Shown here piece after piece: positions 1-64,000 of a stretch of DNA of 64,000 nucleotides (position 1 is the stretch's first letter; each line of letters starts with the position of its first letter). The position numbers and the translations under genes were made by a program. The DNA comes from Escherichia coli (GTDB lineage Bacteria; Pseudomonadota; Gammaproteobacteria; Enterobacterales; Enterobacteriaceae): assembly GCF_050320075.1 (NCBI RefSeq), contig NZ_CP190018.1; one strand, given 5' to 3'. Under the pieces are notes generated by a model that was not told where the DNA came from, ran no database searches, and worked only from the letters and a program-made list of their open reading frames with translations.

Positions 1-668
1 GTTCGGCAGATCGCGAAAAACTGGAACGCTTTTCGCATTCTGAAGGCCTGGATCTGTATCTCGCCCCCGATAGTGAGATACTCGAAACCGTCGCTGGTGA
101 GATGCCCTGGTATGACTCAAACGGGTTGCGCTTAACTTTTAGCCCGCGCGATTTTATTCAGGTCAATGCGGGTGTGAACCAAAAAATGGTAGCGTGTGCG
201 TTGGAATGGCTGGATGTGCAACCTGAAGATCGCGTACTGGATCTGTTCTGCGGTATGGGCAACTTTACACTGCCATTGGCGACACAAGCTGCCAGTGTGG
301 TGGGTGTAGAAGGTGTTCCGGCGCTGGTGGAAAAAGGCCAGCAGAATGCGCGTCTTAATGACTTACACAATGTGACGTTTTATCACGAAAATCTTGAAGA
401 AGATGTCACAAAGCAGCCGTGGGCGAAAAACGGCTTCGATAAAGTGTTGCTGGACCCCGCGCGAGCAGGTGCCGCAGGTGTTATGCAGCAAATTATAAAA
501 CTGGAACCTATTCGTATAGTTTATGTATCCTGTAACCCTGCAACGCTGGCTCGGGATAGCGAAGTGTTATTAAAAGCAGGATATACCATTGCGCGACTGG
601 CGATGCTGGATATGTTCCCACACACGGGACATCTGGAATCGATGGTACTTTTCTCGCGCGTTAAATAG
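1..668 (+). CDS. rlmD: 23S rRNA (uracil-5)-methyltransferase RlmD/RumA, C-terminal part; reading frame is open from the window edge
   Basis: ORF 102..668 in frame with an open frame back to position 3; SAM-methyltransferase motifs ([15 protein letters not shown]); sits immediately upstream of relA as in enterobacteria. Confidence 0.85.
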
Positions 669-715
669 TTACGATTTGCCGATTTCGGCAGGTCTGGTCC
701 CTAAAGGAGAGGACG

Positions 716-2950
716 ATGGTTGCGGTAAGAAGTGCACATATCAATAAGGCTGGTGAATTTGATCCGGAAAAATGGATCGCAAGTCTGGGTATTACCAGCC
801 AGAAGTCGTGTGAGTGCTTAGCCGAAACCTGGGCGTATTGTCTGCAACAGACGCAGGGGCATCCGGATGCCAGTCTGTTATTGTGGCGTGGTGTTGAGAT
901 GGTGGAGATCCTCTCGACATTAAGTATGGACATTGACACGCTGCGGGCGGCGCTGTTGTTCCCTCTGGCCGATGCCAACGTAGTCAGCGAAGATGTGCTG
1001 CGTGAGAGCGTCGGTAAGTCGGTCGTTAACCTTATTCACGGCGTGCGTGATATGGCGGCGATCCGCCAGCTGAAAGCGACGCATACCGATTCTGTTTCCT
1101 CCGAACAGGTCGATAACGTTCGCCGGATGTTATTGGCGATGGTCGATGATTTTCGCTGCGTGGTCATCAAACTGGCAGAGCGTATTGCTCATCTGCGCGA
1201 AGTAAAAGATGCGCCGGAAGATGAACGTGTACTGGCGGCAAAAGAGTGCACCAATATCTACGCGCCGTTGGCGAACCGTCTTGGGATTGGACAACTGAAA
1301 TGGGAGCTGGAAGATTACTGCTTCCGTTATCTCCACCCGACCGAATACAAACGCATCGCAAAACTGCTGCATGAACGCCGTCTCGACCGCGAACACTATA
1401 TCGAAGAGTTTGTCGGCCATCTGCGCGCTGAGATGAAAGCTGAAGGCGTTAAAGCTGAAGTGTATGGTCGACCGAAACACATCTACAGCATCTGGCGCAA
1501 AATGCAGAAAAAGAACCTCGCCTTCGATGAGCTGTTTGATGTGCGTGCGGTACGTATTGTCGCCGAGCGTTTACAGGATTGCTATGCCGCACTGGGGATA
1601 GTGCACACTCACTATCGCCACCTGCCGGATGAGTTTGACGATTACGTCGCTAACCCGAAACCAAACGGTTATCAGTCTATTCATACCGTGGTTCTGGGAC
1701 CAGGTGGCAAAACCGTTGAGATCCAAATCCGCACTAAACAGATGCATGAAGATGCAGAGTTGGGTGTTGCTGCGCACTGGAAATATAAAGAGGGCGCGGC
1801 AGCTGGCGGCGCACGTTCGGGACATGAAGACCGGATTGCCTGGCTGCGTAAACTGATTGCGTGGCAGGAAGAGATGGCTGATTCCGGCGAAATGCTCGAC
1901 GAAGTACGCAGCCAGGTCTTTGACGACCGGGTGTACGTCTTTACGCCGAAAGGTGACGTCGTTGATTTGCCTGCGGGATCAACGCCGCTGGACTTCGCTT
2001 ACCACATCCACAGTGATGTCGGGCACCGCTGCATCGGGGCAAAAATTAGCGGGCGCATTGTGCCGTTCACCTACCAGCTGCAGATGGGCGACCAGATTGA
2101 AATTATCACCCAGAAACAGCCGAACCCCAGCCGTGACTGGTTAAACCCAAACCTCGGTTACGTCACAACCAGCCGTGGGCGTTCGAAAATTCACGCCTGG
2201 TTCCGTAAACAGGACCGTGACAAAAACATTCTGGCTGGGCGGCAAATCCTTGACGACGAGCTGGAACATCTGGGGATCAGCCTGAAAGAAGCAGAAAAAC
2301 ATCTGCTGCCGCGTTACAACTTCAATGATGTCGACGAGTTGCTGGCGGCAATTGGTGGCGGGGATATCCGTCTCAATCAGATGGTGAACTTCCTGCAATC
2401 GCAATTTAATAAGCCGAGTGCCGAAGAGCAGGATGCCGCCGCGCTGAAGCAACTTCAGCAAAAAAGCTATACGCCGCAAAACCGCAGTAAAGATAACGGT
2501 CGTGTGGTGGTTGAAGGTGTCGGTAACCTGATGCACCACATCGCGCGCTGCTGCCAGCCGATTCCTGGAGATGAGATTGTCGGCTTCATTACCCAGGGAC
2601 GCGGTATTTCAGTGCATCGTGCAGACTGTGAGCAACTGGCGGAACTGCGCTCCCATGCGCCAGAACGCATTGTTGACGCGGTATGGGGCGAGAGCTACTC
2701 CGCCGGATATTCGCTAGTGGTCCGCGTGGTGGCTAATGATCGTAGTGGGTTGTTACGTGATATCACGACCATTCTCGCCAACGAGAAGGTGAACGTGCTT
2801 GGCGTTGCCAGCCGTAGCGACACCAAACAGCAACTGGCGACCATCGACATGACCATTGAGATTTACAACCTGCAGGTGCTGGGTCGCGTGCTGGGTAAAC
2901 TCAACCAGGTGCCGGATGTTATCGACGCGCGTCGGTTGCACGGGAGTTAG
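716..2950 (+). CDS. relA: GTP pyrophosphokinase / (p)ppGpp synthetase I
   Basis: 744-aa ORF with RelA/SpoT synthetase region and C-terminal ACT/TGS-like region; conserved relA-mazEFG neighbourhood. Confidence 0.97.
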   Translation: MVAVRSAHINKAGEFDPEKWIASLGITSQKSCECLAETWAYCLQQTQGHPDASLLLWRGVEMVEILSTLSMDIDTLRAALLFPLADANVVSEDVLRESVGKSVVNLIHGVRDMAAIRQLKATHTDSVSSEQVDNVRRMLLAMVDDFRCVVIKLAERIAHLREVKDAPEDERVLAAKECTNIYAPLANRLGIGQLKWELEDYCFRYLHPTEYKRIAKLLHERRLDREHYIEEFVGHLRAEMKAEGVKAEVYGRPKHIYSIWRKMQKKNLAFDELFDVRAVRIVAERLQDCYAALGIVHTHYRHLPDEFDDYVANPKPNGYQSIHTVVLGPGGKTVEIQIRTKQMHEDAELGVAAHWKYKEGAAAGGARSGHEDRIAWLRKLIAWQEEMADSGEMLDEVRSQVFDDRVYVFTPKGDVVDLPAGSTPLDFAYHIHSDVGHRCIGAKISGRIVPFTYQLQMGDQIEIITQKQPNPSRDWLNPNLGYVTTSRGRSKIHAWFRKQDRDKNILAGRQILDDELEHLGISLKEAEKHLLPRYNFNDVDELLAAIGGGDIRLNQMVNFLQSQFNKPSAEEQDAAALKQLQQKSYTPQNRSKDNGRVVVEGVGNLMHHIARCCQPIPGDEIVGFITQGRGISVHRADCEQLAELRSHAPERIVDAVWGESYSAGYSLVVRVVANDRSGLLRDITTILANEKVNVLGVASRSDTKQQLATIDMTIEIYNLQVLGRVLGKLNQVPDVIDARRLHGS

Positions 2951-2959
2951 GCCGAAATT

Positions 2960-3010
2960 AGCTCGTATCTACAATGTAGATTGATATATACTGTATCTAC
3001 ATATGATAGC
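2960..3010 (+). promoter_or_regulatory. mazEF promoter/operator region with perfect palindrome atctaca-a-tgtagat
   Basis: 7-1-7 inverted repeat at about 2967..2981 directly upstream of mazE, followed by AT-rich -10-like sequence; matches the autoregulated mazEF promoter architecture. Confidence 0.6.
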
Positions 3011-3027
3011 GGTTTGAGGAAAGGGTT

Positions 3028-3276
3028 ATGATCCACAGTAGCGTAAAGCGTTGGGGAAATTCACCGGCGGTGCGGATCCCGGCTACGTTAATGCAGGCGC
3101 TCAATCTGAATATTGATGATGAAGTGAAGATTGACCTGGTGGATGGCAAATTAATTATTGAGCCAGTGCGTAAAGAGCCCGTATTTACGCTTGCTGAACT
3201 GGTCAACGACATCACGCCGGAAAACCTCCACGAGAATATCGACTGGGGAGAGCCGAAAGATAAGGAAGTCTGGTAA
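3028..3276 (+). CDS. mazE: antitoxin MazE (AbrB/SpoVT-type)
   Basis: 82-aa [30 protein letters not shown]..., stop overlaps the mazF start. Confidence 0.97.
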
Positions 3277-3611
3277 TGGTAAGCCGATACGTACCCGATA
3301 TGGGCGATCTGATTTGGGTTGATTTTGACCCGACAAAAGGTAGCGAGCAAGCCGGACATCGTCCGGCTGTTGTCCTGAGTCCGTTCATGTACAACAACAA
3401 AACAGGTATGTGTCTGTGTGTTCCTTGTACAACGCAATCAAAAGGATATCCGTTCGAAGTTGTTTTATCCGGTCAGGAACGTGATGGCGTAGCGTTAGCT
3501 GATCAGGTAAAAAGTATCGCCTGGCGGGCAAGAGGAGCAACGAAGAAAGGAACGGTTGCCCCAGAGGAATTACAGCTCATTAAAGCCAAAATTAACGTGC
3601 TGATTGGGTAG
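3276..3611 (+). CDS. mazF: mRNA interferase toxin MazF (ACA-specific endoribonuclease)
   Basis: 111-aa [38 protein letters not shown]..., overlapping gene pair with mazE. Confidence 0.97.
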   Translation: MVSRYVPDMGDLIWVDFDPTKGSEQAGHRPAVVLSPFMYNNKTGMCLCVPCTTQSKGYPFEVVLSGQERDGVALADQVKSIAWRARGATKKGTVAPEELQLIKAKINVLIG

Positions 3612-3682
3612 GTGTTACTAACTCACTTCTATTCTGGTCACAGGTTTCCACCTGACGGACCCGCAATTTTCAGGACATTCTA

Positions 3683-4474
3683 ATGAATCAAATCGACCGT
3701 TTGCTCACCATCATGCAGCGCCTGCGCGATCCGGAAAACGGCTGCCCGTGGGATAAAGAGCAGACATTTGCCACCATTGCGCCTTACACCCTTGAAGAAA
3801 CCTACGAGGTGCTGGACGCCATCGCCCGTGAAGATTTTGACGATCTTCGCGGTGAACTGGGCGATCTGCTGTTCCAGGTGGTGTTTTACGCACAAATGGC
3901 TCAGGAAGAAGGGCGCTTTGACTTTAATGATATATGCGCCGCGATCAGCGATAAATTAGAACGTCGCCATCCGCATGTTTTTGCTGACAGTTCTGCCGAA
4001 AACAGTAGTGAAGTGCTTGCCCGTTGGGAGCAAATCAAAACCGAAGAGCGCGCGCAGAAAGCGCAGCATTCGGCGCTGGACGATATTCCTCGTAGTTTAC
4101 CGGCTTTAATGCGTGCGCAAAAAATCCAGAAACGTTGCGCCAACGTTGGTTTTGACTGGACGACGCTTGGTCCGGTAGTCGATAAAGTCTACGAAGAGAT
4201 CGACGAGGTGATGTACGAGGCACGGCAGGCTGTTATCGACCAGGCTAAACTGGAGGAGGAAATGGGCGACCTGCTGTTTGCCACGGTCAATCTGGCTCGT
4301 CATTTAGGGACAAAAGCGGAAATCGTATTGCAAAAAGCGAACGAAAAATTCGAGCGTCGTTTTCGCGAAGTGGAGCGTATTGTTGCCGCGCGTGGACTGG
4401 AAATGACAGGTGTTGACCTCGAAACAATGGAAGAAGTCTGGCAACAGGTAAAACGGCAGGAAATTGATCTCTAA
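3683..4474 (+). CDS. mazG: nucleoside triphosphate pyrophosphohydrolase MazG
   Basis: 263-aa ORF with tandem MazG-type NTP-PPase domains; position after mazF. Confidence 0.95.
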   Translation: MNQIDRLLTIMQRLRDPENGCPWDKEQTFATIAPYTLEETYEVLDAIAREDFDDLRGELGDLLFQVVFYAQMAQEEGRFDFNDICAAISDKLERRHPHVFADSSAENSSEVLARWEQIKTEERAQKAQHSALDDIPRSLPALMRAQKIQKRCANVGFDWTTLGPVVDKVYEEIDEVMYEARQAVIDQAKLEEEMGDLLFATVNLARHLGTKAEIVLQKANEKFERRFREVERIVAARGLEMTGVDLETMEEVWQQVKRQEIDL

Positions 4475-4686
4475 GGGAATTACGTGGTCAAGCGCGATTT
4501 GTGTCATTTTTTAAATGACAAGCGCTTGATTTGCGTCAAAAACATTTACCCCAAAGGGGCTATTTTCTCACTCCTGATTTCAATAGTGCGCTGGCGAAGA
4601 GGAGGGATAATGAAAGTTTGTGGCACTGGTCATGTTCGGGTATACTGCTTTCCCGTCCTGGTTATTCCATCGTCTTTTCAACCTAA

Positions 4687-6339
<1,653 letters not shown>

Positions 6340-6411
6340 GTAAAAAAGTTAGAACGGCAACGCGTACCCTGGGTACGCGTTGTTTGTCTGGAGTTTCAGT
6401 TTAACTAGTGA

Positions 6412-7725
<1,314 letters not shown>

Positions 7726-7744
7726 GTCTGACTTTATCTGATTT

Positions 7745-7776
7745 AAAAATGCCAGCCTTCGGGCTGGCATTTTTTA
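7745..7776. terminator. bidirectional rho-independent terminator between convergent eno and ygcG
   Basis: aaaaatGCCAGCCttcgGGCTGGCatttttt: GC stem flanked by an A-run and a T-run. Confidence 0.8.
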
Positions 7777-7784
7777 TGGTTGAG

Positions 7785-8657
7785 TTACCAGCGACCGGAC
7801 GCGCCGCCACCGCCAGAAGAACCGCCCCCGCCGCTAAATCCGCCGCCACTTGAGCCGCCACCGGAACCGCTGTTGTCTGAATGATAACTTCTACCAGATG
7901 CTTTTTTCTGAAGTACACATAAACAGGTAAAGACCATAATGGTGGTGAAAGTAAAAAAGAAGAAAAATACAGCACTGGAAAAAGTTTTATCGGAGAACAG
8001 GAATAAATCTAAAAGATAGATTGCTGAAATACAGACACTGCTTTTACATGCGCGACAAAAATTACTGCCTTGATGAAAAAACCAGAAAGGGAAGAACATC
8101 ACTGCAAATACCCAAAAAATAGCAAAGTAATAATGATCACTGGAAGACGCTGATTCAATTTCTGAAGGATTAGCCGGATATTGGTGTTGTGAAGTGAGTT
8201 GGTTATTCAAAGCGTTTATAGCTAGCTCTAATCCCTGAGCTAATTTTTGTTGTTTAAATGCGGGTATCATGTTGCTACGGATGATATCTCCAGCCAGAGC
8301 ATCGGTTACCTTTTCTTCCAGCCCATAACCTACCTGGATGCGGACAGTACGATCCGACCAGGCAACAATGATCAGTATCCCATCATTACGTTTGGCATCT
8401 CCTAAACGCCAATTGTCAAAAACCCGTGTAGCATATTTTTCAATTGTCTCGTCTTTGGTTGTGGGAACAATTAATACAGCAATTTGCACTTGGGTATTAT
8501 TGAAAATAGATTCTAACTTGTACGTCAGTTCTTTCTTTTCTTGTGAGTTTAAGCTACTCGTAAGATCCGTAACTTGTTGCTGTAATGATGGGACAATAGT
8601 TGGTTGGGCTGCAACAAAGGAACACACGAATGTGAATATTAGTATGAAATAGCGCAT
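7785..8657 (-). CDS. ygcG: TPM-domain membrane protein YgcG with Gly/Ser-rich C-terminal tail; start chosen at MRYFILIF (signal-peptide-like), 290 aa
   Basis: ORF 7785..8702 on the minus strand; internal Met at 8657 gives a signal-peptide-like N-terminus; C-terminus [22 protein letters not shown]. Confidence 0.75.
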
Positions 8658-8950
8658 TATAAATGTCCCATTAAAGCTGGATAAATAAATTGACGGCGGC
8701 ATCGGTAATTTGAGATTCGTTATAATTAAAAACGAACACAGAAAAAATAAGTATAATTTTGGTGAATGTTTTTGACATGATTAAATCCCTTTACTTTATT
8801 TATTTCTGACATAATACGTTACTCCCTTTTATTATTAACGATCTGTTTCTCATTTTTCTTTAAACCTGCCTGTAACAGAATGTTAATAAGACATGATTGT
8901 TGTGGCAGGATCTGCAATAATTAACAATTATCCACTTCACAGAGAATGCT

Positions 8951-9622
8951 ATGCAGTACCCGATTAACGAGATGTTCCAGACCCTGCAAGGTGAGGGTTA
9001 CTTTACCGGCGTCCCCGCCATTTTTATTCGTTTACAGGGATGCCCGGTTGGCTGTGCCTGGTGCGACACCAAACACACCTGGGAAAAGCTTGAGGATCGG
9101 GAAGTCTCCCTTTTCAGCATTCTGGCGAAGACCAAAGAGAGTGATAAGTGGGGGGCGGCGAGCAGTGAAGACTTGCTGGCTGTCATTGGTCGCCAGGGAT
9201 ACACCGCGCGGCATGTGGTGATTACGGGTGGTGAGCCTTGCATTCATGATTTGCTGCCACTTACTGACCTGCTCGAAAAGAACGGTTTTAGCTGCCAGAT
9301 AGAAACCAGCGGTACTCATGAAGTGCGTTGTACGCCGAATACCTGGGTCACCGTGTCGCCAAAGCTAAATATGCGTGGTGGTTATGAAGTATTGTCGCAA
9401 GCCCTGGAGCGAGCTAACGAAATCAAACACCCAGTTGGACGCGTACGTGATATCGAAGCACTGGATGAATTGCTTGCGACGCTGACCGATGATAAACCGC
9501 GAGTCATTGCACTGCAGCCGATTAGCCAAAAGGATGATGCCACACGTTTGTGCATTGAAACCTGCATTGCGCGTAATTGGCGTTTGTCGATGCAAACACA
9601 TAAATATTTAAATATTGCCTGA
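8951..9622 (+). CDS. queE: 7-carboxy-7-deazaguanine synthase (radical SAM) QueE
   Basis: 223-aa ORF with CxxxCxxC-type cluster motif (GCPVGCAWCDTKHTW); adjacent to a CRISPR array as for ygcF/queE. Confidence 0.93.
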   Translation: MQYPINEMFQTLQGEGYFTGVPAIFIRLQGCPVGCAWCDTKHTWEKLEDREVSLFSILAKTKESDKWGAASSEDLLAVIGRQGYTARHVVITGGEPCIHDLLPLTDLLEKNGFSCQIETSGTHEVRCTPNTWVTVSPKLNMRGGYEVLSQALERANEIKHPVGRVRDIEALDELLATLTDDKPRVIALQPISQKDDATRLCIETCIARNWRLSMQTHKYLNIA

Positions 9623-9869
9623 TTACACATTTATAAGCGTTATAAATGGGTGGAACCTGTAAAGACTTCTACTCATTTATATTCTTTGTCGCCTCTAAAA
9701 AACCTCCATTTTGCCCATCCTGGACTAATCATTATCATTTTCTACAAATTCTGTGGCGTTAATTTTTCGTTGGAGTGAAAATTATTACGTCGGAGTTTGG
9801 TGGATTTTAGTCGGTATAGAATTACTTTAAATATTTGGCTTTTCAATCAATGAATTAAGTGCTCTTTAA

Positions 9870-9960
9870 CATAATGGATGTGTTGTTTGTGTGTTTCTGT
9901 TAAGTTGGTAGATTGTGACTGACTTAAAAAATCAATAATTAATAATAGGTTATGTTTAGT
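9870..9960 (+). promoter_or_regulatory. CRISPR leader for array A (AT-rich, with conserved agttggtagattgt motif 58 bp before the first repeat)
   Basis: AT-rich sequence abutting the first repeat; motif agttggtagattgt at 9903..9916 is shared with the cas-adjacent leader at the same distance from repeat 1. Confidence 0.7.
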
Positions 9961-11209
9961 GAGTTCCCCGCGCCAGCGGGGATAAACCGTTTGCTGAGTG
10001 TGCATACACACTTGAACATCAGAGTTCCCCGCGCCAGCGGGGATAAACCGCTATCAGTAACAACCTGGTAAATATCGGTTTTGAGTTCCCCGCGCCAGCG
10101 GGGATAAACCGTTTTCGGGGCCATAAATGGCGCTCATTTATGTGAGTTCCCCGCGCCAGCGGGGATAAACCGGGAAAATAAACGCGTTATTCCTTGATGG
10201 GTGCGAGTTCCCCGCGCCAGCGGGGATAAACCGAGCAACAGGTATTTCATATGGCCTGCCGTGCTGAGTTCCCCGCGCCAGCGGGGATAAACCGGCCAGC
10301 GGCGCTGAGTACGACGACCTGATTAAGAGTTCCCCGCGCCAGCGGGGATAAACCGTCAATACAACAGCAATGCTGGAGCTGGAAAAAGAGTTCCCCGCGC
10401 CAGCGGGGATAAACCGTGGTGGGATAGCTGCTCTGCCAGCGTGTCGCGGAGTTCCCCGCGCCAGCGGGGATAAACCGTGGGCGCAGCTCATGTATTCCAA
10501 TAAGGATATGAGTTCCCCGCGCCAGCGGGGATAAACCGAGATTCGCGCAATGTACGGTAAAGACAGCACCGAGTTCCCCGCGCCAGCGGGGATAAACCGC
10601 CATTCTTGTTGTCGTTCATCAAGCGCAGGGGGAGTTTCCCGCGCCAGCGGGGATAAACCGTTTGTTTTGATGATTTATCAGTATATGAATTGGAGTTCCC
10701 CGCGCCAGCGGGGATAAACCGATTTTTGCGCGGCCTGCATGAAACCAGTGGCAAAGTTCCCCGCGCCAGCGGGGATAAACCGGTACCGTTGAGCAATGGT
10801 GGGTAAATGGTGCTGAGTTCCCCGCGCCAGCGGGGATAAACCGATTTAGATACGGCACACAGGAATGCGCTGGATGAGTTCCCCGCGCCAGCGGGGATAA
10901 ACCGCATGGGAGTCCAGATTACAAATTCCAGAATGGGAGTTCCCCGCGCCAGCGGGGATAAACCGCGCCAGTCTGAGGTTTTCCGGTCATACATCGTGAG
11001 TTCCCCGCGCCAGCGGGGATAAACCGACCGTTGCTACACATATGATCAGGCATGTGCCGAGTTCCCCGCGCCAGCGGGGATAAACCGGACGATGAGACGC
11101 CCTGGTGTGCCGCGTTCGTGAGTTCCCCGCGCCAGCGGGGATAAACCGCGTTTAGCTCCGCAATGTTGGATATCACTGATGAGTTCCCCGCACCAGCGGG
11201 AATAAACCA
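9961..11209 (+). CRISPR. CRISPR array A: 21 repeats of 29 bp (gagttccccgcgccagcggggataaaccg) and 20 spacers of 32 bp; terminal repeat degenerate
   Basis: exact 61-bp periodicity with repeat starts at 9961, 10022, 10083 ... 11120, 11181; variant repeats at 10632 (gagtttccc) and 10754 (aagttcc); last repeat gagttccccgcaccagcgggaataaaccac. Confidence 0.98.
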
Positions 11210-11680
11210 CCATATAACCCGTTATCTCTTTCTCAAGTTTTTATATTAGCAGTACTCGTATTAAGCAACATATCCACGTAACACCTCATGTTCAAAATAG
11301 CTCTCCATATATGAGAAGTTCACAATTATCGATACAAAAAATCAAATTTAATCAAAGTGTTATTTGTATAATCCTTAAACCGTTAAGAAATTTTAACATA
11401 TTATTTTTTTAATATTAATTAATGCCTGTTAATTTTTTCTTTAGAATAACAGTGTATTTTTTAAGCTTGTTATTCATTGATTAAGTAATAAATCTGGAAA
11501 TTTGTCTTTGTTTTGAGGCTAATGAGTGGTTTTACATAATCGCCTCTATACGCTGTTGATGAATAGTTCTTATGAATAAAGATATCCAGTTCATACTTTA
11601 AGTGAAAATTGATAAAGTGCGATTCGTATTGTCTTTTATTCTAAAGACATCGAGTGTAGTTAATATTCCTTGTAAAAACA

Positions 11681-11800
11681 GGGATAAACCGAACTAGTTA
11701 AAGTTTTTATTATGTTCCCTGCATCAGCGGGGATAAACCGGACTTGTTATCATTTTTTAAGTTGTCGAACTTATGTTCCCCGCGCCAGCGGGGATAACCA
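11681..11800 (+). CRISPR. degenerate CRISPR remnant: one 3' partial repeat plus two decayed repeats, no recognisable leader
   Basis: gggataaaccg at 11681..11691; atgttccctgcatcagcggggataaaccg at 11712..11740; atgttccccgcgccagcggggataacca at 11773..11800, with a 32-bp spacer between the last two. Confidence 0.75.
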
Positions 11801-11846
11801 TTCAGGTATGTTCAGGCCGGGCAGTTTCCCGCCCGGTCTTCCTCAC

Positions 11847-13325
11847 TTACGCATTCGACCAGCTCTGGATCGAATCCGCATTCCCCAATTCCCCATGCAT
11901 CACTTCATACGATTTTTTCAGGATTACATCAGTATGTTTGGTTAACTCCTTGAAAATGCCTTTATTCATCGCGTTGTAGCGTTTGGCGTTGCTCTCAACA
12001 GGCATAAAGATATCTTTCACGCGAACCATTTTGTCGACAGCCGTTGCGTAATCCGGGTATAGCCCCAGACCTACCGCCGTATTAATCGCTGCCCCCAGGC
12101 TTGCACAACCATTAATGGCGTTACGGCGTGCCGGAAGGTTGAACACGTCGGCAAAAATCTGCATAAACAGATCGCTGTTCGAACCGCCGCCAGTAATGAT
12201 CACATGCTTTGCAAAGTGATTCATTTCATTACACATATTGTCGTAATTGTTCTTCAGCGTCAGCGCCACGCTTTCCAGTATCGAACGATATATCCATGCG
12301 TAATCCATGCTGGAATCAAAGCCAATCATAATCCCGCGTTTGTACGGTTCCCACGGATTGGTCAGCCAGTCCAGCACCGTCATCAGACCATTACAGCCTG
12401 GCGGCACACAAGACGCTTTTTTGTTGAGCAAATCTTCCGGTGAAAGATCCTGTGCTTTGGCATCCTGAATTAACGACTCGCCTAACATGTCGCGTAGCCA
12501 GCTCACCGTCCACATGCCTTTGCGAATACCGTAACCTTCATACAGCAAGGTTTGCGGAATAGAAGACATAATCGGCCAGTACGCTACCGGATCTTTCGGT
12601 AGTAATTTGCCGTTCATCATCAACGCGATGTAAGTGCCAAGAGAAATTACCGCAGTTTCATCATCCAGTAACCCGGCTCCCAGTGCTTCTACCGGTTTAT
12701 CACTGGTGGTACAAACAACCGGCAGCCCAGCCGGGAAATGTGTCGCCAGCGCGGCTTGAGGAGTGATATGCCCAAGAACAGTGCCCGGCATTTGCACATC
12801 AAACAGCATATGACGGGGGATATTAAACTTCTCCATGACTGCGGCATCTTCACTCCATGCCCAGGTCTTATAATCCACCGGCCACTGACCAAAATAGTTG
12901 GCGATATTGTCTTTAAACTCGCCGGTTAAGCGATGCGTCAGATAACCCGAAAAAGAGGTGACATATGCCACGTCAGGATTCGTATGTTCGTAAGGGCGTG
13001 TAACGCGTGCATCCTGCCAGCTAATCAACGGCGCAGCTGGCGTGCCATCGGCTTTCAATAACGCACGGCAGCAACGGATGGATCCCAGACCAATACCGAC
13101 AATATCTTCTTTATTTCCGGCAAACTGACTCATCAAATCGTGACCGGCAAAGCATAATGATGCCCATAAATCGTCGTCAGGATGTTCTGCGGTATCGGCA
13201 TCTGGCGTGTGCATCGGCTGCAATAAGCCTTTGCCTTCGCAAACCACATTACCTTCCAGATCGTACATCACCACTTTTGTGCTCTGACTTCCACCATCAA
13301 TCCCTATGATGTATTTTTTCGACAT
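11847..13325 (-). CDS. ygcE: FGGY-family carbohydrate kinase
   Basis: 492-aa ORF MSKKYIIGIDGGSQSTKVVMYDLEG...; FGGY kinase N- and C-domain signatures. Confidence 0.85.
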   Translation of the reverse strand: MSKKYIIGIDGGSQSTKVVMYDLEGNVVCEGKGLLQPMHTPDADTAEHPDDDLWASLCFAGHDLMSQFAGNKEDIVGIGLGSIRCCRALLKADGTPAAPLISWQDARVTRPYEHTNPDVAYVTSFSGYLTHRLTGEFKDNIANYFGQWPVDYKTWAWSEDAAVMEKFNIPRHMLFDVQMPGTVLGHITPQAALATHFPAGLPVVCTTSDKPVEALGAGLLDDETAVISLGTYIALMMNGKLLPKDPVAYWPIMSSIPQTLLYEGYGIRKGMWTVSWLRDMLGESLIQDAKAQDLSPEDLLNKKASCVPPGCNGLMTVLDWLTNPWEPYKRGIMIGFDSSMDYAWIYRSILESVALTLKNNYDNMCNEMNHFAKHVIITGGGSNSDLFMQIFADVFNLPARRNAINGCASLGAAINTAVGLGLYPDYATAVDKMVRVKDIFMPVESNAKRYNAMNKGIFKELTKHTDVILKKSYEVMHGELGNADSIQSWSNA

Positions 13326-13351
13326 GATTTTTCTCCTGTAATTTTCTGGAC

Positions 13352-14629
13352 TTACTTGCTGCTAGCCATAGCAGGGGCGCTATCAGCAGTACGAATTTTT
13401 TGGAACAGCAAAAAGGTAAAGACGATCACCATGGCAAGCGCCGCCATGCCCATCAGCCACATATTGCGGTAGGCTTCTGCAGCGGGCAGGGTGTCTTGCC
13501 AGTAGCCGATAATCGGGTAAACGAAGACATCCGGCAGGAATCCAATCACCGAACAAATACCTACCGTGGTGCCCATAATGTAAGACGGTGTTCTCGCTTC
13601 GCCAGGGCAGGCCCAGTACAGCCCGCGTGAGGCGTAACAGGTGAATCCCAGCAGTAAAATCAGGCCAATCCCCATCGCGACCGATTGCGGGTTAGAGTTC
13701 GTGACGAGCAGGGCAGTTAACGCCAGCAAGCCGAGTACGGAAAGGATTTGGATCACGCGGGTAGGGGATTTCACTTTGCTGTAGGTGGTGATAATGCCGC
13801 CAAGTGGGCCGCACAGCGCGCGGAAGATTTTGTTGATCACAATCCCCATGTAGCTCGCCGCCACCAGCGACATGCCGTACATTTCGGTCAGATAGTTGGT
13901 GGAGTAACTCAGAATGGCGTAGATGGTGAAGACGCCAAAAATCACCATGCTGCAATACCAGGTGGTGCTGATGCGCAAAACGGCCAGGATGTCGCTAAGC
14001 TGGAATGACTGTTTTTCTTCGTTATTGGCACTGCGCAGATTGTTGTTATCGCTAACAAAAAACCAGCACAGAATCCCCAACAAGATGTAAACCACACTAT
14101 AGATGATGATGACCGTTTTCAGACTGGCGCTGTCATCCGGAGCGAAGCGAGAAAAGACCCACATGGTAAACACCGCCAGCGACATTACACCGACGCCGCG
14201 CAGCCCTTCCATCCAGCCCATAATTTTCCCTTGCTCGCTATGATCGCCCAGCAATGAGGCGGCTTTAATCGACACCGACCACAGCATTAAAATAGTGGTT
14301 ATCGCAAAGGCGACCTGAATACAGAGCATTACCCACAGCGGTGGATATGTTGCCATTAACAGACCCAGTAATCCGGTAATGATCATCGCGGAAGTAATCA
14401 TTTTGCGGTGTGAAAATTTATCGGCAATAACGCCGCTGGGGGCATAAAGAATAATGGCCGCAATACCAAATGTACTCATTATTAAACCTATCTCGGTATT
14501 GCTGAATCCCATAAATTTCGCTATGGGAATTTGATAAATATAACGTAAATAAGCCAGGTCGAAACTAACGCCGCCGCTAAAACTAATTATCGCGAGGGTT
14601 ATCCAACGGCGATATGAGTTGTGTTGCAT
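13352..14629 (-). CDS. yqcE: MFS transporter
   Basis: 425-aa highly hydrophobic ORF with about 12 predicted transmembrane segments; immediately upstream of ygcE on the same strand. Confidence 0.8.
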   Translation of the reverse strand: MQHNSYRRWITLAIISFSGGVSFDLAYLRYIYQIPIAKFMGFSNTEIGLIMSTFGIAAIILYAPSGVIADKFSHRKMITSAMIITGLLGLLMATYPPLWVMLCIQVAFAITTILMLWSVSIKAASLLGDHSEQGKIMGWMEGLRGVGVMSLAVFTMWVFSRFAPDDSASLKTVIIIYSVVYILLGILCWFFVSDNNNLRSANNEEKQSFQLSDILAVLRISTTWYCSMVIFGVFTIYAILSYSTNYLTEMYGMSLVAASYMGIVINKIFRALCGPLGGIITTYSKVKSPTRVIQILSVLGLLALTALLVTNSNPQSVAMGIGLILLLGFTCYASRGLYWACPGEARTPSYIMGTTVGICSVIGFLPDVFVYPIIGYWQDTLPAAEAYRNMWLMGMAALAMVIVFTFLLFQKIRTADSAPAMASSK

Positions 14630-14652
14630 ATCGTATTCCCATTTGTAATAGA

Positions 14653-14700
14653 CAAAAAAAAGAGAAAAGTAAGCCGCCCTTTCAGGTGGATTACTTTTCT
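14653..14700 (-). terminator. intrinsic terminator/attenuator in the 5' leader of yqcE (minus-strand transcript)
   Basis: perfect 11-bp stem gagaaaagtaa / ttacttttctc with 18-nt loop, followed on the minus strand by 8 U, then about 23 nt to the yqcE start codon. Confidence 0.65.
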
Positions 14701-14807
14701 CAGGTCTCTAGTAATTGCAATAAGAAATAACATGGAAAGCAGTGGTGTTGTGTGAGAGTAATCACGCTTCTGCTTTTTAAAATTATTTGACAATTCGAAT
14801 ATCACAC

Positions 14808-14823
14808 TGTGATTACGATCACA
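14808..14823. promoter_or_regulatory. candidate CRP binding site TGTGA-ttacga-TCACA in the divergent yqcE/ygcW control region
   Basis: perfect match to both half-sites of the CRP consensus TGTGA-N6-TCACA. Confidence 0.55.
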
Positions 14824-14876
14824 TTAGCGATTATGCCCTTATGATAAAAATTATCTCCAGTTACCAGAGATAATGA

Positions 14877-14923
14877 GAAAGGTAACTTCCCTCTCGCGGG
14901 GGAAGTTACCTTTCTTTTTTTTT
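14877..14923 (+). terminator. intrinsic terminator/attenuator in the 5' leader of ygcW (plus-strand transcript)
   Basis: perfect 14-bp stem gaaaggtaacttcc / ggaagttacctttc with 10-nt loop, followed by 9 T, then 24 nt to the ygcW start codon. Confidence 0.7.
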
Positions 14924-14947
14924 GCCTTACGGAAATTGGAGCTAACT

Positions 14948-15733
14948 ATGTCAATCGAATCTCTCAATGCGTTCTCAATGGATTTTTTCTCCCTGAAAGG
15001 TAAAACCGCAATTGTTACCGGCGGGAATAGCGGTTTAGGCCAGGCATTTGCCATGGCGCTGGCCAAAGCAGGCGCAAATATCTTTATTCCAAGCTTCGTT
15101 AAAGATAACGGCGAAACAAAGGAAATGATTGAAAAACAGGGTGTTGAGGTGGACTTCATGCAGGTGGATATCACCGCAGAAGGCGCGCCGCAGAAGATAA
15201 TCGCCGCCTGTTGCGAACGTTTCGGTACCGTCGATATTCTGATTAACAATGCCGGTATTTGTAAGCTGAATAAGGTGCTGAACTTCGGTCGTGCCGACTG
15301 GGACCCGATGATTGATGTGAACCTGACCGCCGCATTCGAGTTAAGCTATGAAGCTGCAAAAATTATGATCCCGCAGAAAAGCGGTAAAATCATTAATATC
15401 TGTTCATTATTCTCTTACTTAGGTGGACAATGGTCACCTGCATATTCTGCCACTAAACATGCTCTTGCCGGATTCACCAAAGCTTACTGTGATGAACTAG
15501 GTCAATATAATATTCAGGTAAATGGTATTGCCCCTGGCTATTATGCAACAGATATTACGCTGGCGACACGCAGTAATCCAGAAACCAATCAGCGCGTTCT
15601 TGATCATATTCCGGCAAACCGTTGGGGCGATACTCAGGATTTAATGGGCGCAGCCGTATTCCTCGCAAGTCCGGCATCGAATTATGTCAACGGACATTTA
15701 TTAGTGGTTGATGGTGGTTATTTAGTGCGCTAA
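14948..15733 (+). CDS. ygcW: short-chain dehydrogenase/reductase (KduD/FabG-like); start placed after the leader terminator
   Basis: TGGNSGLGQAF Rossmann motif and S...Y..K catalytic signature (YSATKHAL); the ORF-track start at 14873 would run through the terminator hairpin. Confidence 0.85.
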   Translation: MSIESLNAFSMDFFSLKGKTAIVTGGNSGLGQAFAMALAKAGANIFIPSFVKDNGETKEMIEKQGVEVDFMQVDITAEGAPQKIIAACCERFGTVDILINNAGICKLNKVLNFGRADWDPMIDVNLTAAFELSYEAAKIMIPQKSGKIINICSLFSYLGGQWSPAYSATKHALAGFTKAYCDELGQYNIQVNGIAPGYYATDITLATRSNPETNQRVLDHIPANRWGDTQDLMGAAVFLASPASNYVNGHLLVVDGGYLVR

Positions 15734-15802
15734 TCCATAACGGTGGTTTCTGTTTTCTCTTATTAATGATTATTCCATTTTTATTATCAGGAAGGAATTA
15801 CT

Positions 15803-17257
15803 ATGTCTTTATCTCGCGCAGCGATTGTCGACCAGCTAAAGGAAATTGTTGGTGCAGATCGCGTAATTACCGATGAAACAGTATTAAAGAAGAACAGTAT
15901 TGACCGTTTTCGCAAATTTCCGGATATTCATGGCATTTATACTTTGCCGATTCCGGCAGCGGTCGTAAAACTCGGTTCCACAGAACAAGTATCCCGTGTG
16001 CTGAATTTTATGAATGCGCACAAAATTAACGGTGTGCCGCGTACCGGTGCTTCCGCTACCGAAGGTGGGCTGGAAACCGTTGTGGAAAACTCGGTGGTGC
16101 TCGACGGCTCTGCCATGAATCAAATCATTAATATTGATATTGAGAATATGCAGGCCACGGCGCAATGCGGAGTTCCGCTGGAAGTGCTGGAAAACGCGTT
16201 GCGTGAAAAAGGTTACACCACGGGGCATTCTCCGCAGTCAAAGCCGCTGGCGCAGATGGGCGGCCTGGTAGCAACCCGCAGTATCGGGCAGTTCTCCACA
16301 CTCTACGGCGCAATCGAAGATATGGTCGTTGGTCTGGAAGCAGTATTGGCTGATGGCACCGTAACACGCATTAAAAACGTACCACGCCGCGCGGCAGGCC
16401 CGGACATTCGTCACATCATCATCGGCAACGAAGGTGCATTGTGCTATATCACTGAAGTAACTGTGAAAATCTTTAAGTTCACCCCGGAAAACAACCTCTT
16501 CTACGGCTATATCCTGGAAGACATGAAAACCGGCTTCAACATCCTGCGTGAAATCATGGTGGAAGGGTATCGTCCGTCGATCGCTCGTTTGTATGACGCT
16601 GAAGATGGCACCCAACACTTCACCCATTTTGCTGACGGAAAATGCGTGCTGATCTTTATGGCTGAAGGTAACCCTCGCATTGCGAAGGCGACGGGCGAAG
16701 GGATTGCTGAAATCGTGGCACGTTACCCGCAATGCCAGCGAGTGGACAGCAAGCTGATCGAAACCTGGTTTAACAACCTGAACTGGGGACCGGATAAAGT
16801 AGCTGCCGAACGTGTGCAGATCCTCAAAACCGGCAACATGGGCTTTACCACCGAAGTGTCCGGCTGCTGGAGCTGCATTCACGAAATCTACGAAAGCGTT
16901 ATTAACCGTATTCGTACCGAGTTCCCGCACGCCGACGACATCACCATGCTGGGCGGTCACTCCTCTCACAGCTACCAGAACGGCACCAACATGTACTTCG
17001 TTTACGACTACAACGTTGTTGACTGTAAGCCGGAAGAGGAAATCGACAAGTACCACAATCCGCTCAACAAAATCATCTGCGAAGAAACCATTCGCCTCGG
17101 TGGTTCGATGGTGCACCACCACGGCATTGGTAAACATCGCGTTCACTGGAGCAAGCTGGAACACGGCAGCGCGTGGACGTTGCTGGAAGGTCTGAAAAAG
17201 CAGTTCGATCCTAACGGCATTATGAATACGGGTACTATCTATCCGATTGAAAAATAA
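15803..17257 (+). CDS. ygcU: FAD-linked oxidoreductase (GlcD / alkyl-DHAP synthase-like)
   Basis: 484-aa ORF with FAD-binding PCMH-type domain. Confidence 0.8.
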   Translation: MSLSRAAIVDQLKEIVGADRVITDETVLKKNSIDRFRKFPDIHGIYTLPIPAAVVKLGSTEQVSRVLNFMNAHKINGVPRTGASATEGGLETVVENSVVLDGSAMNQIINIDIENMQATAQCGVPLEVLENALREKGYTTGHSPQSKPLAQMGGLVATRSIGQFSTLYGAIEDMVVGLEAVLADGTVTRIKNVPRRAAGPDIRHIIIGNEGALCYITEVTVKIFKFTPENNLFYGYILEDMKTGFNILREIMVEGYRPSIARLYDAEDGTQHFTHFADGKCVLIFMAEGNPRIAKATGEGIAEIVARYPQCQRVDSKLIETWFNNLNWGPDKVAAERVQILKTGNMGFTTEVSGCWSCIHEIYESVINRIRTEFPHADDITMLGGHSSHSYQNGTNMYFVYDYNVVDCKPEEEIDKYHNPLNKIICEETIRLGGSMVHHHGIGKHRVHWSKLEHGSAWTLLEGLKKQFDPNGIMNTGTIYPIEK

Positions 17258-17350
17258 TGTGTCAGGCAGCGTTCCGCGATGACGGGGCGTTGCCTTTTCG
17301 GCTTCTCAGGCGAGAAGCCGTTCTTATTACCGGACAATGAAGGGATAAAG

Positions 17351-18688
17351 ATGAACACTTCACCGGTGCGAATGGATGATTTACCACTTAACCGTTTTCA
17401 CTGCCGCATTGCTGCGCTCACTTTCGGCGCACACCTGACCGACGGTTATGTCCTCGGCGTCATTGGTTACGCCATTATTCAGCTTACGCCCGCCATGCAA
17501 CTGACGCCGTTTATGGCGGGAATGATTGGCGGCTCAGCACTCCTTGGTTTGTTTCTTGGCAGCCTGGTTCTGGGCTGGATCTCCGACCATATTGGGCGAC
17601 AAAAAATCTTCACCTTCAGCTTTTTGCTGATTACGCTTGCTTCGTTTTTACAATTTTTTGCCACCACGCCAGAGCATCTTATTGGACTGCGCATTTTGAT
17701 TGGCATTGGTCTGGGAGGCGATTACTCAGTCGGTCACACCTTGCTGGCTGAATTTTCCCCGCGCCGCCACCGCGGTATTTTGCTGGGCGCGTTCAGCGTG
17801 GTGTGGACTGTAGGCTATGTGCTGGCAAGTATTGCCGGACATCACTTTATTAGCGAAAGCCCGGAGGCCTGGCGCTGGCTGCTGGCATCGGCAGCTCTGC
17901 CCGCATTGTTGATTACGTTATTACGCTGGGGAACGCCAGAATCGCCACGCTGGCTACTGCGCCAGGGGCGTTTTGCAGAAGCTCACGCTATCGTGCATCG
18001 CTATTTTGGTCCCCATGTTTTACTGGGCGATGAAGTGGCAACGGCGACCCATAAACACATCAAAACCTTGTTCTCTTCGCGCTACTGGCGGCGCACAGCG
18101 TTTAACAGCGTCTTCTTTGTCTGCCTCGTAATCCCATGGTTTGTGATTTATACCTGGCTGCCAACTATCGCCCAGACTATTGGTCTGGAAGATGCGTTGA
18201 CCGCTAGCCTGATGCTTAATGCGTTGTTAATTGTGGGTGCGCTGCTGGGATTAGTTCTGACGCACCTGCTGGCACATCGCAAATTTTTGCTGGGAAGTTT
18301 TTTGCTGCTGGCGGCAACGCTGGTAGTGATGGCTTGTTTGCCTTCCGGCAGTTCATTAACGCTGCTGCTTTTTGTTCTCTTCAGCACCACCATTTCGGCA
18401 GTCAGTAATCTGGTGGGCATTTTGCCTGCGGAAAGTTTTCCTACTGACATTCGCTCGCTGGGCGTCGGTTTTGCCACCGCCATGAGTCGGTTGGGCGCGG
18501 CGGTAAGTACTGGCCTGCTGCCGTGGGTGCTGGCGCAGTGGGGAATGCAAGTCACCTTATTGCTCCTGGCGGCAGTGTTGTTGGTTGGTTTTGTCGTGAC
18601 CTGGCTATGGGCACCAGAAACCAAAGCACTCCCGCTGGTGGCGGCGGGAAATGTTGGAGGTGCGAATGAACATTCTGTTAGCGTTTAA
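17351..18688 (+). CDS. ygcS: MFS sugar-type transporter; start taken at internal MNTSPVRMDD
   Basis: hydrophobic 12-TM ORF; sugar-transporter-like GR[RK] motifs. Confidence 0.75.
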   Translation: MNTSPVRMDDLPLNRFHCRIAALTFGAHLTDGYVLGVIGYAIIQLTPAMQLTPFMAGMIGGSALLGLFLGSLVLGWISDHIGRQKIFTFSFLLITLASFLQFFATTPEHLIGLRILIGIGLGGDYSVGHTLLAEFSPRRHRGILLGAFSVVWTVGYVLASIAGHHFISESPEAWRWLLASAALPALLITLLRWGTPESPRWLLRQGRFAEAHAIVHRYFGPHVLLGDEVATATHKHIKTLFSSRYWRRTAFNSVFFVCLVIPWFVIYTWLPTIAQTIGLEDALTASLMLNALLIVGALLGLVLTHLLAHRKFLLGSFLLLAATLVVMACLPSGSSLTLLLFVLFSTTISAVSNLVGILPAESFPTDIRSLGVGFATAMSRLGAAVSTGLLPWVLAQWGMQVTLLLLAAVLLVGFVVTWLWAPETKALPLVAAGNVGGANEHSVSV

Positions 18689-19445
18689 AGCCGAACCGGA
18701 TGCCGGAATGCTGGCGGAAAAAGAGTGGCAGGCGGCGGCTCAGGGTAATAGCGGACCGGATGTTTCGCTTCTGCGAAGTTTGCTCGGTGCTGATGAACAG
18801 GCTGCCGCCGCGCTGCTGTTGGCGCAGAGAAAAAACGGTACGTCGATGTCTTTAACCGCGTTGAGCATGGGGGATGAACGGGCGTTGCACTGGCTGCGCT
18901 ATCTTATGGCTCTTGGGTTTGAGGAAGCTGTATTGCTGGAGACGGCGGCAGATCTGCGCTTTGCGCCGGAATTTGTCGCTCGCCATATTGCCGAATGGCA
19001 GTACCAGAATCCGCTGGAGCTGATAATTACTGGCTGCCAAAGCAGCGAAGGGCAGAATGGGCAAACGCCATTTTTGCTGGCGGAAATGCTGGGCTGGCCC
19101 TGCTTCACCCAGGTGGAGCGTTTTACTCTCGACGCGCCGTTTATCACCCTTGAACAGCGTACTGAAAACGGGCTGCGCTGTTGCCGGGTTCGCTTGCCTG
19201 CGGTGATTGCCGTGCGTCAGTGCGGTGAAGTGGCCTTGCCAGTACCGGGAATGCGTCAGCGAATGGCGGTGGGGAAAGCAGCAATTATCCGTAAAACTGT
19301 TGCTGCCGAATCGCCAGCGATGCAGTGTCTGCAACTGGCAAGAGCAGAGCAACAACGCGGAGCGACGCTGATTGATGGGCAAACGGTAGCAGAAAAAGCG
19401 CAAAAGCTATGGCAGGACTATTTACGCCAAAGGATGCAGCCATGA
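18666..19445 (+). CDS. ygcR: electron transfer flavoprotein beta-subunit-like protein (FixA-like)
   Basis: ORF 18651..19445, likely start MNILLAFKAEPD; ETF-beta fold-like sequence; directly precedes an ETF-alpha-like gene. Confidence 0.7.
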   Translation: MNILLAFKAEPDAGMLAEKEWQAAAQGNSGPDVSLLRSLLGADEQAAAALLLAQRKNGTSMSLTALSMGDERALHWLRYLMALGFEEAVLLETAADLRFAPEFVARHIAEWQYQNPLELIITGCQSSEGQNGQTPFLLAEMLGWPCFTQVERFTLDAPFITLEQRTENGLRCCRVRLPAVIAVRQCGEVALPVPGMRQRMAVGKAAIIRKTVAAESPAMQCLQLARAEQQRGATLIDGQTVAEKAQKLWQDYLRQRMQP

Positions 19446-20302
19446 ATATCGCAATTGTGACAATAAATCAGGAGAATGCCGCAACAGCGAGCTGGCAGGC
19501 GGCGCAGGATTTCAGCGGTTGTACCCTGGCGCACTGGAAGATTGAACCTCAGCCCGCTGTGGCGGAACAGGTGCTGGATGCGCTGGTGGAACAGTGGCAG
19601 CGAACGCCAGCGGACGTTGTTCTCTTTCCGCCGGGAACGTTTGGCGATGAACTGTCGACCCGGCTGGCCTGGCGTTTACATGGTGCAAGCATCTGCCAGG
19701 TGACTTCGTTAGATATTCCAACCGTAAGCGTGCGCAAATCCCACTGGGGAAATGCGCTAACGGCGACGCTGCAAACAGAAAAACGCCCGCTATGCCTTTC
19801 GCTGGCACGTCAGGCGGGAGCAGATAAAAACGCCACGTTGCCCTCTGGTATGCAGCAACTGAACATTGTCCCAGGTGCGCTTCCCGACTGGCTGGTTAGC
19901 ATAGAAAACCTGAAAAATGTTACCCGCGACCCATTAGCTGAGGCCAGACGGGTGCTGGTGGTGGGGCAGGGCGGAGAGGCAGATAACCAGGAAATCGCTA
20001 TGCTGGCAGAAAAGCTGGGAGCCGAAGTGGGCTACAGTCGGGCACGAGTGATGAACGGTGGCGTTGATGCCGAAAAAGTGATTGGTATTTCTGGACATCT
20101 GCTGGCACCTGAGGTGTGTATTGTTGTTGGCGCTTCCGGCGCAGCAGCGTTAATGGCGGGCGTACGCAATAGCAAGTTTGTGGTGGCGATTAATCATGAC
20201 GCCAGCGCAGCGGTATTTTCACAGGCAGATGTTGGCGTGGTTGATGACTGGAAAGTGGTGCTGGAGGCACTGGTGACAAACATTCACGCAGAATGCCAAT
20301 AA
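19442..20302 (+). CDS. ygcQ: electron transfer flavoprotein alpha-subunit-like protein (FixB-like)
   Basis: ORF 19409..20302, likely start MNIAIVTINQ; C-terminal FAD-binding ETF-alpha-like region. Confidence 0.7.
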   Translation: MNIAIVTINQENAATASWQAAQDFSGCTLAHWKIEPQPAVAEQVLDALVEQWQRTPADVVLFPPGTFGDELSTRLAWRLHGASICQVTSLDIPTVSVRKSHWGNALTATLQTEKRPLCLSLARQAGADKNATLPSGMQQLNIVPGALPDWLVSIENLKNVTRDPLAEARRVLVVGQGGEADNQEIAMLAEKLGAEVGYSRARVMNGGVDAEKVIGISGHLLAPEVCIVVGASGAAALMAGVRNSKFVVAINHDASAAVFSQADVGVVDDWKVVLEALVTNIHAECQ

Positions 20303-20350
20303 CGTGCAGCCGGATGATCCTGCCTACGGTTTCGGGCTGGGGACTTGTAA

Positions 20351-21124
<774 letters not shown>

Positions 21125-21228
21125 ATCAGCATACTTGTCCTTAGCCTTCTGCAGTGACAGCTGGTAGTACAGCGTGCTTCTGGCCAGCCCTGCAGCCTTT
21201 AACAGGTCAGACTGGCAGTGTCCGCACC

Positions 21229-21759
21229 TCAGGCTCCGGATGACTTTCGTTTTTTCTCCAGCTCCTGGCGCTTTTTTTCCAGGAGATGCTCCTGCATGGC
21301 TTTCAGATATGCATTTTCTGCGCGAAGATAACGTAGCTCATTCTTCATCTCTTCCGGCGTCATGTTTGCCTCGTTTTCATGGGTATCATCAGAACGGGTC
21401 ATGCTTTTCTCCTTCCTGCGCCTGATAAAGGCCTCATTACCAGATTTGCGGTAGCCTTTTATCCAGTTTTTAACCGTGTTGTGGCTGGGAATGTTAAACC
21501 GGGCAGCTACCCGGGGTAGAGACTCAGAATGCCCGAGAGCATAAAGAACCACGCAAAGTTTATCTTCAGGAGAATAGCTACGCTTGTGTCTGCAATCCAG
21601 TGCCCGAGGACCGTGAAGAAGAAAAAGATTAATCCAGTGTGAGAGGCTGGTGTGAGAAAGTTGAAAGAGTTTTGCCGTAGAAATGATGCCTGCATGACCA
21701 GCCAGGTAATGATTTACAGCGGCAAGTTTTACTTCAAATGAATGTTTCATAAACTGCAC
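21229..21759 (-). CDS. IS3-family transposase orfA (HTH plus leucine-zipper region)
   Basis: 176-aa ORF; A AAA AAG frameshift motif at about 21271..21279 (minus-strand ctggaaaaaaagcg) near its 3' end. Confidence 0.85.
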   Translation of the reverse strand: MQFMKHSFEVKLAAVNHYLAGHAGIISTAKLFQLSHTSLSHWINLFLLHGPRALDCRHKRSYSPEDKLCVVLYALGHSESLPRVAARFNIPSHNTVKNWIKGYRKSGNEAFIRRRKEKSMTRSDDTHENEANMTPEEMKNELRYLRAENAYLKAMQEHLLEKKRQELEKKRKSSGA

Positions 21760-21884
21760 CTTCAGATGTCAGATTATGTCCAACATTTGGGGTGCAGTTC
21801 ATCAAGCGTCGCATCAGGCGCTGAATGTCGGATGTGGCGTGCAGCCTACAAATCACACAAATTCAACTCGTTACGAGTATCCCG

Positions 21885-22460
21885 TCAAAGCAATTTTTTC
21901 GCTAACGTCCAGACCCCGGTATTCGTGGTGGAAAGCGCCACAACACCCGCGTTAATCGCATTACGCGCATCTTCTTCATCGCACACCAGCCCGCCGGCAA
22001 TCAGCGGTTGGCGGATTTTCTCCGTCACCCAGCCCAGCACTTTAGGCATACAGCCTGGCAGGATCTCAATACAATCCGGATTCGATTGCGCAACTTGCTT
22101 ATCAATGTTGTGAAACGAAATCGAATCAACAATAAACAGGCGATGAATACAGAAAAAACCTTCCGCTCTTGCCGCTTTCAGCATCGATGCTTTCGTGCTG
22201 ATAATGCCGTCCGCCTCGGTCACCAGTTTCAGAAACTGAATCACCACTTCTTTGTTCGATGCGCCTTCCAGCAAATCAACATGAATAAAGGCATATTTTC
22301 CGGCGTTTTTAATCTTTTTAACGATATTACTGATGGTGCAGATATTGCCGTACAACACTGAAATAAACTGGCATTCAGAATCGATTGCCAGTTGCAGGCT
22401 GGCATTATCTTTAACGGCAGCAATCACCGGATTCTGGCGGAGCAGGTGTAAGAGGGGCAT
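21885..22460 (-). CDS. ygcP: GlpP-family (glycerol-3-phosphate-responsive antiterminator-like) regulator
   Basis: 191-aa ORF; family assignment recalled from the K-12 ygcP annotation, not verified by alignment here. Confidence 0.7.
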   Translation of the reverse strand: MPLLHLLRQNPVIAAVKDNASLQLAIDSECQFISVLYGNICTISNIVKKIKNAGKYAFIHVDLLEGASNKEVVIQFLKLVTEADGIISTKASMLKAARAEGFFCIHRLFIVDSISFHNIDKQVAQSNPDCIEILPGCMPKVLGWVTEKIRQPLIAGGLVCDEEDARNAINAGVVALSTTNTGVWTLAKKLL

Positions 22461-22476
22461 AAATTATCCTTATTAT

Positions 22477-22773
22477 TTATCCAAAGCGGTAGGTGATGCC
22501 GAATCCGGAAGGCGGATAGCGCCACTGTTGTAGTGTTGATTCGTCGCACAGCAAACGGCAGGTGCCACACTCCAGGCAGCCGCGATAATCAACGCGTAAG
22601 TCACCTTCCGGTGTGAGCGAAAAAAGACCAGCCGGACAAGCGTTAATCAACCGTTGTACCGTCTGGCGCTCAACGGAGTCAGCCGGAACAATGTGCGGCG
22701 CATCGGCAACGCGCCAGAGATTACGGGCTACAGACATCGCAGACTCCTGATAACATCGCCCGCCAGATGCCAC
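22477..22773 (-). CDS. ygcO: ferredoxin-like protein (FixX-like)
   Basis: 98-aa ORF with Cys-rich motif (CLECGTCRLLC); overlaps the ygcN stop. Confidence 0.7.
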   Translation of the reverse strand: MASGGRCYQESAMSVARNLWRVADAPHIVPADSVERQTVQRLINACPAGLFSLTPEGDLRVDYRGCLECGTCRLLCDESTLQQWRYPPSGFGITYRFG

Positions 22774-23999
22774 AGGCCGTGACGACGTAAATGACGCCAG
22801 AATAACTGGCGCAGCGGTGGAACAGGTTTATCACCCTGATCCCATAAATCGCGGGAAATATCCTGCATTAACGCAGGCCACGCACGGTACCAGCCAGGGC
22901 GTTGCAAAAGCGCCGGAACATGCTGATAACGTTGTAGAACATCCCATAGCAGGCTGCGCTCGACGTTGTGATGATAAAGCGGAAACAGATTTTGCGGCTC
23001 GCGGTGCTGGCAGGCGCTTATCAGCGTTTGTGCCGCCGCCTGCGCGCCAGTTAGCGCCATATCCATGCCGCGCACGGAAATTCCGGTATTGACGCAACTG
23101 CGCAACGCATCGCCCAGCAGCAGCCAGCCGTTACCGGCGTATTGCACCGGCATACTGTGCAAGCCACCTTCTGGCACCAGATGCGCACCATACTCCAGTG
23201 ATTCCGTGTTTTTGATAAGCGGGCGCACTGCCGGATGCGTTTTAAAGCGAGCCAGCAGCTCGCTTGCCGGAACACGACTTTGCGTAAGGGAAGAGAGCGG
23301 GCAAACAATCCCTAACGAGAGCGTTTGTTGATTAGTATAAAGAAATGCGCCGCCGGGTAAGTCATCACAGATCCCGCCGCTGAACAGCAACGCTGCGTCT
23401 TCGTTATTCTCCAGATGAAAACGTTCTTCAATAGCGGATGTTTCCAGCGACAGCACTTCTTTGATCCCCAACGCCATCGCTTCGCCAGCAGGACGAGTCA
23501 CTAACCCGTGACGTTCAGCCAGGACGCTGTTGGCACCTTCTGCCAGCACCACATAACGGGCGCGGAGAATATCGTCACCACAAATGACACCACACACCCT
23601 GCCGTTTTCTTCATACAGCGCATCCACCGTCGCACCGGGGATGCATTCGACACCTTCTTTTTCGGCTTCGGCAACCAGCCACGGATCGAACCGTGCACGT
23701 AATACACTCCAGGATTCACCGCCGGGCTGTAAGCTGGAAAACGTCGTTGCGCCATCCGGCGTTAGCAGAGAAAGGCTTTCGTGAGTGATGCGTCGTTCAA
23801 GAGGCGCGGTCAGATGAAATTGCGGGAGGAGTTCCGCGAGCGCATGGGTGTATAAACGCCCGCCGGAAAGATTTTTGCTGCCGGGGATTTCAGCGCGTTC
23901 CAGTAACAGAACGGACAAACCTGCCCGCGCGCAGCGTAAAGCACAAGCGGTACCTGCTATACCGGCACCAATAATAATAATGTCGCAGTTGTCTTCCAT
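22728..23999 (-). CDS. ygcN: FAD-dependent oxidoreductase (FixC / ETF-QO-like); start taken at MEDNCDIIIIGAG
   Basis: GxGxxG dinucleotide-binding motif at the N-terminus (IIIIGAGIAGTACA). Confidence 0.8.
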   Translation of the reverse strand: MEDNCDIIIIGAGIAGTACALRCARAGLSVLLLERAEIPGSKNLSGGRLYTHALAELLPQFHLTAPLERRITHESLSLLTPDGATTFSSLQPGGESWSVLRARFDPWLVAEAEKEGVECIPGATVDALYEENGRVCGVICGDDILRARYVVLAEGANSVLAERHGLVTRPAGEAMALGIKEVLSLETSAIEERFHLENNEDAALLFSGGICDDLPGGAFLYTNQQTLSLGIVCPLSSLTQSRVPASELLARFKTHPAVRPLIKNTESLEYGAHLVPEGGLHSMPVQYAGNGWLLLGDALRSCVNTGISVRGMDMALTGAQAAAQTLISACQHREPQNLFPLYHHNVERSLLWDVLQRYQHVPALLQRPGWYRAWPALMQDISRDLWDQGDKPVPPLRQLFWRHLRRHGLWHLAGDVIRSLRCL

Positions 24000-24076
24000 G
24001 TCATGCCCCAGATATCCAGAACACAACACCCTAACATGGCGTTACTTAAGGGAAATTGACCGCCGACACACTCTTA

Positions 24077-24442
24077 TCATTCGCCGCGATAGATACAGCC
24101 TGCAGTACAGGTTTCTTTTACCATCACCGCACTTAACAGCGGCACAACGGGTTTAACCTGATCCCAAATCCATTTTGCTAAAACTTCGCTGGTTGGGTTT
24201 TCCAGACCTGGAATATCATTGAGATAATGGTGATCGAGGCGCTCGTAGGTTGGCTTAAACGCCGCTTTCAGTTCAGCGAAATCGATAATCCAGCCCGTAT
24301 GCGGATCGACTTCCCCGGTAATTTCCAGTCGCACCATAAAGGAATGCCCGTGCAGGCGACCACATTTATGCCCTTCCGGGACGTGTGGTAAGCGGTGAGC
24401 GGCTTCGAAGGTGAAATCTTTAAATAACGTGGTGGACATCAT
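24077..24442 (-). CDS. queD: 6-carboxy-5,6,7,8-tetrahydropterin synthase QueD; start at [10 protein letters not shown]
   Basis: 121 aa; conserved His triad motifs ([20 protein letters not shown]) of PTPS-family enzymes. Confidence 0.9.
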
Positions 24443-24757
24443 AATTTCTCTACAGGACGATAAAACCGCCGTAGAGTACCGGAAAGGCTGTTTTTTCGCA
24501 TTATCTAAAACGACTTTGTTGCGCAAAATCGCTGATTTATCTTATTGATGGGCAATATTCATTTGTTTTTCATTGGGTTGGTTAATCTATTTTGTTGTTA
24601 AAGACTATTGCTAAAACAGGTTAGTCGATTTGGTTATTAGTTATCGCTATCCCGTCTTTAATCCACACCGTTCACCCCGTTAACCTTATCTTCTCTTCTG
24701 TTTTATGGGCGCTGACAGGGCGCAGAAACAGCTTTGCTTACTGGAACATAACGACGC

Positions 24758-26557
24758 ATGACGACACAGGTCCCACCTTCCGCGTTGCTTCCGTTGAACC
24801 CGGAGCAACTGGCACGCCTTCAGGCGGCCACGACCGATTTAACTCCCACCCAGCTTGCCTGGGTTTCTGGCTATTTCTGGGGCGTGCTCAACCAGCAGCC
24901 AGCTGCGCTTGCAGCGACGCCAGCGCCCGCCGCAGAAATGCCGGGTATAACTATTATCTCCGCTTCGCAAACCGGCAATGCGCGCCGGGTTGCTGAAGCA
25001 TTACGCGATGATTTATTGGCGGCAAAACTGAACGTTAAGCTGGTGAACGCGGGCGACTATAAATTCAAACAAATCGCCAGCGAAAAACTGCTTATCGTGG
25101 TGACGTCAACGCAAGGAGAAGGGGAACCGCCGGAAGAAGCCGTCGCGCTGCATAAGTTCCTGTTCTCCAAAAAAGCGCCGAAGCTGGAAAACACCGCATT
25201 TGCCGTGTTTAGCCTCGGCGATAGCTCTTATGAATTTTTCTGCCAGTCCGGGAAAGATTTTGACAGCAAGCTGGCGGAACTGGGCGGTGAACGCCTGCTC
25301 GACCGTGTCGATGCCGACGTTGAATACCAGGCTGCTGCCATCGAGTGGCGCGCCCGCGTGGTTGATGCGCTTAAATCGCGTGCGCCTGTCGCGGCACCTT
25401 CGCAATCCGTCGCTACTGGCGCGGTAAATGAAATCCACACCAGCCCGTACAGCAAAGACGCGCCGCTGGTGGCGAGCCTCTCTGTTAACCAGAAAATTAC
25501 CGGGCGTAACTCTGAAAAAGACGTTCGCCATATCGAAATTGACTTAGGTGACTCGGGCCTGCGTTACCAGCCGGGTGACGCGCTGGGCGTCTGGTATCAG
25601 AACGATCCGGCACTGGTGAAAGAACTTGTCGAACTGCTGTGGCTGAAAGGTGATGAACCTGTCAACGTTGAGGGCAAAACCCTGCCGCTGAACGAAGCGC
25701 TACAGTGGCACTTCGAACTGACCGTCAACACCGCCAACATTGTTGAGAACTATGCCACGCTTACCCGCAGCGAAACGCTGCTGCCGCTGGTGGGCGATAA
25801 AGCGAAGTTACAGCATTACGCCGCGACGACGCCGATTGTCGACATGGTGCGTTTCTCTCCGGCGCAACTGGATGCCGAAGCGCTGATTAACCTGCTGCGC
25901 CCGCTGACCCCGCGCCTGTATTCCATCGCCTCCTCGCAGGCGGAAGTCGAGAACGAAGTACACGTCACCGTTGGCGTGGTGCGTTACGACGTGGAAGGCC
26001 GCGCCCGTGCCGGTGGTGCCTCCAGCTTCCTCGCGGATCGCGTGGAAGAAGAGGGTGAAGTCCGCGTCTTTATCGAACATAACGATAACTTCCGCCTGCC
26101 CGCTAACCCGCAAACGCCGGTGATTATGATTGGCCCAGGCACCGGCATCGCGCCGTTCCGCGCCTTTATGCAGCAACGCGCCGCCGACGAAGCGCCGGGG
26201 AAAAACTGGCTGTTCTTTGGCAACCCGCACTTTACGGAAGATTTCCTCTACCAGGTGGAATGGCAGCGCTACGTCAAAGAGGGCGTGCTGACGCGTATCG
26301 ATCTTGCCTGGTCGCGCGATCAAAAAGAAAAAATTTACGTACAAGACAAACTGCGCGAACAGGGCGCAGAGCTGTGGCGCTGGATCAATGACGGTGCCCA
26401 CATTTATGTCTGCGGCGACGCTAATCGCATGGCGAAAGACGTTGAGCAGGCACTTCTGGAAGTGATTGCCGAATTTGGTGGCATGGACACCGAAGCGGCG
26501 GATGAATTTTTAAGTGAGCTGCGCGTAGAGCGCCGTTATCAGCGAGATGTCTACTAA
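24758..26557 (+). CDS. cysJ: sulfite reductase (NADPH) flavoprotein alpha component
   Basis: 599-aa ORF with flavodoxin-like and FAD/NADPH-binding domains; operon cysJIH. Confidence 0.97.
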
Positions 26558-28269
26558 TGAGCGAAAAACATCCAGGGCCTTTAGTGGTCGAAGGAAAACT
26601 GACAGACGCCGAGCGCATGAAGCTTGAAAGCAACTACCTGCGCGGCACCATTGCGGAAGATTTAAACGACGGTCTGACCGGCGGCTTTAAGGGCGATAAC
26701 TTCCTGCTGATCCGCTTCCACGGCATGTATCAGCAGGATGACCGCGACATCCGCGCCGAACGTGCTGAACAGAAGCTGGAGCCACGTCATGCAATGCTGT
26801 TGCGCTGCCGTCTGCCGGGTGGCGTGATTACCACCAAACAGTGGCAGGCGATCGATAAATTTGCCGGTGAAAACACCATCTATGGCAGCATTCGCCTGAC
26901 CAACCGCCAGACGTTTCAGTTCCACGGCATTCTGAAAAAGAACGTCAAACCGGTGCACCAGATGCTGCACTCGGTCGGTCTTGATGCGCTGGCGACTGCT
27001 AACGACATGAACCGTAACGTACTCTGCACCTCGAACCCTTACGAGTCGCAGCTACACGCGGAAGCGTATGAATGGGCGAAGAAAATCTCTGAACATCTGC
27101 TGCCGCGTACCCGCGCGTATGCGGAGATCTGGCTCGATCAGGAAAAAGTCGCCACCACCGATGAAGAACCGATCCTCGGTCAGACTTATTTGCCGCGTAA
27201 ATTCAAAACTACGGTAGTGATCCCGCCGCAGAACGATATCGATCTGCATGCCAACGACATGAACTTCGTGGCAATCGCCGAAAACGGCAAGCTGGTGGGC
27301 TTTAACCTGTTGGTGGGCGGTGGGCTTTCTATCGAACACGGCAACAAGAAAACCTACGCCCGCACGGCGAGTGAGTTTGGCTATCTGCCGCTGGAGCATA
27401 CGCTGGCGGTGGCAGAAGCCGTCGTGACGACTCAGCGCGACTGGGGTAACCGTACCGATCGTAAAAATGCCAAAACCAAATACACGCTGGAGCGCGTGGG
27501 GGTTGAGACGTTTAAAGCGGAAGTGGAGCGTCGCGCGGGGATCAAATTTGAACCGATCCGTCCATATGAGTTCACCGGACGCGGCGATCGTATTGGCTGG
27601 GTTAAAGGCATTGATGATAACTGGCACCTGACGCTGTTTATCGAAAATGGTCGCATCCTTGATTATCCTGGGCGTCCGCTGAAAACCGGCCTGCTGGAGA
27701 TCGCGAAGATCCACAAAGGCGATTTCCGCATTACGGCGAACCAGAATCTGATCATCGCCGGTGTGCCGGAAAGCGAGAAAGCGAAGATCGAGAAGATTGC
27801 CAAAGAGAGCGGGTTAATGAATGCCGTCACGCCGCAGCGTGAAAACTCAATGGCCTGCGTGTCATTCCCGACTTGCCCGCTGGCGATGGCCGAAGCCGAG
27901 CGTTTCCTGCCGTCTTTTATCGACAACATCGATAATTTAATGGCGAAACATGGTGTCAGCGATGAGCATATCGTGATGCGTGTAACAGGCTGCCCGAACG
28001 GTTGTGGTCGCGCGATGCTGGCGGAAGTGGGCCTGGTGGGTAAAGCGCCGGGTCGCTACAACCTGCATCTTGGCGGCAACCGCATTGGGACACGTATCCC
28101 ACGGATGTATAAAGAAAACATCACCGAACCGGAAATCCTGGCGTCGCTTGATGAACTGATAGGGCGCTGGGCGAAAGAGCGCGAAGCGGGTGAAGGCTTC
28201 GGCGACTTTACGGTGCGTGCGGGCATCATTCGCCCGGTGCTCGATCCGGCGCGCGATTTGTGGGATTAA
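26557..28269 (+). CDS. cysI: sulfite reductase (NADPH) hemoprotein beta component
   Basis: 570-aa ORF, start overlaps the cysJ stop; siroheme/4Fe-4S binding Cys motifs near the C-terminus. Confidence 0.97.
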
Positions 28270-28284
28270 CCATCAGCCCGGTCT

Positions 28285-28323
28285 TGTAGGCCTGATAAGA
28301 CGCGTGAGCGTCGCATCAGGCAA
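28285..28323. repeat. REP/palindromic unit in the cysI-cysH intergenic region
   Basis: gtaggcctgataagacgcgtgagcgtcgcatcaggc: inverted arms gcctgataagacgc / gcgtcgcatcaggc. Confidence 0.8.
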
Positions 28324-28342
28324 GGCAAACAGTGAGGAATCT

Positions 28343-29077
28343 ATGTCCAAACTCGATCTAAACGCCCTGAACGAACTGCCGAAGGTAGATCGCATTCTGG
28401 CGCTGGCAGAAACTAACGCCGAACTGGAAAAACTGGACGCTGAAGGCCGCGTTGCCTGGGCGCTGGATAATCTGCCCGGTGAATATGTACTTTCTTCCAG
28501 TTTCGGCATTCAGGCGGCGGTGAGCCTGCATCTGGTGAATCAGATTCGCCCGGATATTCCAGTGATCCTCACCGATACGGGTTACTTGTTCCCGGAAACC
28601 TACCGCTTTATTGACGAGTTAACGGACAAACTCAAGCTCAACCTGAAAGTGTACCGCGCTACCGAAAGCGCCGCCTGGCAGGAAGCACGTTACGGAAAAC
28701 TGTGGGAGCAGGGTGTTGAAGGCATTGAAAAGTACAATGACATCAACAAAGTCGAACCGATGAACCGGGCGCTGAAAGAACTGAATGCGCAAACCTGGTT
28801 TGCTGGCCTGCGCCGTGAACAATCCGGCAGCCGCACCAATTTACCGGTGCTGGCAATTCAGCGTGGCGTATTTAAAGTGCTGCCGATTATCGACTGGGAT
28901 AACCGAACTATTTATCAGTACCTGCAAAAACATGGCCTGAAATATCACCCATTATGGGATGAAGGATATTTATCGGTCGGTGATACCCATACAACCCGTA
29001 AATGGGAACCCGGCATGGCGGAAGAAGAAACGCGTTTCTTTGGCTTAAAAAGAGAATGTGGGTTACACGAAGGGTAA
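28343..29077 (+). CDS. cysH: phosphoadenosine phosphosulfate (PAPS) reductase; start at [14 protein letters not shown]
   Basis: 244 aa; the ORF-track N-terminal extension (28190) runs through the REP element and is not credible. Confidence 0.95.
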
Positions 29078-29094
29078 ATATTGCCGGATAAATT

Positions 29095-29132
29095 AAACGC
29101 CTCTGTCAGAAATGATGGGGGCGTTTTTATTT
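29095..29132 (+). terminator. putative cysH terminator
   Basis: aaacgcc ... ggcgttttt hairpin with T-run. Confidence 0.4.
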
Positions 29133-29341
29133 TGCGAGCAGCATTCCTGATTTTAAACGTGAACGCCGCTGGAAGAATTATCAGGTATAGAATGGCGTTG
29201 GGTGCTTGAGGCTGTCTGGCGTTAAGCATTCGCGAGGTTCCAGATGGACAAAAGCCCCAGGCGATATTTCTATCAACCTGAGGCCAGCGTTCGAACCTAA
29301 GCAATTCGAATGTTAGTCTCTTCTTTGCAGGGAGGCAAGAC

Positions 29342-29494
29342 ATGCTGACAAAATATGCCCTTGTGGCAATCATCGTACTGTGTTGTACAGTACTGGGATT
29401 CACGCTGATGGTAGGCGACTCGTTGTGTGAGTTGAGTATCAGAGAACGTGGTATGGAGTTTAAGGCAGTTCTCGCTTACGAATCGAAGAAGTAG
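29342..29494 (+). CDS. hokX: Hok/Gef-family type I toxin peptide (50 aa), hokX-like
   Basis: [50 protein letters not shown]: N-terminal TM helix plus the Hok C-terminal pattern; below the ORF-track size cutoff; GC hairpin follows the stop. Confidence 0.8.
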
Positions 29495-29688
29495 CCACCA
29501 CGCGGGGGTAAAACCCCGCGTATTGAATTGTGATGGTTTGGTCTCCTGCACCCTTTTTTAATTTATATTGTTTATGTGAATATTATGCCTATGTTTATTA
29601 TTCATATATATTACGGATGAAAATTATTTGATTATTCATAATGTAAATATTTTATTGAACGATATATATCACAGATAATTTTTAATAT

Positions 29689-32388
29689 ATGCGTAAATAT
29701 CCTTTAAGTTTACTGAAGGATAAAAATATTGTGACTTTTTTTGATTTCTGGGGAAAAACCCGACGCGGCGAGAAAGACGGGGGCGACGACTATCACCTTC
29801 TTTGCTGGCATTCGCTGGATGTAGCCGCGATGGGCTATTTAATGGTTAAAAGCAATTGCTTCGGGCTGACTGACTATTTTCGTCAACTAGGTTTCGCTGA
29901 TACGGAGCAGGCAGCACAATTTTTCGCCTGGCTATTGTGCTGGCACGATACTGGAAAATTTGCCCGCTCTTTTCAGCAACTTTACCTGCACCCACAACTC
30001 AAGGTTCCGGAAGGCGCAAGAAAGAATTACGAAAAGATCTCTCATTCAACGCTGGGCTACTGGCTGTGGCATCATTATTTAAGTGAATACGAAGAATTGC
30101 TTCCTTCATCTTCACTCTCTCCGCGCAAACTTAAACGGGTGATGGAGATGTGGATGCCCATGACTACCGGGCATCATGGTCGGCCCCCTGACCGTATTGA
30201 TGAACTGGATAATTTTCTGCCTGAAGACAAAGCTGCCGCACGAGATTTTCTCCTTGAAATCAAGGTACTGTTTCCGCTCATCGAGATCCCCGCATTCTGG
30301 GATGATGACGAGGGCATTGAACTTTTAAAACAACTTTCCTGGTATATCTCTGCAACCGTCGTACTCGCAGACTGGACGGGATCGTCAACGCGGTTTTTTC
30401 CACGCGTTGCACAGGCAATGGATATTAAAGATTACTGGCAGAAGGCTTTAGTTCAGGCTCAAAACGCCTTAACCGTCTTTCCTCCAAAAGCACAAACCGC
30501 GCCTTTCACCGGAATTAATACGCTGTTTCCTTTTATTGAGCACCCGACACCGTTACAGCAAAAGGTGCTGGATCTGGATATCAGCCAGCCTGGGCCACAG
30601 TTATTTATTCTGGAGGATGTGACTGGCGCAGGTAAAACAGAAGCGGCGCTTATCCTGGCCCACAGGTTGATGGCTGCGGGGAAAGCACAGGGTTTGTTTT
30701 TTGGCCTGCCAACAATGGCAACGGCCAATGCCATGTACGATCGGCTGGTAAAAACCTGGCTTGCTTTCTATTCGCCAGAATCCCGCCCCAGCCTGGTGCT
30801 GGCACACAGTGCCCGCACATTAATGGACCGCTTTAATGAATCACTCTGGTCCGGTGATTTAGTCGGGTCAGAAGAACCGGATGAACAAGCGTTCAGTCAG
30901 GGATGTGCGGCCTGGTTTGCCGACAGTAACAAGAAGGCGTTGCTGGCTGAAATTGGCGTCGGCACGCTGGATCAGGCGATGATGGCGGTGATGCCGTTTA
31001 AACATAATAATCTGCGGCTTCTGGGACTGAGTAACAAAATCCTGCTGGCTGATGAGATCCATGCCTGTGACGCTTACATGTCGTGCATTCTTGAAGGATT
31101 GATTGAGCGGCAGGCGCGTGGAGGAAACAGCGTTATTTTGCTTTCTGCCACGTTATCTCAACAGCAGCGCGACAAACTCGTTGCTGCCTTTGCGCGTGGT
31201 GCAGAGGGCCAGCAAGAAGCTCCGTTCCTGGAAAAGGATGATTACCCCTGGCTGACGCACGTTACGAAATCGGATGTGCATTCACACCGGGTAGCAACGC
31301 GCAAAGACGTTGAGCGTAGCGTGAGCGTGGGTTGGCTTCATAGCGAACAAGAATGTATTGCGCGTATCGAATCGGCAGTAAGTCAGGGGAAATGCATCGC
31401 CTGGATCCGGAATTCTGTCGATGACGCTATTAAGGTTTATCGTCAGTTGCTTGCCCGCGGCGTCATTCCTGCTTCCAGCCTTTCTCTGTTTCATAGCCGC
31501 TTTGCTTTTAGCGATCGCCAGCGAATTGAAACGGAAACGCTGGCACGCTTCGGTAAAAGTTGTAGTTTACAGAGATCATCGCAAGTCATTGTTTGTACAC
31601 AAGTAATTGAACAAAGTGTGGATATTGACCTGGACGAAATGATATCCGACCTGGCCCCTGTTGATTTGCTGATCCAACGGGCGGGGCGATTACAGCGGCA
31701 TATCCGCGATATTAATGGTCAGTTAAAGCGTGACGGAAAAGACGAGCGTTCCCCTCCTGAATTGCTGATTCTGGCCCCCGTCTGGGACGACGCTCCAGGT
31801 GACGAATGGTTCGGCAGTGCCATGCGTAACAGTGCATATGTCTATCCCGATCATGGACGAATCTGGCTGACGCAGCGTGTACTGCGTGAGCAAGGCGCGA
31901 TTCAAATGCCACACGCAGCCCGCCTTCTTATTGAATCAGTCTACGGTGAGGACGTGGTAATGCCGGAAGGATTTGCCCGCAGCGAGCAGGAACAAGTGGG
32001 CAAATATTACTGCGATCGCGCAATGGCTAAAAAGTTTGTGCTGAACTTCAGGCCCGGCTATGCCGCCAATATCAACGATTACCTCCCGGAAAAACTGTCG
32101 ACACGTCTGGCTGAGGAGTCTGTTTCCCTGTGGCTGTCTACCTGTATTGCCGGTGTGGTGAAGCCTTATGCCAACGGTGCTCACGCATGGGAAATGAGCG
32201 TTGTCAGAGTGCGTCGAAGCTGGTGGAAAAAACATCGGGATGAGTTTTCTTTACTGGAAGGGGATGCGTTCAGGCAGTGGTGCATTGAACAGCGGCAAGA
32301 GCCGGAGATGGCAAACGTGATTTTAGTCACCGATGACGAAAGTTGCGGGTATTCGGCTATGGAAGGATTGACTGGCAAGGTTGGTTGA
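29689..32388 (+). CDS. cas3: Cas3 HD-nuclease/helicase, type I-E
   Basis: 899-aa ORF; N-terminal HD domain, Walker A (EDVTGAGKTEAA), DEIH box (LLADEIHACD); heads the cas operon. Confidence 0.93.
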   Translation: MRKYPLSLLKDKNIVTFFDFWGKTRRGEKDGGDDYHLLCWHSLDVAAMGYLMVKSNCFGLTDYFRQLGFADTEQAAQFFAWLLCWHDTGKFARSFQQLYLHPQLKVPEGARKNYEKISHSTLGYWLWHHYLSEYEELLPSSSLSPRKLKRVMEMWMPMTTGHHGRPPDRIDELDNFLPEDKAAARDFLLEIKVLFPLIEIPAFWDDDEGIELLKQLSWYISATVVLADWTGSSTRFFPRVAQAMDIKDYWQKALVQAQNALTVFPPKAQTAPFTGINTLFPFIEHPTPLQQKVLDLDISQPGPQLFILEDVTGAGKTEAALILAHRLMAAGKAQGLFFGLPTMATANAMYDRLVKTWLAFYSPESRPSLVLAHSARTLMDRFNESLWSGDLVGSEEPDEQAFSQGCAAWFADSNKKALLAEIGVGTLDQAMMAVMPFKHNNLRLLGLSNKILLADEIHACDAYMSCILEGLIERQARGGNSVILLSATLSQQQRDKLVAAFARGAEGQQEAPFLEKDDYPWLTHVTKSDVHSHRVATRKDVERSVSVGWLHSEQECIARIESAVSQGKCIAWIRNSVDDAIKVYRQLLARGVIPASSLSLFHSRFAFSDRQRIETETLARFGKSCSLQRSSQVIVCTQVIEQSVDIDLDEMISDLAPVDLLIQRAGRLQRHIRDINGQLKRDGKDERSPPELLILAPVWDDAPGDEWFGSAMRNSAYVYPDHGRIWLTQRVLREQGAIQMPHAARLLIESVYGEDVVMPEGFARSEQEQVGKYYCDRAMAKKFVLNFRPGYAANINDYLPEKLSTRLAEESVSLWLSTCIAGVVKPYANGAHAWEMSVVRVRRSWWKKHRDEFSLLEGDAFRQWCIEQRQEPEMANVILVTDDESCGYSAMEGLTGKVG

Positions 32389-32485
32389 GATGCCTGCGAC
32401 AGGGCTCTCTGAATAGTTGATACACCGAAAAGGATGGAATGATGGACAACCGACCAGGGATGGTCTTTTTTACGAGAGGATGCGT

Positions 32486-34048
32486 ATGAACTCGTTTTCA
32501 CTTCTGACAACCCCGTGGTTGCCCGTTCGTTATAAAGACGGAACGACAGGCAAACTGGCGCCAGTCGATCTGGCGGATGAAAATGTTGTCGATATCGCTG
32601 CGCCGCGGGCAGATCTCCAGGGGGCGGCATGGCAGTTTTTGCTGGGACTATTACAAACCAGCTTCGCGCCAAAAGATCAACGTCGTTGGGATGATATCTG
32701 GGAAGACGGACTGGAAGCTGAAAAGCTACGGGAAGCATTGCTGTCATTAGACCATGCTTTCCAGTTCGGGCCAGATTCACCTTCATTTATGCAGGATTTT
32801 GAGGCGCTCACGGGAGATAAAGTTCCGGTCGCTTCGCTACTGCCTGAGATTCCCGGCGTTCAAACAACAAAGTTTAATAAAGACCACTTTATCAAGCGTG
32901 GTGTAACGGAACACCTGTGCCCACAGTGTTCTGCACTAGCCTTGTTCTCTCTACAGTTAAATGCGCCGTCAGGTGGCAAAGGCTATCGCACCGGCTTACG
33001 CGGCGGTGGGCCGATGACCACGCTGATTGAATTACAGGAATATCAGGGCAATCAACAAACTCCCTTGTGGCGCAAACTATGGCTCAACGTGATGCCGCAG
33101 GATGAAGCCGACTTACCGCTACCCAAAAAATTTGACGATCTGATTTTCCCCTGGCTAGGCCCGACGCGTACCAGCGAACTGGCCGGTGCGGTGGTAACCC
33201 ATGATCAGGTCAATAAACTCCAGGCGTACTGGGGAATGCCGCGGCGTATACGTATTGATTTTAATACCACGACAGTCGGCAACTGCGATATTTGCGACGA
33301 GCAGAACGACGCGCTCCTGAGCCTGATGACGACCAAAAATTATGGTGCCAATTATGCCATGTGGCAGCATCCCTTAACGCCTTACCGTGTACCACTTAAA
33401 GAGGGGGGCGAGTTTTACTCCGTTAAACCACAACCGGGCGGTTTAATCTGGCGCGACTGGTTAGGCCTTATCGAAACGGGTAAATCAGAAAACAATACGG
33501 AACTTCCCGCGCTGGTGGTGAAACTCTTTAATGCCAGCAGTCTGAAACAGGCAAAAGTGGGCCTATGGGGATTTGGTTATGATTTTGACAACATGAAAGC
33601 GCGCTGTTGGTACGAACACCATTTCCCGCTACTGCTCAATAAAAAAGAAGGCCAGATACCGAAGCTGCGGCTGGCTGCGCAAACGGCTTCACGGATTCTG
33701 AGTCTGTTACGGAGTGCATTGAAAGAAGCATGGTTCTCCGATCCAAAAGGTGCAAGGGGTGATTTCAGTTTTGTGGATATCGACTTCTGGAACAAAACTC
33801 AGCATCGCTTCCTGAGGTTAGTGCGCCAAATTGAAGAAGGTCAGGATGCGGATGAATTACTCGGCAAATGGCAAAAGGAAATTTGGTTATTCGCGCGTCA
33901 GGATTTTGACGAGCGTGTATTCACTAATCCTTATGAGCCCGTTGATTTGAAACGCGTCATGACCGCGCGCAAGAAATATTTTACAACATCGGCGGAGAAG
34001 CAAAGTGCTAAAGCCGCCAGGGAGAAAAAGCAGGAGGCTGCTGAATGA
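32486..34048 (+). CDS. cse1: Cse1/CasA (Cas8e) large Cascade subunit; start taken at MNSFSLLTTPWLP (ORF opens at 32417)
   Basis: position between cas3 and cse2; about 520 aa; N-terminus aligns by eye with the CasA N-terminal pattern. Confidence 0.85.
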   Translation: MNSFSLLTTPWLPVRYKDGTTGKLAPVDLADENVVDIAAPRADLQGAAWQFLLGLLQTSFAPKDQRRWDDIWEDGLEAEKLREALLSLDHAFQFGPDSPSFMQDFEALTGDKVPVASLLPEIPGVQTTKFNKDHFIKRGVTEHLCPQCSALALFSLQLNAPSGGKGYRTGLRGGGPMTTLIELQEYQGNQQTPLWRKLWLNVMPQDEADLPLPKKFDDLIFPWLGPTRTSELAGAVVTHDQVNKLQAYWGMPRRIRIDFNTTTVGNCDICDEQNDALLSLMTTKNYGANYAMWQHPLTPYRVPLKEGGEFYSVKPQPGGLIWRDWLGLIETGKSENNTELPALVVKLFNASSLKQAKVGLWGFGYDFDNMKARCWYEHHFPLLLNKKEGQIPKLRLAAQTASRILSLLRSALKEAWFSDPKGARGDFSFVDIDFWNKTQHRFLRLVRQIEEGQDADELLGKWQKEIWLFARQDFDERVFTNPYEPVDLKRVMTARKKYFTTSAEKQSAKAAREKKQEAAE

Positions 34049-34581
34049 GTATTGTAAAAGAGGAGCACAAAGCCACGCTGCGTAAATGGCACGAAGAGTT
34101 GCAGGAAAAACGCGGCAATCGTGCCAGTCTGCGGCGTAGCACAACGGTTAATGATGTTTGTCTGTCAGAAGGGTTTCGTTCTCTGCTGATGCAGACCCAC
34201 ACTTTGTGGAAAATTGAAGCACAAGAGTGGCGTTTTACCGCACTGGCGCTGGTCGCCGCAGTTAGCGCCAATGTTAAAGCTATTGATGAACGGCAGCCTT
34301 TTGCCGCGCAGCTGGCGGCGGTAATGTCGGAGGGGCGTTTTACTCGCCTGTCGGCAGTAAAAACGCCTGATGATTTACTGCGTCAGTTACGTCGCGCGGT
34401 CAAATTATTAAATGGTTCCGTCAATCTTATCTCTTTGGCAGAAGATATTTTCCGCTGGTGCCAGGAGAGCGACGACCTGCTCAATCATCACCGCCGCCAG
34501 CAGCGGCCAACAGAATTTATCCGTATCCGCTGGGCGCTGGAATATTACCAGGCTGGCGACGCCGATAACGAACAAAATTAA
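34045..34581 (+). CDS. cse2: Cse2/CasB small Cascade subunit
   Basis: 178-aa ORF overlapping the cse1 stop by 4 bp; Arg-rich helical protein in the expected operon position. Confidence 0.85.
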   Translation: MSIVKEEHKATLRKWHEELQEKRGNRASLRRSTTVNDVCLSEGFRSLLMQTHTLWKIEAQEWRFTALALVAAVSANVKAIDERQPFAAQLAAVMSEGRFTRLSAVKTPDDLLRQLRRAVKLLNGSVNLISLAEDIFRWCQESDDLLNHHRRQQRPTEFIRIRWALEYYQAGDADNEQN

Positions 34582-34595
34582 TAAAGGACTATCTC

Positions 34596-35651
34596 ATGAC
34601 GACATTTATTCAGCTTCATTTGTTAACCGCTTACCCTGCTGCCAACCTTAACCGTGATGACACCGGTGCGCCAAAAACTGTGGTACTGGGTGGAGCAACG
34701 CGTCTGCGCGTTTCCTCACAAAGTCTGAAACGTGCGTGGCGCACTTCTGCACTTTTTGAACAGGCACTGGCGGGCCATATTGGTATTCGCAGTGGGCGTA
34801 TTGCGCGTGAGGCGGCAACTATCCTGATTGAGAAAGGCATCGAAGAGAAAAAAGCCATCGAATGGGCGGCAAAAATTGCGGATTATCTTGGGAAAGCTAA
34901 AAACGACAAAAAACCAAAAGATCCGCTCACTAACGCCGAAACTGAACAGCTAGTCCATATCAGCCCGGCAGAATTTGACGCCGTAAAAGCGCTGGCCCAT
35001 CAACTGGCCGAAGAAAAGCGCGCGCCAAAAGAGGAAGATCTCGCTTTGTTACGTAAAGATCGCATGGCGGTAGATATCGCTATGTTTGGTCGTATGCTGG
35101 CGAATAAACCCGAATTTAATGTTGAAGCCGCCTGCCAGGTCGCGCATGCATTTGGTGTCAGTGAAACGATTGTCGAAGATGATTTTTTCACCGCCGTTGA
35201 TGATTTGCGCCAGGCTTCTGAAGATGCCGGTGCCGGGCATCTTGGTGAAACCGGATTCGGTTCTGCGCTGTTCTACACCTATATCTGCATCGATAAAGAT
35301 CTGCTGGTCGAAAACCTCGGCGGTGACGAAGCGTTAGCTAATCAGACCTTGCGCGCCTTTACGGAAGCCGCACTTAAAGTCTCCCCAACCGGCAAACAGA
35401 ACAGCTTTGCCAGCCGTGCCTACGCCTCCTGGGCGCTGGCAGAAAAAGGCACTGAACAACCACGCTCTCTGGCGGCGGCTTTCTATGAACCCATTAATGG
35501 CACCCGGCAGTTAGATGTGGCGGTGCAGCGTATTACAACGCTTCGCGAAAATATGAATACGGTCTATGAACAGAAGACCGAATGCGCAAGCTTTGACGTG
35601 ATGAACAAACAGGGAAGCATGAAGGACGTGCTGGACTTTATCTGCGCGTAA
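34596..35651 (+). CDS. cas7: Cas7/CasC Cascade backbone subunit
   Basis: 351-aa ORF MTTFIQLHLLTAYPAANLNRDDTG... (RAMP-like N-terminus); operon position. Confidence 0.88.
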   Translation: MTTFIQLHLLTAYPAANLNRDDTGAPKTVVLGGATRLRVSSQSLKRAWRTSALFEQALAGHIGIRSGRIAREAATILIEKGIEEKKAIEWAAKIADYLGKAKNDKKPKDPLTNAETEQLVHISPAEFDAVKALAHQLAEEKRAPKEEDLALLRKDRMAVDIAMFGRMLANKPEFNVEAACQVAHAFGVSETIVEDDFFTAVDDLRQASEDAGAGHLGETGFGSALFYTYICIDKDLLVENLGGDEALANQTLRAFTEAALKVSPTGKQNSFASRAYASWALAEKGTEQPRSLAAAFYEPINGTRQLDVAVQRITTLRENMNTVYEQKTECASFDVMNKQGSMKDVLDFICA

Positions 35652-35661
35652 GGGGCGGCTA

Positions 35662-36408
35662 ATGAGCCAATATTTGATTTTTCAGCTTCATGGGCCAATG
35701 GCATCCTGGGGCGTCGATGCCCCCGGCGAAGTGCGTCATACCCATGAACTGCCTTCGCGCTCAGCATTGCTGGGGCTGCTGGCTGCCGGGGTAGGGATTC
35801 GGCGTGATGATACCGAACGATTAAACGCGTTTAACAGCCACTATTCACTGGTGGTTTGCGCCAGCCGTAACCCGCGCTGGGCACGGGATTATCACACGGT
35901 CCAGATGCCAAAAGAGGTGCGTAAAGCGCGTTATTTCAGCCGTCGCGAAGAGTTGAGCGCCCCTGATCTTCTGAGCGCGATTATCTCCCGGCGCGACTAC
36001 TACACCGATGCCTGGTGGATGGTGGCGGTGGCAACAACCCCCGATGCGCCTTACAGGCTTGAACAGTTGCAGGACGGTTTACGTCATCCGGTTTTTCCGC
36101 TTTATCTGGGGCGAAAAAGTCATCCGCTGGCGTTACCACTTGCGCCGTTACTGCTCGAAGGCAACGCGTCTGATGTCTTACGTAACGCATACCAACAGTA
36201 TCAGGATAGTTTCCGCGAACTGAAAGTCTCACTCCCGAAACTTCAGGATGAATGCTGGTGGGAAGGGGAACACGACGGCCTGGTCGCGAGCAAAATATTA
36301 CGTCGCCGGGATGTTCCTTTAAATCGTCAGCAGTGGCTGTTTGGGGAACGCACCATCAATCAGGGGCCGTGGCTCAGCAAGGAGGAACCATGTACCTCTC
36401 AAGAATAA
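35662..36408 (+). CDS. cas5: Cas5/CasD Cascade subunit
   Basis: 248-aa ORF MSQYLIFQLHGPMASWG... (Cas5e N-terminal pattern); operon position. Confidence 0.88.
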   Translation: MSQYLIFQLHGPMASWGVDAPGEVRHTHELPSRSALLGLLAAGVGIRRDDTERLNAFNSHYSLVVCASRNPRWARDYHTVQMPKEVRKARYFSRREELSAPDLLSAIISRRDYYTDAWWMVAVATTPDAPYRLEQLQDGLRHPVFPLYLGRKSHPLALPLAPLLLEGNASDVLRNAYQQYQDSFRELKVSLPKLQDECWWEGEHDGLVASKILRRRDVPLNRQQWLFGERTINQGPWLSKEEPCTSQE

Positions 36409-37036
36409 CCTTACATACCGGCCAGCTTTCGCCTGCGCAGTTGCTGCATCTGGTGGATCGCGGTGAATATGTAATGCATCAGTGGCTGTGGGATCTTTTT
36501 CCTGGCGGCAAAGAAAGGCAATTTCTTTATCGTCGGGAAGAACTCCAGGGGGCGTTTCGCTTTTTTGTCCTGTCGCAGGAACGCCCGGCGGAAAGTGATA
36601 TTTTCACCATCGAATGCCGACCATTTGCGCCAGAGTTGCGTACCGGACAATCCCTTTGTTTCAACCTGCGGGCGAATCCAACAATTTGTAAAGCGGGCAA
36701 ACGCCACGACTTGCTGATGGAGGCGAAACGGCAGGTGAGGGGGCAGGTGGAAGGAAGTGATGTCTGGTTGCATCAACAACAGGCGGCGCTGGACTGGCTG
36801 GCAGCGCAGGGGGAAAGAAGCGGTTTTACACTACTGGATACCTCGGTCGATGCCTACCGACAACAGCAACTGCGGCGGGAAAACTCCCGGCAACTGATCC
36901 AGTTCAGTAGCGTGGATTATACGGGGATGCTTACGGTCACCGATCCTGGGTTATTTCTGCAACGTCTGAGCCAGGGGTATGGCAAAAGCCGCGCGTTCGG
37001 CTGTGGTCTGATGCTGATCAAACCCGGAGCAGAGGC

Positions 37037-37040
<4 letters not shown>
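36390..37040 (+). CDS. cas6e: Cas6e/CasE pre-crRNA endoribonuclease; start at MYLSRITL preceded by aggagg
   Basis: 216 aa; the MYLS start matches the Cas6e N-terminus as I recall it; C-terminal G-rich loop GYGKSRAFGCGLMLI; overlaps the cas5 stop. Confidence 0.88.
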
Positions 37041-38250
<1,210 letters not shown>

Positions 38251-38346
38251 GTTATCTGTTCTTTAAAAATAAGGAAATGTTTTAATTTAGTTGGTAGATT
38301 GTTGATGCGGAATAAATTTGTTTAAAAACAGTTATGTATGCTTAGT
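38251..38346 (+). promoter_or_regulatory. CRISPR leader for the cas-adjacent array B (AT-rich; agttggtagattgt motif at 38289..38302)
   Basis: AT-rich region between cas2 and the first repeat; shares motif and 58-bp spacing with the leader of array A. Confidence 0.75.
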
Positions 38347-38985
38347 GTGTTCCCCGCGTCAGCGGGGATAAACCGACAATCAGATCACGATCGATGCCTC
38401 GCGTGAGGTGTTCCCCGCGTCAGCGGGGATAAACCGATTTTCGCAGCGGGTAACCGCGCCCGGCGATCGTGTTCCCCGCGTCAGCGGGGATAAACCGTTT
38501 ATGTGGAGTATCAGTGCCTGGGTGGAAAGGTGTTCCCCGCGTCAGCGGGGATAAACCGTGGGGCTGAGCATGGCTAAACAACCGAGGCGCGTGTTCCCCG
38601 CGTCAGCGGGGATAAACCGGTCAACTGGCACCACAGGATGATGGCGGCGAAGTGTTCCCCGCGCCAGCGGGGATAAACCGCAGGTCGACCGACTGGAGGC
38701 GGAGATTGTCGGGTGTTCCCCGCGCCAGCGGGGATAAACCGTGTTGTTTTTCTGCCGGATTAACGCGGTGCGAGTGTTCCCCGCGCCAGCGGGGATAAAC
38801 CGTTGTCGGGCTTGTTCGGCGCGGGTTGTTAACTGTGTTCCCCGCGCCAGCGGGGATAAACCGCCAGCGAAGGACTTGCTCGTGTGGTTAAAGCCGTGTT
38901 CCCCGCGTCAGCGGGGATAAACCGGACGCACTGGATGCGATGATGGACATCACTTGGAGTTCCCCGCCCCTGCGGTAGAACTCCC
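38347..38985 (+). CRISPR. CRISPR array B: 11 repeats of 29 bp (gtgttccccgcg[t/c]cagcggggataaaccg), 10 spacers of 32 bp; terminal repeat degenerate
   Basis: 61-bp periodicity with repeat starts at 38347, 38408 ... 38896, 38957; last repeat gagttccccgcccctgcggtagaactccc. Confidence 0.98.
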
Positions 38986-39005
38986 AGCTCTCATTTTCAA
39001 ACCCA

Positions 39006-40043
39006 TCAAGACGCCTTCGCCAGCTCTTTCACCAGCGGTAGCATTATCCGTATAACATCACGGCAGCGACGTTCTATTCTTCCAGGAAGCGCCTTATCAA
39101 TATGTTGTTGATTATCAAGCCTGACATCGTGCCAGCTTGTTCCCGCAGGGAAGGCGGCGGTTTTTGCACGTTGCTGATAGCCATCCTTATTCCCAAGATT
39201 CCAGTTAGTTGCCTCCACCGAAAGTACCGCAATACCGGCTTTGTCAAAAACTTCCGCGTCGTTACAGCACCCGGTACCCTTCGGATAATTTTTATTCAAA
39301 CCCGGATTGGTCGTTGCGGCAATTCCATGACTACGCGCAATTGCCAGCGCCCTGTCGCGCGTTAATTTCCTTACTGCTTCAGGGGTTTTTACACCGCTGT
39401 TGAAATACAATTTATCGCCAACAATTAAGTTATCGAGATTAATCACCAGCAGCGTATTTTTCTTTTCGGTGTCACTCATCCGCTTGAGTAAATTCTCAGC
39501 ACCTAATTTCCCTTCCTCTTCACCACTGGTCGCCACAAATCGAATACCATACTCGGTAGGCGTATTTTTCAGGCGTTCTGCCAGTTCCAGCATGACACCT
39601 AAACCTGCGGCGTTATCATCCATTCCTTGTAACGTCAGCCCGCCGAGATTGGCATCGGCGTCAGCATCGCTCAGCGGGGCGTATGTATCCAGATGCGCCA
39701 TAATGATGATCTGCTGCGGCGCTTTGCCTTCATGAGCGGCAATCACCGTACTTCCCGTCACGTTATGCCAGCTCTTGCGATTATCGCGGGCGGTATAAAT
39801 ATACCGACTATTAAATGTCCGAATATCACTGCGATAACCCATTTGCTGAAACTGTTGGCGAATATAATCGGCAGATAACATTTCTGCAGGAGTTCCGGTC
39901 ATGCGTCCCGGAAAGAAAGTAGCAATATGTCGTGCCTGAGTATTAGCAAAATCGCCAGGTTTAGGTGACGAGGCGTGTACGGGGAGAATAAAGCATACGC
40001 CGAGCGCCAGGGCAGCGGTACGGTGGCGCAATGCGGAAAACAT
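39006..40043 (-). CDS. iap: alkaline phosphatase isozyme conversion aminopeptidase (M28 family)
   Basis: 345-aa ORF with signal peptide and M28 peptidase motifs; classical position next to the CRISPR array. Confidence 0.9.
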   Translation of the reverse strand: MFSALRHRTAALALGVCFILPVHASSPKPGDFANTQARHIATFFPGRMTGTPAEMLSADYIRQQFQQMGYRSDIRTFNSRYIYTARDNRKSWHNVTGSTVIAAHEGKAPQQIIIMAHLDTYAPLSDADADANLGGLTLQGMDDNAAGLGVMLELAERLKNTPTEYGIRFVATSGEEEGKLGAENLLKRMSDTEKKNTLLVINLDNLIVGDKLYFNSGVKTPEAVRKLTRDRALAIARSHGIAATTNPGLNKNYPKGTGCCNDAEVFDKAGIAVLSVEATNWNLGNKDGYQQRAKTAAFPAGTSWHDVRLDNQQHIDKALPGRIERRCRDVIRIMLPLVKELAKAS

Positions 40044-40294
40044 AGTGAGTCCTTAAATACCATGCAAATTTTTTTACCGCCATAGTATGAAACTGCCGCT
40101 GCGCTAAAACAATTTCAAATCTTCCTAAACGCCCGAAATCCGGTGCCTTAAGCACTTTTTGATATTAGCTTTGCCAAATCGTTATTCCGTTAAGGAACTA
40201 CTCATTCTAATTGGTAATTTCATTCGTTCTCTTACGCTCCCTATAGTCGAAACATCTGATGGCAAGAAAATAGCGGTATTGCAAAGGAACGGTT

Positions 40295-41203
40295 ATGGAT
40301 CAAATACGACTTACTCACCTGCGGCAACTGGAGGCGGAAAGCATCCACATTATTCGCGAGGTGGCGGCAGAATTCTCAAATCCGGTGATGCTCTACTCTA
40401 TCGGTAAAGATTCCAGCGTCATGCTGCATCTGGCGCGCAAGGCGTTTTATCCAGGTACGCTGCCTTTCCCGTTGCTGCATGTCGATACCGGCTGGAAATT
40501 CCGCGAGATGTATGAGTTCCGCGATCGTACGGCTAAAGCCTACGGCTGCGAGCTGCTGGTGCATAAAAACCCGGAAGGCGTGGCGATGGGGATTAATCCA
40601 TTCGTTCATGGCAGCGCGAAACATACCGATATTATGAAAACTGAAGGCCTGAAACAGGCGCTGAATAAATACGGTTTTGATGCCGCCTTCGGTGGTGCAC
40701 GCCGCGACGAAGAGAAATCCCGCGCTAAAGAGCGAATCTACTCTTTCCGTGACCGCTTCCATCGCTGGGATCCGAAAAATCAGCGCCCGGAGCTGTGGCA
40801 CAACTACAACGGGCAAATTAACAAAGGCGAAAGCATTCGCGTCTTCCCGCTCTCTAACTGGACCGAGCAGGATATCTGGCAATACATCTGGCTGGAAAAT
40901 ATCGACATTGTTCCGCTGTATCTCGCTGCGGAACGACCGGTTCTGGAACGCGACGGTATGTTGATGATGATTGATGACAACCGTATCGACCTGCAACCGG
41001 GCGAAGTGATTAAAAAACGGATGGTGCGTTTCCGTACGCTGGGCTGCTGGCCGCTGACCGGTGCGGTGGAGTCAAATGCACAAACACTGCCGGAAATCAT
41101 CGAAGAGATGCTGGTTTCCACCACCAGTGAACGTCAGGGTCGCGTGATTGACCGCGACCAGGCGGGATCCATGGAGTTGAAAAAACGTCAGGGGTATTTT
41201 TAA
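40295..41203 (+). CDS. cysD: sulfate adenylyltransferase subunit 2
   Basis: 302-aa [30 protein letters not shown]...; PAPS-reductase-like fold. Confidence 0.97.
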
Positions 41204-41204
41204 G

Positions 41205-42632
41205 ATGAACACCGCACTTGCACAACAAATCGCCAATGAAGGCGGCGTCGAAGCCTGGATGATTGCGCAACAACATAAAAGCCTGCTGCGTTTTCTGACC
41301 TGTGGTAGCGTCGATGACGGCAAAAGTACCCTGATTGGTCGCCTGCTGCACGATACCCGCCAAATCTACGAAGATCAGCTCTCATCGCTGCATAACGACA
41401 GTAAACGTCACGGCACCCAGGGCGAAAAACTGGATCTGGCACTGCTGGTGGACGGCCTGCAAGCTGAGCGCGAACAGGGCATCACCATTGACGTGGCTTA
41501 CCGTTATTTCTCTACCGAGAAGCGTAAATTTATTATCGCCGATACCCCAGGGCACGAGCAGTACACTCGCAATATGGCGACTGGCGCATCGACATGTGAA
41601 CTGGCGATCTTACTGATCGATGCCCGTAAAGGCGTGCTCGATCAAACCCGTCGTCACAGTTTTATCTCCACACTGTTGGGGATCAAACATCTGGTCGTGG
41701 CGATCAACAAAATGGATCTGGTGGGTTACAGTGAAGAGACGTTCACCCGTATTCGCGAAGATTATCTGACGTTTGCCGGGCAGCTGCCGGGTAATCTGGA
41801 TATCCGCTTTGTGCCGCTCTCTGCACTGGAAGGCGACAACGTGGCTTCGCAAAGTGAAAGTATGCCGTGGTACAGCGGTCCGACACTGCTCGAAGTGCTG
41901 GAAACCGTGGAGATCCAGCGAGTGGTGGATGCCCAGCCAATGCGCTTCCCGGTGCAGTACGTTAATCGCCCGAATCTCGATTTTCGTGGCTACGCCGGAA
42001 CGCTGGCATCCGGTCGCGTGGAAGTCGGGCAACGTGTCAAAGTGCTGCCCTCTGGTGTGGAATCAAACGTCGCGCGGATCGTGACTTTTGATGGCGATCG
42101 CGAAGAAGCCTTTGCCGGAGAAGCGATCACCCTGGTGCTGACGGATGAGATCGACATCAGCCGTGGCGATCTGCTGCTGGCGGCAGACGAATCATTACCG
42201 GCTGTGCAGAGCGCGTCGGTGGATGTGGTATGGATGGCGGAACAGCCGCTTTCCCCAGGCCAGCGTTACGACATCAAAATTGCCGGTAAGAAGACGCGTG
42301 CTCGTGTTGATGGCATTCGTTATCAGGTTGATATTAATAACCTTACCCAACGCGAAGTTGAAAACCTGCCGCTGAACGGCATCGGCTTGGTGGATCTCAC
42401 CTTTGACGAGCCACTGGTGTTAGATCGTTATCAGCAAAACCCGGTTACCGGTGGGCTGATTTTTATCGATCGCCTGAGTAATGTGACCGTAGGTGCCGGT
42501 ATGGTGCACGAGCCAGTTAGCCAGGCAACTACTGCGCCATCTGAATTCAGTGCATTCGAACTGGAATTGAATGCACTGGTTCGTCGCCACTTTCCGCACT
42601 GGGGCGCGCGCGATTTGCTGGGGGATAAATAA
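41205..42632 (+). CDS. cysN: sulfate adenylyltransferase subunit 1 (GTPase)
   Basis: 475-aa ORF with GTP-binding motifs ([18 protein letters not shown]). Confidence 0.97.
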
Positions 42633-43237
42633 TGGCGCTGCATGACGAAAACGTCGTCTGGCATAGCCATCCGGTCACTGTGCAACAACGCGAGCTACAC
42701 CACGGTCATCGTGGTGTAGTGCTGTGGTTTACCGGCCTCTCCGGGTCCGGTAAATCAACGGTCGCCGGGGCGCTGGAGGAGGCGTTACATAAACTCGGCG
42801 TCAGTACGTATCTGCTGGATGGCGACAATGTTCGCCACGGATTATGCAGCGATCTCGGTTTTAGCGATGCCGATCGTAAAGAAAATATCCGTCGCGTCGG
42901 TGAAGTGGCGAATTTGATGGTTGAAGCCGGACTGGTGGTGCTGACCGCATTTATCTCGCCACACCGCGCCGAACGCCAGATGGTTCGCGAACGCGTAGGA
43001 GAAGGGCGCTTTATCGAAGTGTTTGTCGATACACCGCTGGCGATTTGCGAAGCCCGCGATCCAAAAGGCTTATATAAGAAAGCGCGTGCCGGTGAACTGC
43101 GTAACTTTACGGGAATAGATTCCGTTTACGAAGCGCCTGAATCGGCAGAAATTCATCTCAATGGTGAACAATTAGTAACAAATTTGGTACAGCAATTATT
43201 AGATCTGTTGAGACAGAACGATATTATCAGATCCTGA
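42632..43237 (+). CDS. cysC: adenylylsulfate (APS) kinase
   Basis: 201-aa ORF with P-loop GLSGSGKST. Confidence 0.97.
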
Positions 43238-43286
43238 GACACCACCGGGTTTCCATGCCCGGTTCGTCAAAGTAACAGGATCAAAT

Positions 43287-43610
43287 ATGCGTAATAGCCA
43301 TAACATTACACTAACAAATAACGACAGCCTTACTGAGGATGAAGAAACCACATGGTCACTGCCTGGTGCCGTGATCGGTTTTATCTCATGGTTATTTGCG
43401 CTGGCGATGCCGATGTTGATTTATGGCTCTAACACGCTGTTCTTCTTTATCTACACCTGGCCTTTCTTTCTGGCACTGATGCCTGTCGCGGTAGTGGTGG
43501 GGATTGCGCTGCATTCATTGATGGACGGAAAGCTACGCTACAGTATTGTTTTCACCCTGGTGACAGTAGGCATTATGTTTGGCGCACTGTTTATGTGGCT
43601 ACTGGGCTAA
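43287..43610 (+). CDS. ygbE: small inner-membrane protein YgbE (DUF3561-type)
   Basis: 107-aa hydrophobic ORF in the conserved position between cysC and ftsB. Confidence 0.7.
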   Translation: MRNSHNITLTNNDSLTEDEETTWSLPGAVIGFISWLFALAMPMLIYGSNTLFFFIYTWPFFLALMPVAVVVGIALHSLMDGKLRYSIVFTLVTVGIMFGALFMWLLG

Positions 43611-43803
43611 TTTGTACTTTCTTGTCTCCTCTGTTCATAATTCAAACCGTAACTAATAATGAGATTATGTTCTGCACGCCCTGGGTATACGTAACAATGG
43701 ACAAATGTGGTACATTTGCCCGCGTTGTCGCGGTATCCCCAACAGAGGATGTAGAGTCGTCTTCGGATGCATGGGATGATGATGCCGTTTTTCAGGGGGC
43801 AGG

Positions 43804-44115
43804 ATGGGTAAACTAACGCTGCTGTTGCTGGCTATTCTGGTCTGGCTACAGTATTCGCTGTGGTTCGGTAAGAACGGTATACATGACTATACCCGCGTCA
43901 ATGATGATGTGGCGGCACAGCAAGCTACAAACGCGAAACTTAAAGCGCGAAACGATCAACTTTTTGCCGAAATTGACGATCTCAATGGCGGCCAGGAGGC
44001 GCTCGAAGAGCGTGCGCGTAATGAACTCAGCATGACCAGGCCGGGCGAAACTTTTTATCGTCTGGTGCCTGACGCGTCGAAGCGCGCACAGTCTGCGGGG
44101 CAAAACAATCGATAA
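43804..44115 (+). CDS. ftsB: cell division protein FtsB
   Basis: 103-aa [28 protein letters not shown]... with coiled-coil region. Confidence 0.93.
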
Positions 44116-44133
44116 ATCAGCCCAGGAATTAAC

Positions 44134-44844
44134 ATGGCAACCACTCATTTGGATGTTTGCGCCGTGGTTCCGGCGGCCGGATTTGGCCGTCGAATGCAAA
44201 CGGAATGTCCTAAGCAATATCTCTCAATCGGTAATCAAACCATTCTTGAACACTCGGTGCATGCGCTGCTGGCGCATCCCCGGGTGAAACATGTCGTCAT
44301 TGCCATAAGTCCTGGCGATAGCCGTTTTGCACAACTTCCTCTGGCGAATCATCCGCAAATCACCGTTGTAGATGGCGGTGATGAGCGTGCCGATTCGGTG
44401 CTGGCAGGTCTGAAAGCCGCTGGCGACGCGCAGTGGGTATTGGTGCATGACGCAGCTCGTCCTTGTCTGCATCAGGATGACCTCGCGCGATTGTTGGCGT
44501 TGAGCGAAACCAGCCGCACGGGGGGGATCCTCGCCGCACCAGTGCGCGATACGATGAAACGTGCCGAACCGGGCAAAAATGCCATTGCTCATACCGTTGA
44601 TCGCAACGGCTTATGGCACGCGCTGACGCCGCAATTTTTCCCTCGTGAGCTGTTACATGACTGCCTGACGCGCGCTCTAAATGAAGGCGCTACCATTACC
44701 GACGAAGCCTCGGCGCTGGAATATTGCGGATTTCATCCGCAGTTGGTCGAAGGCCGCGCGGATAACATTAAAGTCACGCGCCCGGAAGATTTGGCACTGG
44801 CCGAGTTTTACCTCACCCGAACCATCCATCAGGAGAATACATAA
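44134..44844 (+). CDS. ispD: 2-C-methyl-D-erythritol 4-phosphate cytidylyltransferase
   Basis: 236-aa ORF; ispD-ispF pair with overlapping stop/start. Confidence 0.95.
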
Positions 44845-45323
44845 TGCGAATTGGACACGGTTTTGACGTACACGCCTTTGGCGGTGAAGGCCCAATTATC
44901 ATTGGTGGCGTACGCATTCCTTACGAAAAAGGATTGCTGGCGCATTCTGATGGCGACGTGGCGCTCCATGCGTTGACCGATGCATTGCTTGGCGCGGCGG
45001 CGCTGGGGGATATCGGCAAACTGTTCCCGGATACCGATCCGGCATTTAAAGGTGCCGACAGCCGCGAGCTGCTACGCGAAGCCTGGCGTCGTATTCAGGC
45101 GAAGGGTTATACCCTGGGCAACGTCGATGTCACTATCATCGCTCAGGCACCGAAGATGTTGCCGCACATTCCACAAATGCGCGTGTTTATTGCCGAAGAT
45201 CTCGGCTGCCATATGGATGATGTTAACGTGAAAGCCACTACTACGGAAAAACTTGGATTTACCGGACGTGGGGAAGGGATTGCCTGTGAAGCGGTGGCGC
45301 TACTCATTAAGGCAACAAAATGA
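44844..45323 (+). CDS. ispF: 2-C-methyl-D-erythritol 2,4-cyclodiphosphate synthase
   Basis: 159-aa [42 protein letters not shown]... Confidence 0.96.
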
Positions 45324-46349
45324 TTGAGTTTGATAATCTCACTTACCTCCACGGTAAACCGCAAGGCACCGGGCTGCTGAAAGCCAATCCGGAAGACTTT
45401 GTGGTGGTGGAAGATTTGGGCTTTGAGCCTGATGGTGAAGGTGAGCATATTCTGGTTAGAATCCTCAAAAACGGCTGCAATACCCGTTTTGTGGCGGATG
45501 CACTGGCGAAATTCCTTAAAATTCATGCCCGTGAAGTCAGCTTCGCTGGGCAAAAAGACAAACATGCTGTAACGGAACAGTGGTTATGTGCTCGCGTGCC
45601 GGGCAAGGAAATGCCCGATCTGAGCGCCTTTCAACTGGAAGGCTGCCAGGTGCTGGAGTATGCGCGGCACAAGCGCAAGCTGCGTTTAGGCGCGCTGAAA
45701 GGTAACGCCTTTACCTTGGTTCTGCGCGAAGTGAGCAATCGCGATGACGTTGAACAACGTCTGATCGATATTTGCGTAAAAGGCGTGCCTAACTATTTTG
45801 GTGCCCAACGTTTTGGGATTGGCGGTAGCAACTTGCAGGGCGCGCTGCGCTGGGCGCAAACCAATACTCCGGTGCGCGATCGCAATAAACGGAGTTTTTG
45901 GTTGTCGGCAGCCCGCAGTGCGTTGTTTAATCAGATTGTTGCTGAGCGCCTCAAAAAAGCAGACGTTAATCAAGTTGTTGACGGCGATGCGCTACAATTA
46001 GCCGGACGTGGTAGCTGGTTTGTCGCAACCACCGAAGAACTGGCGGAATTACAGCGTCGCGTCAACGATAAAGAGCTGATGATAACCGCCGCATTGCCGG
46101 GCAGTGGCGAATGGGGAACTCAGCGTGAAGCGTTGGCATTCGAACAAGCAGCTGTCGCCGCAGAAACTGAATTACAAGCCTTACTGGTGCGCGAAAAAGT
46201 TGAAGCCGCGCGCAGAGCGATGCTGCTGTATCCGCAACAATTAAGCTGGAACTGGTGGGATGACGTCACCGTAGAAATCCGTTTCTGGCTTCCGGCGGGT
46301 AGTTTTGCAACCAGCGTTGTCAGGGAACTTATCAACACAACAGGTGATT

Positions 46350-46369
<20 letters not shown>
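45320..46369 (+). CDS. truD: tRNA pseudouridine(13) synthase
   Basis: 349-aa ORF in the conserved ispF-truD-surE-pcm arrangement. Confidence 0.92.
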
Positions 46370-47731
<1,362 letters not shown>

Positions 47732-47870
47732 AACGTGAGGAAATACCTGGATTTTTCCTGGTTATTTTGCCGCAGGTCAGCGTATCGTGAACATCTTTTC
47801 CAGTGTTCAGTATGGTGCCTTGCACGGTAATTATGTCACTGGTTATTAACCAATTTTTCCTGGGGGATAA

Positions 47871-49010
47871 ATGAGCGCGGGAAGCCCAAAATTCACCGTT
47901 CGCCGCATTGCGGCTTTGTCACTGGTTTCGCTATGGCTGGCAGGCTGTTCTGACACTTCAAATCCACCGGCACCGGTCAGCTCCGTTAATGGCAATGCGC
48001 CTGCAAATACCAATTCTGGTATGTTGATTACGCCGCCGCCGAAAATGGGAACGACGTCTACAGCGCAGCAACCGCAAATTCAGCCGGTACAGCAGCCACA
48101 AATTCAGGCTACTCAACAACCGCAAATCCAGCCAGTACAGCCAGTAGCTCAGCAGCCGGTACAGATGGAAAACGGACGCATCGTCTACAACCGTCAGTAT
48201 GGGAACATTCCGAAAGGCAGTTATAGCGGCAGTACCTATACCGTGAAAAAAGGCGACACACTTTTCTATATCGCCTGGATTACTGGCAACGATTTCCGTG
48301 ACCTTGCTCAGCGCAACAATATTCAGGCACCATACGCGCTGAACGTCGGTCAGACCTTACAGGTGGGTAATGCTTCCGGTACGCCAATCACTGGCGGAAA
48401 TGCCATTACCCAGGCCGATGCAGCAGAGCAAGGAGTTGTGATCAAGCCTGCACAAAATTCCACCGTTGCTGTTGCTTCGCAACCGACAATTACGTATTCT
48501 GAGTCTTCGGGTGAACAGAGTGCTAACAAAATGTTGCCGAACAACAAGCCAACTGCGACCACGGTCACAGCGCCTGTAACGGTACCAACAGCAAGCACAA
48601 CCGAGCCGACTGTCAGCAGTACATCAACCAGTACGCCTATCTCCACCTGGCGCTGGCCGACTGAGGGCAAAGTGATCGAAACCTTTGGCGCTTCTGAGGG
48701 GGGCAACAAGGGGATTGATATCGCGGGCAGCAAAGGACAGGCAATTATCGCGACCGCAGATGGCCGCGTTGTTTATGCCGGTAACGCGCTGCGCGGCTAC
48801 GGTAATCTGATTATCATCAAACATAATGATGATTACCTGAGTGCCTACGCCCATAACGACACAATGCTGGTCCGGGAACAACAAGAAGTGAAGGCGGGGC
48901 AAAAAATAGCAACCATGGGTAGCACCGGAACCAGTTCAACACGCTTGCATTTTGAAATTCGTTACAAGGGGAAATCCGTAAACCCGCTGCGTTATTTGCC
49001 GCAGCGATAA
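47871..49010 (+). CDS. nlpD: murein hydrolase activator lipoprotein NlpD (LysM plus degenerate M23 peptidase domain)
   Basis: 379-aa ORF with lipobox LAGC and Q/P-rich repeats (QQPQIQ); precedes rpoS. Confidence 0.95.
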
Positions 49011-49072
49011 ATCGGCGGAACCAGGCTTTTGCTTGAATGTTCCGTCAAGGGATCACGGGTAGGAGCCACCTT

Positions 49073-50065
49073 ATGAGTCAGAATACGCTGAAAGTTCATG
49101 ATTTAAATGAAGATGCGGAATTTGATGAGAACGGAGTTGAGGTTTTTGACGAAAAGGCCTTAGTAGAAGAGGAACCCAGTGATAACGATTTGGCCGAAGA
49201 GGAACTGTTATCGCAGGGAGCCACACAGCGTGTGTTGGACGCGACTCAGCTTTACCTTGGTGAGATTGGTTATTCACCACTGTTAACGGCCGAAGAAGAA
49301 GTTTATTTTGCGCGTCGCGCACTGCGTGGAGATGTTGCCTCCCGCCGCCGGATGATCGAGAGTAACTTGCGTCTGGTGGTAAAAATTGCCCGCCGTTATG
49401 GCAATCGTGGTCTGGCGTTGCTGGACCTGATCGAAGAGGGCAACCTGGGGCTGATCCGCGCGGTAGAGAAGTTTGACCCGGAACGTGGTTTCCGCTTCTC
49501 AACATACGCAACCTGGTGGATTCGCCAGACGATCGAACGGGCGATTATGAACCAAACCCGTACTATTCGTTTGCCGATTCACATCGTAAAGGAGCTGAAC
49601 GTTTACCTGCGAACCGCACGCGAGTTGTCCCATAAACTGGACCACGAACCAAGTGCGGAAGAGATCGCAGAGCAACTGGATAAGCCAGTTGATGACGTCA
49701 GCCGTATGCTTCGTCTTAACGAGCGCATTACCTCGGTAGACACCCCGCTGGGTGGTGATTCCGAAAAAGCGTTGCTGGACATCCTGGCCGATGAAAAAGA
49801 GAACGGTCCGGAAGATACCACGCAAGATGACGATATGAAGCAGAGCATCGTCAAATGGCTGTTCGAGCTGAACGCCAAACAGCGTGAAGTACTGGCACGT
49901 CGATTCGGTTTGCTGGGGTACGAAGCGGCAACACTGGAAGATGTAGGTCGTGAAATTGGCCTCACCCGTGAACGTGTTCGCCAGATTCAGGTTGAAGGCC
50001 TGCGCCGTTTGCGCGAAATCCTGCAAACGCAGGGGCTGAATATCGAAGCGCTGTTCCGCGAGTAA
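49073..50065 (+). CDS. rpoS: RNA polymerase sigma factor RpoS (sigma-38); start at [13 protein letters not shown]
   Basis: 330 aa; sigma-70 family regions 2 to 4. Confidence 0.97.
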
Positions 50066-50083
50066 GTAAGCATCTGTCAGAAA

Positions 50084-50114
50084 GGCCAGTCTCAAGCGAG
50101 GCTGGCCTTTTTTC
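50084..50114 (+). terminator. rho-independent terminator of rpoS
   Basis: GGCCAGtctcaagcgaggCTGGCC followed by tttttt. Confidence 0.85.
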
Positions 50115-50142
50115 TTTTGTTTGGGAAGCATGTGTTTTTGTG

Positions 50143-50180
50143 GGCTGGATAAGCCGCGATAGCGTCGCATCCGGCAATTT
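50143..50180. repeat. REP-like palindromic element downstream of rpoS
   Basis: ggataagccgcgatagcgtcgcatccggca: REP-type GCCGGATG-like arms. Confidence 0.55.
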
Positions 50181-50185
50181 GCACC

Positions 50186-50593
50186 CTATGTGTTCATCAT
50201 CTTGCGCACCAACTGCATAAACAGCTCCTGCTCTTCTGCACTCAAACGCCCCAAAAATTCCTCATCCACGCTGTCACCAATGGGGATCGCCGCAGCAAGT
50301 ACCTTTTCTCCTTCGGCAGTCAGCCAGACAAAGCGTCGCCGCTTGTCAGCGGCGTCATGTTCACGTCTGACTAAGCCACGATTTTCCATTCTTGCCAACA
50401 TTTCTGCCAGCGTTGCTTTGGTGCTGACTGCTGCTTCTATCAGTGCCACCTGTTCGATACCAGGCTTATCAGCAATGGCGCGCATCACCGCGTACTGTGG
50501 TTTGGTGAGGTCAGGTAACTCGTGCTGCCAGCGAGCCGTGTGCTGCTGAAAAAGCTGTCGTAACTGATGGAACGCTTTATTTCGTAACGCCAT
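50186..50593 (-). CDS. MarR/SlyA-family transcriptional regulator; start at MALRNKAF preceded by ggag
   Basis: winged-helix MarR-like sequence; divergent from the decarboxylase operon; ORF-track start at 50626 lacks a ribosome-binding site. Confidence 0.8.
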   Translation of the reverse strand: MALRNKAFHQLRQLFQQHTARWQHELPDLTKPQYAVMRAIADKPGIEQVALIEAAVSTKATLAEMLARMENRGLVRREHDAADKRRRFVWLTAEGEKVLAAAIPIGDSVDEEFLGRLSAEEQELFMQLVRKMMNT

Positions 50594-50739
50594 GTAAACT
50601 CCGGGCAAACTATCTGCCGCTATCATAGCGGTTTTTCAGTGACGAAGAAGATGTTGTTACTTTTCAGTGCTTGCCGCGATGAAAACAGAGGCGTATTTTA
50701 ATAATAACGTTCGTATACGAACAATTAAGAGAATAAACA

Positions 50740-51333
50740 ATGAGACTGATCGTCGGGATGACAGGGGCCACCGGAGCGCCTCTTGGTGTGGCATTACTGC
50801 AAGCGCTGCGGGAGATGCCGAATGTCGAGACTCATCTGGTGATGTCGAAGTGGGCGAAAACCACCATTGAACTGGAAACGCCTTACAACGCCCGCGATGT
50901 TGCTGCCCTCGCAGACTTCTGCCATAACCCGGCGGATCAGGCCGCAACCATCTCCTCAGGTTCCTTTCGTACCGACGGCATGATCGTTATTCCGTGCAGT
51001 ATGAAAACGCTCGCCGGTATCCGTGCCGGTTACGCCGATGGCCTGGTAGGGCGCGCGGCGGACGTCGTGCTCAAAGAAGGCCGCAAACTAGTGCTGGTGC
51101 CGCGTGAAATGCCGCTTAGCACCATCCATCTCGAAAATATGCTCGCACTTTCACGCATGGGCGTGGCGATGGTGCCGCCGATGCCTGCCTTTTATAACCA
51201 TCCCGAAACGGTAGATGACATTGTCCACCACGTGGTAGCCCGCGTGCTGGATCAATTTGGCCTCGAACATCCTCACGCCAGGCGCTGGCAAGGATTGCCG
51301 CAGGCCCGGAATTTTTCTCAGGAGAATGAATAA
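50740..51333 (+). CDS. UbiX/Pad1-family flavin prenyltransferase (decarboxylase B subunit)
   Basis: 197-aa ORF MRLIVGMTGATGAPLGVALLQAL... typical of UbiX flavoproteins. Confidence 0.88.
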   Translation: MRLIVGMTGATGAPLGVALLQALREMPNVETHLVMSKWAKTTIELETPYNARDVAALADFCHNPADQAATISSGSFRTDGMIVIPCSMKTLAGIRAGYADGLVGRAADVVLKEGRKLVLVPREMPLSTIHLENMLALSRMGVAMVPPMPAFYNHPETVDDIVHHVVARVLDQFGLEHPHARRWQGLPQARNFSQENE

Positions 51334-52760
51334 TGGCATTTGATGATTTACGCAGCTTTTTACAGGCGCTTGATGACCACGGCCAGTTACTGAAAATCAG
51401 CGAAGAGGTGAACGCGGAACCGGATCTGGCAGCCGCTGCCAACGCCACCGGACGTATCGGCGATGTTGCACCGGCGCTGTGGTTTGACAATATTCGCGGC
51501 TTTATCGATGCCCGCGTGGCAATGAACACCATCGGTTCCTGGCAGAACCACGCGATTTCCCTCGGCCTGCCGCCAAACACCCCGGTTAAAAAACAGATTG
51601 ATGAGTTTATCCGCCGCTGGGATAACTTCCCCATTGCCCCGGAGCGCCGCGCCAATCCAGCCTGGGCGCAGAACACCGTCGATGGCGACGAGATCAACCT
51701 GTTCGATATTCTGCCTCTGTTTCGTTTAAACGACGGTGATGGCGGTTTCTATCTCGACAAAGCGTGCGTGGTTTCCCGCGATCCGCTTGATCCGGATAAC
51801 TTCGGCAAGCAGAACGTCGGCATCTACCGTATGGAAGTGAAGGGTAAGCGTAAGCTCGGTCTGCAACCGGTGCCGATGCACGATATCGCCCTGCATCTGC
51901 ATAAAGCGGAAGAACGCGGTGAAGATCTGCCGATTGCCATCACACTCGGTAACGATCCGATCATCACCCTGATGGGGGCCACGCCGCTGAAATATGATCA
52001 GTCCGAGTACGAAATGGCAGGCGCGCTGCGTGAAAGCCCGTACCCGATCGCCACCGCCCCGCTGACTGGTTTTGATGTGCCGTGGGGTTCAGAAGTGATC
52101 CTCGAAGGGGTCATCGAAAGCCGTAAACGCGAAATCGAAGGGCCGTTTGGTGAGTTTACCGGGCACTACTCCGGCGGGCGTAACATGACCGTGGTGCGTA
52201 TCGATAAAGTCTCTTATCGCAGCAAACCCATTTTTGAATCGCTCTATCTCGGGATGCCGTGGACGGAAATCGACTACCTGATGGGGCCAGCCACCTGCGT
52301 GCCGCTGTATCAGCAACTGAAAGCCGAGTTCCCGGAAGTGCAGGCGGTAAATGCCATGTACACCCACGGCCTGCTGGCGATTATCTCCACCAAAAAACGC
52401 TACGGTGGCTTTGCCCGCGCGGTGGGCCTGCGTGCGATGACCACGCCACACGGTCTGGGCTACGTGAAGATGGTGATTATGGTCGATGAAGACGTTGATC
52501 CGTTCAACCTGCCGCAGGTGATGTGGGCGCTCTCTTCGAAAGTGAACCCGGCAGGGGATTTGGTGCAGTTGCCGAATATGTCCGTGCTGGAACTCGACCC
52601 CGGCTCAAGCCCGGCCGGTATCACCGACAAGCTGATTATCGACGCCACCACGCCTGTCGCCCCGGACAACCGTGGTCACTACAGCCAGCCGGTGGTGGAT
52701 TTACCGGAAACCAAAGCCTGGGCTGAAAAACTGACCGCTATGCTGGCCGCACGTAAATAA
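51333..52760 (+). CDS. UbiD-family (prenylated-FMN-dependent) aromatic acid decarboxylase (C subunit)
   Basis: 475-aa ORF, UbiD-like; start overlaps the stop of the UbiX-like gene. Confidence 0.88.
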   Translation: MAFDDLRSFLQALDDHGQLLKISEEVNAEPDLAAAANATGRIGDVAPALWFDNIRGFIDARVAMNTIGSWQNHAISLGLPPNTPVKKQIDEFIRRWDNFPIAPERRANPAWAQNTVDGDEINLFDILPLFRLNDGDGGFYLDKACVVSRDPLDPDNFGKQNVGIYRMEVKGKRKLGLQPVPMHDIALHLHKAEERGEDLPIAITLGNDPIITLMGATPLKYDQSEYEMAGALRESPYPIATAPLTGFDVPWGSEVILEGVIESRKREIEGPFGEFTGHYSGGRNMTVVRIDKVSYRSKPIFESLYLGMPWTEIDYLMGPATCVPLYQQLKAEFPEVQAVNAMYTHGLLAIISTKKRYGGFARAVGLRAMTTPHGLGYVKMVIMVDEDVDPFNLPQVMWALSSKVNPAGDLVQLPNMSVLELDPGSSPAGITDKLIIDATTPVAPDNRGHYSQPVVDLPETKAWAEKLTAMLAARK

Positions 52761-52770
52761 GGAGAACAAG

Positions 52771-53007
52771 ATGATTTGTCCACGTTGTGCTGATGAACAG
52801 ATTGAAGTGATGGCGAAATCGCCGGTAAAAGATGTCTGGACGGTCTACCAGTGCCAGCATTGCCTCTATACCTGGCGCGATACCGAACCGCTACGCCGCA
52901 CCAGCCGCGAACATTATCCCGAAGCGTTCCGCATGACACAGAAAGATATTGATGACGCGCCGATGGTGCCGAGCATCCCGCCGCTGCTGGCGGAAGGTAA
53001 GCGCTAA
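52771..53007 (+). CDS. small Zn-ribbon-type subunit of the hydroxyarylic acid decarboxylase (D subunit)
   Basis: 78-aa ORF with CPRC ... CQHC cysteine pairs, directly downstream of the UbiD-like gene. Confidence 0.75.
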   Translation: MICPRCADEQIEVMAKSPVKDVWTVYQCQHCLYTWRDTEPLRRTSREHYPEAFRMTQKDIDDAPMVPSIPPLLAEGKR

Positions 53008-53010
53008 ATA

Positions 53011-53039
53011 AAAGGTCCGATGCCCATCGGACCTTTTTA
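53011..53039. terminator. bidirectional terminator between the convergent decarboxylase operon and ygbN
   Basis: aaaaGGTCCGATGcccATCGGACCttttt. Confidence 0.8.
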
Positions 53040-53045
53040 TTAAGG

Positions 53046-54410
53046 TCAAATTACCGCCCATACGCACCAGGTAATTAAGAATCCGGTAAAACCGAGAATG
53101 GTCGTTAACACTGTCCAGGTTTTCAGACCGTCTGCTACCGATAACCCCAGATATTTGGTCACAATCCAGAACCCTGAGTCATTAATATGTGACGCGCCAA
53201 GCCCACCAAAGCAGGCTGCCAGCGTCACCAATACGCACTGAATCGGATTCAATCCCATCACCGCTTCTGAGAGTAACCCGCCGGTTGTCAGGATTGCTAC
53301 GGTTGCTGACCCCTGCGATGCACGCAGCGCCAGTGAAATAATAAATGCGGCTGGTAACAGAGGCAGGTCAATCATTTGTAGCATGTTGGCAAGGGCTTTG
53401 CCGACGCCCGATTCCACCAGCACTTTGCCAAATACCCCTCCAGCACCAGTAACCAAAATCACTACCGCCGCGGTGGGAAGGGCTGAGCCCATAATGTCGC
53501 TGGTGTGTTGTAAGCTCCAGCCGCGACGTAAAGCCAATAACCAGAATGCCAGCACCAGCGCAATCATTAGAGCTACCATTGGTGAGCCGATCAGCTGTAG
53601 CGTACCAAGCAGGGGATGCGAAGGCGGCATCAGTGTTGCGGAAACCGTACCCGCCATGATAATCGCGATAGGAATAACAATTAGCGAGGTGACCAGCGCG
53701 ACGCCCGGTGGATTTATTTTATCGCTTAATTTTGTCGCGCCTTCCTCACTGGCCGGAGCCAGTTGCATCTGTTCCAGTACTTCCACCGACATCGCATATT
53801 GGCGCTTATTGATTATTTTCGCTGCAAAGTAGCCAACAATCCCTACGGGAATAGAAATCGCAATACCGATGATGGTTAGCCAGCCGATGTCTGCGTGGAG
53901 TAACCCCGCTGCGGCGACAGGGCCTGGATGCGGCGGTACCGCCACATGAACAGTTAGCATGATTCCAGCGACAGGCAGGCCAAATTTGAGTGGCGATATT
54001 TTGGCAACCTTGGCAAAACCGTAAATGATTGGCGCAAGAATAATAAAGCCGACATCAAAGAAGACGGGAATACCGAGGAAGAACGCTGCCAGAGTCAGCG
54101 CAGCGATAGTTCGTTTGTCACCTAACTTGCGACTGAAATAATTAGCCAGTGACTCTGCACCACCAGAGTGTTCGATCATACGCCCCAGCATAGCGCCCAG
54201 ACCAATAATAATAGTGACGGAACCAAGCACACCGCCCATCCCGGCGATCATCACTTTACCCACTTCGCCCGCCGGTATACCCGCCGCAAGTGCGACTAAC
54301 AGGCTGACGAGGAGCAGAGCAACGAATGGTTGTACCTTTGCCTTGATGACCAGCAGCAACAGCATGATTACGCCAGTTAACGCAATGCATAACAATGTAA
54401 TTGTGGACAT
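53046..54410 (-). CDS. ygbN: GntP-family permease
   Basis: 454-aa hydrophobic ORF, GntP-like. Confidence 0.85.
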   Translation of the reverse strand: MSTITLLCIALTGVIMLLLLVIKAKVQPFVALLLVSLLVALAAGIPAGEVGKVMIAGMGGVLGSVTIIIGLGAMLGRMIEHSGGAESLANYFSRKLGDKRTIAALTLAAFFLGIPVFFDVGFIILAPIIYGFAKVAKISPLKFGLPVAGIMLTVHVAVPPHPGPVAAAGLLHADIGWLTIIGIAISIPVGIVGYFAAKIINKRQYAMSVEVLEQMQLAPASEEGATKLSDKINPPGVALVTSLIVIPIAIIMAGTVSATLMPPSHPLLGTLQLIGSPMVALMIALVLAFWLLALRRGWSLQHTSDIMGSALPTAAVVILVTGAGGVFGKVLVESGVGKALANMLQMIDLPLLPAAFIISLALRASQGSATVAILTTGGLLSEAVMGLNPIQCVLVTLAACFGGLGASHINDSGFWIVTKYLGLSVADGLKTWTVLTTILGFTGFLITWCVWAVI

Positions 54411-54498
54411 GGGAAACCCTGTCTGAAAGTTATAGTTAACCTACCCCATCCGTAGATGGGGGGATGTATGGGTACTTTGTAATTAGGGATTTAACGAA

Positions 54499-55275
54499 TT
54501 AGCGCCAGGCGTCAAACCAGCCAAGCCCTTCTTCGGTGAGGCCACGAGGTTTATATTCACAACCGATCCAGCCCTGATATCCCACCTCATCGAACAGGCG
54601 GAACAGCCACGGATAGTTGATTTCTCCATCGTCCGGTTCATGTCGATCAGGTAGTCCGGCAATTTGTACGTGCGCATATTTCCCGGCGTAGTCGCGGATT
54701 AAATGCGTCAGGTTGCCATCTACTTTTTGCGCATGAAAAGTATCTAGTTGAATAAACACGTTATCTCGTGCAACTTCTTCAACAATAGCCAGTGCCTGAT
54801 ACTGGCTGGAGAAGAGATAATGAGGCTTAACGCCGGGGCTGAGTGCTTCAACTAATATTCGCTTGCCGTGTGGCGCAAAGCGGTCGGCAGCGTAGCGGAG
54901 ATTATCGATAAATACTGCCCTGTACCGTTCAGCATCTTCGCCAGCGGGCACGACGCCTGCCATCACATGGACTTGTTCACAATTGAGCGCCAATGCATAT
55001 TCCAGTGCCAGGTCGATGTCTGCGTGTGCTTCGTGCTCACGTCCGGGAAGGGCGGATAATCCCCATTCCCCCGCATTAATATCTCCGGGAGCGGTATTGA
55101 ACAGCGCCAGTGTCAGATGGTTTTGCTCCAGTTGCTTTTGGATTTGCAGGGTGGAGTAGTCATAGGGAAACAGAAATTCCACAGCATCGAACCCGGCTTT
55201 TCGCGCTGCGGCGAAGCGTTCAATAAAAGGCACTTCGGTGAACATCATGGATAAATTAGCTGCAAAACGAGGCAT
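54499..55275 (-). CDS. ygbM: hydroxypyruvate-isomerase-like TIM-barrel isomerase (2-oxo-tetronate isomerase OtnI-type)
   Basis: 258-aa ORF; xylose-isomerase-like TIM barrel; operon context. Confidence 0.8.
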
Positions 55276-55279
55276 TGCA

Positions 55280-55918
55280 TTAACTCCTTAATTCCGCAAT
55301 TTCACCTGCGGTCAGATAACGGATCGGGCGGTCACCGAGAATAAAAATCAGCTTTGCCGTTTCCTCCAGCTCTTCCATATTGTTGGCGGCTTCTTGCAGG
55401 CTTTCACCGCAAACCACTGGGCCATGATTTGCCAGTAAAAAAGCCTGATTGTCTGCTGCCAGTTCCGCCAGATCCTGTGCGATGCGTTTATCGCCCGGTC
55501 GGTAATAAGGCACCAGCGGGACATTTCCCATCCGCATCACCACGTATGGTGTGAACGGACGAATAACGTTGCTGCTGTCCAGCCCTTGCAGGCAGGAAAG
55601 CGCCGTCGACCATGTGCTGTGCAAATGCACCACCGCTTTACAGCGCGGATTGTTGCGATACAGCGCCAGATGAAAGAGCACCTCTTTCGAGGGTTTGTCA
55701 CCACTTAACCATTCGCCATCCGCGGCGACTTTGGAAAGCCGCTGCGGATCGAGATTGCCCAGGCATGAACCTGTCGGTGTCGCCAGTAAATTCCCGTCAG
55801 GTAAAAGCAGCGACAGATTGCCAGCCGAACCGGTTGCATAGCCGCGCTGAAAGAATGAACTGGCAATCCGCGTCATCTCCTCTCGCAAAGACTGCTCTAC
55901 TTTTGCGAAATCGCTCAT
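55280..55918 (-). CDS. ygbL: class II aldolase/adducin-family protein (3-oxo-tetronate 4-phosphate decarboxylase OtnC-type)
   Basis: 212-aa ORF; operon context. Confidence 0.8.
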
Positions 55919-57177
55919 GATAAAAACTCTCTTTGGGCTCGTGAAAAAAAGGCTTCATCACCGAAGTTGCCAGATTTAAGGGCGAGTGAGACAGGTTTAT
56001 CCAGTGCGTTTACCCACGGCACGCCGGGAGAAATGGTTGGGCCAATATGAAACCCTTTTATTCCCAGGCTCTGTGTGACTACGCCGGAGGTCTCACCGCC
56101 TGCGACAATAAAGCGTGTCACGCCTTCCGCTGCTAACCGCGCCGCTAGTTGAGAAAACAGTGTTTCTACTGCCTGACTGGCTTTTTGTGCACCGTATTGC
56201 TGTTGAATTGCTGCCAATGCGTCAGTGCTGGCGGTGGCAAAAACCAGTGGAGCAAGTACACTTTCCTGGCCCAGAACCCACTCTGCCAGTTCGTGTGCAT
56301 AAGCGGCCAGAGTTTCAATTGAGAGGCAGCGTGCCACATCAACTTCACGGGCTGGTGCAATTTGACGGTAATGTGCTACCTGGCGGTTGGTCATTTGAGA
56401 GCATGAACCGGAGAGCACTACGCCGCGCCCAGCGAGCGGATGCCCTGCTTTGCGAGCCTGGTTACCGTTTTCTTGCGCCCACTGCCGGGCAAGGCCAATC
56501 GCCAGACCAGAACCGCCCGTTACCAGTGGGGTATCGCGCAAGGCTTCTCCCTGAATTTCCAGATGGTGTTCGGTCAGCGCATCAAGCACCGCGTAGCGGT
56601 AGCCCTCTTGCTGTAAGCGAGCCAGCTCTTGACGAACGGCATCCACACCTTGTTCGAAAACATGTGCCGAAACGACGCCGCAGCGCCCTGTGGATTGCGC
56701 TTCAACCAGACGGGGAAGATAGCTGTCGGTCATGGGATTTACCGGGTGATGGCGCATCCCGGATTCGGCCAGCAGTTGATTCATTACGAACAAATACCCC
56801 TGATAAACCGTACGTCCGTTGACCGGCAGGGCCGGAGAGAAGACCGTAAACGGCGTGTCGAGAGCATCCATTAATGCATCGGTAACCGGGCCGATATTAC
56901 CTTTCGCCGAACTGTCGAAAGTAGAGCAGTATTTGAAATAGATCTGTTTGCAACCTTGCTGTTGCAACCAGCTCAGTGCCGCCAGCGATTGCTGTGTGGC
57001 TTCAACCACCGGACAGGAACGCGTTTTCAGGCTGATCACCAGTGCGTCGATTGCTTCCGGCATTTTACCTGTTGGAACACCGTTAATTTGTACCGTTGGT
57101 AGACCGTTTTCCACCAGAAAACTGGCGATATCCGTCGCGCCGGTAAAATCATCGGCGATAACGCCAATCTTGATCAT
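55915..57177 (-). CDS. ygbK: DUF1537-family four-carbon acid-sugar kinase (OtnK-type)
   Basis: 420-aa ORF; overlapping stop/start with flanking genes. Confidence 0.8.
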   Translation of the reverse strand: MIKIGVIADDFTGATDIASFLVENGLPTVQINGVPTGKMPEAIDALVISLKTRSCPVVEATQQSLAALSWLQQQGCKQIYFKYCSTFDSSAKGNIGPVTDALMDALDTPFTVFSPALPVNGRTVYQGYLFVMNQLLAESGMRHHPVNPMTDSYLPRLVEAQSTGRCGVVSAHVFEQGVDAVRQELARLQQEGYRYAVLDALTEHHLEIQGEALRDTPLVTGGSGLAIGLARQWAQENGNQARKAGHPLAGRGVVLSGSCSQMTNRQVAHYRQIAPAREVDVARCLSIETLAAYAHELAEWVLGQESVLAPLVFATASTDALAAIQQQYGAQKASQAVETLFSQLAARLAAEGVTRFIVAGGETSGVVTQSLGIKGFHIGPTISPGVPWVNALDKPVSLALKSGNFGDEAFFSRAQREFLS

Positions 57178-58082
57178 GATTTCGCTCCCGGTAGAGTGAT
57201 GCCAGAGAAAATCTTGATAACTGCGCTATCGTCTTCTTTCCCGTAACCCGCGTTACTGGCGCTGGTGAACATATTCAATGCTGTTGAGGCCAATGGCAGC
57301 GGGAAGTGCAGGGCTTTGGCTGTATCGGCAACCAGACCAAGATCCTTAACAAAAATATCGACGGCTGAATGCGGGGTGTAATCGCCATCCACCACATGAC
57401 GCATCCGGTTTTCGAACATCCAGGAATTTCCGGCGGCATTGGTCACGACGTCATACATCACATCCAGCGGGATCCCCGCACGGGCTGCAAGTGCCATCGC
57501 TTCGGCTCCGGCAGCAATATGTACGCCCGCTAACAACTGGTGAATAATTTTTACGGTCGAACCTAGTCCCGGTTCTGCACCTATGCGATAAACTTTTCCG
57601 GCAACGGCTTCCAGCACGGGTGCCAGTCGTTCAAAGGCAATATCGCTACCGGAGGCCATGACAGTCATTTCACCGTTAGCGGCTTTTACTGCACCACCAG
57701 AAACTGGCGCATCCAGCATTTCCAGATCGAATCCAGCCAGAGCGGTAGCAATTTCTTGCGCATCAGCACTAGCGATAGTGGAAGAAACCATTACTGCCGT
57801 ACCGGGTTTCAGATGTTGTGCAACGCCTGTTTCACCAAACAGCACCTGTTTAACCTGGGCCGCATTGACCACCAGCACCAGCAGAGCGTCCAGTTTTTCG
57901 GCAAACGTCGCGGCGTTATCAGAAACCCCGCAAGCACCTGCCTCTTTCAACGTAGCGCAGGCATTGCTGTTCAGGTCTGCGCCCCAGGTAGAAAGACCTG
58001 CGCGGACACATGACAGTGCTGCTCCCATTCCCATTGACCCTAAGCCAACGATACCGACATGAAACTCAGATCCCGTTTTCAT
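57174..58082 (-). CDS. ygbJ: NAD-dependent 3-hydroxyisobutyrate-dehydrogenase-family enzyme (L-threonate dehydrogenase LtnD-type)
   Basis: 302-aa ORF with N-terminal GLGSMGMGAA Rossmann motif. Confidence 0.85.
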   Translation of the reverse strand: MKTGSEFHVGIVGLGSMGMGAALSCVRAGLSTWGADLNSNACATLKEAGACGVSDNAATFAEKLDALLVLVVNAAQVKQVLFGETGVAQHLKPGTAVMVSSTIASADAQEIATALAGFDLEMLDAPVSGGAVKAANGEMTVMASGSDIAFERLAPVLEAVAGKVYRIGAEPGLGSTVKIIHQLLAGVHIAAGAEAMALAARAGIPLDVMYDVVTNAAGNSWMFENRMRHVVDGDYTPHSAVDIFVKDLGLVADTAKALHFPLPLASTALNMFTSASNAGYGKEDDSAVIKIFSGITLPGAKS

Positions 58083-58247
58083 CTGCTCTCCTTGTTAATT
58101 TAAGTGATATTTTGTTTGATATTGTGAATATAGGCGCTGGAAGATAACGATATGGTGAGCTGATTCACAAAAATTAACATTGTGTGTTATTTTATGTGAA
58201 CTAAGCGTTAGTTGCGCCGCGCACGTTTCGCAGGCAAATAGCGTAGA

Positions 58248-59045
58248 ATGTCAGCAGGACAAAGGAAGGAGCAAAAGTTGATACCCGTAGAGCGTCGCCA
58301 AATCATCCTTGAGATGGTAGCTGAAAAAGGCATTGTCAGTATTGCTGAACTAACGGACAGAATGAATGTGTCACATATGACCATTCGTCGGGATTTACAA
58401 AAACTGGAGCAGCAGGGAGCCGTTGTGCTGGTGTCCGGAGGCGTCCAGTCTCCGGGACGCGTGGCGCATGAACCTTCTCATCAGGTAAAAACTGCGCTGG
58501 CAATGACGCAAAAAGCGGCTATTGGCAAGCTGGCGGCAAGTCTTGTTCAGCCGGGAAGTTGTATCTATCTGGATGCGGGAACGACCACGCTAGCGATAGC
58601 ACAGCATCTGATTCACATGGAGTCACTGACTGTGGTCACAAACGATTTCGTTATTGCGGACTACTTGCTCGACAACAGTAATTGCACAATTATTCACACT
58701 GGCGGTGCAGTGTGTCGGGAAAACCGTTCCTGTGTCGGGGAAGCCGCTGCGACCATGCTGCGCAGCCTGATGATTGATCAGGCTTTTATTTCTGCATCGT
58801 CATGGAGTGTGCGGGGGATTTCTACGCCAGCGGAAGATAAAGTCACGGTGAAACGGGCGATTGCCAGTGCCAGCCGCCAGCGAGTTTTGGTCTGTGATGC
58901 GACGAAATATGGTCAGGTGGCGACATGGCTGGCGTTACCATTAAGCGAGTTTGATCAGATTATTACAGACGACGGTTTGCCGGAGAGTGCCAGTCGCGCG
59001 CTGGCGAAGCAGGATCTCTCTTTGCTGGTAGCGAAAAATGAATAA
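58248..59045 (+). CDS. ygbI: DeoR-family transcriptional repressor (true start may be a few codons downstream)
   Basis: N-terminal HTH (IVSIAELTDRMNVSHMTIRRDL) plus DeoR C-terminal sugar-phosphate sensor domain; divergent from ygbJ. Confidence 0.85.
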   Translation: MSAGQRKEQKLIPVERRQIILEMVAEKGIVSIAELTDRMNVSHMTIRRDLQKLEQQGAVVLVSGGVQSPGRVAHEPSHQVKTALAMTQKAAIGKLAASLVQPGSCIYLDAGTTTLAIAQHLIHMESLTVVTNDFVIADYLLDNSNCTIIHTGGAVCRENRSCVGEAAATMLRSLMIDQAFISASSWSVRGISTPAEDKVTVKRAIASASRQRVLVCDATKYGQVATWLALPLSEFDQIITDDGLPESASRALAKQDLSLLVAKNE

Positions 59046-59095
59046 TGGCCTGCAATAACACCGGGTTACTCATGCTTCACAGAAGAAGCATGAGA

Positions 59096-59752
59096 CTACT
59101 TTATTTTATAAAATGACAGCCGCCCGCTTTTCGGCGATCCGGTATCAATATAAATCTGGTTTGCGAACGTCTGAATGTTATCAAACATCATATGTCCAAA
59201 TATAAAATAATCAGCGCCGTTTATTTGTTGTAACTCGCCATTAAGCGATTTCTGCACACGATCAACAGGCCAGAGTAGTTCTCTCTCCGCTATTTCTTTG
59301 CCAAAGAGATATTCATTCCCCGGATAATCTGCATGTGCGATGACATATTTTATTATGTCGTTAGTGATTTCAATAATATGTGGAAGGCGATGAAATTTCA
59401 GCAACAGATTTATTGCTTCTTGTTGTTCCGTCTCATTTAATTCAAAGAACCAGTCGCCGCCGCTGGCAAGCCACATATTTCCATCGCCAGTTTCGAATGC
59501 ATCAAGCGCCATCGCTTCATGGTTGCCTTTAACCGATGTAAACCAGGGCTGGTTTAACAGGCGTAGTACGTTAAGACTCTCCGGCCCACGATCAATATTA
59601 TCGCCGACAGAAATAAGTAAGTCGGTTTCAGGGAAAAAAGAGAGTTGATGTAAGCGGGATTGTAATAATTGATAGTCACCATGAATATCACCAACGGCCC
59701 ATATATAACGATAGTGATGGGCATTAATTTTTTGATAGCGTGTAGATGGCAT
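59096..59752 (-). CDS. pphB: serine/threonine protein phosphatase 2 (calcineurin-like metallophosphatase)
   Basis: 218-aa ORF with GDIHG, GDxxDRG and GNHE motifs. Confidence 0.93.
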   Translation of the reverse strand: MPSTRYQKINAHHYRYIWAVGDIHGDYQLLQSRLHQLSFFPETDLLISVGDNIDRGPESLNVLRLLNQPWFTSVKGNHEAMALDAFETGDGNMWLASGGDWFFELNETEQQEAINLLLKFHRLPHIIEITNDIIKYVIAHADYPGNEYLFGKEIAERELLWPVDRVQKSLNGELQQINGADYFIFGHMMFDNIQTFANQIYIDTGSPKSGRLSFYKIK

Positions 59753-59857
59753 GGTTTTACCCTGTAAAATAAGATTTCCTATTATACAGGGTGTTTTTAT
59801 TTGATTCGTCTGTTGTCGTTAATATTCCCGATAGCAAAAGACTATCGGGAATTGTTA

Positions 59858-62419
59858 TTACACCAGACTCTTCAAGCGATAAATCCACTCCAGCGCCTGA
59901 CGCGGAGTCAGTGAATCCGGGTCGAGATTTTCCAGTGCTTCGACCGCAGGCGACGTTTCTTCTGGCACTGACAGCAAAGACATTTGCGTACCATCCACTT
60001 GCGTAGCGGCGGCGTTCGGCGAAATGCTTTCCAACTCACGCAGTTTTTGCCGTGCGCGCTTAATAACCTCTTTTGGCACGCCGGCCAGAGCTGCAACCGC
60101 CAGGCCGTAGCTTTTGCTCGCCGCGCCATCCTGCACGCTGTGCATAAAGGCAATGGTGTCGCCGTGCTCCAGCGCATCGAGATGCACGTTGGCGACGCCT
60201 TCCATTTTCTCCGGTAACTGGGTCAGCTCGAAATAGTGGGTGGCAAACAGTGTCAACGCTTTAATCTTATTCGCCAGATTTTCCGCGCACGCCCACGCCA
60301 GCGACAGACCATCGTAAGTGGACGTCCCGCGCCCAATCTCATCCATCAGCACCAGACTGTACTCGGTGGCGTTATGTAAAATATTGGCGGTTTCGGTCAT
60401 TTCCACCATAAAGGTTGAACGCCCGGATGCCAGATCATCCGCTGCCCCTACGCGGGTAAAGATGCGATCGATAGGTCCAATCTCGACTTTTTGTGCCGGT
60501 ACATAGCTGCCGATGTAGGCCATCAGCGCAATCAGTGCGGTCTGGCGCATATAGGTACTTTTACCGCCCATATTCGGACCGGTAATGATCAACATGCGAC
60601 GCTGCGGCGACAGGTTCAGCGGGTTGGCGATAAACGGCTCATTCAGCACCTGTTCAACCACCGGATGGCGGCCTTCGGTGATGCGAATACCCGGTTTATC
60701 AATAAAGGTCGGGCAGGTGTAGTTCAGCGTATAGGCCCGTTCTGCCAGGTTCACCAGCACGTCGAGTTCCGCCAGCGCGCTCGCGCTCTGTTGCAACGCT
60801 TCCAGATGCGGCAACAGCAGGTCGAACAACTCTTCATAAAGCTGTTTTTCCAGTGCCAGTGCTTTGCCTTTTGAAGTGAGAACTTTGTCTTCGTACTCTT
60901 TTAGCTCTGGAATAATGTAGCGTTCGGCGTTTTTCAGCGTCTGGCGGCGCATGTAGTTAATCGGTGCCAGATGGCTTTGTCCACGGCTGATCTGAATGTA
61001 ATAACCATGCACCGCGTTAAATCCGACTTTCAGCGTGTCCAGGCCGGTACGTTCACGCTCGCGGACTTCCAGACGCTCCAGATAATCGGTCGCGCCGTCA
61101 GCCAGCGCGCGCCACTCATCCAGCTCTTCGTTATAGCCCGATGCGATAACACCACCGTCGCGCACCAGTACCGGCGGTGTGTCGATAATGGCCCGCTCCA
61201 GCAGATCGCGCAGTTCGGCAAACTCACCCATCTTCTCACGCAGCGCCTGTACCGGAGCGCTATCGACATTTTCTAACTGCGCACGCAGCTCCGGCAGTTG
61301 CTGGAAAGCGTGACGCATACGGGCCAGATCGCGTGGGCGAGCAGTTCGTAAAGCCAGACGTGCCAGAATACGTTCCAGGTCGCCGACCTGACGCAGCACC
61401 GGCTGTAGCTCGGCGGTGAAATCCTGCAATGCGCCAATAGTTTGCTGGCGCTCAAGCAACACGCGGGTATCGCGCACTGGCATATGCAGCCAGCGTTTCA
61501 GCATACGACTACCCATTGGCGTTACAGTGCAGTCGAGCACTGAAGCCAGCGTGTTTTCCGCACCGCCCGCCAGGTTCTGAGTAATTTCCAGGTTACGACG
61601 TGTCGCGGCATCCATAATGATGCTGTCCTGCTCACGTTCCATGGTGATAGAACGAATATGCGGCAGGGTCGTACGTTGGGTATCTTTCGCATACTGCAAC
61701 AGACAACCGGCAGCACAAAGTCCGCGCGGCGCGTTCTCGACGCCAAAACCGACCAGATCGCGGGTGCCAAATTGCAGATTCAACTGCTGGCGCGCGGTGT
61801 CGATTTCAAACTCCCACAGCGGGCGACGGCGCAGGCCGCGACGGCCTTCAATTAACGACATTTCAGCAAAATCTTCTGCATACAGCAGTTCCGCCGGATT
61901 AGTGCGTTGCAGTTCTGCCGCCATCGTTTCGCGGTCAGCCGGTTCGCTCAGGCGAAAACGACCGGAACTGATATCCAGCGTCGCGTAGCCGAAACCTTTG
62001 CTGTCCTGCCAGATAGCCGCCAGCAGGTTGTCCTGACGCTCCTGCAACAGGGCTTCATCGCTGATGGTGCCTGGCGTAACGATACGCACAACTTTGCGCT
62101 CAACCGGACCTTTGCTGGTCGCCGGATCGCCAATTTGTTCGCAGATGGCAACGGACTCGCCCTGATTCACCAGTTTGGCGAGGTAGTTTTCCACCGCATG
62201 GTAGGGGATCCCCGCCATCGGGATCGGCTCTCCCGCGGAAGCACCGCGTTTGGTCAGTGAAATATCCAGCAGCTGCGAGGCGCGTTTCGCGTCGTCATAA
62301 AACAGTTCGTAAAAGTCACCCATCCGATAGAACAGCAGGATCTCGGGATGCTGGGCTTTCAGCTTGAGATACTGCTGCATCATGGGCGTATGGGCATCGA
62401 AATTTTCTATTGCACTCAT
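59858..62419 (-). CDS. mutS: DNA mismatch repair protein MutS
   Basis: 853-aa [43 protein letters not shown]..., Walker [10 protein letters not shown]. Confidence 0.98.
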
Positions 62420-62705
62420 GGGGTTATGTCCGGTTCCCTGATATTAAATGGGGTGTGATGGTTTTTATTTTCGTTGTAATCACATAAGGCGCACATGATA
62501 CCGGAGTTAATCATTTCAGGGGAAGAAGCGAACGGCGAGTTCTTGATGCTGGTTCCGGGAAAGATGCTGTTTTGCAGCTTTTGCGTGATGCTTATGAAGC
62601 AAGTACGCAAAATTGTATCGGTTGGCTAACCCTTCTTCTTTAGAGTCATAGTGCCCTTTAAGATTAAGTTGTAATATAAATGCATCTTAATGAGATGGAG
62701 GCAGC

Positions 62706-63050
62706 ATGTCCGGCAAGCGTATCTCTCGTGAAAAACTGACGATTAAAAAAATGATCGATCTTTATCAAGCGAAATGCCCGCAGGCGTCAGCGGAGCCGGA
62801 GCATTATGAGACGTTGTTTACTTACGCGCAAAAGCGGCTGGATAAATGTGTGTTCGGCGAAGAGAAACCAGCCTGTAAGCAGTGTCCGGTGCACTGTTAC
62901 CAGCCTGCAAAGCGTGAAGAGATGAAACAGATTATGCGTTGGGCTGGGCCGCGAATGCTGTGGCGTCATCCGATCTTAACCGTGCGTCATCTCATCGATG
63001 ACAAGCGTCCGGTGCCGGAGTTGCCAGAAAAATATCGTCCAAAGAAATAA
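62706..63050 (+). CDS. ygbA: nitrous-oxide-stimulated-promoter family Cys-rich protein YgbA
   Basis: 114-aa ORF with CxxxC pairs (KCPQ ... CKQCPVHCYQ). Confidence 0.8.
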   Translation: MSGKRISREKLTIKKMIDLYQAKCPQASAEPEHYETLFTYAQKRLDKCVFGEEKPACKQCPVHCYQPAKREEMKQIMRWAGPRMLWRHPILTVRHLIDDKRPVPELPEKYRPKK

Positions 63051-63088
63051 ATCTGCCGGAGAGCCATACTCTCCGGCAAATAAGGCGC

Positions 63089-63517
63089 TTACGCTTTGGT
63101 GGCAATCAGGATGGCTGATGCTTTGATCAATGCAATAACGCGCGAGCCAGTGGTGAGTTTCATTTCATCCTGACTTTCATTTGTTACCACTGCCACAATT
63201 TCAAAACCCGCATCCGTTTTGATATGGACAGTGGCGTTCACTGCGCCTTCGGTGATTGTCGACACGCTGCCAGCAAACTGGTTGCGAGCAGAGAATTTCA
63301 GTCCACAGTCTTCCGTTGCCAGCGTTACCCACGGGGCTTTAATCAGGGCAATCGCTTCTTTCCCTTTCGCCAGACCCAGCGCTTGCTGGCTGCTGTGAGT
63401 CACAATTGCCACCAGCTTTGCACCACCTGCCAGCGTCAGTTCTACTTCATCATTCACAGCGCCCATTGCTACTGCGCTAACTGTTCCGGTTAATTGATTT
63501 CTTGCTGAAACTGCCAT
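63089..63517 (-). CDS. tandem TOBE-domain molybdate-binding (Mop-like) protein; start at MAVSARNQ preceded by aggagg
   Basis: 142 aa made of two about 70-aa repeats (ARNQLTGTVSAV ... / ARNQFAGSVSTI ...), the TOBE/Mop signature. Confidence 0.75.
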   Translation of the reverse strand: MAVSARNQLTGTVSAVAMGAVNDEVELTLAGGAKLVAIVTHSSQQALGLAKGKEAIALIKAPWVTLATEDCGLKFSARNQFAGSVSTITEGAVNATVHIKTDAGFEIVAVVTNESQDEMKLTTGSRVIALIKASAILIATKA

Positions 63518-63561
63518 ACTGCCTCCTTTCATTGAACGTTGATCGAGTATAACCACATCTG

Positions 63562-64000
63562 TTAAATCAATGCCGATTTATCAATTCCCAGTCGCTTCAT
63601 CCGTGACAGCAGGGTCGTGCGTTTCAGCCCCAGACGTTGCGCAGCGCCTTTAGGCCCGGCAACCACGCCGTTGGTTTCTTTCAGCACGCGAACAATCAAC
63701 TGATATTCATCTTCGCCCTCCTGGGCGACAACCGTTGCGGCAGGCGGCGTTTCAGGCTCCGGTAAAGCAATATCTGGCAGTGACAGCTGCAGCACGTTGC
63801 CGCGTGTTAGCAATACCGCGCGCTCAATGACGTTTTCCAGTTCGCGTACGTTACCCGGCCACTCCATGTTGCTCAAGGTGCGCAGCGTCTCGGCAGGAAT
63901 GCTGTCGATATTGCGCCCGAGACGACGGGCAATTTTGAAGGTAAAGGCTTTCGCCAGCAGCGGAATATCTTCCGGACGCTCGCGTAGTGGCGGCAGGTGG
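63562..64000 (-). CDS. fhlA: formate hydrogenlyase transcriptional activator FhlA, C-terminal part (sigma-54 activator AAA+ end and HTH); N-terminus lies beyond the window
   Basis: frame is open to the window edge; IPLLAKAFTFKIARRLGRNIDSIPAETLRTL ... GNVRELENVIERAV ... HTH tail. Confidence 0.85.
   Translation of the reverse strand, partial: HLPPLRERPEDIPLLAKAFTFKIARRLGRNIDSIPAETLRTLSNMEWPGNVRELENVIERAVLLTRGNVLQLSLPDIALPEPETPPAATVVAQEGEDEYQLIVRVLKETNGVVAGPKGAAQRLGLKRTTLLSRMKRLGIDKSALI

Follow-up and report, generated by a model that had tools for sequence, protein, structure and literature searches.

The DNA analyzed here (hereafter the window) is a stretch of 64,000 nucleotides of Escherichia coli, taken from contig NZ_CP190018.1. 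Near one end of the window, the six-frame list of open reading frames and their translation gave a reading frame of 142 aa plus a stop codon on the minus strand at 63089..63517. This mop/modG-like coding sequence, hereafter mop, encodes two Mop/TOBE domains (residues ~1-69 and ~73-141), and its product is identical to RefSeq WP_000301062.1. The stop codon of fhlA (63562-63564) lies 44 bp upstream on the same strand, which agrees with the preliminary description of this locus, where mop had been placed immediately downstream of fhlA. The 3' end of fhlA (63562..64000, minus strand), encoding the AAA+ lid and the Fis-type HTH, runs out of the window and belongs to the upstream gene of a presumed hypABCDE-fhlA-mop unit. 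The fhlA fragment is annotated as the formate hydrogenlyase activator, under the RefSeq spelling 'flhA', in an E. coli genome that shows no difference from the window in this stretch. On the other side, mop is convergent with ygbA (62706..63050, plus strand; PF11756, E 6e-41), which encodes 114 aa here and 117 aa in K-12.

The start codon of mop is the ATG at 63515-63517. A Shine-Dalgarno sequence, AAAGGAGG, is located 4 nt 5' of it (63522..63529, minus strand), and the GGAGG core was invariant in an alignment of the mop upstream region from 14 genera. With this start, the ligand residues Ser4 and Arg6 sit at the canonical N-terminal distance of the family. All 46 Enterobacterales orthologues, taken from related loci, are 142 aa long and share the N-terminus M-[AST]-[VI]-SARNQ. 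A longer reading of 155 aa from the GTG at 63556 was rejected, because the N-termini of the orthologues and the position of the Shine-Dalgarno sequence favor the ATG.

Among the 46 orthologue sequences, 59 of the 142 positions were invariant. The synonymous divergence of mop from its orthologues grows with taxonomic distance, and dN/dS stays at 0.03-0.12. These facts place the reading frame far beyond chance; mop is a genuine and intact gene under purifying selection.

Transcription signals around mop

The 44-bp spacer between fhlA and mop (63518..63561, minus strand) contained no terminator-like hairpin, either in a consensus scan or on folding against shuffled sequences (z = +0.34). In contrast, an intrinsic-terminator hairpin with a 14-bp stem directly follows the mop stop codon (63051..63081, minus strand; dG -25.4 kcal/mol, z -4.5) in the gap shared with ygbA. 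None of 200 shuffled sequences was as stable, and the hairpin is followed by the U-rich tail AUUUAUUUCUUU. The arrangement suggests that mop is the last gene of the hypABCDE-fhlA unit and is probably transcribed by read-through from fhlA.

No sigma-70 consensus promoter was found by the consensus scan at 62300-64000. The spacer holds a TATACT hexamer (63546-63551, minus strand) that is conserved in Escherichia and Citrobacter, 34 nt 5' of the mop ATG, and recurs 46 nt upstream in Kluyvera. It is a candidate -10 element with no acceptable -35; the nearest candidate, TTGATT, is 13 nt off. FhlA is a sigma-54 activator. A sigma-54 promoter was rejected by eye, because the conserved TGGYTATACT does not fit TGGCAC-N5-TTGC. 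A separate weak promoter of mop is nevertheless possible, at least in some genera, in view of the conserved TATACT and of a terminator-like hairpin that lies between fhlA and mop in Lelliottia. In K-12, a hairpin homologous to the one after mop directly follows fhlA. ModE control of mop found no support, since the whole window gave no match to the modA-operator-like palindrome CGTTATAT-N8-ATATAACG with up to 3 mismatches.

Protein family, fold and ligand residues

The preliminary description had proposed a di-TOBE, Mop-like protein of 142 aa, and the profile searches bore this out. The Pfam profile PF03459 (TOBE) matched in two stretches (E 8.8e-35; 119 bits against a cutoff of 22.3), as did the NCBIfam profile TIGR00638 ('Mop'; E 4.1e-42). 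Together, these stretches span residues 2-141, and no further domain was found, as expected of a ModG-type molbindin of ~14-15 kDa. The two halves of the protein share 30 identities in a global alignment. In a sequence search of all PDB chains, the best match was ModG of Azotobacter vinelandii (1H9J/1H9K/1H9M), with residues 1-140 of the query aligned to residues 4-143 of the chain (E 5e-33). It was followed by ModE of E. coli, matched in the di-Mop domain (E ~1e-15), and by the single-domain Mop and Tub proteins (E ~1e-9).

An AlphaFold2 model of the mop protein was built from an alignment of 22 sequences, which includes ModG and homologues of 40-46% identity from Burkholderiales and Fibrobacteres. 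This predicted structure has a mean pLDDT of 96.4 and a pTM of 0.87. The top Foldseek matches to the model in the PDB were again 1H9J/1H9K/1H9M (TM 0.94-0.95, rmsd 1.3-1.4 Å), followed by ModE (TM 0.88-0.90). The predicted structure has the ModG fold, in which two OB-like beta-barrel Mop domains are intertwined.

The residues that bind the oxyanion in this family are described in the 2025 structure paper on Eubacterium limosum Tub (PMC11980592). In Tub, Mop and ModG, the buried inter-subunit site is formed by Ser4, Arg6, Lys60 and Ala61 together with Ser40 of the neighboring subunit, and the axial site on the three-fold axis is formed by the backbone of Ala20-Val21-Asn22 (PMC11980592). The mop protein has the corresponding set at the same positions in domain 1 (S4, R6, T40, K60, A61 and A20-V21-N22), and the counterparts in domain 2 are S76, R78, T112, K132, A133 and A92-V93-N94. 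In the 22-sequence alignment, the buried-site residues of both domains are invariant or nearly so, and the G19-A20-V21-N22 and G91-A92-V93-N94 loops are at least 90% conserved. The roles given to these residues are borrowed from the homologue Tub and from the structures of ModE, and not from a structure of the mop protein itself.

Comparison with ModG, ModE and single-domain molbindins

ModG of A. vinelandii, like the mop protein, consists of two fused Mop/TOBE domains in about 140 aa, with nothing besides. The two proteins are 48% identical end to end (68 of 142 positions in a global alignment), the predicted fold matches that of ModG with a TM of 0.95 and an rmsd of 1.3 Å, and in each protein both domains carry the ligands of the buried site as well as the axial A-V-N loops. 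As far as can be judged in silico from the protein itself, that is, from its architecture, sequence, predicted fold and two ligand sites, the mop product is a ModG-type molbindin. The context of the gene is different. The context of modG is related to mod transport and nitrogenase, whereas mop has a hyp-fhlA context (hydrogenase maturation and the formate hydrogenlyase regulator). According to PMC11980592 (its ref. 41), modG of A. vinelandii is under ModE control. The mod linkage and ModE repression of this type member have no apparent counterpart at the present locus, where the neighbors are hypA-E, fhlA and ygbA and no ModE-operator-like site was found in the window. The host of mop, moreover, is not a nitrogen fixer.

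The C-terminal di-Mop domain of E. coli ModE (1H9S, 1O7L, 1B9M) also has a tandem of Mop domains, with 34-36% identity to the mop protein and a TM of 0.88-0.90. The molybdate ligands in domain 1 of ModE, which we take to be Ser126, Arg128, Thr163, Ser166, Lys183 and Ala184, align with S4, R6, T40, S43, K60 and A61 of the mop protein, respectively. There are, however, three differences. The N-terminal winged-helix DNA-binding domain of ModE is absent from the mop protein, which begins at the first Mop domain. The second domain of ModE is degenerate (NADNQ, FNAD), whereas that of the mop protein has the full SARNQ and K-A set. Finally, ModE lacks the A-V-N loops that are present in the mop protein. 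Since ModE has neither these loops nor an intact ligand set in its domain 2, the mop protein, judged from its sequence and predicted structure, more closely resembles the storage-type proteins ModG and Mop than the sensor domain of ModE.

The single-domain molbindins, MopII of Clostridium pasteurianum (1GUG), Mop of Sporomusa ovata (1FR3) and Tub of E. limosum (9BEB), represent the same domain. Ser4, Arg6, Ala20-Val21-Asn22, Ser/Thr40, Lys60 and Ala61 are found at equal positions, and each half of the mop protein matches them at E ~1e-9 with a TM of ~0.9 per domain. These proteins, however, are only ~70 aa long and form hexamers, whereas in mop two domains are fused in one chain.

Two other identities were considered and rejected. 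The ModE profile NF007957, which has a cutoff of 369 bits, scored 88 and matched at profile positions 124-261 alone, and there is no DNA-binding domain. For a ModC-type ABC ATPase, the profile TIGR02142 (modC_ABC) requires 285 bits and reached 47, and its match was confined to the final ~60 positions. The database labels 'transporter', 'modE' and 'molybdate transport system regulatory protein' are misnomers for mop. The first is inappropriate because the protein is not a ModC-type ATPase, and the other two because the winged-helix domain is missing, the second Mop domain is intact and the A-V-N loops are present. An accurate name would be 'ModG-type molybdate-binding protein'.

Distribution in E. 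coli and the K-12-type allele

A megablast search with the 429-nt gene found mop in 1892 of 5426 complete E. coli genomes, always as a single chromosomal copy. The match covered at least 80% of the gene in 1889 genomes and was at least 99% identical in 1486; these genome counts carry the bias of sequencing. Between fhlA and ygbA, the gene is annotated as 'TOBE domain-containing protein' or 'molybdopterin-binding protein'. The exact protein occurs on at least 1000 contigs, and the same sequence is present in the uropathogenic strain F11.

A 131-nt probe for the K-12-type junction, which lacks mop, was complete in 3505 of the 5426 genomes, including K-12, BL21, O157:H7 and O8:H8 strains, with an identity of at least 97.7% in the sampled full-coverage rows. 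The alleles with and without mop (hereafter mop+ and mop-) together account for 5394 of the 5426 genomes, and the deletion has a single junction type. In the K-12-type strain JME66, ygbA and fhlA are 36 bp apart. The segment missing from K-12-type genomes is ~470 bp long (63089..63561), with junctions at the stop codons of fhlA and mop, and a cluster of substitutions lies alongside (63017-63071). In the preliminary description, K-12 was not known to have a gene at this site, and a synteny comparison with K-12 and a profile search for the TOBE domain were proposed as checks. Both were run; the former confirmed the 36-bp spacing of fhlA and ygbA in K-12-type genomes, and the latter recovered the TOBE signature, so that neither of the two outcomes named there as refuting was observed.

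The mop gene is already known: annotations of it exist for thousands of genomes, structures of its family have been characterized, and two papers mention that it is present in some strains and absent from others. Ewers et al. 2014 (PMC4209514) list c3292 of CFT073 as a 'putative molybdenum-pterin-binding protein' and give the fhlA-mutS amplicon as 1,673 bp in CFT073 versus 1,208 bp in MG1655 and EDL933. Lerminiaux et al. state that K-12 and O157:H7 carry ygbA alone at the fhlA-mutS site. In the literature searched for molbindin, ModG and TOBE in E. coli and for c3292, there were passing mentions alone, and we found no binding, oligomer or expression data, nor any experiment, on the mop protein or an enterobacterial orthologue.

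Loss of 470 bp alone does not turn the mop+ allele into the mop- allele. Beside the junction, the two also differ at about 20 substitution or indel positions, which are clustered within ~55 bp (window 63017-63088 compared with locus L002, 3598-3676, and with locus L010). In this comparison, the C-terminus of YgbA reads ...KKPHE (117 aa) in the mop- allele and ...KK (114 aa) in the mop+ allele, and the stem of the terminator is GCCGGACAG/CTGTCCGGC in the former and GCCGGAGAG/CTCTCCGGC in the latter. At several of the substituted positions, the K-12 allele agrees with Citrobacter amalonaticus and not with the mop+ alleles of Escherichia. The pattern suggests either two old haplotypes or an import by recombination. 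The locus is a known recombination hot spot.

Two further lesions were seen at the same locus. In E. coli p4A (locus L053, 6204-6210), ygbA, mop and the 3' end of fhlA are deleted, and fhlA is annotated as a pseudogene. In E. coli EC16, an IS26 family transposase is annotated inside the fhlA-mop-ygbA stretch, and the match falls into two pieces. Both lesions are independent and secondary.

Synteny and ancestry

With each bacterial species represented by a single genome, a scan gave 49 loci, the neighbors of which were mapped by tblastn with the proteins of the window. In 36 of the 49 loci, hypD-hypE-fhlA lies directly upstream of mop. These include loci of E. albertii and another Escherichia species, and of Citrobacter, Pseudocitrobacter, Klebsiella, Raoultella, Kluyvera, Enterobacter, Lelliottia, Pluralibacter, Yokenella and Kosakonia. 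In 3 further loci (Phytobacter, Kosakonia sp. S29), hypE is directly upstream of mop.

The nucleotide identity of mop is 92% with E. albertii and 82% with C. amalonaticus. For the flanks, the respective values are 94% and 79% for ygbA, and 82% and 70% for the 3' end of fhlA. In both E. albertii and Citrobacter, mop has thus diverged in keeping with its flanks. A recent horizontal insertion was rejected on the basis of this agreement and of the synteny across genera. Conserved synteny, flank-like divergence and low dN/dS all indicate that mop is an ancestral gene under purifying selection; on these genomic comparisons, it is ancestral to Enterobacteriaceae at the fhlA site, and K-12 represents a derived loss. 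The preliminary description had regarded mop as wedged between ygbA and fhlA and as possibly strain-specific. Neither view can be retained, since the synteny points to a deletion in K-12 instead and the gene is carried by 1889 of the 5426 complete E. coli genomes as well as by the other genera.

The linkage to fhlA is not universal. Serratia, Cedecea, Edwardsiella and Salmonella have a homologue in unrelated contexts: the neighbors are an ACT-domain protein and an AsnC regulator in Serratia, an aldehyde dehydrogenase and an alginate lyase-like protein in Cedecea, and a HAD hydrolase and an amino-acid permease in Edwardsiella. No common theme was found among the neighbors in these three sets of loci, which were taken as lying outside Enterobacteriaceae. 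In some Salmonella serovars, a di-TOBE gene of 87-89% identity is present away from fhlA (two S. enterica assemblies, L055 and L056, 6001-6429), in an island that also holds fimbrial usher and chaperone genes of the PapC/PapD type and an IS66 TnpB. The di-TOBE gene is thus occasionally mobile.

Proposed function of the mop product

We consider it likely that the mop product is a ModG-type molbindin which serves as a cytoplasmic buffer of molybdate or tungstate, probably as a trimer, and that mop is an ancestral gene after hypABCDE-fhlA which was lost from K-12-type genomes by a ~470-bp deletion. By analogy with ModG, three di-Mop chains would assemble into a trimer in which the Mop domains form a pseudo-hexamer. 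This assembly would bind up to eight molybdate or tungstate ions, six of them buried between domains and two on the three-fold axis, and would act as an intracellular buffer or store of these oxyanions. The stoichiometry and role of ModG are summarized in PMC11980592. With read-through from fhlA, the mop protein would be made while the formate hydrogenlyase machinery is being assembled.

Formate dehydrogenase H of formate hydrogenlyase requires the molybdenum cofactor, and the mop protein could keep molybdate available for it; we infer this role in molybdenum supply only from the position of the gene. A single ~470-bp deletion removed mop from the lineage with K-12, BL21 and O157:H7. Since K-12 makes active formate hydrogenlyase without mop, the gene is dispensable and not essential for this complex.

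There are other possible interpretations. The mop protein, as a di-Mop protein without a DNA-binding domain, might compete with ModE for molybdate or make contact with ModE or FhlA, and thereby tune hyc, fdhF and mod to molybdenum. Transcription of hyc and fdhF in E. coli responds to molybdate via ModE, and Mop of Rhodobacter capsulatus has been reported to interact with the ModE-like regulators MopA and MopB. The position of mop directly after the regulator gene fhlA in 36 of the 49 species loci would suit such a regulatory partner, and so would the similarity of the protein to the sensor domain of ModE, which it matches at 34-36% identity and on which it can be superposed. With 48% identity and a TM of 0.95, however, ModG of the storage type is nearer to the protein than ModE is, and the axial A-V-N loops of the protein are typical of the hexamer-type storage proteins and missing from ModE. 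Moreover, K-12 shows molybdenum-responsive regulation of hyc without mop. We therefore regard a regulatory partner as unlikely.

A broader proposal would be that mop, being made together with FhlA, links the oxyanion status of the cell to the formate regulon, either by delivering or withholding molybdate or by trapping tungstate, with effects on the maturation of formate dehydrogenase H or on FhlA/ModE-dependent transcription of hyc and fdhF. We hold this to be quite unlikely. If it were true, the metabolism of hydrogen and formate at the trace levels of molybdenum and tungsten in the gut or the urinary tract would not be the same in mop+ lineages (B2, F, E. albertii, Citrobacter, Klebsiella) as in mop- lineages (K-12, O157).

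Alternatively, the mop protein might mainly sequester tungstate, in the manner of a 'TudG', and either store tungsten or shield formate dehydrogenase H and other molybdoenzymes from its mis-incorporation. Mop-family sites take tungstate and molybdate alike, E. limosum Tub stores tungsten in vivo, and the ligand set of the mop protein is that of Tub. The di-TOBE 'TudG/ModG' architectures are present in more gut species that are predicted to use tungsten than in those predicted to use molybdenum (PMC11980592). The preference for tungsten or molybdenum, however, is inseparable by sequence. E. coli, moreover, is not known to have the dedicated tungstate importer TupABC or obligate tungstoenzymes. 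A tungstate trap seems very unlikely to us. The view that mop is a neutral passenger heading for loss, as in K-12, is most improbable: although one deletion took it from ~65% of sequenced E. coli at no obvious cost and it was lost again with ygbA and the 3' end of fhlA in p4A, this view is contradicted by the selection data (dN/dS 0.03-0.12), by the orthologues in Enterobacterales, 46 of 46 of which have the full 142 aa and keep the ligand residues and the Shine-Dalgarno core unchanged, and by the 1889 of 1892 E. coli matches that span at least 80% of the 429-nt gene.

The mop gene is an ordinary catalogued gene and represents no new kind of system. It is worth noting that K-12 is unrepresentative at the fhlA-ygbA junction, where it carries a derived deletion of a conserved gene of Enterobacteriaceae. 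The presence or absence of mop is a natural polymorphism that falls into two clean alleles among thousands of genomes.

Other features of the window

The gap between rpoS and ygbN (window ~50190-53010) contains a MarR/SlyA-like regulator and the hydroxyarylic acid decarboxylase genes kpdBCD, as identified by 99.99% identity to locus L057. Ewers et al. 2014 (PMC4209514) call this structure 'pattern IV'; in their study, the long (mop+) fhlA-mutS amplicon was confined to B2 strains of 'pattern III'. Since the window carries both the kpdBCD pattern and mop, the mop+ allele also occurs on a pattern IV background.

In the gap between mutS and ygbA, a 44-aa open reading frame (62495-62629, plus strand) corresponds to the RefSeq hypothetical protein WP_000611932.1. 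This gap is 87.5% identical to that of the B2 strain F11 and 98.6% identical to that of K-12.

Two CRISPR arrays (window ~10170-10940 and ~38380-38650) flank the type I-E genes cas3-casABCDE-cas1-cas2, according to the annotation of the near-identical genome CFSAN061763. The arrays are the sole departures from CFSAN061763; the rest of the window is at least 99.95% identical to it, and the last 7.6 kb are 100% identical. Because the differences are confined to the CRISPR arrays, the window comes from a close relative of CFSAN061763 with other spacers. An IS3-family transposase gene with a programmed frameshift lies between ygcQ and ygcP (window ~20400-21750; alignment to locus L054, 20220-21568). 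Between cysH and cas3, the annotation of the near-identical genome places a toxin gene of the Hok/Gef family.
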